IMG/VR virus record: IMGVR_UViG_3300025608_000032
Coordinates: 1 to 51,839 of that record
Length of the DNA stretch: 51,839 nucleotides
Reading direction: 5' to 3' (one strand)
Source of the DNA: a virus
Taxonomy: Duplodnaviria; Caudoviricetes
In this document: positions 1-51,839 of the stretch, in pieces
Numbering within the stretch: the stretch's first letter is position 1
Layout: every line of letters begins with the position of its first letter
Position numbers and translations under genes: made by a program
Notes under the pieces: generated by a model
What the model saw: the letters and a program-made list of their open reading frames with translations, nothing else
Database searches by the model: none
Told to the model about the DNA's origin: nothing

Positions 1-104
1 ACATGGTAAACAAGTCAAACCAAGAAAAGATGGCAAAGATGTTGAACGGCAAGAAGGCCGAGTTTATGAAGATTGCTGACTTTGCATTAAGTAAGGTGAA
101 GTAA
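1..104 (+). CDS. 3' end of a hypothetical protein (partial)
   Basis: Open frame ...MVNKSNQEKMAKMLNGKKAEFMKIADFALSKVK* ending 1 nt before the next ATG. Confidence 0.5.
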   Translation, partial: MVNKSNQEKMAKMLNGKKAEFMKIADFALSKVK

Positions 105-105
105 G

Positions 106-336
106 ATGGCGTGGGTAGAAGTTCCAGGCAGTAACGGTAATTGGGAATATGACAATGCCGCAACTCGTTCAAATACCTATCCAGATTCGCCTGGCACAAT
201 CACTGCTGGTGTAAGAAGTTACACTACACCCAGAGGCACAACAAATCAAACGTATATTAGATCACGAAAGAAAGTTGGTTCTGGAACAACTCTAATCGGC
301 GGTGAGATTAGTAAAACCTACTATGATAATCAATAG
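106..336 (+). CDS. hypothetical protein
   Basis: 76-aa ORF tightly packed in the gene run. Confidence 0.7.
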   Translation: MAWVEVPGSNGNWEYDNAATRSNTYPDSPGTITAGVRSYTTPRGTTNQTYIRSRKKVGSGTTLIGGEISKTYYDNQ

Positions 337-349
337 AGAGTAAAGAAAA

Positions 350-1147
350 ATGGCACAGTGGAGTAAACTAACAGACGCATATTTACCGCAACAGACTACT
401 AACCATGAAGTGGTAATGATTGCAGACCAAGATGGTAACATCATCAATACATTTGGTGCTGCGTCTAACGTTATTATCTCTGCTGGTGGACTTGAAGGAT
501 ATACTGGTGTTCACAAATATGGTGCAGTGTATGGAACTTCAGTATCAACATTTTCAACCGTATGGACTGCGGCAGATACATCTGCAACTGCACTATATGA
601 TTGGGATCATGGAGCGGGAACTCTTTCTGTAGTTTCTTCTAGTGGTTCTGATGTTACTGATGTTACTGTTCAAGGCCTTGATACAAACTATGAGTTTGTA
701 GAAGAGACATTCACTCTTACTGGAACAACACCTGTAACTGGTTCCACATCATTCACAAAAGTAAATCGTGCATTTATGAACACTGTAACGAATGTGGGTA
801 AGATTCAGGCATCTATTGGTGGAACAGTTGTAACAGAGATTGGTGCTGCATATGGACAGACTCTACAATGTTTCTATACTATTCCGGCAGGCAAAACTGG
901 ATATATGACTAATATCAATACATCTGCATCTAAGAACCAGATTGTTGACTTGTTGTTATATCAAAGACCATTCGGTGGTGCATTTAGAGTTGCATCCACA
1001 TTATCACTTAACCAAGGCAATCAGGCAATCGAGTTTCCTGTTCCTCTAAAATTCACAGAGAAAACTGATATTGACTTGCGAGTTCGTGGTTCATCAAATG
1101 CAACGGTATCTGCTGACTTCACAATTATTCTAGTGGATAATGCATAA
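350..1147 (+). CDS. putative virion structural protein (beta-rich, Thr/Ser/Gly-rich)
   Basis: 265-aa ORF; composition typical of phage structural proteins. Confidence 0.55.
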   Translation: MAQWSKLTDAYLPQQTTNHEVVMIADQDGNIINTFGAASNVIISAGGLEGYTGVHKYGAVYGTSVSTFSTVWTAADTSATALYDWDHGAGTLSVVSSSGSDVTDVTVQGLDTNYEFVEETFTLTGTTPVTGSTSFTKVNRAFMNTVTNVGKIQASIGGTVVTEIGAAYGQTLQCFYTIPAGKTGYMTNINTSASKNQIVDLLLYQRPFGGAFRVASTLSLNQGNQAIEFPVPLKFTEKTDIDLRVRGSSNATVSADFTIILVDNA

Positions 1148-1605
1148 TGAAAACATTTAAAGAGATATACGAATCATCATATTCATATGCATTTGGTAAT
1201 TATAAACCAATGGCAGACTTGAATGCTAATGCTGGTGATGCAAAGATTTCTAAACAAGACTTAGATGGTGTGGAGAAGTATGCAGATCGTCTATATAAAT
1301 CAGTAGGGATTGATGTTGAGTTTACACGTCACTTCCTAGATAGAGTAAACGATGAACGTAACAAGAAACAAATTACTGTGGCAGAGCTTATTCGTATGTT
1401 TAAACAATCGTTTAAGAAATATGGTAAGAAGATTGCACAGTTGGGCCCAGATGCCGAAGCGGTAATTAACGATATGCAAACAGACGTTAATATGCCATTC
1501 GCATTGAAGTGGGATAGTAAAAACCAAGAATTAGATTTAGTCGCAAAGACTGTTATGCGTAAGAAGAACTTTGCAACATCTAATCAAAAGTTTCAATTCA
1601 AATAG
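1147..1605 (+). CDS. putative internal head protein with capsid-targeting-like N-terminus
   Basis: Starts MKTFKEIYE, similar to the T4 internal-protein CTS (MKTYQEFIAE); HFLDRVNDERN motif. Confidence 0.55.
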   Translation: MKTFKEIYESSYSYAFGNYKPMADLNANAGDAKISKQDLDGVEKYADRLYKSVGIDVEFTRHFLDRVNDERNKKQITVAELIRMFKQSFKKYGKKIAQLGPDAEAVINDMQTDVNMPFALKWDSKNQELDLVAKTVMRKKNFATSNQKFQFK

Positions 1606-1614
1606 GAGAAACAT

Positions 1615-1764
1615 ATGTTTGGTAAAAGAAAAAAGAGAGCCGCAAAGAAGGTTGAACAACCTGTTGTCGAAACAACTGAAGAAGTGGTAGTGGAAGAGGT
1701 TGTTGAAGAAACGCCGAAACCAGAACCAAAACCAAAAGAAACTTCATGGAAGGTTAGAGTATAA
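1615..1764 (+). CDS. small hypothetical protein (49 aa, Glu/Val/Pro-rich)
   Basis: AGGAG SD; MFGKRKKRAAKKVEQPVVETTEEVVVEE...; not in the ORF track. Confidence 0.6.
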   Translation: MFGKRKKRAAKKVEQPVVETTEEVVVEEVVEETPKPEPKPKETSWKVRV

Positions 1765-1925
1765 TGACTAAGTGGGTTATCGAAAGAGTTAAAGAAAGAA
1801 CAACTTGGAATGGTGCTGCACTTGTCGCACTAGGAGTGATTGTTCTTATCGCAAAACCAATTGCAGGCCTTGTTGCATATGCAGCGATTGCCTACGGTGC
1901 ATGGACTATTTGGAAGTCTGAATAA
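1764..1925 (+). CDS. small 2-TM membrane protein, holin candidate (53 aa)
   Basis: MTKWVIERVKERTTWNGAALVALGVIVLIAKPIAGLVAYAAIAYGAWTIWKSE; TAATG overlaps at both ends; precedes the spanin-like pair. Confidence 0.55.
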   Translation: MTKWVIERVKERTTWNGAALVALGVIVLIAKPIAGLVAYAAIAYGAWTIWKSE

Positions 1926-2311
1926 TGATTCGTATCTACATCATGATTGTAATCATTGGTATGCTCGGTGGTGTAGCATATGCTGCAAAGTATTATTACG
2001 ACACCACACAGGCAACGATTGCAACCTTGCGTGAGAACAATGCAAAACTTGAAACTGCAAATCAGATCAATCAAGAGACGATTGCACAACAACAAGCAGA
2101 TGCAATTAAAATTGCAGAGTTGAATAGTCAACTGACTTCTGATTTGCAGAGGGCAGAACAATACGGTGACGAATTACGTTCAACTCTAAATAAACATAAT
2201 CTGACTCATCTGGCAAATAAGAAGCCAGGTTTGATAGAACAAAGGATGCAAAATGCGACTAACAAATTATGGGATGATTTGGAGTCTATTACTGGCAACG
2301 ATACTCCTTAG
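1925..2311 (+). CDS. inner-membrane spanin (Rz-like)
   Basis: N-terminal TM helix plus long coiled coil; overlaps the downstream lipoprotein gene. Confidence 0.7.
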   Translation: MIRIYIMIVIIGMLGGVAYAAKYYYDTTQATIATLRENNAKLETANQINQETIAQQQADAIKIAELNSQLTSDLQRAEQYGDELRSTLNKHNLTHLANKKPGLIEQRMQNATNKLWDDLESITGNDTP

Positions 2312-2666
2312 TGGGTGTTCAACGTTCATACCAGAACCTAAAGTTGTTACAGTAACAGAGATAGTAGAGAGAACTATTCCAACAGTTCCCTTTCCAAAAC
2401 AAGTCCAGCTCAATGACGTTAAAATCTATGTAGTCTCAAAGGAGAACTATGAAGAGTTTGTCACAGAGTTTGAAAAGAAAAACGGTGGGGACGCATACAT
2501 TGCCATCTCAGTGAAAGACTATGAGAACCTTTCACTAAACTTTGCAGAGTTGAGAAGATATATCGAACAACAAAAGCAAATCATTCTTTATTATGAAGAG
2601 GCAGTAAAACCAACAGAAGAGAGAGAACCAGAGAATGATAAACCTGATGGCGAGGTTAGCGAGTAA
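2253..2666 (+). CDS. outer-membrane lipoprotein spanin (Rz1-like)
   Basis: Lipobox LLSGC after a hydrophobic signal; Pro-rich linker; overlaps the i-spanin gene. Confidence 0.7.
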   Translation: MRLTNYGMIWSLLLATILLSGCSTFIPEPKVVTVTEIVERTIPTVPFPKQVQLNDVKIYVVSKENYEEFVTEFEKKNGGDAYIAISVKDYENLSLNFAELRRYIEQQKQIILYYEEAVKPTEEREPENDKPDGEVSE

Positions 2667-3333
2667 CGCATACCTAGACGAAAAAGAAGCAAAACCAAAA
2701 ATGAAGGAACTTGGGTTCACTGGACACAAGTTTTGGGATATAAAAGGCGCACAATGCCATGCAGTCTGGAACAAAGAGATCTACGTCTTGTGTTTCAGAG
2801 GAACAGAACCAGATGAACTATCTGATGTTCTTGCAGACTTGAATGCAATCCCTCGTGGGGCAATGACACACGGTTTGGTTCACTCTGGTTTTAGAAACGA
2901 ACTAGACAAGATTTGGCAAGACATTGCTACACATCAACACAAGTATCAAAACAGAAAGTTTTACATCACTGGACACTCACTTGGTGCGGCAATGGCAACC
3001 GTTGCAACATCTCGTTTTGAAGAATACACTCCAGTTGAACAGTTGACTACATTCGGCTCACCTCGTGTGGGAACTCGTAAGTTTGTAAAGAACATTGCAA
3101 CCCCACACTTCAGATTCGTAAACAATAACGATATTGTGACTAAGGTTCCTCTATGGTTAATGGGTTATAAACATCATGGGGTATTGCAATATATCAACTT
3201 CTATGGTAATATAAGAAAACTCACTACTTGGCAAGCAATCAAAGACAAGTGGAGAGGATACCGTTCTGGCATCTTAGACGGTGCGATGGATCACGGTATG
3301 GATAATTACGTTAAACATACAGAGGGTCTATAA
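2635..3333 (+). CDS. lipase class 3 (alpha/beta hydrolase)
   Basis: FRGT, VHSGF, TGHSLGAA, TFGSPRVG and DIVTKVP motifs. Confidence 0.9.
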   Translation: MINLMARLASNAYLDEKEAKPKMKELGFTGHKFWDIKGAQCHAVWNKEIYVLCFRGTEPDELSDVLADLNAIPRGAMTHGLVHSGFRNELDKIWQDIATHQHKYQNRKFYITGHSLGAAMATVATSRFEEYTPVEQLTTFGSPRVGTRKFVKNIATPHFRFVNNNDIVTKVPLWLMGYKHHGVLQYINFYGNIRKLTTWQAIKDKWRGYRSGILDGAMDHGMDNYVKHTEGL

Positions 3334-3614
3334 TGGAACTTATCAGTAGACTCTTTGATGATACGTTGTGGATTTACACAGCGATTTTAGGTTCACTTGC
3401 TGGTGCGGCATTCCTTGCATATTTCAAGGACACTCGTGCTGGTTTGTGGTGTTATGCAAAACTAGACCAGTTTCTAGATTTCTTGGTAGATAAATATGGT
3501 CTGACATGGTTCGAACAACCAACTGATGCATGGAGAAAGAAGTATCCATATGTCACAAAGAAGATTGATGAACTGGAAGAACGAATTCAGAGACTAGAAA
3601 ATGGCAACGACTAA
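3333..3614 (+). CDS. hypothetical membrane protein
   Basis: N-terminal TM segment, short C-terminal coiled coil. Confidence 0.7.
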   Translation: MELISRLFDDTLWIYTAILGSLAGAAFLAYFKDTRAGLWCYAKLDQFLDFLVDKYGLTWFEQPTDAWRKKYPYVTKKIDELEERIQRLENGND

Positions 3615-4056
3615 GACATTAGAAACGGAAGTAGAACTTCTCAAACGTGAAGTAAGCGAGATGAAGGAAATTCATTTACGTTTGGATTCTGCGATTGAGA
3701 AGATTGCTGATGTTTCTCAGTCATTGCACACCATCATGGCAGTTCATGAAGAAAAACTCATAAGGCAGGAAGAAGCATTGGACGATCAAGAGAAAAAACT
3801 TCAAGATAATATAATGGAGTTGCATTCTCGTATTACGTCTAATGCGAAAGAACAGACTCACCAGATGGGTGAAATGGAACGTAGAATGATTCAGGCGATG
3901 AGGGATCACAACAAAGCCGAGACTGAAGAGTTCCAAAAACTTAGACATGAATTACAAAACAGAGTAGGTGTTTTGGAGAAGTGGAGATGGATAATCATAG
4001 GTGGTTCCATCGTTGCAGGATTTGCACTACAGAAAATACTTCCTGTCCTCTTATAA
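3601..4056 (+). CDS. coiled-coil protein with C-terminal TM (gp61.1-like position)
   Basis: Coiled coil ending LEKWRWIIIGG; directly upstream of the primase. Confidence 0.65.
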   Translation: MATTKTLETEVELLKREVSEMKEIHLRLDSAIEKIADVSQSLHTIMAVHEEKLIRQEEALDDQEKKLQDNIMELHSRITSNAKEQTHQMGEMERRMIQAMRDHNKAETEEFQKLRHELQNRVGVLEKWRWIIIGGSIVAGFALQKILPVLL

Positions 4057-4061
4057 ATCTA

Positions 4062-4090
4062 TTGACAATTGAGTGAACTTTCTATATTAT
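4062..4090 (+). promoter_or_regulatory. sigma70-type promoter
   Basis: TTGACA-17-TATTAT upstream of the primase. Confidence 0.65.
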
Positions 4091-4098
4091 GATTAACT

Positions 4099-5127
4099 AT
4101 GAACTACATTGACACAAAGTATATCTCACTGATAGGCCCCAGACTTAGAAATTTCCAGAAGAAGAAAGACTTCCTCTGGAATTTTTCCTGTCCCTATTGT
4201 GGCGACTCAACCACCAATCGCAAGAAGGCGAGAGGATTTGTTTATAGAACAAAGAACGACTTGTTCTATAAATGTCACAACTGTAGTATGGGAACCACAC
4301 TGGCAAAACTAATTGAACATGTGGATTCTAACCTATACAAAGAATACCAGTTGGAAAGATATAAAGAGGGTCAGACTGCCAGTGGACGTGGCGGTAAGAA
4401 TAATGGACAACATGTTGCTGCACCAAAGTTCGCCTTCAAGAAACCAGAGTTCAAAACTAAACCCAAATTTCATGGGCTAAAAAGTTTTAGTCAACTTGAA
4501 AAAAATCATCCGGCGGTGCAAATTTTATCCAAAAGATCACTGCCTGAAGCAGCATGGGATGATATATATTACAGTCCAAAATTCTTTGAGTTCACCAACG
4601 GACTTGTAGAAAACAAGTTTCCTTCCTTAGAAGGCGATCATCCAAGGATGATTATCCCCTTTAGAAAAGACAATGGGGAAATATTTGCCTATCAAGGGAG
4701 GGCGTTTGGTAACGAACCACAAAAATACATAACTATCATACTGGATAAAAACTATCCAAAGATTTTTGGTCTCGACAGGGTAGATCCTTCAAAGACGTTA
4801 TATGTCACTGAAGGCCCACTTGATAGTTTGTTTTTAAACAATGCAGTTGCAGTCGCACAAAGTGACTTGCGTGTTCCACAATTCAAAAGTAAGGCGGTAT
4901 TGATACCAGATAACGAACCTAGAAACAAAGAAGTCTGTAAACAGATTGAAGTTTGTATCAAGGAAGGTTACTCTGTTGTCTTATGGCCCAAAGGGATTGA
5001 GGAAAAAGATATTAATGATATGGTTTTGTCTGGTATTACACCAGATGACATAAAGGCAGTTATACATAGTAACACCCATTCGGGACTGTCTGCGCTTACA
5101 ACTTTTAATAATTGGAAGCGTGTATAA
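4099..5127 (+). CDS. gp61: DNA primase (T4 gp61-like)
   Basis: CPYCGDS...CHNC zinc finger; TOPRIM motifs EGPLDSLF, DNEPRN and KDINDM. Confidence 0.95.
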   Translation: MNYIDTKYISLIGPRLRNFQKKKDFLWNFSCPYCGDSTTNRKKARGFVYRTKNDLFYKCHNCSMGTTLAKLIEHVDSNLYKEYQLERYKEGQTASGRGGKNNGQHVAAPKFAFKKPEFKTKPKFHGLKSFSQLEKNHPAVQILSKRSLPEAAWDDIYYSPKFFEFTNGLVENKFPSLEGDHPRMIIPFRKDNGEIFAYQGRAFGNEPQKYITIILDKNYPKIFGLDRVDPSKTLYVTEGPLDSLFLNNAVAVAQSDLRVPQFKSKAVLIPDNEPRNKEVCKQIEVCIKEGYSVVLWPKGIEEKDINDMVLSGITPDDIKAVIHSNTHSGLSALTTFNNWKRV

Positions 5128-5154
5128 AGAAAAAACAATTAGGAGAATAACAAC

Positions 5155-6984
5155 ATGGCCCTTGCAGAAGTTAAAGTAATTGACTTTCCCAAGGCTGAGG
5201 GAGACTTTGGTCAAGAATACCTCGGCATTACACTAGACTACGAAAAAGATAAACAACTATCAGAACAAGCATATAAACTTCTTAAGGACTATTATTGTTT
5301 AGACAATGAACATTCGCCACAACAGGCATACGCTCGTGCCTCACTTGCATACTCTGCTGGTGATATGGGACTCGCACAACGTATCTATGATGCAGTCTCT
5401 AAAGGGTGGTTTATGTTCTCTTCCCCAGTGTTGTCAAATGCGCCATTGCCAGGGCAGAAGGCAAAGGCACTTCCTATTTCTTGTTTCTTAACTTACGTCC
5501 CAGACTCACTTGAAGGACTTATCGACCACTCTTCTGAGTTGCGATGGTTGTCAGTTAAAGGTGGTGGTGTTGGTGGACACTGGAGTGATGTTCGTGCAAT
5601 CTCAGATAAGGCGCCTGGCCCGATGCCATTCCTTCACACTGTAGATGCAGACATGACTGCATACCGTCAAGGACGCACTCGTAAAGGTTCTTATGCGGCA
5701 TACATTGACGTATCACACCCAGACATTATTGAGTTCCTAAACATGCGTGTTCCTACTGGTGACGTAAACCGTAAGAACCTAAACCTACACCATGCAATCA
5801 ACATTACAGACGCATTCATGCGAGCAGTTGAACGTGGTGAGATGTGGGACTTGCGTGACCCTAACGATGATGATGTTCGTGAATCAACACCTGCTCGTAA
5901 GTTGTGGCAACAGATTCTAGAAACTCGTTACAGAACTGGTGAACCATACCTTAACTTCATTGACACTGCGAACCGAGCATTGCCACACACGATGCGGGCG
6001 AAGGGTCTGAAAATTCATGGTTCGAACCTATGTAATGAGATTCACCTACCAACATCTGAAGATAGAACGGCAGTCTGTTGTTTGTCTTCTGTAAACTTAG
6101 AAAAGTTTGATGAGTGGAAGGATACAACTCTTATTCGTGATTTGATTCGTTTCTTGGATAACGTTCTACAGTTCTTCATTGATAACGCCGGTGACGAAAT
6201 TTCTCGTGCAAGATACTCTGCAACACAGGAACGTTCACTTGGACTTGGTGCAATGGGATGGCACTCACTTCTACACCAGAAGAGAATTCCATTTGAATCT
6301 GCCCAAGCAAGGGAACTGAACCGTAGAGTATTCAAACATATTAAAAATGAATCTGTTGCAGAATCTATGCAACTAGGATTGGAACGTGGAGAAGCACCAG
6401 ACATGCAAGGAACTGGTAGACGTAATGCACACTTACTTGCAATTGCTCCTAACGCAAACTCAAGTATCATTGTGTCAACATCACCATCTATCGAACCATC
6501 GAAGGCGAATGCATATACCCATAGAACTCGGGCGGGTTCACACTTGGTGAAGAATGATTACTTGGAAGAGGAACTAGAGAAGGTTGGAAAGAATACACAA
6601 GAAGTGTGGACTGACATTATTACCAATGGTGGTTCTGTTCAACACTTGGACTTCCTATCACAAGAAGTCAAAGATGTTTTTAAAACTGCCATCGAATTGG
6701 ATCAAATGTCATTGATAGAACAAGGGGCTGACAGACAAGAATACTTGTGTCAAGGACAGTCACTAAACTTGTTCTTCCCTGCTGGTGCAGATAAGAAAGA
6801 CTTACACAAAGCACACTTTGCTGCGTGGAAACTAGGAACAAAGGGTTTGTATTACCTACGAACCGAAACATCACAAAGAGCAGAGAACGTATCAACGAAA
6901 GTTGCGAGAGATGCTCTGAAAGACTTTGAAACTCAAACACTAGAAGCACAGTCGCAAGACGAATGTGTGGCATGCCAAGGATAA
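5155..6984 (+). CDS. nrdA: class Ia ribonucleotide reductase alpha subunit (no ATP cone)
   Basis: SCFL, SNLCNEI, VCCLSS, APNANSS, KGLYYLR and C-terminal CVACQG. Confidence 0.97.
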   Translation: MALAEVKVIDFPKAEGDFGQEYLGITLDYEKDKQLSEQAYKLLKDYYCLDNEHSPQQAYARASLAYSAGDMGLAQRIYDAVSKGWFMFSSPVLSNAPLPGQKAKALPISCFLTYVPDSLEGLIDHSSELRWLSVKGGGVGGHWSDVRAISDKAPGPMPFLHTVDADMTAYRQGRTRKGSYAAYIDVSHPDIIEFLNMRVPTGDVNRKNLNLHHAINITDAFMRAVERGEMWDLRDPNDDDVRESTPARKLWQQILETRYRTGEPYLNFIDTANRALPHTMRAKGLKIHGSNLCNEIHLPTSEDRTAVCCLSSVNLEKFDEWKDTTLIRDLIRFLDNVLQFFIDNAGDEISRARYSATQERSLGLGAMGWHSLLHQKRIPFESAQARELNRRVFKHIKNESVAESMQLGLERGEAPDMQGTGRRNAHLLAIAPNANSSIIVSTSPSIEPSKANAYTHRTRAGSHLVKNDYLEEELEKVGKNTQEVWTDIITNGGSVQHLDFLSQEVKDVFKTAIELDQMSLIEQGADRQEYLCQGQSLNLFFPAGADKKDLHKAHFAAWKLGTKGLYYLRTETSQRAENVSTKVARDALKDFETQTLEAQSQDECVACQG

Positions 6985-6991
6985 AATAAAA

Positions 6992-8200
6992 ATGAAAGTA
7001 GAAATTTACAGTAAATCAAATTGTCCTTTTTGCGAAAAGGCAAAGACGTGGTTCAAACAACACGGTTATGAATACACAGAACATAGACTAGACAATGAAG
7101 AGCAACGCATGGCGTTTTACCAGAAAGTGCCTGGAGCTCGTTCTGTTCCACAAATCTTCATTGACGATAAACTGATTGGAACATACGATCAGTTCATGGC
7201 AATCTCTGAACAGTTTGTGAAGAAACGTTCTGGTGGTTTGATGGAGTTCTCTGAAACCTACAAACCATTCCACTATCCTTGGGCAGTGGAGATTACAACA
7301 CGACACGAAAAGGTTCACTGGATTGAAGATGAACTTGACTTGTCTGAAGACGTTGCAGATTGGAAGTCTGGTAAAATGTCTGGTGTAGAGAAGGAATACG
7401 TTACTAACATTCTACGTCTGTTCACACAGTCAGATGTTGCAGTAGGACAAAACTATTATGACCAGTTCATCCCCAAATTCAAAAACAACGAAGTTCGCAA
7501 CATGTTGGGTTCTTTTGCTGGACGTGAAGGAATTCACCAAAGAGCATATGCACTTCTTAACGAAACACTTGGATTGCCCGATAGTGAATATCATGCGTTT
7601 TTGGAATACACAGAGATGGTAGACAAGGTGGAGTTCATGATGGACTCTGACCCTAATACTGTTCGTGGACTAGGACTTGCACTTGCAAAGTCTGTATTTA
7701 ACGAAGGTGTTGCACTGTTCGCTTCATTTGTAATGTTATTGAACTTCCAACGTTTCGGTAAGATGAAAGGTATGGGTAAGGTTGTTGAGTGGAGTATTCG
7801 TGACGAATCAATTCACGTTGAGGGTAACGCAAAACTCTTCAAGGCATATTGTGCAGAACATCCTCGTATTGTAGACGATGCTTTCAAAGCAGAAATCTAT
7901 GAGATGGCTCGTGTTGCAGTAAAACTGGAAGACAAGTTTGTAGAACTTGCATATAAGATGGGTGAGGTTGAAGGTTTGGATATGTCTGAAGTGAAGACAT
8001 ATATAAGGTATATAACCGATAGACGTTTACTCCAACTCGGTTTGAAAACAAACTTTAAAGTAAAAGAAAATCCCCTACCTTGGCTAGAATGGGTTCTGAA
8101 TGGTGCAGACCATACGAACTTCTTTGAGAATCGTGTCACAGAATACGAAGTCGCTGGATTACAGGGTAAGTGGGACGATGTGTATGAAGAAGTGGCATGA
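6992..8200 (+). CDS. nrdB: ribonucleotide reductase beta subunit with N-terminal glutaredoxin fusion
   Basis: Grx domain (CPFC, SVPQIFI) followed by a ferritin-like R2 domain (EGIHQRAY, DESIH, NFFENRVTEY). Confidence 0.95.
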   Translation: MKVEIYSKSNCPFCEKAKTWFKQHGYEYTEHRLDNEEQRMAFYQKVPGARSVPQIFIDDKLIGTYDQFMAISEQFVKKRSGGLMEFSETYKPFHYPWAVEITTRHEKVHWIEDELDLSEDVADWKSGKMSGVEKEYVTNILRLFTQSDVAVGQNYYDQFIPKFKNNEVRNMLGSFAGREGIHQRAYALLNETLGLPDSEYHAFLEYTEMVDKVEFMMDSDPNTVRGLGLALAKSVFNEGVALFASFVMLLNFQRFGKMKGMGKVVEWSIRDESIHVEGNAKLFKAYCAEHPRIVDDAFKAEIYEMARVAVKLEDKFVELAYKMGEVEGLDMSEVKTYIRYITDRRLLQLGLKTNFKVKENPLPWLEWVLNGADHTNFFENRVTEYEVAGLQGKWDDVYEEVA

Positions 8201-8358
8201 GCAGAAAACTATTACAATGCGAAGAGTGTGAGGCAACATTCGAAATAAAACATAATTTGGCAGAAAGATACTATGAGGTGTCTTTCTGCCCTTTTTGTGC
8301 ATCTGAGATAGAAATTGAAGATGAACTTGCAGAGGATGAAGAGGATGAGTGGAACTAA
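8197..8358 (+). CDS. small zinc-ribbon protein with acidic tail (53 aa)
   Basis: MSRKLLQCEECEATFEIKHNLAERYYEVSFCPFCASEIEIEDEL...; not in the ORF track. Confidence 0.75.
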   Translation: MSRKLLQCEECEATFEIKHNLAERYYEVSFCPFCASEIEIEDELAEDEEDEWN

Positions 8359-8518
8359 CTGGCATGGCGGTAAGGGTTCTAAGGCACGTCCCATAAGTAA
8401 TAGAGAACAATTCGAATCGAATTGGGATCGAATATTCGGGATGAAAGATAATGAAAACACAAAGCGCAAAAGCGAAGGGCAGAAGACTCCAACAGTGGGT
8501 CAGAGACAAACTGATTGA
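8345..8518 (+). CDS. small hypothetical protein
   Basis: GGKGSKARP...NWDRIF motif recalled from small phage ORFs. Confidence 0.55.
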   Translation: MSGTNWHGGKGSKARPISNREQFESNWDRIFGMKDNENTKRKSEGQKTPTVGQRQTD

Positions 8519-8789
8519 GGAACTGCAAGTTCACCCAGAAGATATAGAATCTAGATCAATGGGTGCAGGCGGCGAAGACTTAATCATGGCTCGTGCCGCA
8601 AGAGAAAAATTCCCCTACTCAATTGAATGTAAGAACGTAGAGAAACTAAACGTTTGGGATGCATATACTCAAGCGTCTGAAAACAGTGGAGACTACGAAC
8701 CGATTGTTGTGATGAAAAAGAACGGTAAGAAACCACTCGTAGTGGTAGATGCTGAATACTTTGTTAAGATTCATGACAAAGGCGCATAA
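8451..8789 (+). CDS. PD-(D/E)XK endonuclease, Holliday junction resolvase-like
   Basis: SAKAKGRRLQQWVRD...GAGGEDL...SIECKN. Confidence 0.8.
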   Translation: MKTQSAKAKGRRLQQWVRDKLIEELQVHPEDIESRSMGAGGEDLIMARAAREKFPYSIECKNVEKLNVWDAYTQASENSGDYEPIVVMKKNGKKPLVVVDAEYFVKIHDKGA

Positions 8790-8830
8790 CAGATTTTACG
8801 CAATTGCAACATTAAAATACGACTTTAGTT

Positions 8831-8838
8831 TATAAATA
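8831..8838 (+). promoter_or_regulatory. T4-type late promoter
   Basis: TATAAATA. Confidence 0.65.
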
Positions 8839-8886
8839 TAGTCGTAGGATGAACCTACACACATATCATACACACAGGAGATAATT

Positions 8887-8937
8887 ATGTGGCCTTATAC
8901 GCAAGAAGAGGCAGAGGAGTGGTTTAATGTTAAGTAA
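8887..8937 (+). CDS. 16-aa peptide MWPYTQEEAEEWFNVK
   Basis: Strong SD (ACAGGAG); overlaps the start of the DUF1127 gene. Confidence 0.5.
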   Translation: MWPYTQEEAEEWFNVK

Positions 8938-9115
8938 ACTAGTCGCTGCCTACAAAAGAAACAAAATCGCAAATACAACAATCAAACAACTATCGTCACT
9001 ATCAGACAGAGAACTGAATGACATGGGTATTGCTCGTGGAGACATTTGGAGTATCGCTCATGATTGCAAGGACTATACAAGAGTTCGTGGCAATGCATCG
9101 AAAGGACTTGTATAA
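8927..9115 (+). CDS. DUF1127 family small protein
   Basis: TIKQLSSLSDRELNDMGIARGDI matches the DUF1127 signature. Confidence 0.85.
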   Translation: MLSKLVAAYKRNKIANTTIKQLSSLSDRELNDMGIARGDIWSIAHDCKDYTRVRGNASKGLV

Positions 9116-9327
9116 TGTCAGTAGCATTTAGACAACCTACATTCAGAAATCCATTGCCGATGGTATTCAAAACAATCTCAACTACACTTATGGGAATCTT
9201 CATGGGAATGGTTGCAATTGGGGAAACTGCTGGACGTGCGAGAGCTGCTGCAGAATTGCACAGACAGGGATATTATGAGGAAGCGAAAGCTCTTATGTTG
9301 GAACTGAAAGAACTTCAAGACAAATAA
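9115..9327 (+). CDS. hypothetical protein
   Basis: 70-aa ORF coupled by a TAATG overlap. Confidence 0.7.
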   Translation: MSVAFRQPTFRNPLPMVFKTISTTLMGIFMGMVAIGETAGRARAAAELHRQGYYEEAKALMLELKELQDK

Positions 9328-9354
9328 AATTTAAACTTTTTTAAATTTTTTTCT

Positions 9355-9383
9355 AAGCCCTTGATTCTCAAGGGCTTTTTTTT
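9355..9383 (+). terminator. Rho-independent terminator
   Basis: AAGCCCTTGA-TTC-TCAAGGGCTT plus T-tract; identical copy at 16640. Confidence 0.85.
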
Positions 9384-9404
9384 AGCTTTTTTTCTAGAAA
9401 ACGC

Positions 9405-9433
9405 TTGACTTGTTATGATAACAAGTGTATAGT
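9405..9433 (+). promoter_or_regulatory. early sigma70 promoter with palindromic spacer
   Basis: TTGACT-17-TATAGT; overlapping palindrome ACTTGTTAT-G-ATAACAAGT. Confidence 0.8.
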
Positions 9434-9464
9434 GTATATGTAAGTTGAGAGAAAGAGAGAAAAC

Positions 9465-9707
9465 ATGATTGATTATATCGCAGCTGACAACGGAAAAATT
9501 GAGATGTATAACAATGGTGATATTGTTGCCGGAGTTGAGACTGCAAAAAGTATCTGTTACGTCTTGCAAATGTATGGTTTCGATGGTAGTGTTGCTACCA
9601 GCAGTAGCATTGACTTTGCAAGTGAATACGGTTTCGAAAATGATGAAGACGCTGCAATCCTTTGGGATGAGGGTGTTAAACGGTTTTATATGGTGGAGGC
9701 ACAATAA
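9465..9707 (+). CDS. hypothetical early protein
   Basis: ORF directly after the early promoter. Confidence 0.75.
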   Translation: MIDYIAADNGKIEMYNNGDIVAGVETAKSICYVLQMYGFDGSVATSSSIDFASEYGFENDEDAAILWDEGVKRFYMVEAQ

Positions 9708-9940
9708 TGAAAAATGTTGAAGAAATTTATGATGATGTGATTGAGTTTGTGGGTTATGTCTACGAATTCTACGGTAAGGGTGGTATCTATGACATGGGTG
9801 CTACTGGAGATCAAATCTTGAAAGCAACTAAGTTGTGTTGGGTGAAGTTCGGTATTGAGAACTTCTGTGGTGACACTGTTGACCGTGAGCGGGTTCGGGA
9901 TATTATGATTGACGAATTTGATTTGGTTTTTCCTAACTAA
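9707..9940 (+). CDS. hypothetical protein
   Basis: Coupled ORF. Confidence 0.75.
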   Translation: MKNVEEIYDDVIEFVGYVYEFYGKGGIYDMGATGDQILKATKLCWVKFGIENFCGDTVDRERVRDIMIDEFDLVFPN

Positions 9941-9954
9941 GAGAGGATATTATT

Positions 9955-10287
9955 ATGGGTTTGAATGTTAGTGTTTATAAAGATAGTGGTTCTGATTACG
10001 ATTGCACTTGCAATGGTGTGACTAATCGGTTTACTCGTTTGAACGTGGTGAATGTGGATGGCCCATTCGATCCAGCTGATGACTGTCCAGCAGTTAAGTT
10101 GGTAAAGGGTAATATGCCAGGCACTGTGAAGATTGTTCCAGTTGATGAACTTGAGAAAGGTTCTTGGACTATGTTCGGTGGCAACTATGCTGCGACTTCT
10201 GATTCTCGTTTCAGTGCGGCGATTGAGAAACTTATCGGTGGACGTTTCTACGGTGCAGTTCCAGTTCATGACCGTGTGGAGGCATAA
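9955..10287 (+). CDS. conserved phage hypothetical protein
   Basis: MFGGNYAATSDSRFS...VPVHDRVE motif; GAGG SD. Confidence 0.8.
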   Translation: MGLNVSVYKDSGSDYDCTCNGVTNRFTRLNVVNVDGPFDPADDCPAVKLVKGNMPGTVKIVPVDELEKGSWTMFGGNYAATSDSRFSAAIEKLIGGRFYGAVPVHDRVEA

Positions 10288-10520
10288 TGAAATACGATAT
10301 TGAAGTTTTGAAAAAGATGATTTGTGTCTATGATATGAACATCAAGTCGTTCTCACAATACACTAATGTAGAAGAACGACTTGCACAAATGGTTAAGGAA
10401 CGCCGTGACATTGCGGCACTGATTGAGAATGATGGGGTTCTAGATTCTTACATGAACCGTCCAGATTCTATGATGTATACTGCGAACACTCCTGGCGTTG
10501 ATACTTCTTGGTGGGGTTAA
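10287..10520 (+). CDS. hypothetical protein
   Basis: Coupled ORF. Confidence 0.7.
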   Translation: MKYDIEVLKKMICVYDMNIKSFSQYTNVEERLAQMVKERRDIAALIENDGVLDSYMNRPDSMMYTANTPGVDTSWWG

Positions 10521-10521
10521 T

Positions 10522-10956
10522 ATGAAACAGAAATGGTTAGATGCATACATGGACACTGCGAAACGATTCTCAGAATTGTCCAGTGCCACTCGTTTGAAGG
10601 TTGGTGCATGTGTTGTCAAAGACCATCGTATCATCTCCATTGGTTATAATGGAACTCCCTCTGGTTGGGATAACAGTTGTGAAGATGAAGTCTACTCAGA
10701 TTTTGACGACAAATATCATCTTAAAACTAAACCAGAAGTGGTTCACGCAGAGGCGAATGCGATTATCAAACTCGCTCGTGATGGTGAGTCTGGTAAGGAT
10801 GCCTCTATCTTCATCACACATGCCCCATGTATCCACTGTTCGAAGATGATACAGGGTGCGGGCATAAAAAATGTTTATTACTCCATAGAATATCGTGATG
10901 ATTCTGGTGTAAAATTTCTTGAAAAAAGTGGCTTAAAAGTTGAAAAAATCGCTTGA
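10522..10956 (+). CDS. cd: dCMP deaminase
   Basis: GYNG, HAEANA and PCIHC zinc motifs. Confidence 0.93.
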   Translation: MKQKWLDAYMDTAKRFSELSSATRLKVGACVVKDHRIISIGYNGTPSGWDNSCEDEVYSDFDDKYHLKTKPEVVHAEANAIIKLARDGESGKDASIFITHAPCIHCSKMIQGAGIKNVYYSIEYRDDSGVKFLEKSGLKVEKIA

Positions 10957-10981
10957 CATTCTTGTTCTGATAACATATACT
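10953..10981 (+). promoter_or_regulatory. early sigma70 promoter with palindromic spacer
   Basis: TTGACA-17-TATACT; spacer contains TGTTCTGATAACA. Confidence 0.8.
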
Positions 10982-11013
10982 GTATAGGTAAGGTTGAGAT
11001 TGAGGACTAAATT

Positions 11014-11349
11014 ATGAAATTTGTTGTGACTACCCAAGCTTTGGAAAACTACGGCGCTCACTGTGAGTCTGGTAAGTTTAAGGACGGCAATGCATACTGG
11101 AAGTTCAAGTCTGGTATGGACTACGTTGTCGAAGGACTTGATCGTCCACAGGATGCAATGGCATTTGTTGCCGCAATCGGCATTGAAAATGGTGTCGGTT
11201 GGAAAGAGTTTCCTAGTGAGGTTGTGACTTATGATGAGTGGGAATCTCAGTTTGACCCAAACGATGAGTTTGATGTTGAACACAAGGAGTTCAAATTACA
11301 ATATATGAAGGTGGTGAATCCTGCCACCTATGTGAAGGAGGCCGCATAA
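11014..11349 (+). CDS. hypothetical early protein
   Basis: ENYGAH...YWKFK motif; GAGG SD. Confidence 0.75.
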   Translation: MKFVVTTQALENYGAHCESGKFKDGNAYWKFKSGMDYVVEGLDRPQDAMAFVAAIGIENGVGWKEFPSEVVTYDEWESQFDPNDEFDVEHKEFKLQYMKVVNPATYVKEAA

Positions 11350-11510
11350 TGGTTGAAGTTTTGAAAGATATTGAGGTTTTGGAAAACCTGTTGATTGCAA
11401 TGAATGAGGGTGCGTCTGATGAGAAGCGCATGGCACTTTCTTCTGTTGAACGATTGATTGACGAAAAGAAATCAATGATTGAGGAGTTTGAGAAGGAATG
11501 TGCGTCTTGA
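11349..11510 (+). CDS. small hypothetical protein (53 aa)
   Basis: MVEVLKDIEVLENLLIAMNEGASDEKRMAL...; TAATG coupling. Confidence 0.65.
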   Translation: MVEVLKDIEVLENLLIAMNEGASDEKRMALSSVERLIDEKKSMIEEFEKECAS

Positions 11511-11553
11511 TAAATACTTTTAAGAGTATACAATCTTAGAGAGAGGTAATTCT

Positions 11554-11757
11554 ATGACAGCAATCGAACATGCCATTGTGGCCACAGTTGCACTTTATAT
11601 CTTCCATAAGTGGGGAGAGCGGAAGGGGCGGCGGGAAGTCGTTGAAGATATCATTGAAAGCACTCTGATATCCTTAGAAGATGGTGACTACATTCGTTGT
11701 AAGGTTGATGATAACGGTGAAAAAGAATTAATCAAAATTTCTGAAATAAAGTCTTGA
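11554..11757 (+). CDS. hypothetical membrane-anchored protein
   Basis: GAGAGAGG SD; N-terminal hydrophobic segment. Confidence 0.7.
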   Translation: MTAIEHAIVATVALYIFHKWGERKGRREVVEDIIESTLISLEDGDYIRCKVDDNGEKELIKISEIKS

Positions 11758-11797
11758 CAGAGGATTGATTATAGTATAGTATGTGAAAGGTGATGTG

Positions 11798-11938
11798 ATG
11801 ATTTATGAAACCCTAGAAGAGGCAGTCAATGCCGCAAAAGAATTCAGTGAGGCACTTGAAACGGTGGTGAAGATTACCAAGTGTGAAGGTGGATATGAAT
11901 TCTTTGGTATGGGTGAAGTTGTCCAAATAGTTGAATGA
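11798..11938 (+). CDS. small hypothetical protein (46 aa)
   Basis: MIYETLEEAVNAAKEFSEALETVVKITKCEGGYEFFG...; follows a TTGACA promoter. Confidence 0.6.
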   Translation: MIYETLEEAVNAAKEFSEALETVVKITKCEGGYEFFGMGEVVQIVE

Positions 11939-11949
11939 AAGGTAAGGAC

Positions 11950-12402
11950 ATGAAAAAGGTAATGGTTGCAACAGCGGTTGCATTGATGGTGTCAACTCCG
12001 GCACTCGCAGAGAAACAAGTAGTTACAGATGTGCAAGATATCTATAAGACTGTAACTCGTAATATCCCACAGACAGAACAAGTTTGTAACTTGGTAGAAG
12101 TTCCCATCTATGGTGAGAAGAAGTTTGACCAAGGTGGTGCAATTGTCGGTGGTTTGATTGGTGGTATTCTTGGAAACCAAATCGGTAAAGGTGGCGGTAA
12201 GGAAGCTGCAACTGGTGTAGGTGCGATGGCAGGCGCTATCATTGGTGGTAAGAACGGTGAACAACAAATCATCGGTTATCGTCAAGAAACTCGTTGTCAG
12301 AATAAGACTACATATACCACAGAAACAAAAGAGGTTTACTCGCACAGTGTTGTTACGTTCTATCACGAAGGACGTATGTATCGTGTGAAGTTTAATAAGT
12401 AA
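11950..12402 (+). CDS. glycine-zipper 2TM protein (YcfJ-like), exported
   Basis: Signal peptide; GAIVGGLIGGILGNQIGKGGGKEAATGVGAMAGAIIG. Confidence 0.85.
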   Translation: MKKVMVATAVALMVSTPALAEKQVVTDVQDIYKTVTRNIPQTEQVCNLVEVPIYGEKKFDQGGAIVGGLIGGILGNQIGKGGGKEAATGVGAMAGAIIGGKNGEQQIIGYRQETRCQNKTTYTTETKEVYSHSVVTFYHEGRMYRVKFNK

Positions 12403-12416
12403 ACCGTTGAGTTAAT

Positions 12417-12493
12417 CTCTCCCTAGCTCAACAGGATAGAGCAACGGCCTTCTAAGCCGTAGGTTACAGGTTCGAATCCTGTGGGGGAGGCCA
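12417..12493 (+). tRNA. tRNA-Arg(TCT)
   Basis: Cloverleaf; anticodon arm ACGGC-CTTCTAA-GCCGT; encoded CCA. Confidence 0.95.
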
Positions 12494-12507
12494 ATTATAG
12501 GAAGATA

Positions 12508-12753
12508 ATGAAACCTAATAAATATAATAAAGAAAGACAAAAGGATGGAATGACTGTCGAAGTTCGCAATGGTAATGTGGACAAGGCAATCAGAATTTTA
12601 AAGAAGAAACTCATTGCAGATGGTTTCTTCCAAGAGATGCGTGAAAGAACCTTTTACGAAAGTAAAGGAACCAAACGCAGAAAAGCAAAGGCATCTGCAA
12701 CTCGTAGATACAAACGAAAGATGCAGAAACGTAAAGAAGAACTTGGTTATTAA
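12508..12753 (+). CDS. rpsU: 30S ribosomal protein bS21
   Basis: VEVRNGNVDKAIRILKKKL...EMRERTFYESKGTKRRKAK. Confidence 0.88.
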   Translation: MKPNKYNKERQKDGMTVEVRNGNVDKAIRILKKKLIADGFFQEMRERTFYESKGTKRRKAKASATRRYKRKMQKRKEELGY

Positions 12754-12769
12754 ATAGGATGGTATTATC

Positions 12770-13276
12770 ATGGCAAGAGTTAAACGTGAGAATGATGCAA
12801 CTCTCCCTAAACAACGTAAACGTAGGAAACCTATGTCGCCTGAACAGAAGGCAGCAGCGGCAGAACGATTGCGTCTTGCTCGTGAGAAACGTCTAAAAGA
12901 AAACCCCCCAGAATACAAGTCTGTTCACCCAGATGTATTGAAACATTCAGAGGATCATCCATGGCATCACCTCAAAGTGAAACAATGGATTAAGACTCAG
13001 AAAGATTTGTTAAGTGCAGAGAAACGTAATGCTCGGGCAAACGTCAAGGGTGCAATTGCAAAGGTAGCAAACATCGAAGGTTATATTCGTAATCTTGAAA
13101 ACTACTTGAAAAGCGGAACTTACCTAGATTTATTTTGGGGTGAGTATCAACAAAACAAATGTAAACAAGTCTGTTTAGTAATGGCATACTATCCAGACGG
13201 AACTCCTAAACGTTCAGTTGGTGTTTGGTATCCAGACATTCAATGTGAGTGGACAACGGAGATGGAAGAAAGTTAA
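12770..13276 (+). CDS. conserved T4-like hypothetical basic protein
   Basis: RKPMSPEQKAAAAERLRLAREKR motif. Confidence 0.8.
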   Translation: MARVKRENDATLPKQRKRRKPMSPEQKAAAAERLRLAREKRLKENPPEYKSVHPDVLKHSEDHPWHHLKVKQWIKTQKDLLSAEKRNARANVKGAIAKVANIEGYIRNLENYLKSGTYLDLFWGEYQQNKCKQVCLVMAYYPDGTPKRSVGVWYPDIQCEWTTEMEES

Positions 13277-13277
13277 T

Positions 13278-13352
13278 GCCGGTGTGGCTCAACGGTAGAG
13301 CAACTGATTTGTAATCAGTAGGTTGGAGGTTCGATTCCTTTCACCGGCACCA
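13278..13352 (+). tRNA. tRNA-Thr(TGT)
   Basis: Cloverleaf; ACTGA-TTTGTAA-TCAGT; CCA. Confidence 0.95.
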
Positions 13353-13358
13353 AAATTT

Positions 13359-13432
13359 GCGGGCATCGTATAATGGTAATACCTCAGATTTCCAATCTGA
13401 TGCTAGGAGTTCGATTCTCCTTGCCCGCTCCA
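13359..13432 (+). tRNA. tRNA-Gly(TCC)
   Basis: Cloverleaf; TCAGA-TTTCCAA-TCTGA; CCA. Confidence 0.95.
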
Positions 13433-13437
13433 AATAT

Positions 13438-13513
13438 TGCCTGATAGCTCAGTTGGTAGAGCAGAAGACTGTTAATCTTTTGGTCGCAGGTTCGAGTCCT
13501 GCTCGGGCAGCCA
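13438..13513 (+). tRNA. tRNA-Asn(GTT)
   Basis: Cloverleaf; GAAGA-CTGTTAA-TCTTT; CCA. Confidence 0.95.
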
Positions 13514-13517
13514 ATTT

Positions 13518-13594
13518 CGGAGTATAGGTCAGTCTGGTAGACCGCTACGTTTGGGACGTAGATGTCGGTGGTTCGAATCCATCTACTCCGACCA
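13518..13594 (+). tRNA. tRNA-Pro(TGG)
   Basis: Cloverleaf; CTACG-TTTGGGA-CGTAG; CCA. Confidence 0.95.
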
Positions 13595-13602
13595 ATAATC
13601 TA

Positions 13603-13631
13603 TTGACAACTAGTAATATATGGGGTAATAT
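13603..13631 (+). promoter_or_regulatory. sigma70-type promoter
   Basis: AATCTA-TTGACA-17-TAATAT; same upstream context as 4062 and 20447. Confidence 0.6.
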
Positions 13632-13662
13632 ATATTATTGGAAAATATAGGATGATTATAAG

Positions 13663-14523
13663 ATGATATTAGTTGACATGAACCAAGTCACCATCAGTAA
13701 TCTGATGATGCAAATTGGTTCTCGTAGACAGAATGATGTAGATGAAAATCTAGTTCGTCATATGGTTCTGAACTCGCTTCGTGCTTATCGAAGTAAGTTC
13801 AGTGAAGAATATGGTGAACTAGTTCTATGTTATGATAGCAAAAAATATTGGAGAAGAGAATACTTCCCCAATTACAAATCCAATCGTAAGAAGGACAGGG
13901 AAAAGTCTGGACTAGATTGGCCTTTAATCTTTGATACACTGAATAACATTCGTGACGAAATCAAAGAGACATTCCCCTACAAGGTAGTTGAAGTAGAAGG
14001 TGCAGAGGCAGATGATTGCATTGCATCTATTGTGCAACACATTGCAGAGACTCCAAATGAGTTTGAATCTGTTCTTATATTGTCAGGCGACAAGGACTTC
14101 ATCCAACTTCAGAAACACAGTTTTGTAAAACAATACAGTCCAGTGTTGAAGAAGTTTGTGAACGGCCAAGACCCGACACTATATATTAAGGAACATGTAT
14201 TGAAGGGCGATAGAAGTGACGGTATTCCTAACTTCTTGTCACCAGACAATACATTCGCAGATGATTTGCGACAGAAACCACTGGCCAAGAAGAAACTGGA
14301 AACATGGATTACTCTTGAACCAGAAGATTTTTGCACAGAGGAGATGTTAAGAAATTATCAGCGAAACAAAACATTGATTGATTTGGATTATATTCCAAGT
14401 GACTTGAAGGTGGCGATTCTGGAAGAATACAGGAAACCCCCAAAAGGCGACAGAAACAAACTACTAAATTATTTCATACAGAAGAGATTGAAAAATCTCA
14501 TGAATGATATCGGAGACTTTTAA
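13663..14523 (+). CDS. rnh: T4-like RNase H (5'-3' exonuclease, FEN family)
   Basis: ILVDMNQ, YKSNRKK, EADD, SGDKDFIQL and GDRSDGIPN motifs. Confidence 0.93.
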   Translation: MILVDMNQVTISNLMMQIGSRRQNDVDENLVRHMVLNSLRAYRSKFSEEYGELVLCYDSKKYWRREYFPNYKSNRKKDREKSGLDWPLIFDTLNNIRDEIKETFPYKVVEVEGAEADDCIASIVQHIAETPNEFESVLILSGDKDFIQLQKHSFVKQYSPVLKKFVNGQDPTLYIKEHVLKGDRSDGIPNFLSPDNTFADDLRQKPLAKKKLETWITLEPEDFCTEEMLRNYQRNKTLIDLDYIPSDLKVAILEEYRKPPKGDRNKLLNYFIQKRLKNLMNDIGDF

Positions 14524-14524
14524 A

Positions 14525-14977
14525 ATGGTAAAAGACACATACACACCTCTATTGAGTGAGGTTTTAAAAAAGGTTCACAATGCAAAGACTAAGGCAAAGA
14601 AGGTAGAACTTCTACGTCAATATGATAGTGAACCACTACGAATGATTCTTAAATCATCATTCGACCCCAACATTGAATGGTTGCTCCCAGAAGGGGACGT
14701 TCCATACAAGGCAAACGAATCAGTTGAAGGAACAGAACATACAGTCCTACGCCGTGAGTCTAGGAAACTGTATCGTTTTGTCAAAGGTGGCGATGACAGA
14801 CTCCCTCAGGCAAAACGTGAAAACATGTTCATCCAGATGTTGGAAGGTTTGCACAAGTCAGAGGCAGACTTAATTGTTGCTGCCAAAGACAAGAAACTGC
14901 ATCAAGTATACAAAGGATTGTCTGCGGCAGTTGTGAAAGAAGCGTTCGGTTGGAACGATAACTATACTAGGAGTTAA
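14525..14977 (+). CDS. conserved T4-like hypothetical protein
   Basis: LPEGDVPYK...KRENMFIQMLEGLH; typical position after rnh. Confidence 0.8.
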   Translation: MVKDTYTPLLSEVLKKVHNAKTKAKKVELLRQYDSEPLRMILKSSFDPNIEWLLPEGDVPYKANESVEGTEHTVLRRESRKLYRFVKGGDDRLPQAKRENMFIQMLEGLHKSEADLIVAAKDKKLHQVYKGLSAAVVKEAFGWNDNYTRS

Positions 14978-14980
14978 ATT

Positions 14981-15553
14981 ATGAAAGAGGGCGTGATCGT
15001 CCCCAGTGTGACATTTAAATATCGTGTTCGCACAGACGGTGAAGAAATTTGCCATGTAGACAAGACAAACGGTGGACTGAATCCTTTTGATTGGAAAGAT
15101 GTAACCACACAAGATATTTTCGGAGGCAAACGTGTGGTGGTGTTCTCACTGCCGGGCGCCTTCACTCCAACCTGTTCAACCATGCAAGTGCCTGGATTTG
15201 AAGAACGGTATTGGGAAATTCGTAAAGACTATGGTATTGATGAAATCTATGTTATCTCAGTGAATGATACGTTCACTATGCGTAAATGGATGATCGATCA
15301 AGGTGTCAAGAATATTAAGTTTATACCAGACGGTAACGGCGAGTTTACAAGACAAATGGGTATGCTTGTCGATAAGAGCAATCTTGGGTTTGGTATGCGC
15401 TCTTGGCGTTATGCTATGGTTGTGAACGATGGCAAGATTGAAGAGTTTTGGGAAGAACCTGGCCGAACAGATAACGCTCAAGACGATCCATATGTAACCA
15501 CTGACCCAGATACCATTATCACATGGTTGGGTTCAACTTTTAATAGAGGATAA
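14981..15553 (+). CDS. peroxiredoxin (Prx5/redoxin family)
   Basis: LPGAFTPTCS, SVND, DGNGEFT and RSWRYAM motifs. Confidence 0.93.
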   Translation: MKEGVIVPSVTFKYRVRTDGEEICHVDKTNGGLNPFDWKDVTTQDIFGGKRVVVFSLPGAFTPTCSTMQVPGFEERYWEIRKDYGIDEIYVISVNDTFTMRKWMIDQGVKNIKFIPDGNGEFTRQMGMLVDKSNLGFGMRSWRYAMVVNDGKIEEFWEEPGRTDNAQDDPYVTTDPDTIITWLGSTFNRG

Positions 15554-15556
15554 ACA

Positions 15557-16432
15557 ATGAGTTTCGAATTTGATTTCACTAAGGAACATCTACAGGAAAT
15601 CATTTCTGCTGATGCAGATGATTGGTATGATGCACTATGCGAACTACTACCAAAATATGGTATCACAACAGAACGTAGAGTTGCACACTTTCTAAGTCAG
15701 TGCGCTCATGAGTCTGGTGGTTTCAAACGACTAGAAGAAAACCTAAACTATTCTGCAAAGGCACTACGTTCAGTCTTTGGACGTTACTTTGGCGAACCCC
15801 CAAAGGCAGATGCAGATGAGTATGCCCGTAATCCAGAGATGATTGCCAATCGTGTATACAACGATGAGTATCGTAAGTATAAGATGGGCAACACTGAAGA
15901 GGGTGACGGTTGGCGTTTTCGTGGCCGTGGCCTGAAACAGTTGACAGGGCGTGACAACTACACTCGTTTCGGCAAGTCAGTTGATATGACTGCCGAAGAA
16001 GCGGCAGAGTATGTTGCAACTCCGGCGGGTGCGATTGAGTCTGCATGTTGGTTTTGGGATGCAAACAATCTAAACGATATTGCAGACACAGACAACGTTG
16101 TGAAGATGACTAAGAAGATTAACGGTGGCAACATCGGACTAGAAGATCGTCAGAAACGCTACACTCATGCAATGGAAGTCCTAGGCATGAGTGTCGAAGA
16201 CTTGGGTGCAGACGATGGTGACATTGAAGATATTCTAGATGATATCGGCGTTCTACGCAAAGGGTGTAAAGGTGAAGGCGTCAAACTGATGCAAGAAGCA
16301 TTGGGTATTGGTGCCGATGGTGACTTTGGCCCAGGCACAGAACGTGCATTGAAAGAGTGGCAAGCTGCAAACGGTTTGGTTGCAGATGGTATTGCAGGCC
16401 CTGCCACACTTGCTAAACTTTTTGAAGATTAA
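15557..16432 (+). CDS. endolysin: GH19 domain plus C-terminal peptidoglycan-binding domain
   Basis: FLSQCAHESGGF, GDGWRFRGRGLKQLTG, TKKINGG; PG_binding_1 motifs DGDFGPGT and DGIAGPAT. Confidence 0.93.
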   Translation: MSFEFDFTKEHLQEIISADADDWYDALCELLPKYGITTERRVAHFLSQCAHESGGFKRLEENLNYSAKALRSVFGRYFGEPPKADADEYARNPEMIANRVYNDEYRKYKMGNTEEGDGWRFRGRGLKQLTGRDNYTRFGKSVDMTAEEAAEYVATPAGAIESACWFWDANNLNDIADTDNVVKMTKKINGGNIGLEDRQKRYTHAMEVLGMSVEDLGADDGDIEDILDDIGVLRKGCKGEGVKLMQEALGIGADGDFGPGTERALKEWQAANGLVADGIAGPATLAKLFED

Positions 16433-16445
16433 TTTTAAAAAGTTC

Positions 16446-16474
16446 TTGACTATTAGTAGCTTATGGGTTACTAT
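16446..16474 (+). promoter_or_regulatory. sigma70-type promoter for the sRNA/tRNA-like unit
   Basis: TTGACT-17-TACTAT; predicted +1 near 16481. Confidence 0.65.
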
Positions 16475-16480
16475 AATAAA

Positions 16481-16540
16481 AGATGGTGAGGGCAACGCCT
16501 CTCTCTCAACTCTCTCTCTCACTAGTTGACTTCACCATCT
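16481..16540 (+). ncRNA. putative hairpin sRNA with CU-rich antisense loop
   Basis: 16-bp stem (one G-U, one mismatch) enclosing the loop GCCTCTCTCTCAACTCTCTCTCTCACTA; complementary to 29624-29651. Confidence 0.7.
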
Positions 16541-16544
16541 CACT

Positions 16545-16619
16545 GCGGTTGTAGTATAAAAGTATTACAGTTATCTTCCCGATAACAGATGGAGGTGCGA
16601 TTCCTACCCAACCGCTCCA
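16545..16619 (+). tRNA. atypical tRNA-Gly(TCC)-like RNA
   Basis: Perfect acceptor stem GCGGTTG/CAACCGC, U73 and CCA; no GG in D-loop, C37, T-loop TGCGATT, bulged T-stem. Confidence 0.8.
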
Positions 16620-16639
16620 TTTTTTTCTACTTCTTAGAT

Positions 16640-16668
16640 AAGCCCTTGATTCTCAAGGGCTTTTTTTT
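16640..16668 (+). terminator. Rho-independent terminator
   Basis: Identical to 9355-9383. Confidence 0.85.
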
Positions 16669-16680
16669 AGCTAAAAACGC

Positions 16681-16708
16681 TTGACTTTGTTCTCAGAACA
16701 TGTATAAT
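16681..16708 (+). promoter_or_regulatory. early sigma70 promoter with palindromic spacer
   Basis: TTGACT-16-TATAAT; spacer TGTTCT-C-AGAACA. Confidence 0.8.
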
Positions 16709-16739
16709 ATAGGTATAGATTGAGAAAAGAGAGACAAAT

Positions 16740-17153
16740 ATGAACTATATTCAAGTCAACGGTGGTAACAAGTTCCAGAGAGAGATTGCCGAGAAGGTAG
16801 TCGGTTTCTGTATCAAAGAACTGTTACCTCGCTTTCGAACTCTAGAAATCACTGTCAACATCAAGAAAATCAAGGGTGATGCCGTTGGTTACTGTATGAT
16901 GGAAGACACTAACCGTGAGTTTGAGATTGAGATTAGTCGTGAACTAACCCTCAAAGATTTTATTACCACACTCACCCATGAGATGGTTCACGTTAAGCAG
17001 TATGCTCGCAACGAAATGGATGGGTATAGTAATCGTTGGAAGAAAGCGAAAGTCAAAGAGGGAACCAACTATTGGGAACTTCCTTGGGAAAAGGAAGCCT
17101 ATCGTCTACAGGACAAGTTGGCACAGATGGTTTGGGATGCAGATATACTATGA
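16740..17153 (+). CDS. HEXXH zinc metallopeptidase-like (SprT-like) protein
   Basis: TLTHEMVHVKQY...PWEKEAY. Confidence 0.8.
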   Translation: MNYIQVNGGNKFQREIAEKVVGFCIKELLPRFRTLEITVNIKKIKGDAVGYCMMEDTNREFEIEISRELTLKDFITTLTHEMVHVKQYARNEMDGYSNRWKKAKVKEGTNYWELPWEKEAYRLQDKLAQMVWDADIL

Positions 17154-17410
17154 TAAACCAAGAAATAAGAAATAGAATCAAATTGTCTGTTGCGGCTTAT
17201 GCCTATGAGATAGAAGATGATTCGATTATGTCTGATGCAGATTTTGATGAAATGTGTAAACATATAGATGTTACTAAAACAACAGGTAACATAAAAATGG
17301 ATGCTTTCTTCAAGACGGAGTTTGACCCTTCTACTGGACAGTGGATACACAGACATCCCGAATTAAACAAAATTAAAATAATTTATGAAAAATATTACAA
17401 AAACCGTTGA
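17150..17410 (+). CDS. stand-alone protein resembling NAD-ligase N-terminal domain Ia
   Basis: AAYAYE..DDSIMSDADFD resembles the LigA YY..D.P.ISDAEYD motif. Confidence 0.6.
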   Translation: MINQEIRNRIKLSVAAYAYEIEDDSIMSDADFDEMCKHIDVTKTTGNIKMDAFFKTEFDPSTGQWIHRHPELNKIKIIYEKYYKNR

Positions 17411-17469
17411 CAATATATTGACACGGTGATATATTAGCTATGTAAGAGATCAGAAAGAGAGAATATATT

Positions 17470-17805
17470 ATGAATCAAGTTGCTGTAATCCACACTGCCT
17501 TTGAAGACTCACCTCGCACAGTTGCGTTTGTAGATGTTGGTGATCGTGAAGGAACAGATGCTCTAGAATATGCATACATGCGAACCAACAACATTCAAGG
17601 TTCTTGGAGTAAAGGCCCTACTATCAAGTGGGAAGGCAAAGAGATGCCTAACGAAGACTACTCTGAAGACGTTACTGTGATGGCAACACTTCCAGTAAAG
17701 AATGGAGTTGAATATGGTTTGCGCTCTACTTCAATGAATGACCAGATATTGCTCGGTAACAAGAAGTATCGTGTGGCAGCTTTTGGTTTCAAGGAGATTG
17801 TATAA
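17470..17805 (+). CDS. hypothetical protein
   Basis: ORF after a TTGACA promoter and a GA-rich leader. Confidence 0.75.
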   Translation: MNQVAVIHTAFEDSPRTVAFVDVGDREGTDALEYAYMRTNNIQGSWSKGPTIKWEGKEMPNEDYSEDVTVMATLPVKNGVEYGLRSTSMNDQILLGNKKYRVAAFGFKEIV

Positions 17806-18002
17806 TGATTATCTATGGTAAAAAGTTCAAGGTGTCTACCTTTGATTTGATTGAGGATAGTTGGGTGAAGTTGACTGCTGAGGTTATCGACCAACTATCA
17901 GGCCCTTACAATGAAGACTTTGTAACGGTTCAATACTCTGATGGTGCAGTGAAAGATATGCCTATCAGTTCTTTCTTACGTCAAGTGGATGAGGTGTTAT
18001 AA
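17805..18002 (+). CDS. hypothetical protein
   Basis: Coupled ORF. Confidence 0.65.
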   Translation: MIIYGKKFKVSTFDLIEDSWVKLTAEVIDQLSGPYNEDFVTVQYSDGAVKDMPISSFLRQVDEVL

Positions 18003-18256
18003 TGGGAAAAGTAAGTGCAATGTTGATGGACGTTGAAGAATTCGTCTATGGTTTCTATGACAAGGAAGGACAGTTGACTGAGACTTATCCTACTATTGTT
18101 ATGAAAGCAAAAGAGAAGTATGGTATTTCTTTTGGTGAGTATGCAGAGGATGTTCTGATGGGACGTGAAGGCCCATGTGAACCTAACTATATGGAAGAAG
18201 AGATGGCGTATCGTCAGTCTCTTGTAGAAGAACTGAACGATGAGATTCCCTTCTGA
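18002..18256 (+). CDS. hypothetical protein
   Basis: Coupled ORF; acidic C-terminus DEIPF resembling an SSB tail. Confidence 0.7.
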   Translation: MGKVSAMLMDVEEFVYGFYDKEGQLTETYPTIVMKAKEKYGISFGEYAEDVLMGREGPCEPNYMEEEMAYRQSLVEELNDEIPF

Positions 18257-18765
18257 TGTTTGAGACTCTGTTACTTTCATTCCTCGCAGTAAATACACCA
18301 GATGCCTCACTTGGTGAGGTTGATATGTATATGCTAGAAGAGACTATGTGTCTTGCAGATAACATCTACCATGAGGCACGAAATCAAGGGACAGCGGGAC
18401 AACTTGCTGTTGCCGCAGTTACTATCAATCGTGTGAACGATAGTCGGTTCCCAGAGACAATCTGTGGTGTTGTCAAAGAGGGGCCTCAGCGTCCATCTTG
18501 GAAGGGAACTGGTGAAATGATTCCAGTTCGCCATCGTTGTCAGTTCAGTTGGTATTGTGATGGTAAAGATGACACACCACAAGACATGACTACATTTCAG
18601 AACATTTATGACTTGAGTTATGACATTGTTTATGGTAACATACAAGTAATGGATATCACTGATGGTGCAACCCACTATCATGCTGATTATGTAAACCCCT
18701 CGTGGGCCTCATCAAAAGAGAAGACGATTGAGATTGAGGATCACATATTTTACAGGTGGGACTGA
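18256..18765 (+). CDS. cell wall hydrolase, SleB/Hydrolase_2 family
   Basis: CLADNIYHEARNQ, NRV, CQFSWYCDG, GATHYHA and HIFY motifs. Confidence 0.92.
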   Translation: MFETLLLSFLAVNTPDASLGEVDMYMLEETMCLADNIYHEARNQGTAGQLAVAAVTINRVNDSRFPETICGVVKEGPQRPSWKGTGEMIPVRHRCQFSWYCDGKDDTPQDMTTFQNIYDLSYDIVYGNIQVMDITDGATHYHADYVNPSWASSKEKTIEIEDHIFYRWD

Positions 18766-19307
18766 TGAACGTATTCTATCTAGATTCGAACCCTGTCACT
18801 GCGGCACAAATGCACAATGACAAACATGTTGTCAAAATGATTATTGAGTATGCACAACTCATGTCTACTGCACATCGTGTATTGGATGGTGAGATGTATT
18901 ATGGACTCACTAAAAACGGCCGTAAGATCAAACGTTGGCGTCTAGATGATGAACGTGAAGAGGGATTGATGAAGGCATCACATGTCAACCATCCTTCCAA
19001 CATCTGGACTCGTTCTAGTAACAACAACTATACTTGGTTGTATTACATGTGGCGGGCATTGTGTCGTGAGTATACCTATCGTTATGGTAAACGTCATGCA
19101 TGTGAAAAGTATGCAGAGTTCATACAAAACCCACCAAAAAACATTCCAGTGGATTACAAGACGCAACCGCCACAGGCAATGCCTGATGATGTAAAGATTG
19201 ATGGTGACTCTCGTAGTGCTTATCGAAACTACTATATAAAGTATAAGAGTGGTTTTAATAAATACACCAAAAGGGAAGTCCCAACATGGTTACAGAGCAG
19301 TATATAA
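18765..19307 (+). CDS. pyrimidine-dimer DNA glycosylase/endonuclease V-like protein
   Basis: MNVFYLD, DKHVVKMIIEYAQL, HVNHPSNIW, EYTYRYGKRH and PPQAMPD motifs. Confidence 0.8.
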   Translation: MNVFYLDSNPVTAAQMHNDKHVVKMIIEYAQLMSTAHRVLDGEMYYGLTKNGRKIKRWRLDDEREEGLMKASHVNHPSNIWTRSSNNNYTWLYYMWRALCREYTYRYGKRHACEKYAEFIQNPPKNIPVDYKTQPPQAMPDDVKIDGDSRSAYRNYYIKYKSGFNKYTKREVPTWLQSSI

Positions 19308-19435
19308 CTATGGAAGACATGTATAAAAAAGAACTTGCAGAAATGCAGAAAATGAATCATCAACTGATGGTTCGTATAAAAGAGTTGAATGAAGAAATTC
19401 ATATACTCCGACAAAAACTTAATGAGAAAAAATAA
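19286..19435 (+). CDS. small coiled-coil protein (49 aa)
   Basis: MVTEQYITMEDMYKKELAEMQKMNHQLMVRIKELNEE...; fills the gap, TAATG coupling. Confidence 0.55.
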   Translation: MVTEQYITMEDMYKKELAEMQKMNHQLMVRIKELNEEIHILRQKLNEKK

Positions 19436-19740
19436 TGCCTAATTATACTTTTGAAGACACCAATACTGGTGAAGTTTATGAAATGACAATGCGAATATCC
19501 GAAAGGGATGAGTTCGTAAAAGACAATCCACATATGAACCAACTTATTACTGGCGCTCCTATGGTAATCAGTGGTCGGGGCGGTATCAAAACCGACAATG
19601 GATTCAAAGAGGTTCTTTCCAAGGCTGCAGAGGCACATCCCAACAGTCCACTTGGTGAACGGTATGGTAAAAAGTCTGCTAAAGATATTAAGACGCAAGA
19701 AGTAGTTAATAAACACAGAAAAAAATGGAGTAGCAATTAA
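19435..19740 (+). CDS. conserved T4-like hypothetical protein (FmdB-like N-terminus, no Cys)
   Basis: MPNYTFEDTNTGE...DNPH...DNGFKEVLSK. Confidence 0.75.
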   Translation: MPNYTFEDTNTGEVYEMTMRISERDEFVKDNPHMNQLITGAPMVISGRGGIKTDNGFKEVLSKAAEAHPNSPLGERYGKKSAKDIKTQEVVNKHRKKWSSN

Positions 19741-19742
19741 TA

Positions 19743-20441
19743 ATGGGTAAGTCAAAAGATATTCGTATGGATCAAATGGTTTCGGTGAAACCAATCACAG
19801 ATAATCAAAAGAAAGCGTTTGATGCATACAAACAGGGTAAGAACCTTTTCCTTTACGGTGCAGCGGGAACTGGTAAAACTTTCATTTCACTTTATAATGC
19901 ACTACAGGAAGTTCTACGAAACGAAACTCCCTATGATACGGTTTACCTAGTTCGCAGTGCAGTTCCAACTCGTGAGATTGGTTTCTTGCCTGGCGATGAA
20001 GAAGACAAGACTGCATTGTTCCAAGTTCCATATCAGAACATGGTGAAGTTTATGTTTGAGATGCCTAATGAGATTGCATTCTCTGGCCTCTATGATCGTC
20101 TAAAGAATCAAGGTTCTTTGATGTTTCTCACTACATCGTTCTTGCGTGGTATCACACTAGACAATGCTATCATCATTGTAGATGAGTGTCAGAACTTGAA
20201 CTTCCATGAACTTGATTCGATAACAACTCGTGTGGGACAGGACTCTAAGATTATCTTCTGTGGTGACTTCATGCAGACAGACTTGCAGAAGCAATATGAA
20301 AAAGAAGGTATGATGAAGTTCATGCAAATCTTAGAACAGATGGATGCCTTTGAGAATATCGAATTCAATATTGGTGACATTGTTCGTTCTGGTTTTGTGA
20401 AAGAATACATCATTAATAAAATCAAAATGGGTGTGGGATAA
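19743..20441 (+). CDS. phoH: PhoH-like ATPase
   Basis: GAAGTGKT, IGFLPG, FLRGITL, DECQN and DIVRSG motifs. Confidence 0.95.
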   Translation: MGKSKDIRMDQMVSVKPITDNQKKAFDAYKQGKNLFLYGAAGTGKTFISLYNALQEVLRNETPYDTVYLVRSAVPTREIGFLPGDEEDKTALFQVPYQNMVKFMFEMPNEIAFSGLYDRLKNQGSLMFLTTSFLRGITLDNAIIIVDECQNLNFHELDSITTRVGQDSKIIFCGDFMQTDLQKQYEKEGMMKFMQILEQMDAFENIEFNIGDIVRSGFVKEYIINKIKMGVG

Positions 20442-20446
20442 ATCTA

Positions 20447-20475
20447 TTGACAAATGGCCCAGATCCAATTATAAT
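20447..20475 (+). promoter_or_regulatory. sigma70-type promoter
   Basis: TTGACA-17-TATAAT. Confidence 0.75.
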
Positions 20476-20507
20476 ATAGAATGAAAAACTAGAAAAGGTG
20501 AAATATT

Positions 20508-21218
20508 ATGTTTAATCATATTGGGGTAGTTATCCCAGAAGTCAAGACAAAGAACGTAAATCGTAAGCGTTTCTATGTCACGCCAGATGGTTTGTATCCA
20601 TCTATTACTACAGTTCTGAATGTTCGTAAACGTGAAGGACTTGCAGAATGGCGTAAACGTGTAGGTGAAGATGTTGCGAACTATATTGCTCGAACTGCCG
20701 CAACTCGTGGAACAAAAGTCCACAAGATGTGTGAAGACTTTTTGAACAATGAAGAAGTAGTTAAGGAGAATCATGAGTTTCTGCCTTGGTGTTTGTTCTC
20801 ACAACTAAAACCAGTTCTAGAAGATCGCATTGATAACATCTTTGCTCAAGAAGCAGGACTGTGGAGTGACAAGTATAAGGTGGCAGGACGTGTAGACTGC
20901 ATTGCAGAATACAACGGTGTTCCTTCAATCATTGACTTCAAGACTTCACGTTCTCAACGTAATGATGAATACAATGAGTCATACTATATTCAGGCAGCTG
21001 CATATGCAGAGATGTTTGAAGAACGAACTGGAATTGAAATCGAACAGATTGTAATTCTGGTTGTAACCGAAGATGGACAGGTTCAAGAGTTTGTGAAGAA
21101 GAAACATGAGTATCTTCCCTTACTTGTCGAAACCATTGAACAGTTTGTCTCTGAATGGGAAAAAGAAAGTGATGAACAAACTGGCGTTATTACTGAGTCT
21201 GAGTCTCTTACCTCATAG
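20508..21218 (+). CDS. PD-(D/E)XK exonuclease (Cas4/RecB-like)
   Basis: YPSITTVL, RGTKVH, AGRVDC, IIDFKTS and QAAAYA motifs. Confidence 0.88.
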   Translation: MFNHIGVVIPEVKTKNVNRKRFYVTPDGLYPSITTVLNVRKREGLAEWRKRVGEDVANYIARTAATRGTKVHKMCEDFLNNEEVVKENHEFLPWCLFSQLKPVLEDRIDNIFAQEAGLWSDKYKVAGRVDCIAEYNGVPSIIDFKTSRSQRNDEYNESYYIQAAAYAEMFEERTGIEIEQIVILVVTEDGQVQEFVKKKHEYLPLLVETIEQFVSEWEKESDEQTGVITESESLTS

Positions 21219-21519
21219 TGCATATGCGGCAGAGGAACTAGGAAGAATTACTGGTTCCTTTCCATGTTTCAAATTTGACGAACTGAAAGAACAGTTGGTT
21301 GAGAAACATGGAGAACTGCCATTTATCTCTGGTAACGGTGCATCCAATCTATTGAATATGGAATCAAGTAAACTTGAGATTGCATCACATGGATTCTATG
21401 TATTTGTAAATCCAAAAACATATGAGTTTAGTGTGGTGTTTAGAATGGGTGAAGACATTGGGTGTGTTGTTTCTGTAGGAAAAGAAATGGGCCCAGTGTT
21501 ACAAGATACTGGAATTTAG
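21172..21519 (+). CDS. exported hypothetical protein
   Basis: Signal peptide MNKLALLLSLSLLPHSAYA. Confidence 0.7.
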   Translation: MNKLALLLSLSLLPHSAYAAEELGRITGSFPCFKFDELKEQLVEKHGELPFISGNGASNLLNMESSKLEIASHGFYVFVNPKTYEFSVVFRMGEDIGCVVSVGKEMGPVLQDTGI

Positions 21520-21521
21520 TA

Positions 21522-21552
21522 TTGACAAATACACTGTGATGGTGTATAAATA
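21522..21552 (+). promoter_or_regulatory. overlapping sigma70 and late promoter for tmRNA
   Basis: TTGACA-17-TATAAA; the -10 box extends to TATAAATA. Confidence 0.7.
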
Positions 21553-21557
21553 AAGTA

Positions 21558-21875
21558 TTCGATGATGTTGATCGAAAGGTAGTTTGGACGTGGGTGCGAT
21601 TCCCACCACCTCCACCATAGATACACCTACAACTCTGAGAGAGTAGACCGAAAGGTGAAATAGTAGGGGAAGAACGTGGTGTATCTATGATGGGGGTGAA
21701 TAGGTTCGACAGGCTAATGATTAGAGATACGGAGAATCGTCAACGCAGAAGACGTTAGGGTTGGGAGTTCTCGGCCGAAGAAGCACAAAAAGTAACTGCA
21801 AACGATAGCACTTACGCATTGGCAGCCTAATCGCTGACTAGGGTTTCGGGGTTCCTCGTAACAGAATACCCCAAC
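21558..21875 (+). ncRNA. ssrA: two-piece (permuted) tmRNA
   Basis: Acceptor piece ends CACCTCC-A-CCA (21617); paired intervening segment; coding piece starts GGGGGTG (21692) with G3-U70; tag ANDSTYALAA* at 21798-21830; ends approximate. Confidence 0.92.
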
Positions 21876-21898
21876 AAAATCCCTTACCTTGGGATCGT

Positions 21899-21925
21899 GA
21901 CCTGAGTATGTCCCTAAACTGCTCA
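21899..21925 (+). other. H-type pseudoknot motif (copy 1)
   Basis: GAC-CTGAGTAT-GTC-cctaaac-TGCTCA. Confidence 0.5.
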
Positions 21926-21956
21926 CTTTAACACACAGACACACAGGAGAAAAGTT

Positions 21957-22178
21957 ATGTCTAATAAAAACCCATTTGAAATTCGTTCTGAAATGCTAGC
22001 AATGGCAAAGGACTATATGGATCAACAATACCACATGAACATTGAGTTTACTCGTAAACTCTTTGATGAAGGTAAGAAGTCTGTTGAAGAACTTCAAGCA
22101 GCAATGGTTCCATATTCAATGGAAGACCTTATGGAAAAGGCGAAGGAAATGTATTCTTTCGTTTCCAATAAGGACTAA
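21957..22178 (+). CDS. conserved hypothetical protein
   Basis: MSNKNPFEIRSEMLAMAKDYMD...KAKEMYSFVS; ACACAGGAG leader. Confidence 0.8.
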   Translation: MSNKNPFEIRSEMLAMAKDYMDQQYHMNIEFTRKLFDEGKKSVEELQAAMVPYSMEDLMEKAKEMYSFVSNKD

Positions 22179-22265
22179 GTGCAACACTCGTAATATTTGA
22201 GTGCTCTGCTTAATAGCCGATAGGGGGAGTGCTAGCGCTCCCTCTATCACAATGAAAGGAATATA

Positions 22266-22508
22266 ATGAACAACCTAGAAGAACTAGCAGTGATGACACC
22301 GAAAAAATTTGCAATGAAAATCGAAGAGATGGTGATAGACGGTAAAGGTGCAGTTTCGTATATGGAAGCTATTCTAGACTATTGTGAAAAACATGAGATG
22401 GAACCTGATGCCATCGCCCCACTAATCTCTAAACCCCTCAAAGAAAAGATTGAGGCAGACGCTAGAGAACTGAATTTCCTACCCAGAGTGGCAACCCTAC
22501 CTGTATAA
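22266..22508 (+). CDS. gp33: late transcription coactivator (T4 gp33-like)
   Basis: YMEAILDYCE...ISKPLKEKIEADARELNFL; precedes gp59. Confidence 0.88.
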   Translation: MNNLEELAVMTPKKFAMKIEEMVIDGKGAVSYMEAILDYCEKHEMEPDAIAPLISKPLKEKIEADARELNFLPRVATLPV

Positions 22509-22522
22509 GAGGTAATTATATT

Positions 22523-23104
22523 ATGGAAGCATTTGATGCATATCGAATGTATCTTGGACTGAAGTTACACTTCACAACTGACTATGACTATACACGTTAT
22601 GGTGGCAAGACTTCTGCATCCAAATCATCCTTCCTAAAACGTAGAGACAGAAACTTCTTTGCTAAAGTTGCAAGGAAGTATGGTGTGTCTACACAAGATT
22701 ACTTTATTAGTAACTTTGTGTGCAGTCCCAAAGGTTGGCTTGGTGACTTTAACGAAGACAACTACAACAAGTGGATGAAACACAAACAGTCCCTAACCTA
22801 TAACTTCATCAACGACATGTCATTTTTATTTTCACAAATTAGCGAATTTGATGAAATTTTCTCTTGCAATTCGGGACAACATCCAGTATTATTAAAGAAC
22901 TTCCTCGCTAAGAGGATTTCACTAGAGTCGATGGTAATCCTACAAGGGTTACTGAATTATGTAAAACAGTTTGATGAGGATTTGAAACATGATCTAGTAT
23001 GGCCAGACAATAGAAGACTTATAGTCAAATACGGCGCATTTCTGTCTTTCGATAAGCAGAAGTGTAAAACTCAACTACTCAAACTTGTTAAGGAGACATT
23101 CTGA
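22523..23104 (+). CDS. gp59: helicase loader (T4 gp59-like)
   Basis: YLGLKLHFT.DYDY..YGGK...FLKRRDRNFF. Confidence 0.9.
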   Translation: MEAFDAYRMYLGLKLHFTTDYDYTRYGGKTSASKSSFLKRRDRNFFAKVARKYGVSTQDYFISNFVCSPKGWLGDFNEDNYNKWMKHKQSLTYNFINDMSFLFSQISEFDEIFSCNSGQHPVLLKNFLAKRISLESMVILQGLLNYVKQFDEDLKHDLVWPDNRRLIVKYGAFLSFDKQKCKTQLLKLVKETF

Positions 23105-23304
23105 TGCAAACAGTAGATCAGAACGACCTAGTAAGGGAAAGAGACTTCTATCGTGCTAAACTTGCAGATGCAAATGCACGAATCAAGACTCTGGAGTTTG
23201 ATAACGCTGAACTCGTGAAGCGTGATCAAGACCTTTCGAAGCGTTTGTCGGAAGTTTCAAATCGAAACGCAAATTTCCGTCCTCGTCATAATCGTAGAGG
23301 TTAA
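23104..23304 (+). CDS. small coiled-coil protein
   Basis: Coupled ORF. Confidence 0.7.
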   Translation: MQTVDQNDLVRERDFYRAKLADANARIKTLEFDNAELVKRDQDLSKRLSEVSNRNANFRPRHNRRG

Positions 23305-23310
23305 TGGATT

Positions 23311-23395
<85 letters not shown>

Positions 23396-23398
23396 AGT

Positions 23399-23482
23399 TA
23401 AGGGTTCTGTTCCCCTTACAAAATAATTGAACAGATGGTGTCACAGGAGTGGGCCATCCTGAGTATGATGTGAAACTACTCA
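23399..23482 (+). ncRNA. putative tandem-pseudoknot RNA between two tRNAs
   Basis: PK1: TAAGGG/CCCTTA plus TCTGTTC/GAACAGA; PK2: CATC/GATG plus TGAGTA/TACTCA. Confidence 0.5.
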
Positions 23483-23492
23483 TTTAAATTTG

Positions 23493-23582
23493 GGTGAGGT
23501 GGCAGAGTGGTTTAATGCACTGGTCTTGAAAACCAGCGAAGGTGAAAGTCTTCCGAGAGTTCGAATCTCTCCCTCACCGCCA
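23493..23582 (+). tRNA. tRNA-Ser(TGA)
   Basis: Type II cloverleaf; CTGGT-CTTGAAA-ACCAG; CCA. Confidence 0.95.
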
Positions 23583-23592
23583 GGAAAAAGAT

Positions 23593-23802
23593 ATGAACTA
23601 CAAAAAAACAGGCGAAAATAGTTGGATTGTAGAAGTTCAACAAGACGGTAAAACCAAGGAACTATATATTGAGTTCCCCCCAGATTGTTTGAACCAAGTG
23701 GGATGGGATGAAGGTGATACTGTAATTTGGGAAGAACTGCCTAGTGGTGGTTATTCATTGAAAAAGAAAGAGGAAGATAATGACACAAGTAAGACTGATT
23801 AG
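23593..23802 (+). CDS. AbrB/MazE/SpoVT-like swapped-hairpin protein
   Basis: LYIEFPPDCLNQVGWDEGDTVIW. Confidence 0.7.
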   Translation: MNYKKTGENSWIVEVQQDGKTKELYIEFPPDCLNQVGWDEGDTVIWEELPSGGYSLKKKEEDNDTSKTD

Positions 23803-24457
23803 TTACAGTCAACCAGTAGAAGGAGAACTCTATGTCGGTGATGATATCCAAGAACTCGTGGCGTATTGCGCCCGTGTCTCCAATCCATCGAACCAGATTA
23901 ACCACGAAACGTCCGAAAAACTCATCCGATATCTTATCAAACACCAACACTGGTCGCCGCTCGAGATGGCTAGTGCTTGCTTAGAGATTGATACGACTCG
24001 TGATATTGCACACCAGATTGTGCGACACCGTAGTTTCAGTTTCCAAGAGTTTTCACAACGTTATGCTGACCCAGCAGAGTTTGGAGATCAGTTTGTAATT
24101 CGTGAAGCACGTTTGCAAGACACAAAGAATCGACAGAACTCTATTGAGATGTCAGATGAAGATGCAACACATCGTATCATTGCAGATACTTGGGTAGAAG
24201 CGCAGCAAGAAGTTATTGATTTAGCAAAGCGCACCTACGAATGGGCTATCGACAATGGCATTGCTAAAGAGCAAGCACGTGCGGTTCTACCAGAGGGTAA
24301 CACAAAGACTCGTCTGTATATGAATGGCACAATTCGTTCTTGGGTTCACTACATTGAACTACGTTCTGCAAATGGAACGCAAAAAGAACACATGGAGATT
24401 GCAAAGGCATGTGCGTTGGCAATCAATAAAATCTTTCCCCTAATGGAGACTTTGTAA
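23780..24457 (+). CDS. thyX: FAD-dependent thymidylate synthase
   Basis: HWSPLE, RHRSFSFQEFSQRY, EQARAVLP and TQKEH motifs. Confidence 0.96.
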   Translation: MTQVRLISYSQPVEGELYVGDDIQELVAYCARVSNPSNQINHETSEKLIRYLIKHQHWSPLEMASACLEIDTTRDIAHQIVRHRSFSFQEFSQRYADPAEFGDQFVIREARLQDTKNRQNSIEMSDEDATHRIIADTWVEAQQEVIDLAKRTYEWAIDNGIAKEQARAVLPEGNTKTRLYMNGTIRSWVHYIELRSANGTQKEHMEIAKACALAINKIFPLMETL

Positions 24458-24828
24458 TGCATAAATTTATTTGCGAAACCGCTGATACTCATAAAGAGTT
24501 TACGGCAGTGGAGAACATTGAATTTGTTCTTCATGAAGATGCATCACTTGATGAGATGTGTGATGCATTCACTTCATATTTGAAGGCAGTTGGTTATCAT
24601 ATTAAAGAGGGACATATTCTTGACATTGTGCCTGAAGATGGGTATAGTGAACAAGGATGGGATTCTTTCGTTGATGGTGAAGGAGTCACTGAGGACTTCA
24701 ACCCTCGTTCATCTATTGATGACGCTACTGTGCAAGATTGGAACAATGCATATAAGAACGTCACTGTGACTTATGATGGAGTTAAGTTCCAAGAACATGA
24801 CTGTCATGACCTTGCCCCAAGAACATGA
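24457..24828 (+). CDS. hypothetical protein
   Basis: Coupled ORF. Confidence 0.75.
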   Translation: MHKFICETADTHKEFTAVENIEFVLHEDASLDEMCDAFTSYLKAVGYHIKEGHILDIVPEDGYSEQGWDSFVDGEGVTEDFNPRSSIDDATVQDWNNAYKNVTVTYDGVKFQEHDCHDLAPRT

Positions 24829-25667
24829 CTAAAGTATTCGTATTAGGCAATGGAGAGTCACGGAAGACACTAGACCTAAATGTTTTAAAAACAAAAGGAA
24901 AAGTGTATGGATGTAATGCATTATATCGTGATTTTGTGGCTGATACTCTTGTGGTGGTTGATGGTGGAATGATGCATGAGGTGTATTCTAGTGGATATGC
25001 CTTAGAGAATAAATGTTACTTTCGAACATGGACAAAGTTGCCTGATATGGCATACGATATGGTCGTGAATACAAACCTATTTGAAGGATGGCATAAATCT
25101 TTGCACAGTGAGAATGATAAGTGTTATAGAACACAGTTTGTTCTCAATGGAACTGACCCAAACCAGATGATGGTTTTGGTGAATATGGCAAAGAAGGTTG
25201 CCGAAGAAAGAGGTGAGGAACTTGATGAAGTCTTGTTACGACAACAAATGGGGAATCATCATCAATGGGTTACTTGGGTTGAAGATATCGACAAGGTTGA
25301 AATCATCCCAGAAGATTGCAGTGGTTGGAGTGCAGGCCCAATTGCAGTAAGAATGGCTATCGAAGACAACAATCCTACAGATGTATATCTAATTGGATTT
25401 GACTTGGGTAGTAACACAGGGTTGGTTAATAACGTTTACAAAGGAACGTCTAATTACGTCACGCAAGACGCAAAGGAGACACCCTCAGTAAACTGGATTA
25501 AACAACATCAACAAAACTTCAAAGCGTTCCCTGATGTTACGTTTTGGAAAGTGAATCCTGCTCCACTTGGAGAAGATGGCGTAAGTCAGATTGTTGAAGA
25601 GTGGGAAGAATACGATAATGTTCAATACATTACTCAAGAAGAATTTGAATTATCTCTTGACAAATGA
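24825..25667 (+). CDS. conserved phage protein with GT29/MptE-like Rossmann motifs
   Basis: VFVLGNGESR, YGCNALYRD, WSAG, YLIGFD and NNVYKGT motifs. Confidence 0.65.
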   Translation: MTKVFVLGNGESRKTLDLNVLKTKGKVYGCNALYRDFVADTLVVVDGGMMHEVYSSGYALENKCYFRTWTKLPDMAYDMVVNTNLFEGWHKSLHSENDKCYRTQFVLNGTDPNQMMVLVNMAKKVAEERGEELDEVLLRQQMGNHHQWVTWVEDIDKVEIIPEDCSGWSAGPIAVRMAIEDNNPTDVYLIGFDLGSNTGLVNNVYKGTSNYVTQDAKETPSVNWIKQHQQNFKAFPDVTFWKVNPAPLGEDGVSQIVEEWEEYDNVQYITQEEFELSLDK

Positions 25668-25690
25668 TGAATGTTAGAGTATTATAAATA
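25657..25690 (+). promoter_or_regulatory. overlapping sigma70 and late promoters for gp32
   Basis: TTGACA-17-TATTAT and TATAAATA (25683-25690). Confidence 0.7.
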
Positions 25691-25750
25691 ATGTCATATT
25701 ATGAATGATGTGAAATACTTAAACATACGAAAAACATACGGAGAAAATAT

Positions 25751-26656
25751 ATGTCTATTTCAGCACTACGCAACCAGAACTCTCTGGACAAACTTCTACA
25801 ACAAGTCCAAAAGGACGATTCCCCCACAAACGAAAAGAAATCATACGTTGATGAACGTATGTGGAAACCAAACGTTGACAAGGCAGGCAATGGTTACGCA
25901 GTAATTCGATTCCTACCAGCACCGAATGGTGAAGAGTTGCCGTGGGTTCGTGTTTGGAATCACGCATTCCAAGGCCCTACTGGACAGTGGTTTATTGAAA
26001 ACTCACTTACCACACTAAACCAGAAAGACCCTGTATCTGAGTATAATACTCAGTTGTGGAACTCTGGTGTAGAGTCTGACAAAGAGATTGCTCGTAAGCA
26101 GAAACGCAAGTTGAAGTATTACTCAAACATCTATGTTGTGAGTGATCCTGCTAATCCAGAAAACGAAGGTAAGATTTTCCTATACGCCTATGGTAAGAAA
26201 ATCTTTGATAAGTTGATGGAAGCAATGCAACCTGAGTTTCCTGATGAGACTCCAATCAACCCATTTGACTTTTGGGAAGGTGCGAACTTCATGTTGAAGA
26301 TTCGTAAAGTAGATGGTTACTGGAACTATGATAAGTCTGACTTTGAGAAGACTTCACAGTTGAAAGGTTCTGATGAAGAACTGGAAGCAATCTACGCAAA
26401 GCAACATTCTCTTGCAGACTTTGTTGCTCCTAGTAACTTCAAGTCATACGATGAGTTGAAAGCTCGTTTGGATGCTGTCCTAACAGGTTCAGTTGCAACA
26501 GGTAAGACTGCGGCACAAATGGTTGAGGAAGACACAACTGACTTCACACCTCAGTTCAAGTCTGAACCAACACCAGAACCAGTGTCGGTATCTGCTGTTG
26601 CTGACGATGACGAAGATGATGCAATGTCATACTTCCAAAAGTTGGCAAACGAATAA
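25751..26656 (+). CDS. gp32: single-stranded DNA-binding protein (T4 gp32-like)
   Basis: DKAGNGYAVIRFLP, YGKKIFDK, NPFDFWEGANF and acidic tail. Confidence 0.96.
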   Translation: MSISALRNQNSLDKLLQQVQKDDSPTNEKKSYVDERMWKPNVDKAGNGYAVIRFLPAPNGEELPWVRVWNHAFQGPTGQWFIENSLTTLNQKDPVSEYNTQLWNSGVESDKEIARKQKRKLKYYSNIYVVSDPANPENEGKIFLYAYGKKIFDKLMEAMQPEFPDETPINPFDFWEGANFMLKIRKVDGYWNYDKSDFEKTSQLKGSDEELEAIYAKQHSLADFVAPSNFKSYDELKARLDAVLTGSVATGKTAAQMVEEDTTDFTPQFKSEPTPEPVSVSAVADDDEDDAMSYFQKLANE

Positions 26657-26741
26657 GGTGAACTAGTTAGAGTATCCTTGATGTGCAGTAAGTCTCTCTG
26701 AGTCGTAACACCACATCGAAAAGACTAGGTAGTAAAGAGTG

Positions 26742-26773
26742 AAGGAGTGGGTATTTTTTATCCACTCCTTTTT
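26742..26773 (+). terminator. Rho-independent terminator
   Basis: AAGGAGTGGGTA...TATCCACTCCTT plus T-tract. Confidence 0.8.
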
Positions 26774-26780
26774 CTTTTTG

Positions 26781-26788
26781 TATAAATA
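26781..26788 (+). promoter_or_regulatory. T4-type late promoter for the exported-protein operon
   Basis: TATAAATA directly after the terminator. Confidence 0.7.
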
Positions 26789-26820
26789 GCAGTGTATGAC
26801 TATGTAATACAGAGAGAGAG

Positions 26821-27396
26821 ATGACCATGATTAGATTGATGGCAGTGGTGATGTTTATCGCCATGAGTGGTGTTGCCCATGCACAAGATTATACTGGTAG
26901 CGGTGCGTTAGACGATCCAATCGCAACGCACTCAACTACCGATTCTACTGTTACCACAAATGGTAACATGAATACCACAATCAACCAACCTCCTCCATCT
27001 GCGATTTCCCCTTCCTTCAGTAGTGGGAATAATAGTGACTTATGCACTATTGGTGTAGCTGGAGCCGTTCAGACTCAGATTTTGGGTATCAGTGCCGGCA
27101 CGACTTTTACAGAAGAGAACTGTATTCGTCTAAAAAATGCCAAGACACTATACGATATGGGTATGAAAGTTGCAGCAGTATCAGTGATGTGTCAAGATGA
27201 AAAAGTCTTTGATGCAATGTTACATGCTGGAACACCTTGTCCTTATAATGGCACTATTGGTGAAGCGGCACGACTTGGGTGGGAAACTCATGTCGAAACA
27301 ACTCGTAGAGAATTAGAGGAGAGCAATAAACCAAGTGTTAAAGAGACTATCACTTTCGGTGGCCTTGGTATTTTGGGCACACTCCTCTTATTCTGA
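26821..27396 (+). CDS. exported Cys-containing protein with C-terminal anchor
   Basis: Signal peptide (VAHA); PPPSAISPS, DLCTIG, NCIRLK, MCQD, GTPCP; hydrophobic C-terminus. Confidence 0.8.
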   Translation: MTMIRLMAVVMFIAMSGVAHAQDYTGSGALDDPIATHSTTDSTVTTNGNMNTTINQPPPSAISPSFSSGNNSDLCTIGVAGAVQTQILGISAGTTFTEENCIRLKNAKTLYDMGMKVAAVSVMCQDEKVFDAMLHAGTPCPYNGTIGEAARLGWETHVETTRRELEESNKPSVKETITFGGLGILGTLLLF

Positions 27397-28243
27397 GTCA
27401 ATAACTCCCTATGGTGGGCAGACAGGTAACGCTGCCGCCGGTGGAAATGCTTGGAGTATGGGAAGTGTTCTACCAGAACCGCCTGGCTTAAGTATCAATG
27501 GTGTGATATACAATTACACTATTCGTAAGAATGTAGATGATTCTGTGACAGTCAATGTGCAGAATGAGAATGCATTGGGGTCAGGATATATCTTCAGAGA
27601 GACAGATAGATGGTTGCCTGGCTCATTGGATGGAACAGAGATTAACAAAGTTGTTCCAGTAAATCCTGGCATTCATCGTAGTCATTGGGGTAATGGTTCT
27701 ATTGACGTTGAAGGTAATGGAAGTGTCGATAACCCGACAGTCCTCTATACCTACACAGTCGATCCTTGTTATAATCCTCAATTTGACCCGAACTGCCCTG
27801 GCTACGAAGTTCAAGTGCCAGACATATACCAAGTGAACCTAGACGATATCTATAATCCATTGAACGATGAGAATATTGATTTCGATAGGACTACTGATTT
27901 GGAACTTACTGAGACAGAAGATGAAGAAGAACTCAGTGAAGAAGAGTTAGCAGAGAAGGAAGAGGAAGAGGAAGAAGAGCGGGCGATGAGACTAGAGGAT
28001 GCACTTGCAGAAGCAGGACGTTCACTTATGTTTGCAAACGCACTTGCACAGTCTCAAGTTTTGGCATCTGTAAATGCCGCAACCAATATGAACAGTTACT
28101 ATTCTCGCACAATTCCTGGCGGGACATATAAAGAAAATGTTGTGTTAGTCGATAAGCAGTTACCTGAGAACAGGCGTGGATTGAGAAATGGACTTGCACA
28201 ACAGTTATTGCATCAACAGATGGTTGAGTCGCAATACAAGTAA
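27335..28243 (+). CDS. exported protein with beta-rich domain and acidic linker
   Basis: Signal peptide; DPCYNPQFDPNCPGY; poly-Glu tract. Confidence 0.75.
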   Translation: MLKRLSLSVALVFWAHSSYSESITPYGGQTGNAAAGGNAWSMGSVLPEPPGLSINGVIYNYTIRKNVDDSVTVNVQNENALGSGYIFRETDRWLPGSLDGTEINKVVPVNPGIHRSHWGNGSIDVEGNGSVDNPTVLYTYTVDPCYNPQFDPNCPGYEVQVPDIYQVNLDDIYNPLNDENIDFDRTTDLELTETEDEEELSEEELAEKEEEEEEERAMRLEDALAEAGRSLMFANALAQSQVLASVNAATNMNSYYSRTIPGGTYKENVVLVDKQLPENRRGLRNGLAQQLLHQQMVESQYK

Positions 28244-28284
28244 ATGATGATAATATTATAATAACAATAAACTAGGAGAACGAA

Positions 28285-28794
28285 ATGTTCAAAAAACAAA
28301 TGCTAGGAGCAGCTGCAATGGTTGTTGCATCTTCTACCTTTGCGCTTGCTGAAAACGTTCCGATTACAGGAACCGTTCAGTCCAAATGTATTATCGTCAC
28401 AGATAGTGCTGGTGTGTATGGAAACCCGAATGCCTACACACTATCAACCGCTGCAGCTGATGGTGGTGCAGATGCGGTTGTTCGTATTGATGTAACTTTG
28501 GCAGATGCGTATAATGCTCATATTACTGCACCGTCTGAATTTTCTTCAAGTCCATCCTTACCAGACATTCCAACTTTTGCTGGGGACACAGAAGTAAAAG
28601 CAGTATCAGATGCAACTGGTATGGGCTCATATGAAACTAACAAGGTGGAACAGGGTATGAAAGACATTTATGACTTGACTGCTACTGGTTCAACTTGGTT
28701 CAAAACCTCTTCAACTGCCACGATGGGTGGTAGTAAAGCATTCCCAGGCGGCAACTATACTGCCTTGGTAACAGTAGAGTGTATTGCGAAATAA
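28285..28794 (+). CDS. exported pilin/spore-coat-U (Csu)-like subunit
   Basis: Signal peptide (ALA); ITGTVQSKC near the N-terminus and PGGNYTALVTVEC at the C-terminus resemble fimbrial subunits. Confidence 0.55.
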   Translation: MFKKQMLGAAAMVVASSTFALAENVPITGTVQSKCIIVTDSAGVYGNPNAYTLSTAAADGGADAVVRIDVTLADAYNAHITAPSEFSSSPSLPDIPTFAGDTEVKAVSDATGMGSYETNKVEQGMKDIYDLTATGSTWFKTSSTATMGGSKAFPGGNYTALVTVECIAK

Positions 28795-28809
28795 TATAAA
28801 GGAAAGATA

Positions 28810-29184
28810 ATGAAAAAGTTGATAGTTATGTTGTTGGTGTTGTTTCCTCTGGCAGTTAATGCACACGAAATGACACCAACATATCCTAAGTTGACACCAT
28901 CCCATTTGGATAACGTCTATAAGACAACAATGGAGATGTTCAACAAAAGAGAAGATGTGGAATACTATGAGATTGGGGTGTTCGATAAGGACATGAGCCC
29001 AATCCCATTTGTAACTTCCTACACAATATTACAAATCAGATATCTTGGACATGTTCAGTTTGATATTTACATTCGTAAATCAGATGTTTCAAGAGCAGAA
29101 TATGTTTGTTCTACTTCTAAGTTGAGAAAAGATAATACGACAACAACGAAGATTACATCCAAAATATGTTCTAGGTTCAAGTGA
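28810..29184 (+). CDS. exported Ig-fold, fimbrial-chaperone-like protein
   Basis: Signal peptide (VNA); HEMTPTY..., NKREDVEYYEI, YVCSTS, ICSRF; single-domain size. Confidence 0.45.
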   Translation: MKKLIVMLLVLFPLAVNAHEMTPTYPKLTPSHLDNVYKTTMEMFNKREDVEYYEIGVFDKDMSPIPFVTSYTILQIRYLGHVQFDIYIRKSDVSRAEYVCSTSKLRKDNTTTTKITSKICSRFK

Positions 29185-29199
29185 GAGTGAGAGAAGAGA

Positions 29200-29622
29200 A
29201 TGAGAAAGATATGGATTGCACTACTTACAGGTTTCATTAGTAGTAGTGCATATGCAGACAGTAGTTCGATAGGTTTACAACTACCGTCTGCTGGTTCGTC
29301 TTATGGACAGGACAGTATTCGTGCTGGAGACTTGGACTGCAAAAATGCTATCGGTGGTGCGACTCAATTGGAGTTTGGAGTCACTGGTGTAATTGACAAT
29401 TATGAAAGTCCCTTTGGTGGTAGTAATGGTTTACCCTCAGAGAAGAATGTTGGGGTATTCGCAAGAATTGTAATACCACTAGATGGGCCCAAAGAAAGAA
29501 TAAACTGCAACTCTTTGTATGAGTTAGAACTGCGAAAGAAGAGAATCGAAGTTCTTAAACTACAAGAAGAGTTAGAGGCATTACGAAGACTTAACCAGAA
29601 CGGTGGAGGGTTCGAAAATTAA
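29200..29622 (+). CDS. exported protein with beta-hairpin and C-terminal coiled coil
   Basis: Signal peptide (AYA); VGVFARIVIPL, INCNSLYELEL. Confidence 0.75.
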   Translation: MRKIWIALLTGFISSSAYADSSSIGLQLPSAGSSYGQDSIRAGDLDCKNAIGGATQLEFGVTGVIDNYESPFGGSNGLPSEKNVGVFARIVIPLDGPKERINCNSLYELELRKKRIEVLKLQEELEALRRLNQNGGGFEN

Positions 29623-29654
29623 ACAACTTGTGAGAGAGTTGAGAGAGAGGCATT

Positions 29655-30071
29655 ATGAAAGATTGGATAATGGTAATGGTGGGTGTCTTTATGATATCTG
29701 CCGTGTTTACATACGAAGCAGTTGCAAACGAAAATAATACGATGATTGAGGCATGTCTGTATAAGAATGGATATTCGCCTGAGAAGTTTGATACATTTGA
29801 GTGGAATGTTGCCGCTGCATGTTATCAGAACTACAAGACACAGAAGAACGCAGAACAACTTGCAGAGTTGCGTGATTTTCTGAAACATAATCCAAGATAC
29901 AGATATCCTGGCCAGAGCAATAACAAGTGTTTTGGTAAACCCAGAGAGATGCCTTTTGAGACTGCATACATTGAACGTAATGGTGATGGTTTCAAGGCAG
30001 GGGTAACATATAAGGATAAAATGCCTGCTGGGTGCTTTGAGACGGCACCTTGGGATAATAGAGAGAAATAG
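29655..30071 (+). CDS. exported Cys-containing hypothetical protein (putative sRNA target)
   Basis: N-terminal hydrophobic signal; leader GAGAGAGTTGAGAGAGAGGC. Confidence 0.75.
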   Translation: MKDWIMVMVGVFMISAVFTYEAVANENNTMIEACLYKNGYSPEKFDTFEWNVAAACYQNYKTQKNAEQLAELRDFLKHNPRYRYPGQSNNKCFGKPREMPFETAYIERNGDGFKAGVTYKDKMPAGCFETAPWDNREK

Positions 30072-30082
30072 AGAGAGGGAAC

Positions 30083-30685
30083 ATGTCAGAAAAAGACTTA
30101 GGACAAGAGTTAGAGAATATCGAAGAAGGCATTGAGAACCTTAAGAACAAAGAGTTCAGACTCTTAGGTATTAAGATGACTCCAATGACTGTATCTGCAC
30201 TCGTAGCTGGTATTGCATCTATCATCGGTTCACTGTATGGTGGATTCTTAATGTATCAGAAGGTAGAACAGGCAATTGCATTCGTAGAACAACAAGAAGA
30301 ATACGAACAGAAGATTGCTGGATTCGAAGAACAGATGACTCTGATGAAATCTGAAGTGGATCAAACCATTGAGTATGCTCGTGATATCAAAGGTGGTTTG
30401 CGTGATGACATTCTTGCAATCGAAAAACAAGTTGACCGTATGGAAGACAAGTTGCGTGAACAAGAAGCAGATAACAGAGAAATTATTCAGAATGCAGAAG
30501 AACGTTTTGAGAACAAGAGAGATGCTCTACAAAACGACTACGATGAGAAAGCAAACAGATTGAGTGAATCATCCTCTTCCAGAATGACTGACTTGGAAAA
30601 CAAGATGGAAAGAGACATGAAAGACCTTGAAGATCGTATCAACAAACGACTTCAGCGGGCATTGGATAACCCACTTGCAAATTAA
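30083..30685 (+). CDS. membrane-anchored long coiled-coil protein
   Basis: TM segment then heptad repeats ending ALDNPLAN. Confidence 0.8.
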   Translation: MSEKDLGQELENIEEGIENLKNKEFRLLGIKMTPMTVSALVAGIASIIGSLYGGFLMYQKVEQAIAFVEQQEEYEQKIAGFEEQMTLMKSEVDQTIEYARDIKGGLRDDILAIEKQVDRMEDKLREQEADNREIIQNAEERFENKRDALQNDYDEKANRLSESSSSRMTDLENKMERDMKDLEDRINKRLQRALDNPLAN

Positions 30686-31188
30686 TGAAACATCTTCTAT
30701 TATGCACTCCACTCTTCCTACTGATGGGGTGTGGACAAGTCACGTCTGAATATGATAGGCGAACAGTAAAAACAGTTCATTCTGATATTATTGTATCTGC
30801 ATATGCATATCATGGGTTTTCTGAGACTACACACAGAAGTGAACTAAGAGAACTCACTGGAGTTGATCCAGTTCAAACTGAATGGTGTGCTGCATATGTC
30901 AATGCCATCTTACAACAAAATGATATAGAGGGTTCTGATAGTGTATCTGAATATCCCCTAACTGCCAGAAGTTTCCTCGCATGGGGAACTCCAGTTAAAG
31001 AACCTAAATCTGGTGATGTTGTGATTTTTCCTAGAGGCGAGCCATGGCAAGGCCATGTTGGGTTCTATGTTAGAACTGCAATATTCAATGGGGAGAAACA
31101 CTATGTGATTTTGGGCGGGAATCAAGATGATAGTGTATCACTTGAATATTATCCCGCCTCAAAAGCGATTGGTATCAGACGACCTTAG
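30685..31188 (+). CDS. NlpC/P60 (TIGR02594-like) peptidoglycan hydrolase lipoprotein
   Basis: Lipobox LMGC; WCAAYVN, ARSFL.WG, GHVGFY and LGGNQ motifs. Confidence 0.85.
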   Translation: MKHLLLCTPLFLLMGCGQVTSEYDRRTVKTVHSDIIVSAYAYHGFSETTHRSELRELTGVDPVQTEWCAAYVNAILQQNDIEGSDSVSEYPLTARSFLAWGTPVKEPKSGDVVIFPRGEPWQGHVGFYVRTAIFNGEKHYVILGGNQDDSVSLEYYPASKAIGIRRP

Positions 31189-33491
31189 AAATCGTTTCCT
31201 TGCCATGCAATACCTCTATTGGTAATTGCAACAGGGATAAAGGAGTTGCCGCCTCCTCCACCATTGACAGTGGTTGGAGAGTTGTTGATTACAACAGGAG
31301 AACCACCACCAGAAGATTTTCTGATTTGTGATTCAAGAGCAGAACGTTCTGCATCTGCCATTGCAACCATGTTTGCAGTCTGTCTTGCAATTCCTTGAAT
31401 CATTCTATTATTACTAGTAATAGAACCAGAACCTTGAGGCGTAAATAACTCAGGCCCCAACTCACCCACAAGATAACTCTTGCCGCCTCTTACTGGGCCT
31501 CCAGCTGCTCTTGCTGCGGTTTGTTGTGCAAGAATTGCTTCGATTTGTTCAATCGCATTTTCGTCTACTGCTTTCCCAACAAAGTCTGGGCCAGTGTATA
31601 CGTTTTCCCCTGCTTCTGCTCTTGCAACTCTGTCTTGTGCAGCTGCAAGTGCATCTCTATACGCTTGCATCTGTTCATCTGACATTTGTGGTGGTGGTTC
31701 TGTTGAGTCCTCTTCATCACCCCCACCTAAACCAAGAGCTCTTTTAACCCATCCTGGCGTCCATGATGGTAGAAGTCCTTCAATCGCATTACCCAAGTCA
31801 AAATCGAACAATCCAGCTAACCATTCCCATACGGAACTAAGTGAAGATCTTATCAATCCCCACAAACTAAATTCTTCACCCTCTGGATCACTCCATCCAA
31901 ACAGTCCTCTAACCCAATTAATTGTAGCATCAATTGGATAGAACAGTAGTCCCATTAAACTATCATATCCACCTAATAGAGTTGTCCAAAGTGAAGATAG
32001 TGCAGAAATAGGATCAGTGAATAAATCTCCAATCCACATGAAAACACTTGTTATTGCATTTTTTACTATGTCTGTTAGACTGAATTCATTCCCTTCACTT
32101 GACCATCCAAAGATGCCCATTACCCAATTGATTGCAGAGTCAATAGGTTTAAAGATTAAATCCACAAGTCCACCATCACCTACTAGAGAACTCCATAGAT
32201 TTTGGAGTGCAAGTAGAGGATCAGAAAATAGTGTGGTAAACCAACCAATAACAGAATTGATAGTTTCTTTGATAAAACTAGCTAATTCAAAGTCTGGTAA
32301 ATCGAATCCTAAGAATCCAAATATATCACGAATTAGTCCATAAAGGATATCAAATGGAGCGGTTACAATTTCAATAATACCGTCTGTGATACTTGCAAGT
32401 CCACTTGTAATTAGTCCAAAGTCTAGAGTAAAGATGCCTTTGACAATATCAATAACACCTCTGAATGCTTCATAGACACCTTCAATTGCTTCACTGACAT
32501 TTTGTGTAAGTGTTGCTGCAAAGTTATCAAGTCCAATTGCTTCTAGAATCCAACCGACTGCACCAGTTACCATACGAATCAGACCACCGACTAATCCATC
32601 AACAACACTAATGATGCCTTCACGAAGTCCCCCGATAATGCCATCTTGACTATATCCATCCATGAATCCAGAAATGAAGTCAAAGGCAGACATGAGGATA
32701 GTAATTGGTAGGAAAATCTTACCTAACAGTCTACCAAATCCTGCTGCAAATTTTGCGATAGGAGCGAAGGAAGAAGTTGCACCAGCAATGATAGATGGGA
32801 ACTTACCTAACACCTTCATAATACGACTAAACAGTTTAACTGGGCCGCTGATAATTTTATTAAGGAAACTGGTAAATTTACCAAATACCTTAAATGTATC
32901 GCCTCTCAGAATTTTTCCTGTTCCCGCTTTATTAACAAGATCTGAAACTGCATCGAAAAATTTTACAAAAGGTTGAAATAATTTTGTGAGTCGCCCACCA
33001 GTAAGTTTGTTTAGGAACTTAAGTTCTGTCCCCAAAGACTTGAAAAAGTTGACTAGGGTTATGACAGGCGCAGCGATAAGAGCTGCAATTGCACCAAGTC
33101 CAAACCCAGCACCCTTTTGGAGTCCTTGCAAGAAAGAGTCTTTCAAGTCCATAATTCCACCAGCAATTTCTGCCAATAGAACTGTTTGTTCTCTTGCCGC
33201 TCTTTTCTCTTCTCTGAACTTCTCGACTTCTGCCGCAGACATTTTGTCTTTTGGTTTAGCGAGAATACTTACCATTTTACCAATGGATGTAAGGCCTGGA
33301 ATAGCAGAAGCAAACTGTTTCATAGGCGCAGTTACAGAATCAGTAACTCCCTTTAAATCATCCTTAATAACACCACCAACCTCTTTGAGTTTTGATGATG
33401 TTTCTTTAGATGCTCGTGTCTGATCTTCAACAGACTCCCTTAGGCGTCTGTTTTCGTTAATCAGTTCTCGTATAGTTTTATCTTCTGCCAT
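31185..33491 (-). CDS. tape measure / baseplate hub (gp29-like) protein
   Basis: Long helical Trp/Gly repeats; RAAGGPV...YLVGELGPELF motif; lies downstream of gp26/gp51. Confidence 0.75.
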   Translation of the reverse strand: MAEDKTIRELINENRRLRESVEDQTRASKETSSKLKEVGGVIKDDLKGVTDSVTAPMKQFASAIPGLTSIGKMVSILAKPKDKMSAAEVEKFREEKRAAREQTVLLAEIAGGIMDLKDSFLQGLQKGAGFGLGAIAALIAAPVITLVNFFKSLGTELKFLNKLTGGRLTKLFQPFVKFFDAVSDLVNKAGTGKILRGDTFKVFGKFTSFLNKIISGPVKLFSRIMKVLGKFPSIIAGATSSFAPIAKFAAGFGRLLGKIFLPITILMSAFDFISGFMDGYSQDGIIGGLREGIISVVDGLVGGLIRMVTGAVGWILEAIGLDNFAATLTQNVSEAIEGVYEAFRGVIDIVKGIFTLDFGLITSGLASITDGIIEIVTAPFDILYGLIRDIFGFLGFDLPDFELASFIKETINSVIGWFTTLFSDPLLALQNLWSSLVGDGGLVDLIFKPIDSAINWVMGIFGWSSEGNEFSLTDIVKNAITSVFMWIGDLFTDPISALSSLWTTLLGGYDSLMGLLFYPIDATINWVRGLFGWSDPEGEEFSLWGLIRSSLSSVWEWLAGLFDFDLGNAIEGLLPSWTPGWVKRALGLGGGDEEDSTEPPPQMSDEQMQAYRDALAAAQDRVARAEAGENVYTGPDFVGKAVDENAIEQIEAILAQQTAARAAGGPVRGGKSYLVGELGPELFTPQGSGSITSNNRMIQGIARQTANMVAMADAERSALESQIRKSSGGGSPVVINNSPTTVNGGGGGNSFIPVAITNRGIAWQGNDF

Positions 33492-33502
33492 CTAAGTAAA
33501 CC

Positions 33503-33835
33503 TTATTTCTTTTTGAGTGCGTCTGCTCCAAAGAAAGCAGATACCAGCACAGCGATTGATGCAAAGTAAGTTGGAGCGATATCTGCAATCAAAGTTGCGG
33601 CTTTGTCCATACCGAATGCAGAGGTTACTGCAATACCAGCTGGATATACTAGGAGTCCGATAAGTGAGAACCATGCCATTTTACGAATAGCATCTCTCTG
33701 TGCATCGGCGTCTTCAAGTGCTTTACGTTTGAATTCCAAGTGCATATCCATTTCTTCTTTGGAGATGTGTCCATCACCATTTGTATCAATTTCAGATGCT
33801 AGTGATGCATCTATTGTTGTTTTCTCTTCTGCCAT
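33503..33835 (-). CDS. EF-hand-containing 2-TM membrane protein
   Basis: DTNGDGHISKEE loop; two C-terminal TM helices. Confidence 0.75.
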   Translation of the reverse strand: MAEEKTTIDASLASEIDTNGDGHISKEEMDMHLEFKRKALEDADAQRDAIRKMAWFSLIGLLVYPAGIAVTSAFGMDKAATLIADIAPTYFASIAVLVSAFFGADALKKK

Positions 33836-33863
33836 AACTCTCTCTCTCCTTATTATGAACTAT

Positions 33864-34001
33864 TTATTTCTTATTCGAAGCCTCGTGGCGTTTTCTCATG
33901 TTCTCATCTTCAATCCATTGCAATAGAAGACTGACATAAACCTCCCTCTCCCATGGCAACATTTCTTCAATTTCAGTTAAGGAAAAATTGTGGTGTTTCA
34001 T
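33864..34001 (-). CDS. gp51: baseplate hub assembly protein (T4 gp51-like); frame open upstream to 34064
   Basis: (NYLRLNFSL)MKHHNFSLTEIEEMLPWEREVYVSLLLQWIEDEN; not in the ORF track. Confidence 0.85.
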   Translation of the reverse strand: MKHHNFSLTEIEEMLPWEREVYVSLLLQWIEDENMRKRHEASNKK

Positions 34002-34054
34002 TAGACTAAAATTCAATCTCAAATAATTTTCTAATGAATTATGAGAGAGGGCTA

Positions 34055-34753
34055 TTAGAAAAAAGAGGCCATTCCTTCCAATAAGATATTACTCTCGACA
34101 CCAGTATTAGGATTTTTAACCTTAACTGAATGTTTTACTCTAGGCATTGTGGTAAAGAACTCTTGCACCTTTTCAAATTGATCGTGACTCATTGATTCAA
34201 TGAATTCGTCAAGTTCTTTATTATCCATCTGGTTTTTATCATACACATTTTCTGCATCATAAATTTGTTTGATAGAACCCTTAATGATATCAAATGCCTG
34301 TTGGGTTTGATCGTCACCTCCAGTTGTCATTGTTTCCAATTTTGGATATTCCATAATCAACCCAATTTCCTCTGTAAGTTTGATTGTATCAGTGTGTGAT
34401 ACATCTCTCTTACACTCTATCTCTGATAGATTAATTTCAATCTCAACTTTAGTCTCGCCATCATCTGGGCATGTGACTGAAAGTTTAGTTTTCTCCCCTA
34501 CAGATTTTGCACGAAGTTGTAGGAACACATACTCAATATCAAAGAAGGGCAATTCGTTTGCTTTCAAAGCACCAAAGGTGCAAGATTCAACAATCTCTTT
34601 TACCGCTTTAATCTGATCTTTTTCAGTTCCAGCTTGTTGTGCAGTCAGTAGAACCTTTTCCTCTTTTACAAGGAAGGGTCTGAATTCAACTTTTTCACCA
34701 GTTGAAGGAAGTGTCAACTCATACTTGGTTGTTGCAAGTTTAGGTAATGCCAT
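34055..34753 (-). CDS. gp26: baseplate hub assembly chaperone (T4 gp26-like)
   Basis: MALPKL, FRPFLVKEEK, DIEYVFLQLRAKSVGE; ends EGMASFF. Confidence 0.92.
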   Translation of the reverse strand: MALPKLATTKYELTLPSTGEKVEFRPFLVKEEKVLLTAQQAGTEKDQIKAVKEIVESCTFGALKANELPFFDIEYVFLQLRAKSVGEKTKLSVTCPDDGETKVEIEINLSEIECKRDVSHTDTIKLTEEIGLIMEYPKLETMTTGGDDQTQQAFDIIKGSIKQIYDAENVYDKNQMDNKELDEFIESMSHDQFEKVQEFFTTMPRVKHSVKVKNPNTGVESNILLEGMASFF

Positions 34754-34786
34754 TATATTTTCTCCTATACATTACGATATAATAAT

Positions 34787-35659
34787 TTAGAATCCTCCGA
34801 AACCACCAATACCTAGATTACCTAGTGGATTGGAGGAACGTGTAATTCCCTTAAAGAAGTTCTTAAATGCAACGACTTTCTGTTGTGCTTGGACAACTTG
34901 ATTTCTTGCATCAAGGACTTGGTTGAATGCTCTACCGGCATCCTCAAAAACACCTTTCGCTCTTGGTGGAACCAAGTCTACGAAGTTATTACTTATTGGA
35001 CGTGAACGTGGGAACGAATCATTGAATCTTGTCAATGCAAAATTCTTTGGTGCTCTTGGGCCAGAACCAATAGATGTCTCTTCATATTCTGCATACACAG
35101 TTGCACGACCAGTGACAGGATCAACCTCAAGAGGCGCCCATTCTCTGAATGCCATACCAACGGTTCCTTTGATTAGTTCATTAGATGAACCAGAAGAGAA
35201 TTCAATTTCATTCACAGTTTTGGGGAATACATCACGAATCTCAATACCCGCTGTTCTGTTGTCATTTTGATCCAACTGGAATACTCGCATTCTTGAAACG
35301 TATTCGTTGTAGTAAGACACGTTGTAAGTTGTTGGACTTACGATATAGTCTTGCCATGAGTTAAAGAACCATCTTTCCTCATGTGTATTGTTTAGATAGA
35401 ACGTGACAGAAATTTCTTCTGCATATGTCAAACCTTGTGCAACTTCATAGGTTGGGCCATAGATGTTCTCGTCTGTGGTTGTTCTAATATTCTTGCCAGG
35501 GAATGCAACTGATTCGATACGAAGATTCAAGTCACGAATCAATTGTCCATTTGCACCACTTCTTGCAAGTGCAGCGGGAGGAATGATTTCTGCCTCAAAT
35601 CGGTTTGCTCTTGCAGTTCCTTTATCAAGGGTTGCAATAAATGTGTCTAACGCTGCCAT
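34787..35659 (-). CDS. tail-tube-fold protein (gp54/gp19-like tube initiator)
   Basis: ARANRFEAEI, FPG, FFNSWQDYI and DVFPKTV motifs. Confidence 0.75.
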   Translation of the reverse strand: MAALDTFIATLDKGTARANRFEAEIIPPAALARSGANGQLIRDLNLRIESVAFPGKNIRTTTDENIYGPTYEVAQGLTYAEEISVTFYLNNTHEERWFFNSWQDYIVSPTTYNVSYYNEYVSRMRVFQLDQNDNRTAGIEIRDVFPKTVNEIEFSSGSSNELIKGTVGMAFREWAPLEVDPVTGRATVYAEYEETSIGSGPRAPKNFALTRFNDSFPRSRPISNNFVDLVPPRAKGVFEDAGRAFNQVLDARNQVVQAQQKVVAFKNFFKGITRSSNPLGNLGIGGFGGF

Positions 35660-36249
35660 TATTGTGGTCTCCTAGGCGCTCTTGCCATTCTTCTTGAATC
35701 TGCATAGACTTTGTTCTCTGTTGCACGAACAAATTGTTGCACTGGTAACAATACTGCAACCATCATTTCATCTGCATCAATTCTACGGAATGGGGTTTGG
35801 ACATGATCGTAAAGATATCTCTTTACAGTAGGACGAACCATAGGATTGCGTTTGATACGGTTCCATGTCAATCTAATTCTTGTTGTTTCATCCATATTAT
35901 CATTGTTTGCATACTCAGAAATCACATTTAGTAGTTTTAGTCTCATAGGAATAGATAGGTAGTGAAAATTCAATCCCATAAACCCATCTCTATTCTCTTG
36001 CACAGGTTCAATTGGCATAATCAGAGGGAATCTGTCATAGTATGGTAGGACATTTCTATTATCCTTATACTTAGGCGAATACATGAAGAAATTCATTCTA
36101 CCAAAGTTTGGACGTGATGTTACAATACCTTCACGAATCAATTGACGTGGAGGAACATCGCCAAGTTCTTTGACTTTTTCTCTAAACCAACGAATGGAAC
36201 GATCCTTACCGCCAGTTTGTTCTAATACATTTCCAATTAAGTCTGCCAT
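35659..36249 (-). CDS. gp2: DNA end protector (T4 gp2-like)
   Basis: YSPKYK, LPYYDRFPL, GLNFHYL and VKRYL motifs. Confidence 0.9.
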   Translation of the reverse strand: MADLIGNVLEQTGGKDRSIRWFREKVKELGDVPPRQLIREGIVTSRPNFGRMNFFMYSPKYKDNRNVLPYYDRFPLIMPIEPVQENRDGFMGLNFHYLSIPMRLKLLNVISEYANNDNMDETTRIRLTWNRIKRNPMVRPTVKRYLYDHVQTPFRRIDADEMMVAVLLPVQQFVRATENKVYADSRRMARAPRRPQ

Positions 36250-36254
36250 AAGTG

Positions 36255-36262
36255 TATTTATA
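36255..36262 (-). promoter_or_regulatory. T4-type late promoter
   Basis: TATAAATA on the minus strand, 5 nt before the gp2 ATG. Confidence 0.7.
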
Positions 36263-36265
36263 CGA

Positions 36266-36697
36266 CTAGCCTACATGATCCTCAGTAAGAATCTTAAATT
36301 CCATACCTCTGTCATTGCACCACTCGATTGCCGCCTCCCACTTTGCTTTATTGACACCCCAAGTGCGAACCTCGTTAATAAAACGTTTGGTTTTCTTTTT
36401 GGGGATAGGGGGCGGGCCACACTGTTTCTTAGGTTTAACTTCTATGATGATTTTCTTGATAGAACCATCTGCCTGTTTCACCTTAATGTAAAAGTCTGGA
36501 AAGTAACGGTGTCTTCTACCGTCAAGGGGGGATATATAAGGTATGATAACTTCTTCACTGCCCCACTCAAGGATTGCAGAGTTGTTATCACAATAAACCA
36601 TAAAGTTTCGTTCCCAGAGTGAACGGTAGAATATCTTGTCTACGTTACCTCTGTATTTCTTTATATTTTTTGGGGTGTATCTTCCACTATATGCCAT
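36266..36697 (-). CDS. gp4: head completion nuclease (T4 gp4-like)
   Basis: YRSLWE, WGSEE, HRYFPDF, IEVKP, NKAKWEAA and FKILTE motifs. Confidence 0.93.
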   Translation of the reverse strand: MAYSGRYTPKNIKKYRGNVDKIFYRSLWERNFMVYCDNNSAILEWGSEEVIIPYISPLDGRRHRYFPDFYIKVKQADGSIKKIIIEVKPKKQCGPPPIPKKKTKRFINEVRTWGVNKAKWEAAIEWCNDRGMEFKILTEDHVG

Positions 36698-36706
36698 GCT
36701 AAACCG

Positions 36707-36714
36707 TATAAATA
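36707..36714 (+). promoter_or_regulatory. T4-type late promoter
   Basis: TATAAATA upstream of gp48. Confidence 0.7.
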
Positions 36715-36744
36715 CTTGAAAGGAATTATTATAGGACTATTTAG

Positions 36745-37641
36745 ATGCCTGCAACACTATATCCAACAGCCTCTGGTTTAACAGATGCAATGTCAAGTTT
36801 CAGAACTGGTGGTTTAACATACCCCAATGATGTTGGAACTATGTCACGAACATCTCACTATGTTCAGTTCTTTGTCAACGAACAAAGTGAAGGTTCTGCA
36901 TCCTTCTCTACAGGAGCATTTGCAACTGCTCCCGCTGGACGCCCAGAGAGACTTCCTGGCACTCTCCAAAGAGCTCCGACTCGCCGTGCGCTGGGGTCTA
37001 TTACTCTATACATGCCTAGTCAGATTCAAGTGTCTCAGAAAGCAAACTATGGTGAAGCAGAGATTGGTATGGTTGTTGCCGCTGCATTAAAATCTGGTGA
37101 ATCTTTGGTTGGTATGATGGAAGGTTCTTCAGAGTTTGACTTAGGACAGTTTGCGTCCACAGTAGGCGCACAGGCAAGGAACACTCTTGGTGCCGCACTA
37201 GAAGGCGCAGGCGCAACAGGCGCTCAGGCTGCAGTTGCAATCACACAAGGTAAGACTACCAACAACAGAACTGAAATGAAGTTTGAAGGTATCGACAGAC
37301 GTTCATTCAACTTCACGTTTAGACTATTGCCTCGTTCTCCACAAGAGGCACAAAGAATTCAAGAAATCGTTACTCTGTTCAGACTCCACTCTATGCCTGA
37401 GTTTGATAGAGGTGACTCATTGGGTAGAACATTGATTGCACCAAGCACATTCGATATCCAATATACCCCAGACGAACACTTGCATAAAATCTCTACATCT
37501 GTTCTTGAATCGGTTGATGTTAAGTATGGTGGAGATCGTCCACAGTTCTACAAAGACAACCAACCCACAGAAACCGAATTGACTCTAACCTTTAAAGAAC
37601 TTGAGATTGTCACTAAAGAAAGAGTTGCACAGGGATACTAA
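36745..37641 (+). CDS. gp48: baseplate tail tube cap (T4 gp48-like)
   Basis: ITLYMP, FEGIDRRSFNFTF.L.PRS and LTFKELE motifs. Confidence 0.88.
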   Translation: MPATLYPTASGLTDAMSSFRTGGLTYPNDVGTMSRTSHYVQFFVNEQSEGSASFSTGAFATAPAGRPERLPGTLQRAPTRRALGSITLYMPSQIQVSQKANYGEAEIGMVVAAALKSGESLVGMMEGSSEFDLGQFASTVGAQARNTLGAALEGAGATGAQAAVAITQGKTTNNRTEMKFEGIDRRSFNFTFRLLPRSPQEAQRIQEIVTLFRLHSMPEFDRGDSLGRTLIAPSTFDIQYTPDEHLHKISTSVLESVDVKYGGDRPQFYKDNQPTETELTLTFKELEIVTKERVAQGY

Positions 37642-37644
37642 TAC

Positions 37645-38169
37645 ATGTATTTTAGAAAATTTCCAAGAATATCATATGACGTTAATGGTGACGGTAACGT
37701 CAAACTAATGACAGATATCACACGAAGAATTAATTTGCTTGATTCTTCCCTATTGAAGTATGTATCGTTTGATTTCTATGATGTGAGAGATGGTGAAACA
37801 CCAGAGGGTATTGCACACGGTTATTATGGTGACGCAAACATGCACTGGTTGGTTATTCTTGCAAACAATGTTATTGATTACTACACAGATTGGCCAATGA
37901 CTGTTCAACAGTTTGAAGCATATGTGCATTCTAAGTATGATAACGTAGATGAAATTCATCACTACGAAGCCCCACAAGAGTCTGGTGATACCAGTGTTAT
38001 AATCGAATATCCAACAGATGCGGCAACAACAGTTCCTAGTGGTGCAACTGCAATCACTAACTATGAGTATGAAGAACGACTTCAAAATGATAAGAGAAGA
38101 ATTCGACTCATTCGCCCAGAATACGCAGGCAGAATTAAGACTGAATTTGAAAACAAAATTAAGGTATAA
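37645..38169 (+). CDS. gp53: baseplate wedge subunit (T4 gp53-like)
   Basis: MYFRKFP, GETPE.IA..YYGD...HWLV, DWP and NYEYEE motifs. Confidence 0.92.
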   Translation: MYFRKFPRISYDVNGDGNVKLMTDITRRINLLDSSLLKYVSFDFYDVRDGETPEGIAHGYYGDANMHWLVILANNVIDYYTDWPMTVQQFEAYVHSKYDNVDEIHHYEAPQESGDTSVIIEYPTDAATTVPSGATAITNYEYEERLQNDKRRIRLIRPEYAGRIKTEFENKIKV

Positions 38170-38175
38170 TGATTA

Positions 38176-39591
38176 ATGGCAACTATTCAATACGCCGGTG
38201 AGTATAAAGTTGAGGTATGTGAAATTCTCTCCACTTCTGGAGCGATTCTGGATGTGCGTGATTTGTTTTCGACTATCAGTATTTTCGAAGACATTTTTCA
38301 AAACAGTATCACAGGTTCTATCACACTCGTAGATACAAACAATCTACTTACCAACCTTCCTATCATTGGACAGGAAAAACTCAGACTCAAGGTGTTTACC
38401 CCAAACGCAGATGACGATACTTCTCGCACTGCGGCCATTAACTATACTGAAACTCCACTATACATCTACAAGATTGAAAGTAAAACACAAGTCAACGATC
38501 AGACGATTGCATACTCACTTGGTTTTACAACTCCAGAAGCAATTCGTAACAATCGAATCAGAGTATCACAGTCATTTGAGGGGGAACCCTCTGAAGAGAT
38601 GGTTCGTGAGATTATAAGAGACCCAGAGATTCTAAACTCTAAGAAAGAACTCTACTACGAACTCACTTCTAACAACTACAAATTCGTATCGCCAAACATG
38701 CGTCCAATGGACTTCATCAATGGAGTTGCAAGACGTTGTTTCTCTAAAGAATACAATTTTGCCCCTAGTTTCCTCTTTTATGAAACAGTCAAAGGTTTTT
38801 GGTTCAGAACTATTGACAACATGATGGATAAAGAGGTAAGATGGAGCTATTCTGAACAAACACCAAACGTGTTGGCAGATGGTGCATCTAGAACTGATAC
38901 GGAGGCGAACCTACACAACATTCTAAACTACACTGTGGTTCAATCTGTGGACACAATGATGAACATGAGAAAGGGACTCTATGGTTCTAAGTTGACGATG
39001 GTTGACTTTGTGAACAAGACTGTAGAAAACTTTGAGTATAACTACTTTGAGAAGTTCAATGACGATGTTCACCTAGATCAATATCCAGTTGCATCACAGG
39101 CACAGGATGACTATTTTAACACATTGTCAGATTACCCAGATACATGTGTCTACATGCAGTCAGTAGACAGAGACAGTCCAGGCGGGTTGTTTGCACCAAG
39201 ACATGAGGGTTTCTTTGACTACACAGGAACCGATCAATGGTTGCAAAGACGCAGAGCAAGATTTACATCATTGGATGCTGGCATTGTTTTGCGTATTGAA
39301 GTGCCTGGCAATACAACAGTTCAAGTTGGTGACTTGGTTCAAATCGACTTGAGAAACACTGGTGTGTTATCTGGCGAAGACAGAAGAGACCCATATTACA
39401 GTGGTAAATATCTTGTGAGGAAACTCAGACATGAATTTACCAGAGGACAAGGTGTGTATAAACACACAATGCATATGGAAGTGGTGAAAGATGCTATCGG
39501 AACACCATATCCATCCACAGGTGTCGCCATGCAAGATGGTGGCCCATCAACCGATGTGATTGTTCCAACAGGATCATCAATTACAAACTAA
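38176..39591 (+). CDS. baseplate hub protein (gp27-like)
   Basis: IFEDIF...GSITLVD...LPIIGQEKL, FLFYET, VPGN and SGKYLV..LRH motifs. Confidence 0.75.
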   Translation: MATIQYAGEYKVEVCEILSTSGAILDVRDLFSTISIFEDIFQNSITGSITLVDTNNLLTNLPIIGQEKLRLKVFTPNADDDTSRTAAINYTETPLYIYKIESKTQVNDQTIAYSLGFTTPEAIRNNRIRVSQSFEGEPSEEMVREIIRDPEILNSKKELYYELTSNNYKFVSPNMRPMDFINGVARRCFSKEYNFAPSFLFYETVKGFWFRTIDNMMDKEVRWSYSEQTPNVLADGASRTDTEANLHNILNYTVVQSVDTMMNMRKGLYGSKLTMVDFVNKTVENFEYNYFEKFNDDVHLDQYPVASQAQDDYFNTLSDYPDTCVYMQSVDRDSPGGLFAPRHEGFFDYTGTDQWLQRRRARFTSLDAGIVLRIEVPGNTTVQVGDLVQIDLRNTGVLSGEDRRDPYYSGKYLVRKLRHEFTRGQGVYKHTMHMEVVKDAIGTPYPSTGVAMQDGGPSTDVIVPTGSSITN

Positions 39592-39657
39592 CCAAGAAGG
39601 AGGCCAAAAACAACTCATTTTGTCATGATTTTTTAATCTAACCATAAGAGGTAAACA

Positions 39658-39855
39658 ATGACCACTAAACTCAAGAACCGACTTCAGAAAATGAAATTTC
39701 AACGAACCAATCAGAGAAGAATCGAAGTTGAGGAAATGGAGGATACTAAATACTATGAAGAACTTTACAGAAAACGAACGATGGAGTTGTTAGGAATACA
39801 AAATGAAAACGTTTCAGGAACTACAGGAAGGGGTTTACGATCCCAACATATTTAA
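39658..39855 (+). CDS. small hypothetical protein
   Basis: GAGG SD; overlaps the next gene. Confidence 0.5.
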   Translation: MTTKLKNRLQKMKFQRTNQRRIEVEEMEDTKYYEELYRKRTMELLGIQNENVSGTTGRGLRSQHI

Positions 39856-40468
39856 AGCAATCTTCCTAGCCGGTGGCCCAGGCAGTGGTAAGTCCTATGT
39901 TGTTCGCAGAACAACTGGTGGACTAGGAATGAAGATTGTTAATTCAGACGATATCTATGAGAAGATGTTGAAGGACGCTGGTTTGACTACCACACCAGAA
40001 GACATTTACTCAGATGAAGGACAAGAGATTCGTGTAAAAGCGAAAGCGACTACTAAAGTCATGCAAGGTAACTTCTTGGAAGGTCGTCTAGGACTCATCA
40101 TTGATGGCACTGGTAAAGATTACGACAAGATTGCAAAACAAGTTGCTGGACTACAGGCAATCGGTTACGAATGTTACATGGTTTTCGTAAACACTTCTTT
40201 GGATACTGCACAAGAACGCAATAGAATGCGTCAACGCACACTACCAGAGAAAGAAGTTGCGAAGATGTGGAACGAAGTTCAAAACAACATTGGTAGATTC
40301 CAACGCTTGTTTGGTTCTCGAAACATGATTATTGTCGATAATAACGATGCTGGTGAAGACGTATTTGCAAAGGTATGGAAGAGAATCATGCTTCTCGTGA
40401 AGACAAAGGTTACTAACCATATCGCAAAACGATGGATTCAAGCACAGTTAGCCGCAAAAAAACGTTAA
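39803..40468 (+). CDS. zeta-toxin-like P-loop kinase with capsid-targeting-like N-terminus
   Basis: MKTFQELQEG; GGPGSGKS, NSDD, IIDGTG and RNRMR motifs. Confidence 0.8.
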   Translation: MKTFQELQEGVYDPNIFKAIFLAGGPGSGKSYVVRRTTGGLGMKIVNSDDIYEKMLKDAGLTTTPEDIYSDEGQEIRVKAKATTKVMQGNFLEGRLGLIIDGTGKDYDKIAKQVAGLQAIGYECYMVFVNTSLDTAQERNRMRQRTLPEKEVAKMWNEVQNNIGRFQRLFGSRNMIIVDNNDAGEDVFAKVWKRIMLLVKTKVTNHIAKRWIQAQLAAKKR

Positions 40469-40498
40469 AAATACCGTAATTTTGCCGCAGAAAAGTGT

Positions 40499-40528
40499 AA
40501 GCCCCTGTTTTTACAGGGGCTTTTTTTT
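40499..40528 (+). terminator. Rho-independent terminator
   Basis: AAGCCCCTGT-TTTT-ACAGGGGCTT plus T-tract. Confidence 0.85.
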
Positions 40529-40539
40529 AGCGAAAACGC

Positions 40540-40567
40540 TTGACTTTGTTCTCAAAACATGTATAAT
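40540..40567 (+). promoter_or_regulatory. early sigma70 promoter with palindromic spacer
   Basis: TTGACT-16-TATAAT; spacer TGTTCTCAAAACA. Confidence 0.8.
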
Positions 40568-40587
40568 GATAGTGTAATAAGGAGATA

Positions 40588-40818
40588 GTGATGGAAAATA
40601 TTCTAGTTGGTTTGATTGCCCTCACAATGATAAACGGTGAAGTAGGCGAAGGAACAAACAAGGTTGTTACCAACACCATAGGTAATGAGATTACTATTGG
40701 TGAGGTAATTGAAGTGAATACAGGACGTGTCTCTTCTACTGGACAGATTGGAACCTGTTGGGCATCCCCTGTTTATGGTTCTAACGGAGTTAAAGAAGTA
40801 AAGATACGTTGTAATTGA
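40588..40818 (+). CDS. hypothetical protein
   Basis: AAGGAG SD after the promoter. Confidence 0.65.
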   Translation: MMENILVGLIALTMINGEVGEGTNKVVTNTIGNEITIGEVIEVNTGRVSSTGQIGTCWASPVYGSNGVKEVKIRCN

Positions 40819-40832
40819 GAAAGGATTATATT

Positions 40833-41330
40833 ATGACATTATATTTGGATATGGACGGTGTTTTGGCTGACTTCTTCAGTGCATTTGCCAAACGGTTCGG
40901 TAAAGAACACTGGAAAATGATACAGGATAAAGAGAAGGCAATCACACAGTTGCAACATACTGATTTCTTCAACACATTGGAGAAGTTTGAGACTGCTGAT
41001 GAGTTGATTGAGTTCGCTCGTTCTACTGGTGATTGGGGAATCTGCTCTTCACCATTGCGTGGAGATCGTGATAACTCTGCATACTGGAAACGTGTCTGGT
41101 TGACTCGTATGGGTTATGTGCCAGATATCGACAAGATGATTTTCACTGGTATGAAAGAGAAGTATGCAACTGATCCGATTGATGGAACGCCAAACATCCT
41201 AGTGGACGACAAACCATCTAACATTGACCGCTGGGTTAAGAAAGGTGGGATAGGTTTTCTCTATCAGGCGAATGAGAACGATATAAAAGAATTGCTAAAA
41301 AACTTGAAAAAAGTGCTAGAAAACGCTTGA
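40833..41330 (+). CDS. HAD-family 5'(3')-deoxyribonucleotidase-like protein
   Basis: YLDMDGVLADF, K..W and ILVDDK motifs. Confidence 0.85.
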   Translation: MTLYLDMDGVLADFFSAFAKRFGKEHWKMIQDKEKAITQLQHTDFFNTLEKFETADELIEFARSTGDWGICSSPLRGDRDNSAYWKRVWLTRMGYVPDIDKMIFTGMKEKYATDPIDGTPNILVDDKPSNIDRWVKKGGIGFLYQANENDIKELLKNLKKVLENA

Positions 41331-41355
41331 CTTGTTCTCAGAACATTCGTATAAT
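41327..41355 (+). promoter_or_regulatory. early sigma70 promoter with palindromic spacer
   Basis: TTGACT-17-TATAAT; spacer TGTTCT-C-AGAACA. Confidence 0.8.
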
Positions 41356-41388
41356 GTATATGTAAGTTGAGAGAAAGAGGTAAAAGAT

Positions 41389-41667
41389 ATGTTTAGAATT
41401 CCTAGTTTTCATGAAGTTGAGATGACTTTTGACGAAGCTGCAAAGTGTATCACAAATCGTGGTAATGGTGACATGCTAGTTGGTATGGAAGGCATGAATG
41501 CGATTTGGGAAGACTACCTTGCTGACCAGAATGCCTTCTACAACGGCGAACAAGACGAAATGATGTATGGTGACGATGATGACTTCTTTGAACATTGGGG
41601 TTATGAGTGTAGTGCCTACAACGTTGTGTTCGAAAATATGAGTAAACTTTTTGCCCCTGCGGCGTAA
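41389..41667 (+). CDS. hypothetical early protein
   Basis: ORF after the promoter. Confidence 0.75.
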   Translation: MFRIPSFHEVEMTFDEAAKCITNRGNGDMLVGMEGMNAIWEDYLADQNAFYNGEQDEMMYGDDDDFFEHWGYECSAYNVVFENMSKLFAPAA

Positions 41668-41677
41668 GGAGAGAGAT

Positions 41678-41983
41678 ATGAAAGTTCGTAATTTCCGTTT
41701 TGTTTCTGACCCTGGCCATGGATATCTCCGTGTGCCTCTTGAAGTTCTAAAAGAGTATGGTGTGATGTTCAAGATTTCACCATTCTCATTCAAGTCTGAC
41801 AAGTTTGCATACTTGGAAGAAGACTGCGACATGGCGACATTCATTGATGCAGTTCGTGCCGTTGGTGATGATGTGAAGTTCAAAACATCCTACACCAACA
41901 ACAATGCATCATGCCGCCGTTACCCTCGTTTCCCAGAGACTATGGGTTACATCGAATATCGCAAAGAAAAATACGGTTTCTAA
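41678..41983 (+). CDS. conserved phage hypothetical protein
   Basis: SDPGHGYLRV...YLEEDCD motif. Confidence 0.8.
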   Translation: MKVRNFRFVSDPGHGYLRVPLEVLKEYGVMFKISPFSFKSDKFAYLEEDCDMATFIDAVRAVGDDVKFKTSYTNNNASCRRYPRFPETMGYIEYRKEKYGF

Positions 41984-41995
41984 GGAGAATAAGTA

Positions 41996-42193
41996 ATGAA
42001 AAATGCAATCGCTTTTATTATTGGGTTCGCTGGTTTCCTTCTTCTGATGGGTGCAGCGGGTTCTGACTGTGACGGTAAGTGCATGGAGAATGCATTGCCT
42101 CTTGGAGAGGTAATTCTCTATTCTTTGATTGGACTTGCCATGATGGTTGTTGGTTGTTTTATCGGAGGCGCTTTCAATGGTGAACGGCAGTAA
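41996..42193 (+). CDS. small 2-TM membrane protein
   Basis: AAGGAG SD; two hydrophobic helices. Confidence 0.7.
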   Translation: MKNAIAFIIGFAGFLLLMGAAGSDCDGKCMENALPLGEVILYSLIGLAMMVVGCFIGGAFNGERQ

Positions 42194-42338
42194 ATTTAGA
42201 CGTTGGATACAAGAGAAATGGTTCGAACACAAGTATGAGTGTTTGGATTGGAAGACGAAATCTTGTAAAGACGCACAAGAATACTTCAACAAGAACAAAT
42301 GGTTCTTAAAAGCTCTTTACAAACGTGAAGTAAAGTAG
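42177..42338 (+). CDS. small hypothetical protein
   Basis: FRRWIQEKWFEH...YFNKNKWFLK motif. Confidence 0.65.
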   Translation: MVNGSKFRRWIQEKWFEHKYECLDWKTKSCKDAQEYFNKNKWFLKALYKREVK

Positions 42339-42371
42339 TATATTAATAATGTGAAATGTGAGGATTATATT

Positions 42372-42692
42372 ATGCAAGTTTTGGATTTTGAAACAGATGT
42401 GAACATGAACATGAGTTCTCTACAGGGTTATGTTACAACAACCTATGAGAAACTAGTAGACACCTTTGGTGCGCCCACTTACACTGATGCAGACCCCTAT
42501 GAAAAGGTGAATGCAGAATGGACGGTTGAGGCTCGTGTCTATGACCCAGAAGACGATGATACTGTGAACGTCAAGTTCTCTATCTACAACTGGAAGACAG
42601 GAAATGTGCCTGTTGAAGAACACCAGTGGCATGTGGGTGGTTATGATTCTTATGCAAGTATCATTGCAAATCAAATTATAGGGGCAAAGTAA
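42372..42692 (+). CDS. conserved phage hypothetical protein
   Basis: SLQGY..TTYEKLV..FG.P, IYNWK and WHVGG motifs. Confidence 0.8.
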   Translation: MQVLDFETDVNMNMSSLQGYVTTTYEKLVDTFGAPTYTDADPYEKVNAEWTVEARVYDPEDDDTVNVKFSIYNWKTGNVPVEEHQWHVGGYDSYASIIANQIIGAK

Positions 42693-43108
42693 TGCCCCTA
42701 CTCCCTGCCTATTACACGACTAATAATCTCAAGAAGAGAAAGAAGAAGAAAGTCAATCCTGCCAAGTATGAGGCAGAGTGGCGTAAGCACAACAAGTTCT
42801 TGAAGTCAATTCGTAGTCCAGTAATCACACTGGATGAATACGTTGATTACTGTCATGGTCGGAGAAGTGTTACGGTAGCACGCCAGTCTCCAAAACTGGA
42901 AGCTGAGGTTCGACTCCTTGCTCCGGCGCCATATCGTAGAGAGACACCAGATATCCCAAGTGTTGGAGATATGGCTGGTGTGGCTCTAAAGAAAGAGACA
43001 CCAGTGTATACTGGCAACGCTGTCATTGGACAAGCGTATAACAAGGGTGGACTCCAAGTATTGTCTACTCAAGAAGCAAATGACCCAATGACGGGCAAAA
43101 GGAGATAA
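42692..43108 (+). CDS. conserved T4-like hypothetical protein containing a nested tRNA
   Basis: Open 138-aa ORF; LLPAYYTT N-terminus, YRRETP.IPS and YTG...QAYNKGGLQVLS C-terminus. Confidence 0.75.
   Translation: MPLLPAYYTTNNLKKRKKKKVNPAKYEAEWRKHNKFLKSIRSPVITLDEYVDYCHGRRSVTVARQSPKLEAEVRLLAPAPYRRETPDIPSVGDMAGVALKKETPVYTGNAVIGQAYNKGGLQVLSTQEANDPMTGKRR
42858..42931 (+). tRNA. tRNA-Trp(CCA) nested in a CDS
   Basis: Acceptor GTCGGAG/CTCCGGC, G73, CCA; anticodon arm CCAGT-CTCCAAA-ACTGG; T-loop TTCGACT; A8 variant. Confidence 0.88.
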
Positions 43109-43110
43109 TT

Positions 43111-43359
43111 ATGAGTGAATTGTGGGTTGAAGACGTTGAGTATCATTCGGTGAATCTAACCAAACGCTATGAACTTGACGAAGATGATGTTATCGAAACA
43201 TTTGGTTCCGTAGAGAAATTCCGAGAACTATTTGATGAAGGTGACGATGAAGCGCAGTCATATGTATATGACGGTGATTATGAAACCGATGAAGATTGGT
43301 GGACTGCAAACAAAGGTGGATTTGAAATTGACACCTCGACCTCTTGGGAGAATGAATAA
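43111..43359 (+). CDS. acidic hypothetical protein
   Basis: AGGAG SD. Confidence 0.75.
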   Translation: MSELWVEDVEYHSVNLTKRYELDEDDVIETFGSVEKFRELFDEGDDEAQSYVYDGDYETDEDWWTANKGGFEIDTSTSWENE

Positions 43360-43601
43360 TGGCTTTTGAAGTATGGAAGCAACACAAACTTGAAGATCGT
43401 ATGGAATCAGAAGCATACGATTGGGTATTGTATTGCATTGAAGAACAATTCGGTGTTTCGGATTGGGATGATTTGACTAAAGAACAGGTTGATGAGATTT
43501 ACGAATATGCACAGAGTGAAGATATCTACTTTGCTCCTTATGTAGAAAGTATTCTAATCAGTCAATGTGATAACTGGTATGAGGAGAATAACGATGGCTA
43601 A
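43359..43601 (+). CDS. hypothetical protein
   Basis: Coupled ORF. Confidence 0.7.
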   Translation: MAFEVWKQHKLEDRMESEAYDWVLYCIEEQFGVSDWDDLTKEQVDEIYEYAQSEDIYFAPYVESILISQCDNWYEENNDG

Positions 43602-44229
43602 TCATGTGCATTATTCGGTGAATATTCACCAAATCAACGATGAGGCTCGTGCAAAACTCAAAGAGATGTTTGGGCGAATTCGAACTGATAACAACTATCG
43701 TTGGTTCTCTGATATCTTTGTTGAGGGCGACTTGACATATGAAGAGACAGAGAAGTATGCGTGGACAACAGAACACATTGGCCCTAAGTGGTGTTACTTT
43801 GAAGACTTTGATGCAGATGAAAAGGAACCGTTTTTTAACGGTGAGGCGGCATGGAGCGCACCTGAGACGGGGCTAGAGAAACTACTAACTATTCTGACAG
43901 AATATGACCCTAACATCATTACATCTATTTGTTATGAAGATGAAATGCCCAACTTCATTGGTGTATCAGTCTACGAAGGCGATGAGATGTATGACGGTTT
44001 CGAAGATGAGTATGAAGAACTCCGTGATCGTGTGATTGCATCATCTGAAACCCTTACTGAAGAGTCTTGGAATGAAGACGAAGACGAATGGGTTGATGAG
44101 GACGCCGAAGACACATTCCGTGATGAAATGTGGGAAGTAATCAACGACTCACAGTGGGAACTAGTTTCTGAATGTGTTGACCAAATCAAAGCAGACCAAG
44201 CAGAGCGAGAATCAACAGTCGGATGTTGA
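43594..44229 (+). CDS. acidic hypothetical protein (DUF1281/Api92-like motifs)
   Basis: MANHV..., GPKW, AWSAP and YEDE motifs. Confidence 0.65.
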   Translation: MANHVHYSVNIHQINDEARAKLKEMFGRIRTDNNYRWFSDIFVEGDLTYEETEKYAWTTEHIGPKWCYFEDFDADEKEPFFNGEAAWSAPETGLEKLLTILTEYDPNIITSICYEDEMPNFIGVSVYEGDEMYDGFEDEYEELRDRVIASSETLTEESWNEDEDEWVDEDAEDTFRDEMWEVINDSQWELVSECVDQIKADQAERESTVGC

Positions 44230-45038
44230 CAATGAAACCAGTGGACTATAGAGTCGCTACCTTGTTTGTGCAAGAGCGTCACTATAGTCCAGTTATGCCT
44301 AAACTCACTAAACACTATTTGGGTGCTTACCAAGACGATGAATTGGTGGGCATTTTGACGTTGGGGTGGGGGACTAATCCTATGGGGACAATCAAGAAGA
44401 TGTTCCCAGAACTAACCACAGAACACTACTTTGAGATTGGTAAGATGTGCATGGATGATGCCATGCCTCGCAACTCAGAGTCGCAAATGATGGCTGGTGC
44501 AATTCACTGGATGAAGAAGAACACACCAGAGAAGATGTATCTCTACACATGGGCAGATGGGATTGTGGGTAAGCCAGGATATGTCTATCAGGCAGGCAAC
44601 TTCCTGTATGGTGGTTTCATTTGGAGTGATGTATACGTCACTGAAGAGGGTGAGAAAGTCCACTTCAGAACGATTCAACGCAAGATGAAGAAAGAGATGG
44701 GTAGGGACGATTTGAAGTATGGCCCTCGACCTAATGACGCCAAGATGGGTGAATTAGGGTTCTCTCGTGTATGGGGTAAACAGTTTCGTTATATCTACCC
44801 TATCACAAAACAGGCACGCCGTTATCTAAAATCAGACAAAACCACTATGGATTGGACACTACCATATCCAAAAGACAAAGACTTGCAATGGAAAATAAAG
44901 AAGCCAGGCGAGACAGAATATCGCTTGACAAATGAGATGCCTTATGACTATAATGGCTCCAGTGTTAGACATAATTCTAGTAATGTGAATAAGGTGATAG
45001 ACAAATATGGAAGCGCAACACTCGAACAGTTCATGTGA
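44223..45038 (+). CDS. Mom-like adenine modification (GNAT) enzyme
   Basis: HYS, EIGKMC...PRNSES, YTWADG..GKPGYVYQAGNFLYGG and K.FRYIY motifs. Confidence 0.75.
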   Translation: MLTMKPVDYRVATLFVQERHYSPVMPKLTKHYLGAYQDDELVGILTLGWGTNPMGTIKKMFPELTTEHYFEIGKMCMDDAMPRNSESQMMAGAIHWMKKNTPEKMYLYTWADGIVGKPGYVYQAGNFLYGGFIWSDVYVTEEGEKVHFRTIQRKMKKEMGRDDLKYGPRPNDAKMGELGFSRVWGKQFRYIYPITKQARRYLKSDKTTMDWTLPYPKDKDLQWKIKKPGETEYRLTNEMPYDYNGSSVRHNSSNVNKVIDKYGSATLEQFM

Positions 45039-45459
45039 TACTTTCGTGGTTCGAAATATCTCTTTTGGAACTTTGAATCAAGAAGAGTTGGCAGAGATGT
45101 TCACTGATGGACGCCTTGCCTCACACTTCTTGGAACGCCAATTGACAAAGTGGTATCCAGACTTGACATTCGTTGACAAGAAGGGTTACGACCATGTTGA
45201 TGAGCAGGGTAATAAGTATGACCAGAAGTGTTTCACTAAGGGCGGACTAGGGTTCGCACCATCTCATATGGGTGGGAAAGGACGTGTATTTGTTCAAGAA
45301 GAAGCACACGAACACGCAAGGGATATTACCTATATTTGTTGTGATATTGTGGATTTTCCTACTGTCAGAGTTAAGTTCGCTAAAGGTTCTGATCTGATTG
45401 AGGCTTATCCAAAATGTAAGATATCGTTTACTAAACGTAAGGAGTTTTTCGGTGAGTGA
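45007..45459 (+). CDS. putative PD-(D/E)XK-like nuclease
   Basis: DGR..SHFLE, GYDHVD...YDQKCFTKGG...PSHM.GKGR. Confidence 0.5.
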   Translation: MEAQHSNSSCDTFVVRNISFGTLNQEELAEMFTDGRLASHFLERQLTKWYPDLTFVDKKGYDHVDEQGNKYDQKCFTKGGLGFAPSHMGGKGRVFVQEEAHEHARDITYICCDIVDFPTVRVKFAKGSDLIEAYPKCKISFTKRKEFFGE

Positions 45460-45787
45460 TGAAAAGTATGTTGTTGTAACAACAATATCTCAATTCAAGA
45501 TTCGTTATGCAGTTCCAATGAGCGAACTACAGAAGGAAAACCCAGATGCACCAGTTGACCCTCTATGGGCCTTGGATGGTGTGACTTGTCAAGACTATGA
45601 AGAGTTCTCACAAGAACACTTGGGTGAGGTAATCACTGATTGGTGCGTAGAGGATGAAGAACAAATCTTAGAACGGTTTGACAGAGAGAATGACTATCTT
45701 GCTGGTTGGGGCAAAGAACAGAAACTAAACAATATTAGACACAATGGAACATCACATGAACGAAGAAATGCCAAAGATAATTCATGA
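45452..45787 (+). CDS. hypothetical protein
   Basis: AAGGAG SD, GTG start; EFSQEHLGE motif. Confidence 0.7.
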   Translation: MSDEKYVVVTTISQFKIRYAVPMSELQKENPDAPVDPLWALDGVTCQDYEEFSQEHLGEVITDWCVEDEEQILERFDRENDYLAGWGKEQKLNNIRHNGTSHERRNAKDNS

Positions 45788-46232
45788 ACCTCTATTTGAG
45801 TCAGACAAGATAGAGGCACACTATTCAGAACAGGATGGTGTCCCTGTTAAATATGTCTGCACATCTGCGCTGGGTGGGCAAGACTTTGCCGTGGATATCT
45901 TCTATCGTGAGACTCCACATCCAGAGTTCGGCAACAGATACTTTGGTATCTATCGTAACATGTATGCGGCAGGCGCTCAGATTATGATTACAAATGCAGA
46001 CGTGATTGAAGAGTTGGAGTTTGGGATGGCTAAAGATTCTGACGGCAACCTTCACTATTCTACACATCGTCATGACTATAAAGTTTTGGACAATGGGAAT
46101 ATGATTGACGGTGGACGTGCATATTCTCGTTTCAGTGGTGTTGTAGAATATTTCAAAGTAAAAGACGGTAAGTTTGTCAATGATGAGGCCGAATGGCCAT
46201 TTCAAGACAGTGGACTTGAGGATATGTCATAA
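45756..46232 (+). CDS. conserved phage hypothetical protein
   Basis: DIFYRETPHPEFGNRYFG, YS.HRHDY and MIDGGRAY motifs. Confidence 0.8.
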   Translation: MNEEMPKIIHEPLFESDKIEAHYSEQDGVPVKYVCTSALGGQDFAVDIFYRETPHPEFGNRYFGIYRNMYAAGAQIMITNADVIEELEFGMAKDSDGNLHYSTHRHDYKVLDNGNMIDGGRAYSRFSGVVEYFKVKDGKFVNDEAEWPFQDSGLEDMS

Positions 46233-46774
46233 TGTATGTTCGATTGGGACAATATCAGGATGATGGCAGTGAACGTGAAACTCATGTTGTAATCCATCAC
46301 TATGATACATGGAATATGGATGAAAGTCTTGCACATGTAGTTCTGCCTATGTTGAAACAGTTGAGAAAGACTAAACATGGCGCTCCCTTTGTGGACATGC
46401 CTGACCGTCCAGAACACCTACAGTGTTATAAAGAACCAGAAGATTATGAAACCGACAAGTTTCACTTCCAAGCATGGGATTGGGTTCTGGACGAAATGAT
46501 TTTTGCTTTTGAAACAAAAGTAGGAGAACTCTCTGATTGGGAAGAACAGTTTCATGAATACAGTGAAGTCCCAGACCTTAAGTGGGTGGGAGTAGGGCCT
46601 GCACAATTACGTCTATTCCCAGACGATGATGGGGAGAAGGAAGACTATGAATTCTATGAGATGAAGTCTTCTGGCAAATCAAAAATTGATTGGGATGGAC
46701 GTAAAAAATATCAGGAAAGGATTTCTAATGGGTTCCGACTATTCGGGAAGTATTACGAAAACTTATGGGATTGA
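46232..46774 (+). CDS. conserved phage hypothetical protein
   Basis: YDTWNMD, LPMLKQL, WDWVLDEMIFAF and GFRLFGKYY.NLWD motifs. Confidence 0.8.
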   Translation: MYVRLGQYQDDGSERETHVVIHHYDTWNMDESLAHVVLPMLKQLRKTKHGAPFVDMPDRPEHLQCYKEPEDYETDKFHFQAWDWVLDEMIFAFETKVGELSDWEEQFHEYSEVPDLKWVGVGPAQLRLFPDDDGEKEDYEFYEMKSSGKSKIDWDGRKKYQERISNGFRLFGKYYENLWD

Positions 46775-47174
46775 TGAATTGGAACTAGATGATACAACAA
46801 CAAAAGAAGAGTTCAAAGAGGCTCGTAGAGAAAGTCGTGCAAGTAATCTTGCAATGGAACTTTCCAAAGAACGTAAGCGTCTAAAACAAGAACTTGCAGA
46901 ACTCCAGACAGAAGTAGAGGACTTGACTCCTACTACTCCAACAGGCACGCCTGATTGGTATGTTAAGTGGGCAGCAACTATTCTCGCTGTCGCTGGTGTA
47001 TTTCTAATCAGTGCTGGACTTGGTATGTATGGACAAGTTGCATATCTACTTGCAAGTATCTGTTGGGTATTTGTTGGTATGCAATGGAGCGACAGAGCAA
47101 TTATGATTGGTAGTTCCATTACAGGAACCGCCGTAGCAATGAACTTAGTAACCACTCTGGTTACAACACAGTAA
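46728..47174 (+). CDS. coiled-coil plus 3-TM membrane protein
   Basis: DWYVKW followed by hydrophobic helices. Confidence 0.75.
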   Translation: MGSDYSGSITKTYGIDELELDDTTTKEEFKEARRESRASNLAMELSKERKRLKQELAELQTEVEDLTPTTPTGTPDWYVKWAATILAVAGVFLISAGLGMYGQVAYLLASICWVFVGMQWSDRAIMIGSSITGTAVAMNLVTTLVTTQ

Positions 47175-47184
47175 GGAAATAAAT

Positions 47185-47484
47185 ATGTTTAAGAATGGTG
47201 ATATCGTAACGTTGGTTATGGCTAACGGTGCAGAGATTATTGGTGAGTTGGTTAATAGTTCGCCAGAAGGATATGAAGTAAACCGCCCTCGTATGGTTCA
47301 GGCGAATCAACAGGGAGTGGGACTCGTGGATGGCGTCTGTATGACAGGCGAAACCCCAGATGGTAGTCTGGTATTCAATCGCAGTGGTGTGATGTTTGTT
47401 ATTAAAACAGTAGAAGAAATGGCAAAGGGTTACAAACAACAAGTGAGTGGACTCGTATTGCCCACAAATGGACTTAAGATTTAG
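47185..47484 (+). CDS. Sm-like fold hypothetical protein
   Basis: GDIVTL...GAEIIGEL...P...Y.QQVSGLVLP. Confidence 0.7.
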   Translation: MFKNGDIVTLVMANGAEIIGELVNSSPEGYEVNRPRMVQANQQGVGLVDGVCMTGETPDGSLVFNRSGVMFVIKTVEEMAKGYKQQVSGLVLPTNGLKI

Positions 47485-47690
47485 TGACACGTTTCATCAT
47501 CATACCCTTCTATAGTTACTTTTTGATGATGATATACGCTGCACTAATGGGTAGAGAGAGACTATTGGAATACCCCATTGGTGAACCACTCATTCTATTT
47601 GAGGAGTGGCTTATCATTATGGGTATTGCATTTGTTATAACAACAATAAGGATAATCTATGCGAGAGTTAAGAATAGAGGGGCTGACTGA
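47484..47690 (+). CDS. small membrane protein
   Basis: Two hydrophobic segments. Confidence 0.55.
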   Translation: MTRFIIIPFYSYFLMMIYAALMGRERLLEYPIGEPLILFEEWLIIMGIAFVITTIRIIYARVKNRGAD

Positions 47691-47907
47691 GGAACAGTGT
47701 ATGTTTCTGGACGTGATTTATACATGTGAATCATACGATGAACTTATGAACTTTACACACAGTCTGCCTCGTAAAGAACAATTAGAAGTGTTGACACTTA
47801 TCCAAATCCTCTTGCATGAGACTATCGAAGAGGAAATGATTAAACCTATGACCTCTTATCCAGAGGCAGAACAGATTATCAACAAGATTAGAAAGAACTT
47901 GAAATGA
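47659..47907 (+). CDS. hypothetical protein
   Basis: Overlapping ORF in the gene run. Confidence 0.7.
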   Translation: MRELRIEGLTEEQCMFLDVIYTCESYDELMNFTHSLPRKEQLEVLTLIQILLHETIEEEMIKPMTSYPEAEQIINKIRKNLK

Positions 47908-48125
47908 GGTATGGAGATTATATGTTGAAAGCGACACGCCTAGATAGACTAATTCAACAACACAATCAATACAGACAACTACTGAACAGTTTGACTAATC
48001 AGTGGTTGTCCTATGCGTCACATAAGGAGACTGGCCTTGTGTATGACATAGACATTATCAAACACCATATCGAAACCCTCTCTAAAGAGATTGATATCCT
48101 CGAACAAGAGTTAGAAAAGTCATAA
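47904..48125 (+). CDS. hypothetical protein
   Basis: ATGA overlap. Confidence 0.6.
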   Translation: MRYGDYMLKATRLDRLIQQHNQYRQLLNSLTNQWLSYASHKETGLVYDIDIIKHHIETLSKEIDILEQELEKS

Positions 48126-48132
48126 TTTTCTA

Positions 48133-48161
48133 TTGACATTTCCTTACAAATAGACTACTAT
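48133..48161 (+). promoter_or_regulatory. sigma70-type promoter
   Basis: TTGACA-17-TACTAT. Confidence 0.6.
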
Positions 48162-48220
48162 ATAATCATGTATTCCGAAAGGACTACACAGGCACTTTAT
48201 GGAACATAAAGGAGAAAAAC

Positions 48221-49216
48221 ATGAAGAAGTCACACGCAATGGCCGAGATTATGGCCCTATCAGGTGTTCAACCTGTTCAAAAAATTATTGACATTATCAA
48301 GTCAATCGACAATTTTAAGTCTGATACAATTGACAGTCTTAACAAGGCAAAACCTTATACAGAAGACGGTTGTATCTCAATCAAAGAAATTTTTGTAGAC
48401 CTTACCTATCAACGCAAGTTGCGTATTCAGGCGCTCATCAATCGACTCATTGAACAGGGTGGATTTGATAAGGACGTTGCTGGACACATTGACGTTGCAG
48501 TTCGCACAGATGGCAACTACTACGTTTGGGATGGGTTTCACCGTGTTATCATGGCAGGCATCGTAGGACTTACTCAGATTGCTGCCTCTGTCTATATCCA
48601 TGATAAGACACTTTCTGTTCTAGAACAACAACAGAAAGAAGCGAAAATGTTTAAGATTCGCAATGCAGACCAGACTCGTATGGAGCCAGGCGAAATCTTC
48701 AAGTCTGAGGTTGTATTCAACGAAGCAACTGCAATGAAGATTCTCGACCTTCTGAAGTTATGTAAGATTGATGTGGAAGGAACTAACCCAGGCGATGGAC
48801 ACTATTCACTAGGTGGATTTGCAATGTTGCGTAATGTGTGGGATAAGATTCCCCCTCGTTACTTTGCAGAGGCATCTGAATTGATTCGTAATGCATGGGG
48901 CACAGAACGCACTATGTCCATCTACTTGTGGGTAGGTATGGCACAGTTGCTTCAGGCAAATGAGAGCGACCGTTCTGTCACAACTGCCTCTGTATTCGAA
49001 TTGAAGAATGCACTGAGTGATTATGTGGAGAACAACAGCTCAAAACAGAAGGATTTCACCCAACCTCGTTTGCACGGCCTCGCAACAGAGTCTACTGCAT
49101 CGAACATTCTCAATCGTGCATTCTTTGACTGTTACAATGATAACGGCAACGAAGTCAAGTCACTGATTAAGTCTTTGGGTGTTGATGAAGAAGAGTTATA
49201 TACTGAACAGGTATAA
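48221..49216 (+). CDS. ParB/Srx-like domain protein
   Basis: IFVDLTYQR and YYVWDGFHRV motifs. Confidence 0.75.
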   Translation: MKKSHAMAEIMALSGVQPVQKIIDIIKSIDNFKSDTIDSLNKAKPYTEDGCISIKEIFVDLTYQRKLRIQALINRLIEQGGFDKDVAGHIDVAVRTDGNYYVWDGFHRVIMAGIVGLTQIAASVYIHDKTLSVLEQQQKEAKMFKIRNADQTRMEPGEIFKSEVVFNEATAMKILDLLKLCKIDVEGTNPGDGHYSLGGFAMLRNVWDKIPPRYFAEASELIRNAWGTERTMSIYLWVGMAQLLQANESDRSVTTASVFELKNALSDYVENNSSKQKDFTQPRLHGLATESTASNILNRAFFDCYNDNGNEVKSLIKSLGVDEEELYTEQV

Positions 49217-49218
49217 TT

Positions 49219-49407
49219 ATGAAATGGAAAGTGACTAAAGAAGTCAACATCAATGAGTTCGGCACAGATGTAGTTCTTGCCGAACTCTTCAACCGTATCG
49301 GCGACCATATACACGACCCAGAACCACAATACGACCCTGTTCTGGACAATATGTCACACGAAAGATTGGAAAATCTCTTGACTGCAATCAGAAAGGTGTT
49401 ACCATGA
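49219..49407 (+). CDS. hypothetical protein
   Basis: ORF in the gene run. Confidence 0.65.
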   Translation: MKWKVTKEVNINEFGTDVVLAELFNRIGDHIHDPEPQYDPVLDNMSHERLENLLTAIRKVLP

Positions 49408-49544
49408 GCAATAGAGGATTTGATGAGTATGGCAACTATGGGGAGAACAATCCCCCCTTGCCTCCTATGAAAAAGGACATTCGCCCAATGACAGATGAAG
49501 AACGTCAACGGGCGAAAGAACGTGAGGAAAAGAATCGTGAGTGA
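49404..49544 (+). CDS. small hypothetical protein (46 aa)
   Basis: ATGA overlap; MSNRGFDEYGNYGENNPPLPPMKKDIRPMTDEERQRAKERE. Confidence 0.55.
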   Translation: MSNRGFDEYGNYGENNPPLPPMKKDIRPMTDEERQRAKEREEKNRE

Positions 49545-49860
49545 ATATATCCCAGATAAGTGGATGATTATTCGTGTTGAGGGCACTGACCCTCATTTCC
49601 GTGTATTGGGTAGTTGGAGTGGTGGTTACTTGGGTGGCGACTCATGGCGCCTGAATAGTGGTATTGAATCAGTGGTAGAAGATGGAGATTATTACAACTT
49701 CATTGGAAACTCTGGTTCAGTCTATCGTTGCCATAAAGAAATGTATGGTGCAAATGTATATGGATACGGTGTCGCACAAGACCTCTGTAGAGACGGTAAC
49801 GCATACATGTTACAAGAACAACCCGAAAACATGATGGATATGAACACATGGGCGAAGTAA
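49537..49860 (+). CDS. conserved phage hypothetical protein
   Basis: YIPDKW, WSGGYLGGDSWRLNSGI and GNSGSVYRC motifs. Confidence 0.8.
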   Translation: MSEYIPDKWMIIRVEGTDPHFRVLGSWSGGYLGGDSWRLNSGIESVVEDGDYYNFIGNSGSVYRCHKEMYGANVYGYGVAQDLCRDGNAYMLQEQPENMMDMNTWAK

Positions 49861-50018
49861 TTGAATTTCCAATAAAAGAACGGTTATCAGCGAATGATAA
49901 CTGGAGTGTCCCTACTGATATGGATATCATCGTAGACCAAGCAAGGGATATCGAAGAACGAAGTGAAGCTCTGCTACGATGGGCAGAAGAGATGTTATCA
50001 AATGAAGATAAAGATTGA
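49848..50018 (+). CDS. small hypothetical protein (56 aa)
   Basis: MGEVIEFP...; fills the gap. Confidence 0.55.
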   Translation: MGEVIEFPIKERLSANDNWSVPTDMDIIVDQARDIEERSEALLRWAEEMLSNEDKD

Positions 50019-50115
50019 AGTGGAGTTGGACACAGACAAACCAACCGACAGAGACTTGCTAGAAGAACTGATCGCACTGATCGAAGAATATAAAAGAGAC
50101 ACTGATTATGAATGA
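50002..50115 (+). CDS. small hypothetical protein (37 aa)
   Basis: MKIKIEVELDTDKPTDRDLLEELIALIE. Confidence 0.55.
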   Translation: MKIKIEVELDTDKPTDRDLLEELIALIEEYKRDTDYE

Positions 50116-50341
50116 TGACACACTGATTGTAAAGATCGTAGGAATACTGTTGATATTTGCATGTCTGAAGATACTAATGCAAGATGCCCATGCAGTCCAA
50201 GAACCCTCATATGACTGCCCTATATGCATAACAGAACTACCCCCAACCAATCAAACCAAATGCATAGAGATGTATGGAGTGAACGAAGAAGACGTAGGTG
50301 AATGCATGTGGTTACTAGAGAACCAACCGGCACTACAGTAA
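50108..50341 (+). CDS. hypothetical exported/membrane protein
   Basis: Hydrophobic N-terminus; Cys residues. Confidence 0.6.
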   Translation: MNDDTLIVKIVGILLIFACLKILMQDAHAVQEPSYDCPICITELPPTNQTKCIEMYGVNEEDVGECMWLLENQPALQ

Positions 50342-50355
50342 TAGAGGATAAGATT

Positions 50356-50586
50356 ATGGAATACACTATACAGATGACATATGACCAATTGGATGCAATC
50401 ATCATCAAAGAAATGCAGACAATGCTAGAAGGGTTAAAGAACGATAGGAAAAACCGTAAGAATGATGAAGGTATGGCGATATTCGATACAGACAAGAAGA
50501 CTGATTTAAAGAGAATGAAAGAACATATCAATGCATTCGAACTCATCCTGGCATACTACGGTGTGAAAGAAGATGATAACCTATAG
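50356..50586 (+). CDS. hypothetical protein
   Basis: GAGG SD. Confidence 0.7.
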   Translation: MEYTIQMTYDQLDAIIIKEMQTMLEGLKNDRKNRKNDEGMAIFDTDKKTDLKRMKEHINAFELILAYYGVKEDDNL

Positions 50587-50881
50587 CACCAACTGGATGG
50601 GCCCAATCAACCTTTACTGGTATGAAGAACGTGGACTACTGGAACCAGATGGAGTTACACCAACTACTCAATATTCGGCAGGACGTATCGACATAAGAGA
50701 CGATAGTAAAGAAGGATATGATGGGTGGCACGAATACGGTGTAGACCCTATGCATGGTGAGGATTGGAATAGATTCAGTGATTGGTTAGATACAGTAGAA
50801 TCAGAAGAACTCATACCATATGAAACACTAATCAAATCATTCGAAGAACACTATGGGAAGAAGATAAGATGGATGAAGTAA
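50573..50881 (+). CDS. hypothetical protein
   Basis: MITYSTNWMGP...; overlapping start. Confidence 0.75.
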   Translation: MITYSTNWMGPINLYWYEERGLLEPDGVTPTTQYSAGRIDIRDDSKEGYDGWHEYGVDPMHGEDWNRFSDWLDTVESEELIPYETLIKSFEEHYGKKIRWMK

Positions 50882-50888
50882 AAGAAAG

Positions 50889-51131
50889 ATGACTGAAGTG
50901 CCTGGAACAATCAAGAACATGACCCATGAACAACTCCAAGAGTATGCTTGGTGGTTAGTCAAAAGAGTAGGTGAGTTAGAACGTGAAAGAAAGTTCACAA
51001 AAGTATCTCGCCTTGAAGTGATTGGCCCAGAAGGACGTGAGTATGTTCGATACTTCAAGAAGGGTGAGTTTATGTCTCATGATATACAAGACGATGATAG
51101 AACACTCAAAGTGTTTATTGATAAGTGGTAA
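50889..51131 (+). CDS. hypothetical protein
   Basis: VSRLEVI...GREYV...QDDDRTLKVF motif. Confidence 0.75.
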   Translation: MTEVPGTIKNMTHEQLQEYAWWLVKRVGELERERKFTKVSRLEVIGPEGREYVRYFKKGEFMSHDIQDDDRTLKVFIDKW

Positions 51132-51136
51132 AGAAA

Positions 51137-51364
51137 ATGAATGAAAAGAGAATCATATTCATTACCGACCTTATAGATCAACGCCTCCGTAAAGAGAAAG
51201 AGATTGAATTCTATGAGGAACAACTAGAAGAGATCAATAGAAAACTCTTCTGGCTCAGGAAAGAACAACACCTCACACAAACTATTATTGATATCATAGA
51301 GAATGAGAAGGTAGTAGACATAAGGGAACAAATGTATGAGAAACTTAATAAGAAAGATGATTAA
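51137..51364 (+). CDS. coiled-coil hypothetical protein
   Basis: RLRKEKEIEFYEEQL. Confidence 0.7.
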   Translation: MNEKRIIFITDLIDQRLRKEKEIEFYEEQLEEINRKLFWLRKEQHLTQTIIDIIENEKVVDIREQMYEKLNKKDD

Positions 51365-51560
51365 CGCCTATCATGCATGGATAAAGAAACAAGAAGATAA
51401 GATACCCAATTACATGGGTTACAAGGATAAGAAGAATGAGACTAGAAGACTATAAAAGAGAAGAAGGATGGTTGCTTGTGAGTGTATATGCCTTTGGATG
51501 GAGTCTCTATAATAGTAATACAGGAGAGAGCGTAACAGTGCCTAGACGCTAGCGGAGGAT

Positions 51561-51600
51561 TTTCCCATAGTATCCCACAAATACCCACTATTCCCCATAA
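51561..51600. repeat. four degenerate 10-bp tandem repeats
   Basis: TTTCCCATAG TATCCCACAA ATACCCACTA TTCCCCATAA. Confidence 0.6.
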
Positions 51601-51721
51601 TATTAAAAAAGGCTAAAATAAATGGCTAAACGTGCTGTGGATATGTGATTACTACACGTTATATATCGTTTGTCAAGTTTTTTTTCTGAGGGTGCGAGCG
51701 ATTTTTCACCCATGACCTCCT

Positions 51722-51750
51722 AGTATACCACCCCTCTGTGGCCCTGTCAA
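51722..51750 (-). promoter_or_regulatory. sigma70-type promoter, minus strand
   Basis: TTGACA-17-TATACT on the minus strand. Confidence 0.65.
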
Positions 51751-51839
51751 GGGCCAATTTTTTTTATTTTTTTTAGCCCCCTCGCCGAAACGCCTGCCTG
51801 GCAAGGGTTTCAGAGGGGCCCCAAAATTAATTTAGCTAA

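Follow-up and report, generated by a model that had tools for sequence, protein, structure and literature searches.

What is made from the short unit that follows the endolysin gene of this phage, and on which messages would it act? Positions 16446–16668 carry, in this order, a promoter, a hairpin with a C/U-rich loop, a tRNA-like element, and a terminator. The window, i.e., the whole stretch of DNA that was analyzed, is a virus record of 51.8 kb (51,839 nucleotides), which was assigned to a T4-like phage by its genes for primase, ribonucleotide reductase, PhoH, gp59, gp32, and baseplate proteins. It also encodes eight tRNAs and a permuted tmRNA. An alphaproteobacterial host is suggested because this tmRNA is of alphaproteobacterial type, and the sequencing runs that contain window DNA point to a marine setting. 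The tmRNA lies at 21525–21921, with the tag ANDSTYALAA; the tags differ in related phages. The unit and its upstream neighbor comprise the following features.

15557–16432, plus strand: endolysin gene with a GH19-like and a peptidoglycan-binding domain (PHROG 181, Pfam), the usual upstream neighbor of the hairpin
16446–16474, plus strand: sigma70-type promoter of the putative sRNA, with −35 TTGACT, 17 nt, and −10 TACTAT (by sequence; seen across hairpin units)
16454–16473, plus strand: inverted repeat that spans the −10 box, covaries, and includes G.U pairs (comparison of promoter folding), likely an RNA hairpin of the endolysin read-through transcript
16481–16540, plus strand: hairpin of the putative sRNA, 15 pairs and one mismatch (folding, stem covariation)
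16497–16524, plus strand: 28-nt CU-repeat loop, two CU runs separated by AA, the predicted pairing region (sequence, alignment, pairing energies)
16545–16619, plus strand: atypical tRNA-Gly(UCC) (40.4 bits against RF00005; its anticodon stem covaries in L192 and L221)
16640–16668, plus strand: intrinsic terminator, stem 16640–16662 plus T run (by sequence; contigs from RNA libraries end nearby, a weak hint)

The promoter, the 28-nt loop, the tRNA-like gene 4 nt past the hairpin, and the terminator behind it had all been proposed in the initial annotation and were recovered here. The 16-bp stem proposed there was corrected: it has 16 positions, but one of these is a G.A mismatch, which leaves 15 pairs. 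The folding energy of the whole unit corresponded to z = −4.9, and none of 200 shuffled sequences was equally stable. Contigs from the RNA libraries of two studies run from the endolysin gene through the unit and end at 16633 and 16635, at the terminator. These ends are only a weak hint because the contigs give no strand, start, or level, and they may hold DNA. The span of the RNA contigs, X1 and X2, does not include positions 29624–29651, where the main predicted target lies, so they speak neither for nor against that target. The endolysin transcript is the likely source of read-through RNA into the unit. Separately, cassettes composed of a terminator, an early promoter, and a leader are repeated in the window at 9354–9457, 16639–16710, 40517–40560, and 41316–41379, with direct repeats of 34, 25, 22, and 21 nt within them.

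The hairpin recurs in related phages. Eighty endolysin-anchored loci were found by protein similarity, with the loop left out of the search; 19 of them had the hairpin, and 17 of these 19 had the same loop core. A 16-nt loop pattern retrieved 118 viral stretches, and 72 of the 121 matches that were examined fell within a hairpin loop (40 distinct). From these, 34 sequences were aligned (A1). Matches judged to be chance or ambiguous (L165, L166, L173, L191, L237, and L258) were left out, and 8 matches at contig edges were skipped. Because A1 was collected by the loop core, the invariance of the loop in this alignment is by construction, and the endolysin-anchored set serves as the unbiased check. 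The stem was paired in 95% of the cells of the alignment, and 7 of the 9 consensus pairs had changed on both sides. This covariation was matched by none of 500 shuffles, and slid controls scored much lower.

The promoter is conserved as well. Over all loci, a sigma70 promoter preceded 56 of 65 distinct hairpin units, with a 17-nt spacer in 52. The nine promoterless units were judged to be true variants (five) or chance matches (four); in the variants L049 and L440, the hairpin directly follows the endolysin stop codon. The promoter spacer folded onto the −10 box at −2 kcal/mol or better in all 33 distinct family promoters (one of which, L356, is probably a chance match), compared to 16 of 90 other sigma70-like sites. 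We infer that this inverted repeat acts as an RNA hairpin of the read-through transcript rather than as a DNA operator, because its left arm tracks the variant of the −10 box and G.U pairs are tolerated. A hairpin variant that has no terminator was also seen directly in the leader of a SprT-like gene (L288:18526–18610, genome G002).

A search with Rfam 15 over 16400–16760 agreed with the earlier impression that this architecture belongs to no recognized family: only the tRNA passed, and the best sRNA-type match scored 19 bits or less against thresholds of 39–55. Annotated phage records gave no meaningful match to 16440–16700. Cellular genome contigs gave 11 pattern matches, none above 24 bits with the model, and thus no hint to the host, because no cellular family member was found. 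When model R1 was run on 100 records behind loci anchored on the operon, gp32, or ORF 29655, clear hairpins were found in 5 and a tentative member in one; the absence of the hairpin from the remaining records means little because most of them are fragments. For L318, L327, L328, and L335, the sequence was limited to the 10-kb flank of the hairpin, and their operons lie outside it. A literature search that included the loop sequence found no description, and six supplementary files of PMC10690425 contained no match; the family may be among the 8,495 IMG/VR candidates of that paper. The hairpin at 16481–16540 is a conserved element of these phages, and a small RNA is likely made from it.

The loop matches a distant site in the same genome. 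Positions 16497–16516 are the exact reverse complement of 29632–29651, which ends 3 nt before the ATG at 29655, as the initial annotation had stated. No other distant inverted match in the window is as long as these 20 nt (the next has 17 nt), and none of 100 dinucleotide shuffles reached this length or gave two matches. In 180 further shuffles that preserved 2-, 4-, or 6-mers, none reached 20 nt, and a chance inverted repeat was rejected as an explanation. One of these shuffles reached 19 nt, so the length of the match alone is rare but not astronomically rare. Its telling part is the placement, in the loop on one side and on a ribosome-binding site (RBS) on the other. The extended pairing over 29624–29651, with 27 of 28 nt paired, was reproduced; this 27-pair duplex requires opening at the top of the stem.

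Pairing energies were calculated for all 97 initiation regions of the window with our own RNAup-like script and simple gene calls, counting the opening costs of both RNAs. This calculation was preferred to RNAcofold, which gave near-zero gains for early leaders, because RNAcofold forbids loop kissing. The four best sites were as follows.

29624–29651, plus strand: main predicted target, over the RBS of ORF 29655 (27 of 28 nt paired), −31.4 kcal/mol, rank 1 of 97
29180–29204, plus strand: predicted site ranked second of 97 (−24.9 kcal/mol), on the RBS and start of ORF 29200
30060–30078, plus strand: predicted site ranked third of 97 (−24.5 kcal/mol), on the RBS of ORF 30083
33824–33855, minus strand: predicted site ranked fourth of 97 (−22.7 kcal/mol), on the RBS and start of ORF 33835–33503, which encodes a small membrane protein

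The median of the 97 regions was −4.2. The four best are all late leaders, and the top three are adjacent in the export operon. When the AA was moved within the loop, the window site weakened from −42.3 to between −33.3 and −40.3. The hairpins of L183, L187, L200, and L254 paired with the window site at −50.7 and its own hairpin at −46.1, which indicates no lineage-specific compensation at this site because hairpins of relatives pair better than its own. The proposal of an sRNA aimed at the RBS of one gene in the late operon therefore stands in part: the hairpin belongs to a conserved, structured, putative sRNA gene and ORF 29655 is its best predicted target, but a single target is too narrow, given the three further late leaders at −22 to −25 and a related subclade in which the best-fitting site lies at another gene. 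By this pairing, the loop is likely to damp the translation of ORF 29655.

The predicted target gene belongs to an operon behind gp32.

26781–26788, plus strand: T4-type late promoter motif, before the export operon (match to the consensus)
26821–31188, plus strand: export operon behind gp32, composed of ORFs 26821–29655 (N termini resembling signal peptides, as judged by eye), followed by ORF 30083 and by gene 30685 of the CHAP/TIGR02594 type
29655–30071, plus strand: predicted target gene, 138 aa, with a signal-peptide-like N terminus and four invariant Cys (605 homologues, alignment)

Most genes of this operon have signal-peptide-like N termini, as read by eye. The product of ORF 29655 had no match in Pfam, NCBIfam, PHROG, the PDB folds, or the Atlas, and its structural model (pLDDT 67) had no Foldseek match at E 0.001. 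Among 120 of its homologues (P0001–P0120), 54 start with MRE, MRA, or MRD, and these codons lie within the pairing site in L085 and G004. ORF 28285 may be a Csu-type pilin, as weakly suggested by its Atlas match (rank 22, score 0.95, with PF05229 on 15% of the members) and by a low-confidence single-sequence model (pLDDT 43.5) that gave CfaB and Csu rows at E 0.02–0.06; a search of Pfam gave no match.

The place behind gp32 is variable. In G004, it holds a curli operon with CsgF, CsgG, curlin repeats, FecR, and a CHASE2 cyclase. The pilin-like operon (26821–31188 in the window) and the curli operon (L294:6205–13463, minus strand) alternate there in related phages, either type can contain an ORF 29655 homologue, and G002 and G005 have neither. 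A conserved noncoding element, possibly another structured RNA, lies between the gp32 stop codon and its terminator in the window (26672–26745) and in many relatives (L300:3060–3135, minus strand; L086, L429, L432, L453, and L463), with no Rfam family near threshold. A curli operon is also carried by pelagimyophages (PMC7029224); in our relatives, the csgF, csgG, and curlin-repeat genes sit behind gp32, where the window has the pilin-like operon instead. A term search of the main text of that paper found no mention of tmRNA, sRNA, or noncoding RNA, and relative to this text, the new element would be a predicted RNA regulator of such an operon.

The site at ORF 29655 is kept in L086 and L124. 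Among 46 distinct leaders of ORF 29655 homologues (two short loci were skipped in this count), seven pair at −30.8 or better, and the next reaches −21.6. All seven strong leaders carry gp32 or cyclase markers close to those of hairpin-bearing phages, so they apparently belong to the hairpin clade. In G004, the best of 64 regions was again the ORF 29655 homologue (−26.1), followed by the first gene of the curli operon (−23.2), and the next region reached only −12.9. The curli-leader site recurs in G010 and G057. With the four hairpins from its own subclade, its contiguous pairing spans 22 pairs, compared to 11–18 with the other 32 hairpins, and this fit is the clearest sign of co-adaptation between hairpin and target. 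The curli site of G004 is located 5′ of the RBS position, its pairing does not respond to the AA shift, and its leader folds on itself. Because of its position and of this folding, pairing there could activate, as RepG does with long G repeats (PMC8295292), or do nothing. The curli-operon leader (L294:13463–13540, minus strand; L300:2902–2980, minus strand; L425:14480–14553) has a small hairpin and two pairings that exclude each other. Pieces of the sRNA loop recur in its 3′ arm, and the leader could be an sRNA-operated switch.

Other relatives define the limits of this picture. In G002 and G005, gp32 is not followed by an export operon, and a strong site is likewise absent. L447, L448, and L440 have variant hairpins and at least part of a curli operon but no strong site, so the export-operon target is not universal. 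Six further curli operons, taken irrespective of the hairpin (L449, L461, L443, L438, L455, and L458), gave nothing better than about −26 in raw duplex energy. In the 118 kb of G001, there was no match to the operon, and the best site was an early leader. The complete genome G099 has a tentative member of the hairpin family, weak at 22.7 bits, with a 13-nt exact match on the RBS of its ORF 26821 homologue that is tied for the longest in 342 kb. By energy, this homologue ranks 6 and its neighbor 4 of 413 regions, and the leader of a SprT-like gene is the top site. Overall, the loop is conserved more widely than any single target. Strong support comes from two independent subclades only, and the hairpin and the ORF 29655 leader occur on one contig only in the window and G004. 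Of the co-conservation of loop and target that the earlier proposal expects, complementary leaders were seen in two subclades, one of them with a curli site that best fits its own hairpin variant, and were absent from L440, L447, and L448. As a separate observation, a long hairpin with one GA-rich and one CU-rich arm is conserved in L448 (7870–7915), L447, L449, L461, and L443, where it precedes a small gene.

The wide conservation of the loop could be explained if a protein, or an RNA of the host, is its partner; the late sites with perfect pairing would then be sponges that titrate the sRNA in late infection, or by-products of GA-rich leaders. The loop core does persist in phages that have no strong site in their own genome, leaders with GA repeats are common in the clade, and the strong sites lie at different genes in different subclades. 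We nevertheless consider this unlikely, since the window site lies exactly over the RBS, the sites in L085 and G004 lie over the start codon, and both strong sites reach into the 3′ strand of the stem, as strand invasion predicts.

A second alternative, to which we also give a low probability, is that the sRNA is mainly a general silencer of early leaders, its own or those of a superinfecting relative, with the late sites as lineage-specific recruits. TTGAGA, the complement of the loop center, occurs in 17 of 85 early leaders compared to 13 of 771 other leaders. Early leaders of the window reach about −12 to −15 kcal/mol, the best of them ranking 6–8 of 97 at −14 to −15, and early leaders rank first in G001, G003, L328, and L354. 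In addition, the loops of L049 and L440 resemble the complement of the early-leader start, and in G099 it is the leader of the SprT-like gene that ranks first, as mentioned above. However, the energies of early leaders are about half those of the late sites, and their mean duplex energy was −12.0 compared to −9.9 for shuffled loops, with no change upon the AA shift. Early leaders differed from other leaders at P < 0.01 in only 2 of 19 fragments. They would therefore be weaker, possibly ancestral targets of the sRNA.

The third element of the unit is the atypical tRNA, for which two further genes of the window are relevant.

13359–13432, plus strand: canonical tRNA-Gly(UCC) of this phage, in view of which the atypical copy is not needed for decoding
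44223–45038, plus strand: Mom-family DNA modification gene (PF25680, 163.7 bits; PHROG 1384), a possible user of the atypical tRNA-Gly

The atypical tRNA-Gly has A at position 18, UGC in the T-loop, C37, and a bulged T stem, together with an intact acceptor stem, U73, and CCA. It was missed by ARAGORN and by the fast Rfam scan, and it scored 40.4 bits against RF00005 with permissive filters (gathering score 29). The identity elements of tRNA-Gly are G1-C72, U73, CCA, and the UCC anticodon; all of these are present, on a cloverleaf above the gathering score. Its D-arm motif retrieved 47 viral stretches in 39 distinct contexts, 35 of which hold the atypical tRNA type (23 distinct sequences). The UCC anticodon and G at T-loop position 55 were present in all 35, only three of which were called by ARAGORN. 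This family is therefore largely invisible to standard annotation. Members with A18 and G55 (16545–16619 in the window; L607–L653) are widespread and often stand alone behind their own promoter; L607 has the atypical tRNA in tandem with a canonical tRNA-Gly, and in L644 this D arm is combined with a Thr anticodon.

The initial annotation had viewed the tRNA-like element as a tag for RNase P that releases the hairpin. Its start 4 nt past the stem would suit this role, as would the altered decoding features with the acceptor and T arms kept, and the presence of a canonical tRNA-Gly elsewhere in the phage. As a requirement, however, the tag is not supported: among 56 distinct promoter-bearing hairpin units, 30 have no tRNA, 22 have a canonical tRNA-Gly, and 4 have the atypical one. 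Conversely, the hairpin precedes the atypical tRNA in only 10 of its 35 contexts; in the other 25 there is no such hairpin in front, and the tRNA lies behind a promoter (20) or elsewhere (5). The UCC anticodon kept in all 35 would also be unneeded by a mere tag. That the element exists only for this release is thus very unlikely, and the atypical tRNA-Gly is likely a separate gene. Several relatives have a single tRNA-Gly, either in the upstream cluster or behind the hairpin. This phage has one in both places, so its atypical copy appears free of decoding duty, and it is probably a co-transcribed passenger with a role of its own outside normal decoding.

Mom uses Gly-tRNA, and a Mom gene is encoded in the window. 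The atypical tRNA-Gly could be a charged, non-ribosomal donor of glycine, e.g., for this Mom-type DNA modification enzyme, a tentative suggestion that lies apart from the sRNA question and that we would not put above a modest chance. A T-loop TGC or TGT marks the non-proteogenic tRNA-Gly of staphylococci (PMC7826273), and the phage copy likewise has TGC in place of TTC. The G at T-loop position 55 in all 35 contexts agrees with these tRNAs (PMC7826273), and the copy in the window has A51-U63 instead of the G51-C63 pair that is named for EF-Tu affinity (PMC12256121). The staphylococcal NP1-3 tRNAs (PMC7826273, PMC12256121) also share the UCC anticodon; the phage copy differs by A18, C37, and the bulged T stem, and no Fem-type partner was identified for it. 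Against a glycine donor, L192 and L221 retain G51-C63. Furthermore, a relative of the window Mom was found in none of 40 records, 22 of them carrying the tRNA motif, in a search of mostly short fragments that had no positive control.

Given the anatomy of the unit, its covarying stem, the conserved promoter, and the complementarity, we favor, at slightly better than an even chance, a mechanism in which the CU loop pairs with the GA-repeat RBS regions of the phage's own late export operon, most strongly at ORF 29655, and lowers or delays their translation. The host sigma70 polymerase would make the sRNA early, and cutting of the read-through transcript of the endolysin gene would yield a second supply, probably late. 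In this phage, the 3′ end of the sRNA would be trimmed when RNase P matures the tRNA, and relatives that have no tRNA would use the terminator. Contact by the loop would then spread into the top of the stem and form a duplex of 20–27 bp over the RBS, which would keep the ribosome off ORF 29655 and, less tightly, off its neighbors. As a result, the last genes of the operon (29200, 29655, and 30083) would be repressed more than the first. Such repression could set the timing or the stoichiometry of phage proteins sent to the host envelope: the envelope-bound proteins would be held back until late transcripts outnumber the sRNA, or would be adjusted in their ratio to the upstream subunits. A more general reading is possible but on balance doubtful, namely that across lytic marine T4-like phages a single CU-loop sRNA, with an early and a late supply, silences pilus-like and curli operons at their GA-repeat RBSs, with one near-perfect site per lineage, and shares its transcript with a tRNA-Gly that has been rewired away from decoding and takes part in a separate glycine transfer.

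As judged by sequence comparison, the hairpin is a real, uncatalogued family of putative phage sRNAs with a credible target in its own genome. If the favored mechanism holds, RNA pairing by a conserved sRNA that is directed at the phage's own late genes would be a further means of timing in the lytic T4-like phages that infect marine alphaproteobacteria. The sRNA would also offer a way into the curli and pilus-like operons of marine myophages, which lack an explanation (PMC7029224): if the phage keeps an RNA to restrain these operons, their dose or timing matters to infection. With its site of 20–27 bp, the leader can be tested directly against the sRNA in a reporter.

According to a review (PMC12197685), the trans-acting small RNAs whose targets are defined are known mostly from temperate phages, prophages, and satellites. 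SviR of the Vibrio cholerae PLE (bioRxiv 10.1101/2022.04.08.487710) is a conserved trans-acting sRNA that lowers the translation of lytic-phage genes, as is predicted here; it is encoded by a satellite and not by a phage, and it is likened to our sRNA by its mode of action alone. The closer parallels are RepG and c4. In Helicobacter pylori, RepG uses a C/U-rich hairpin loop to bind, in trans, a purine repeat within the leader of an operon related to the envelope, and either repression or activation can result (PMC8295292). The phage hairpin shares the C/U-rich loop and, in two subclades, a complementary purine repeat in such a leader; it also has its own gene with promoter and terminator, and its loop is unpaired on a conserved stem. 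In contrast, RepG is chromosomal, uses a terminator loop, and targets a G homopolymer (PMC8295292), whereas the phage RNA comes from a lytic phage, has a loop of 22–28 nt with CU repeats on a dedicated stem, and faces GA repeats in the phage's own late genes. The c4 RNA of phages P1 and P7 (PMC5320573) pairs via its loops with its own phage mRNA, occludes an RBS, and is matured by host RNase P, all features that are predicted here. Membership in c4 was rejected because the unit has a single hairpin rather than three stem-loops with a′ and b′ loops, and Rfam gave no C4 match. In c4, which serves temperate phages in the control of immunity, RNase P cuts the RNA itself at the 5′ end (PMC5320573); the hairpin described here belongs to a T4-like phage, and any RNase P cut would be made at its 3′ side via a separate tRNA. 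By analogy, the hairpin sRNA is predicted to act like RepG and c4 as a member of neither.

Follow-up and report, generated by a model that had tools for sequence, protein, structure and literature searches.

The window analysed here is a 51,839-nt stretch of DNA from a Caudoviricetes virus (positions 1 to 51,839 of IMG/VR record IMGVR_UViG_3300025608_000032). The record is 37% complete and its source is a T4-like marine myophage of Melnitz-like type, the nearest cultured relative, by its ssDNA-binding protein (79.5%), being Methylophilales phage Melnitz. Nine tRNA-like genes are present in the window. Eight of these are intergenic and only one, the tRNA-Trp at 42858-42931, sits within a start-to-stop gene. 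The features of this locus, together with a tmRNA gene located elsewhere in the window, are:

42316..42344, + strand: candidate sigma70-like promoter match (10/12), the nearest good match upstream of the gene pair
42372..42692, + strand: upstream gene, 106 aa, whose stop overlaps the start of the host gene in the sequence (TAATG)
42692..43108, + strand: host gene for a 138-aa basic protein of a wide phage family, single copy in the 37%-complete record
42692..42857, + strand: conserved N-terminal block, codons 1-55, with a Lys/Arg run and two predicted helices (residues 23-39 and 47-54)
42858..42931, + strand: tRNA-Trp(CCA), nested on the same strand, called by ARAGORN and Rfam RF00005 and read as residues 56-80
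42932..43108, + strand: conserved C-terminal block, with the invariant motif of the family and a predicted beta hairpin (residues 111-124)
43111..43359, + strand: downstream gene, 82 aa, acidic, with its ATG at 43111, 2 nt past the host gene stop
21518..21876, + strand: permuted tmRNA of alphaproteobacterial type, found by ARAGORN and Rfam, phage-encoded like the tmRNA described for Melnitz

The TAATG overlap of the 106-aa gene and the host gene suggests, from the gene arrangement, that the two are translationally coupled. On the other side, the gap to the downstream ORF does not exceed 10 nt in 47 of the 52 Trp-class loci that have such an ORF. A Mom-family DNA modification gene (44232-45038, +) lies three genes downstream of the host gene. 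The run of small acidic genes at 41389-46774 (+) has a Trp content of 2.5%, against 1.4% in the rest of the window (45/1826 residues versus 164/11372, p=0.002), and this enrichment is given little weight because the region was picked post hoc.

Two of the free tRNA-like genes deserve description. The first, a tRNA-Gly(UCC)-like gene (16545-16619, +) that comes after an endolysin-like gene, scores 40.4 bits and was missed by ARAGORN; it has U73 followed by CCA, UGC in place of UUC in the T-loop, a D-loop without GG and C at position 37, and is reminiscent of non-proteinogenic tRNA-Gly. The second, a tRNA-Arg(TCT), stands immediately upstream of phage ribosomal protein S21 (12417-12753, +). Among non-Trp-class relatives this place upstream of the S21 cluster is taken by the family gene and its nested tRNAs (32/56 downstream neighbours), making the position a possible capture route for nested tRNAs.

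The tRNA-Trp(CCA) at 42858-42931 scores 51.9 bits against Rfam RF00005 (cut-off 29) with all four stems aligned which, with the ARAGORN call, confirms the complete tRNA reported in the first-pass annotation. Its acceptor stem has 7 bp with one U-G wobble, the anticodon occupies 42890-42892, the T-stem carries two wobble pairs below a TTCGA T-loop, and G73 (42928) is followed by an encoded CCA (42929-42931). The CCA anticodon and the G73 discriminator are identity elements of bacterial tRNA-Trp. Positions 8 and 14 are swapped to A8:U14 (42865/42871), and the acceptor pair A6-U (42863/42922) is flipped relative to most free copies. The details listed previously (acceptor stem, G73, CCA, T-loop, A8, wobble pairs, TAATG start and 2-nt gap to the neighbour) are all found in the sequence. 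Translation confirms that the 138-aa ORF is stop-free through the tRNA, and the peptide quoted for it is right.

The protein encoded around this tRNA has 256 homologs (E<=0.001) among 330 candidates. The 120 homologs listed share 41-91% identity with it and are mostly full length, and a profile search found 403 family representatives at 50% identity. In the family alignment the N-block and the C-block are conserved and the middle is variable. Across 479 fetched loci and the window, the C-block follows in the same open frame for 346 of 349 N-block matches, and the other three run off contig ends. The N- and C-terminal halves are not separate genes, the case named beforehand as contrary to nesting, since the gene is intact and conserved with mostly full-length homologs among those listed. 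The AlphaFold model built on a 100-sequence alignment is of an extended protein (mean pLDDT 79.7, pTM 0.42), with pLDDT 85-97 for the N-terminal block and its two helices and with a small hairpin at the C-terminal end. The tRNA-coded residues 56-80 have no secondary structure (pLDDT 50-54 there in the first model), and the middle linker is predicted by this modelling to be unstructured.

Searches of Pfam, PHROG, PDB sequences and Foldseek assigned no function or domain to the window protein, and ESM Atlas returned unnamed clusters only, under 0.8. The protein matched neither an integrase family nor SelB, nor any other Pfam domain. It has no match to the PHROG 27048 profile either; 6/90 relatives do match at E<=0.01, and the distant members L023 and L024 match at 1e-20 and 8e-23, so that the family appears linked to PHROG 27048 by sequence through its distant members. 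GTDB genomes contained one family match, a tRNA-free gene on a 6-kb MAG contig that gave no clue to the host.

Nested tRNAs are widespread in this family. Among 173 distinct family genes with DNA, 120 hold nested tRNAs and 53 hold none, in a sample enriched by tRNA-bearing queries and with at least two rows (L438, L445) cut at the 5' end. In a less biased sample a tRNA-derived peptide occurs in 12/149 family representatives at 50% identity, and in a control with 80 window ORFs only the host gene was positive. Distant representatives have peptides resembling other translated tRNAs, and these were confirmed on the DNA. One tRNA is present in 87 genes, two in 31 and three in 2, none of them antisense. 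Genes with a single kind carry Trp (58), Ala (11), Pro (11), Arg (6) or Ile (1), and those with two kinds carry Arg+Pro (13), Ala+Pro (7), Arg+Ala (5) or Ala+Thr (3); the combinations Arg+Met+Pro, Ala+Leu+Thr, Arg+Met, Pro+Thr and Met+Pro are found in one gene each. An Asp tRNA nested in one further, diverged gene brings the total to nine kinds. In nine sampled loci Rfam accepts each of the 16 nested tRNAs, the CCA end is encoded in 101/101 distinct nested tRNAs, and tandem copies are separated by spacers of 2-9 nt with the frame kept.

The nested tRNAs are read in all three frames, and tRNA-Trp alone in two. Among the 86 distinct proteins of the first loci, 11 have tRNA-Trp in the frame of the window (frame 1), 47 in the other frame (frame 2) and 28 have none. 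The window tRNA-Trp differs from a frame-2 copy at only 4/74 bases, and the two forms are related by compensating indels 10-16 nt before the tRNA and 5 nt after it. The nesting recurs in relatives with compensatory changes and so, on comparative grounds, is not due to chance. The tRNA-free members L118 and L263 retain what by eye are tRNA remnants, indicating that loss has happened. Comparison of the sequences thus shows a cassette that has been gained, swapped and lost, with the reading frame preserved whatever the size or kind of the cassette; aligning the homologs, as had been proposed, places the tRNA in a variable linker and finds it again in relatives. The protein tree interleaves tRNA-bearing and tRNA-free states, with weak deep support, and an AU test of whether the nested Trp tRNA arose once or several times gave p=0.09. 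Spill-over from a neighbouring tRNA array was considered and rejected, as a free tRNA lies within 1 kb in 0/87 tRNA-bearing loci with enough flank.

Several individual loci are unusual. L319 is a mosaic gene whose N-half is 94-100% identical to the Melnitz type and whose first 25 C-half residues are 88% identical to the short class; judging by these identities its tRNA may be a crossover point. A nested 94-nt tRNA at L454:1630-1723 (+) combines the anticodon TAT (Ile) with a long variable arm, an unusual combination. At L278:2342-2471 (+) a short open frame holds a nested-type 78-nt tRNA-Arg, the conserved ends of the family being absent, and is possibly a decayed family copy. In L242 a tRNA-Trp of the same type lies within an unrelated 140-codon open frame, beside another tRNA, and this nesting may be chance.

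The family gene is also present in culture, all four Melnitz records carrying it (58% identity). ARAGORN places a tRNA-Trp(CCA) within Melnitz CDS 124, so that the same gene family again has the same tRNA inside it, read there in the other frame (the frame-2 form). The complete genome has four tRNAs, of which the nested one is the sole tRNA-Trp, and a locus tag for a tRNA is missing from the record between CDS 124 and CDS 126. The tRNA is listed as gene 125 and described as matching no host or phage tRNA (PMC9004378). The searched passages of that paper do not mention the nesting, although the overlap might be visible in its genome figure or supplement.

The flanks and the middle of the gene are under different kinds of selection. 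Among frame-1 relatives dN/dS is 0.12-0.16 in the N-block and 0.20-0.27 in the C-block; across both Trp frames flank values are 0.12-0.27 for unsaturated pairs (flank pS >=0.2) and lower in the closest pairs. The flanks of 49 non-Trp pairs give 0.13/0.22, and tRNA-free family genes give 0.18. Within the tRNA segment synonymous divergence falls to about 4-7-fold below the flanks (dS 0.07 versus 0.42-0.50 over 207 pairs in frame 2, and 0.10-0.18 versus 0.43-1.19 in frame 1), and dN/dS there is 0.7-1.7 for these comparisons and 0.4-1.7 over all bins; these pairwise counts are mutually non-independent. Low dS with such dN/dS values implies that the RNA constrains the DNA and that the peptide is tolerated. 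The structure of the tRNA is maintained accordingly: 98.1% of stem positions are paired in 33 distinct nested Trp tRNAs, against 38-55% in slid controls, and 11/21 stem pairs change on both sides, a score reached by 0/500 shuffles. The anticodon, G73 and CCA are invariant in 33/33 nested Trp copies, and the 8:14 tertiary pair covaries (A:U in 30, U:A in 3). These comparisons show flanks that are selected as protein and a middle that is selected as tRNA and not as peptide. A tRNA placed in a tolerant linker, which the first-pass annotation had offered as its alternative, is what the alignment, dN/dS and AlphaFold show.

That the ORF is not translated through the tRNA, and represents two half-genes or a gene-calling artefact, is very hard to sustain. 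The failure to find a known domain, fold or solved relative would agree with such an artefact, but the continuity of frame in 346/349 matches, the purifying selection on both flanks, the existence of tRNA-free full-length members and the compensating indels on both sides of the tRNA upon frame change all speak for translation.

The footprint left by this double use is not the one first proposed. A8 and the T-stem G-U pairs had been read as dual-coding compromises, and neither proves to be one, because A8:U14 also occurs in free-standing phage tRNA-Trp genes and both wobbles could be repaired synonymously to Watson-Crick pairs in the frame of the window. Of 101 tRNA-Trp contexts pulled with the A8 pattern, 86 are free tRNAs, a set that through its selection shows A8 outside genes and not its frequency. 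A8 does matter for frame 2, because U8 there would in most cases create UAG; 3/8 frame-1 copies have U8:A14, versus 0/25 frame-2 copies. The obstacle in the frame of the window is instead a stop codon spanning tRNA positions 6-8, which 59/69 free 74-nt copies have, and the flipped acceptor pair that removes a UGA is the better dual-coding footprint. The frame of the window is open in 8/8 frame-1 copies versus 8/75 free Trp copies, the stop that closes frame 2 is present in 6/8 frame-1 and 0/25 frame-2 copies, and the nested Arg frame is open in 20/20 nested versus 1/13 free copies.

How might both products be obtained from one gene? Bacterial RNase P is described as recognising a folded stem with a 3' RCCA and as preferring U at position -1 (PMC10731613), so that a tRNA with an encoded CCA within an mRNA is a likely substrate. 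A scan with the sigma70-like consensus found 15 sites in the window against 12.2 expected, not above chance, and none within the 5' part of the host gene; the T4 late motif is absent from the 5' half of all 57 tRNA-bearing genes checked. Were the tRNA transcribed from an internal promoter of its own, or supplied by late read-through transcripts that are not translated, its production would leave the protein unaffected; the scans would overlook phage promoters that depart from the consensus used, but given the two scans we regard this as improbable. A likely RNase P substrate with no internal promoter found makes it likely, from established tRNA processing, that each transcript yields either protein or tRNA. 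A 737-nt contig from an RNA library runs through the tRNA and both flanks, and in this contig strand, ends, level and DNA carry-over are not distinguishable; it fits an intact message. Among the RNA runs, X3 gave no aligned piece and X4 gave pieces of relatives alone, and gaps in this coverage carry no weight.

We therefore consider it probable that the variable linker codons of this small conserved gene serve as an exchangeable, refillable tRNA cassette in a tolerant site, here holding one tRNA-Trp, and that excision by RNase P ends the message. The gene would be transcribed within an early sigma70-type polycistronic message and translated while the transcript is intact. Host RNase P would cut at 42858 and 3' nucleases would trim the other end, taking the tRNA out of the mRNA, and once it was released the message would be lost. 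The stop-less 55-codon 5' fragment would be cleared by the phage tmRNA, a step not specific to nesting. Ribosome traffic would be expected to compete with folding of the tRNA. The likeliest reason for the layout would be that the linker offers a tolerant, well-transcribed parking site amid tightly coupled genes, with free tRNA genes recombining into it to refill the cassette. The layout does not call for a dedicated control function.

The bases preceding the nested tRNAs bear on how readily they would be cut. U(-1) is found in 4/106 nested contexts versus 236/360 free ones, and for tRNA-Trp in 0/35 versus 63/76, a rarity which suggests that cutting may be slow. In addition, when the whole ORF is folded as RNA the acceptor stem of the window tRNA is absent from the lowest-energy structure, and the acceptor probability is below 0.5 in 21/57 Trp genes. 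A rival reading is a translation-gated release, akin to the timer of the first-pass annotation, in which ribosomes would keep the cloverleaf unfolded early in infection and faltering translation would let the tRNA be cut and the protein shut off, as a feedback switch. In its favour, non-optimal -1 bases occur in all large tRNA classes, and an either/or model of this kind has been put forward for selC in selB (PMC8124441). The switch gains further from the nine kinds of tRNA captured at a single site and, in the non-Trp class, from the gene's own sigma70-like motif (44/60 loci) and the downstream neighbour in the S21 cluster. Repeated capture of so many kinds at one site may exceed neutral parking.

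Against a switch, U(-1) would be synonymous in only 14/109 contexts and would otherwise change the amino acid, and most of its rarity can be put down to shared ancestry and the constraint of coding. The switch also loses because 53/173 genes have no tRNA, the kind of tRNA being interchangeable in the others, and because neither the upstream Trp codon nor the phage tmRNA is specific to nesting. Attenuation by Trp starvation through that codon was rejected, the codon being present in 50/50 long tRNA-bearing genes, 14/18 long tRNA-free genes and 2/7 short tRNA-bearing genes. Co-occurrence of the tmRNA with nesting was likewise rejected, as a permuted tmRNA is present in 5/5 related contigs tested, of which three are tRNA-free (3/3) and two tRNA-bearing (2/2). 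The tolerant, refillable linker is favoured on this evidence, and we hold the translation-gated switch to be an unlikely, if serious, competitor.

The poor leader bases for RNase P, the RNA-library contig spanning the whole element and the mosaic gene L319, in which dissimilar N and C halves meet at the tRNA, might also suggest a cloverleaf that works uncut in the mRNA; it could, for instance, divert host nucleases that attack tRNAs, stabilise the message or promote recombination. Yet an invariant anticodon and G73-CCA, with CCA encoded in 101/101, matter only for a processed, chargeable tRNA, and the tandem spacers of 2-9 nt are those of ordinary phage tRNA arrays. We consider an uncut role a poor prospect, slightly less so than an independent promoter.

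The closest known parallel is the tRNA-Sec gene selC nested in the selB ORF of Alphaproteobacteria, which describes itself as the first bacterial report (Mukai 2021, PMC8124441). As described there, a whole same-strand tRNA lies inside an ORF coupled to the next gene, is conserved but can be lost, some lineages keeping remnants (compare the tRNA-free genes and the L118 and L263 remnants here), and is assigned the same either/or processing with a nonstop mRNA, on bioinformatic grounds. In that system one special tRNA forms the C-terminal extension of its own elongation factor (PMC8124441), whereas the family described here, from lytic phages, has a linker within the protein, flanked by a conserved block on each side, that holds between one and three ordinary elongator tRNAs drawn from nine kinds; all three frames are used, and one tRNA switches frame. 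The window tRNA-Trp is followed by 59 conserved codons and hence is not the selC-in-selB system itself. A tRNA-Lys inside cox1 of Armadillidium vulgare mitochondria, as cited in PMC8124441, is likewise a full tRNA in direct orientation within a coding region whose processing competes with the mRNA, but is a single fixed case of a 60-nt tRNA in a compact organelle genome.

Comparison can also be made with free phage tRNAs and with integrase genes. The free tRNA genes and arrays of T4-like phages share the tRNA types, encoded CCA and short tandem spacers of the nested copies, and the A8:U14 tRNA-Trp is common among them as a free gene; they differ in being intergenic, in usually having U at -1 and in usually having a stop in the nested frame. 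In attP sites of the SSV1 and Mx8 type, partial tRNA ends lie inside the integrase ORF. These too are tRNA-derived sequences within a viral ORF, whereas the window has a whole, covarying tRNA in a protein without an integrase domain. The openly accessible main texts searched on nested or overlapping phage tRNAs, among which only Mukai 2021 and the Melnitz papers were relevant, describe no such phage cassette. Relative to selC in selB, a phage linker tRNA cassette appears to be new, with strong comparative evidence and a putative mechanism.

When a tRNA falls within a CDS, annotation pipelines usually take the overlap for a mistake and discard either the tRNA or the CDS. Since both products are under selection, in 120 tRNA-bearing genes with nine kinds of tRNA, the tRNA repertoires listed for phages, and what is read from them, may be incomplete. 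The one precedent from bacteria was predicted by bioinformatics alone, and Melnitz on OM43 H5P1 provides a cultured pair in which the release of a tRNA by RNase P from a translated CDS is directly testable; the same pair could show whether ribosomes gate the excision. More speculatively, and we would not expect it, the family may be a translation-control module in which an extended basic protein, likely binding host translation or transcription machinery, is built around swappable tRNAs with ribosome-gated RNase P. If this is true, the module would free its tRNAs and turn its protein off exactly when host translation fails.
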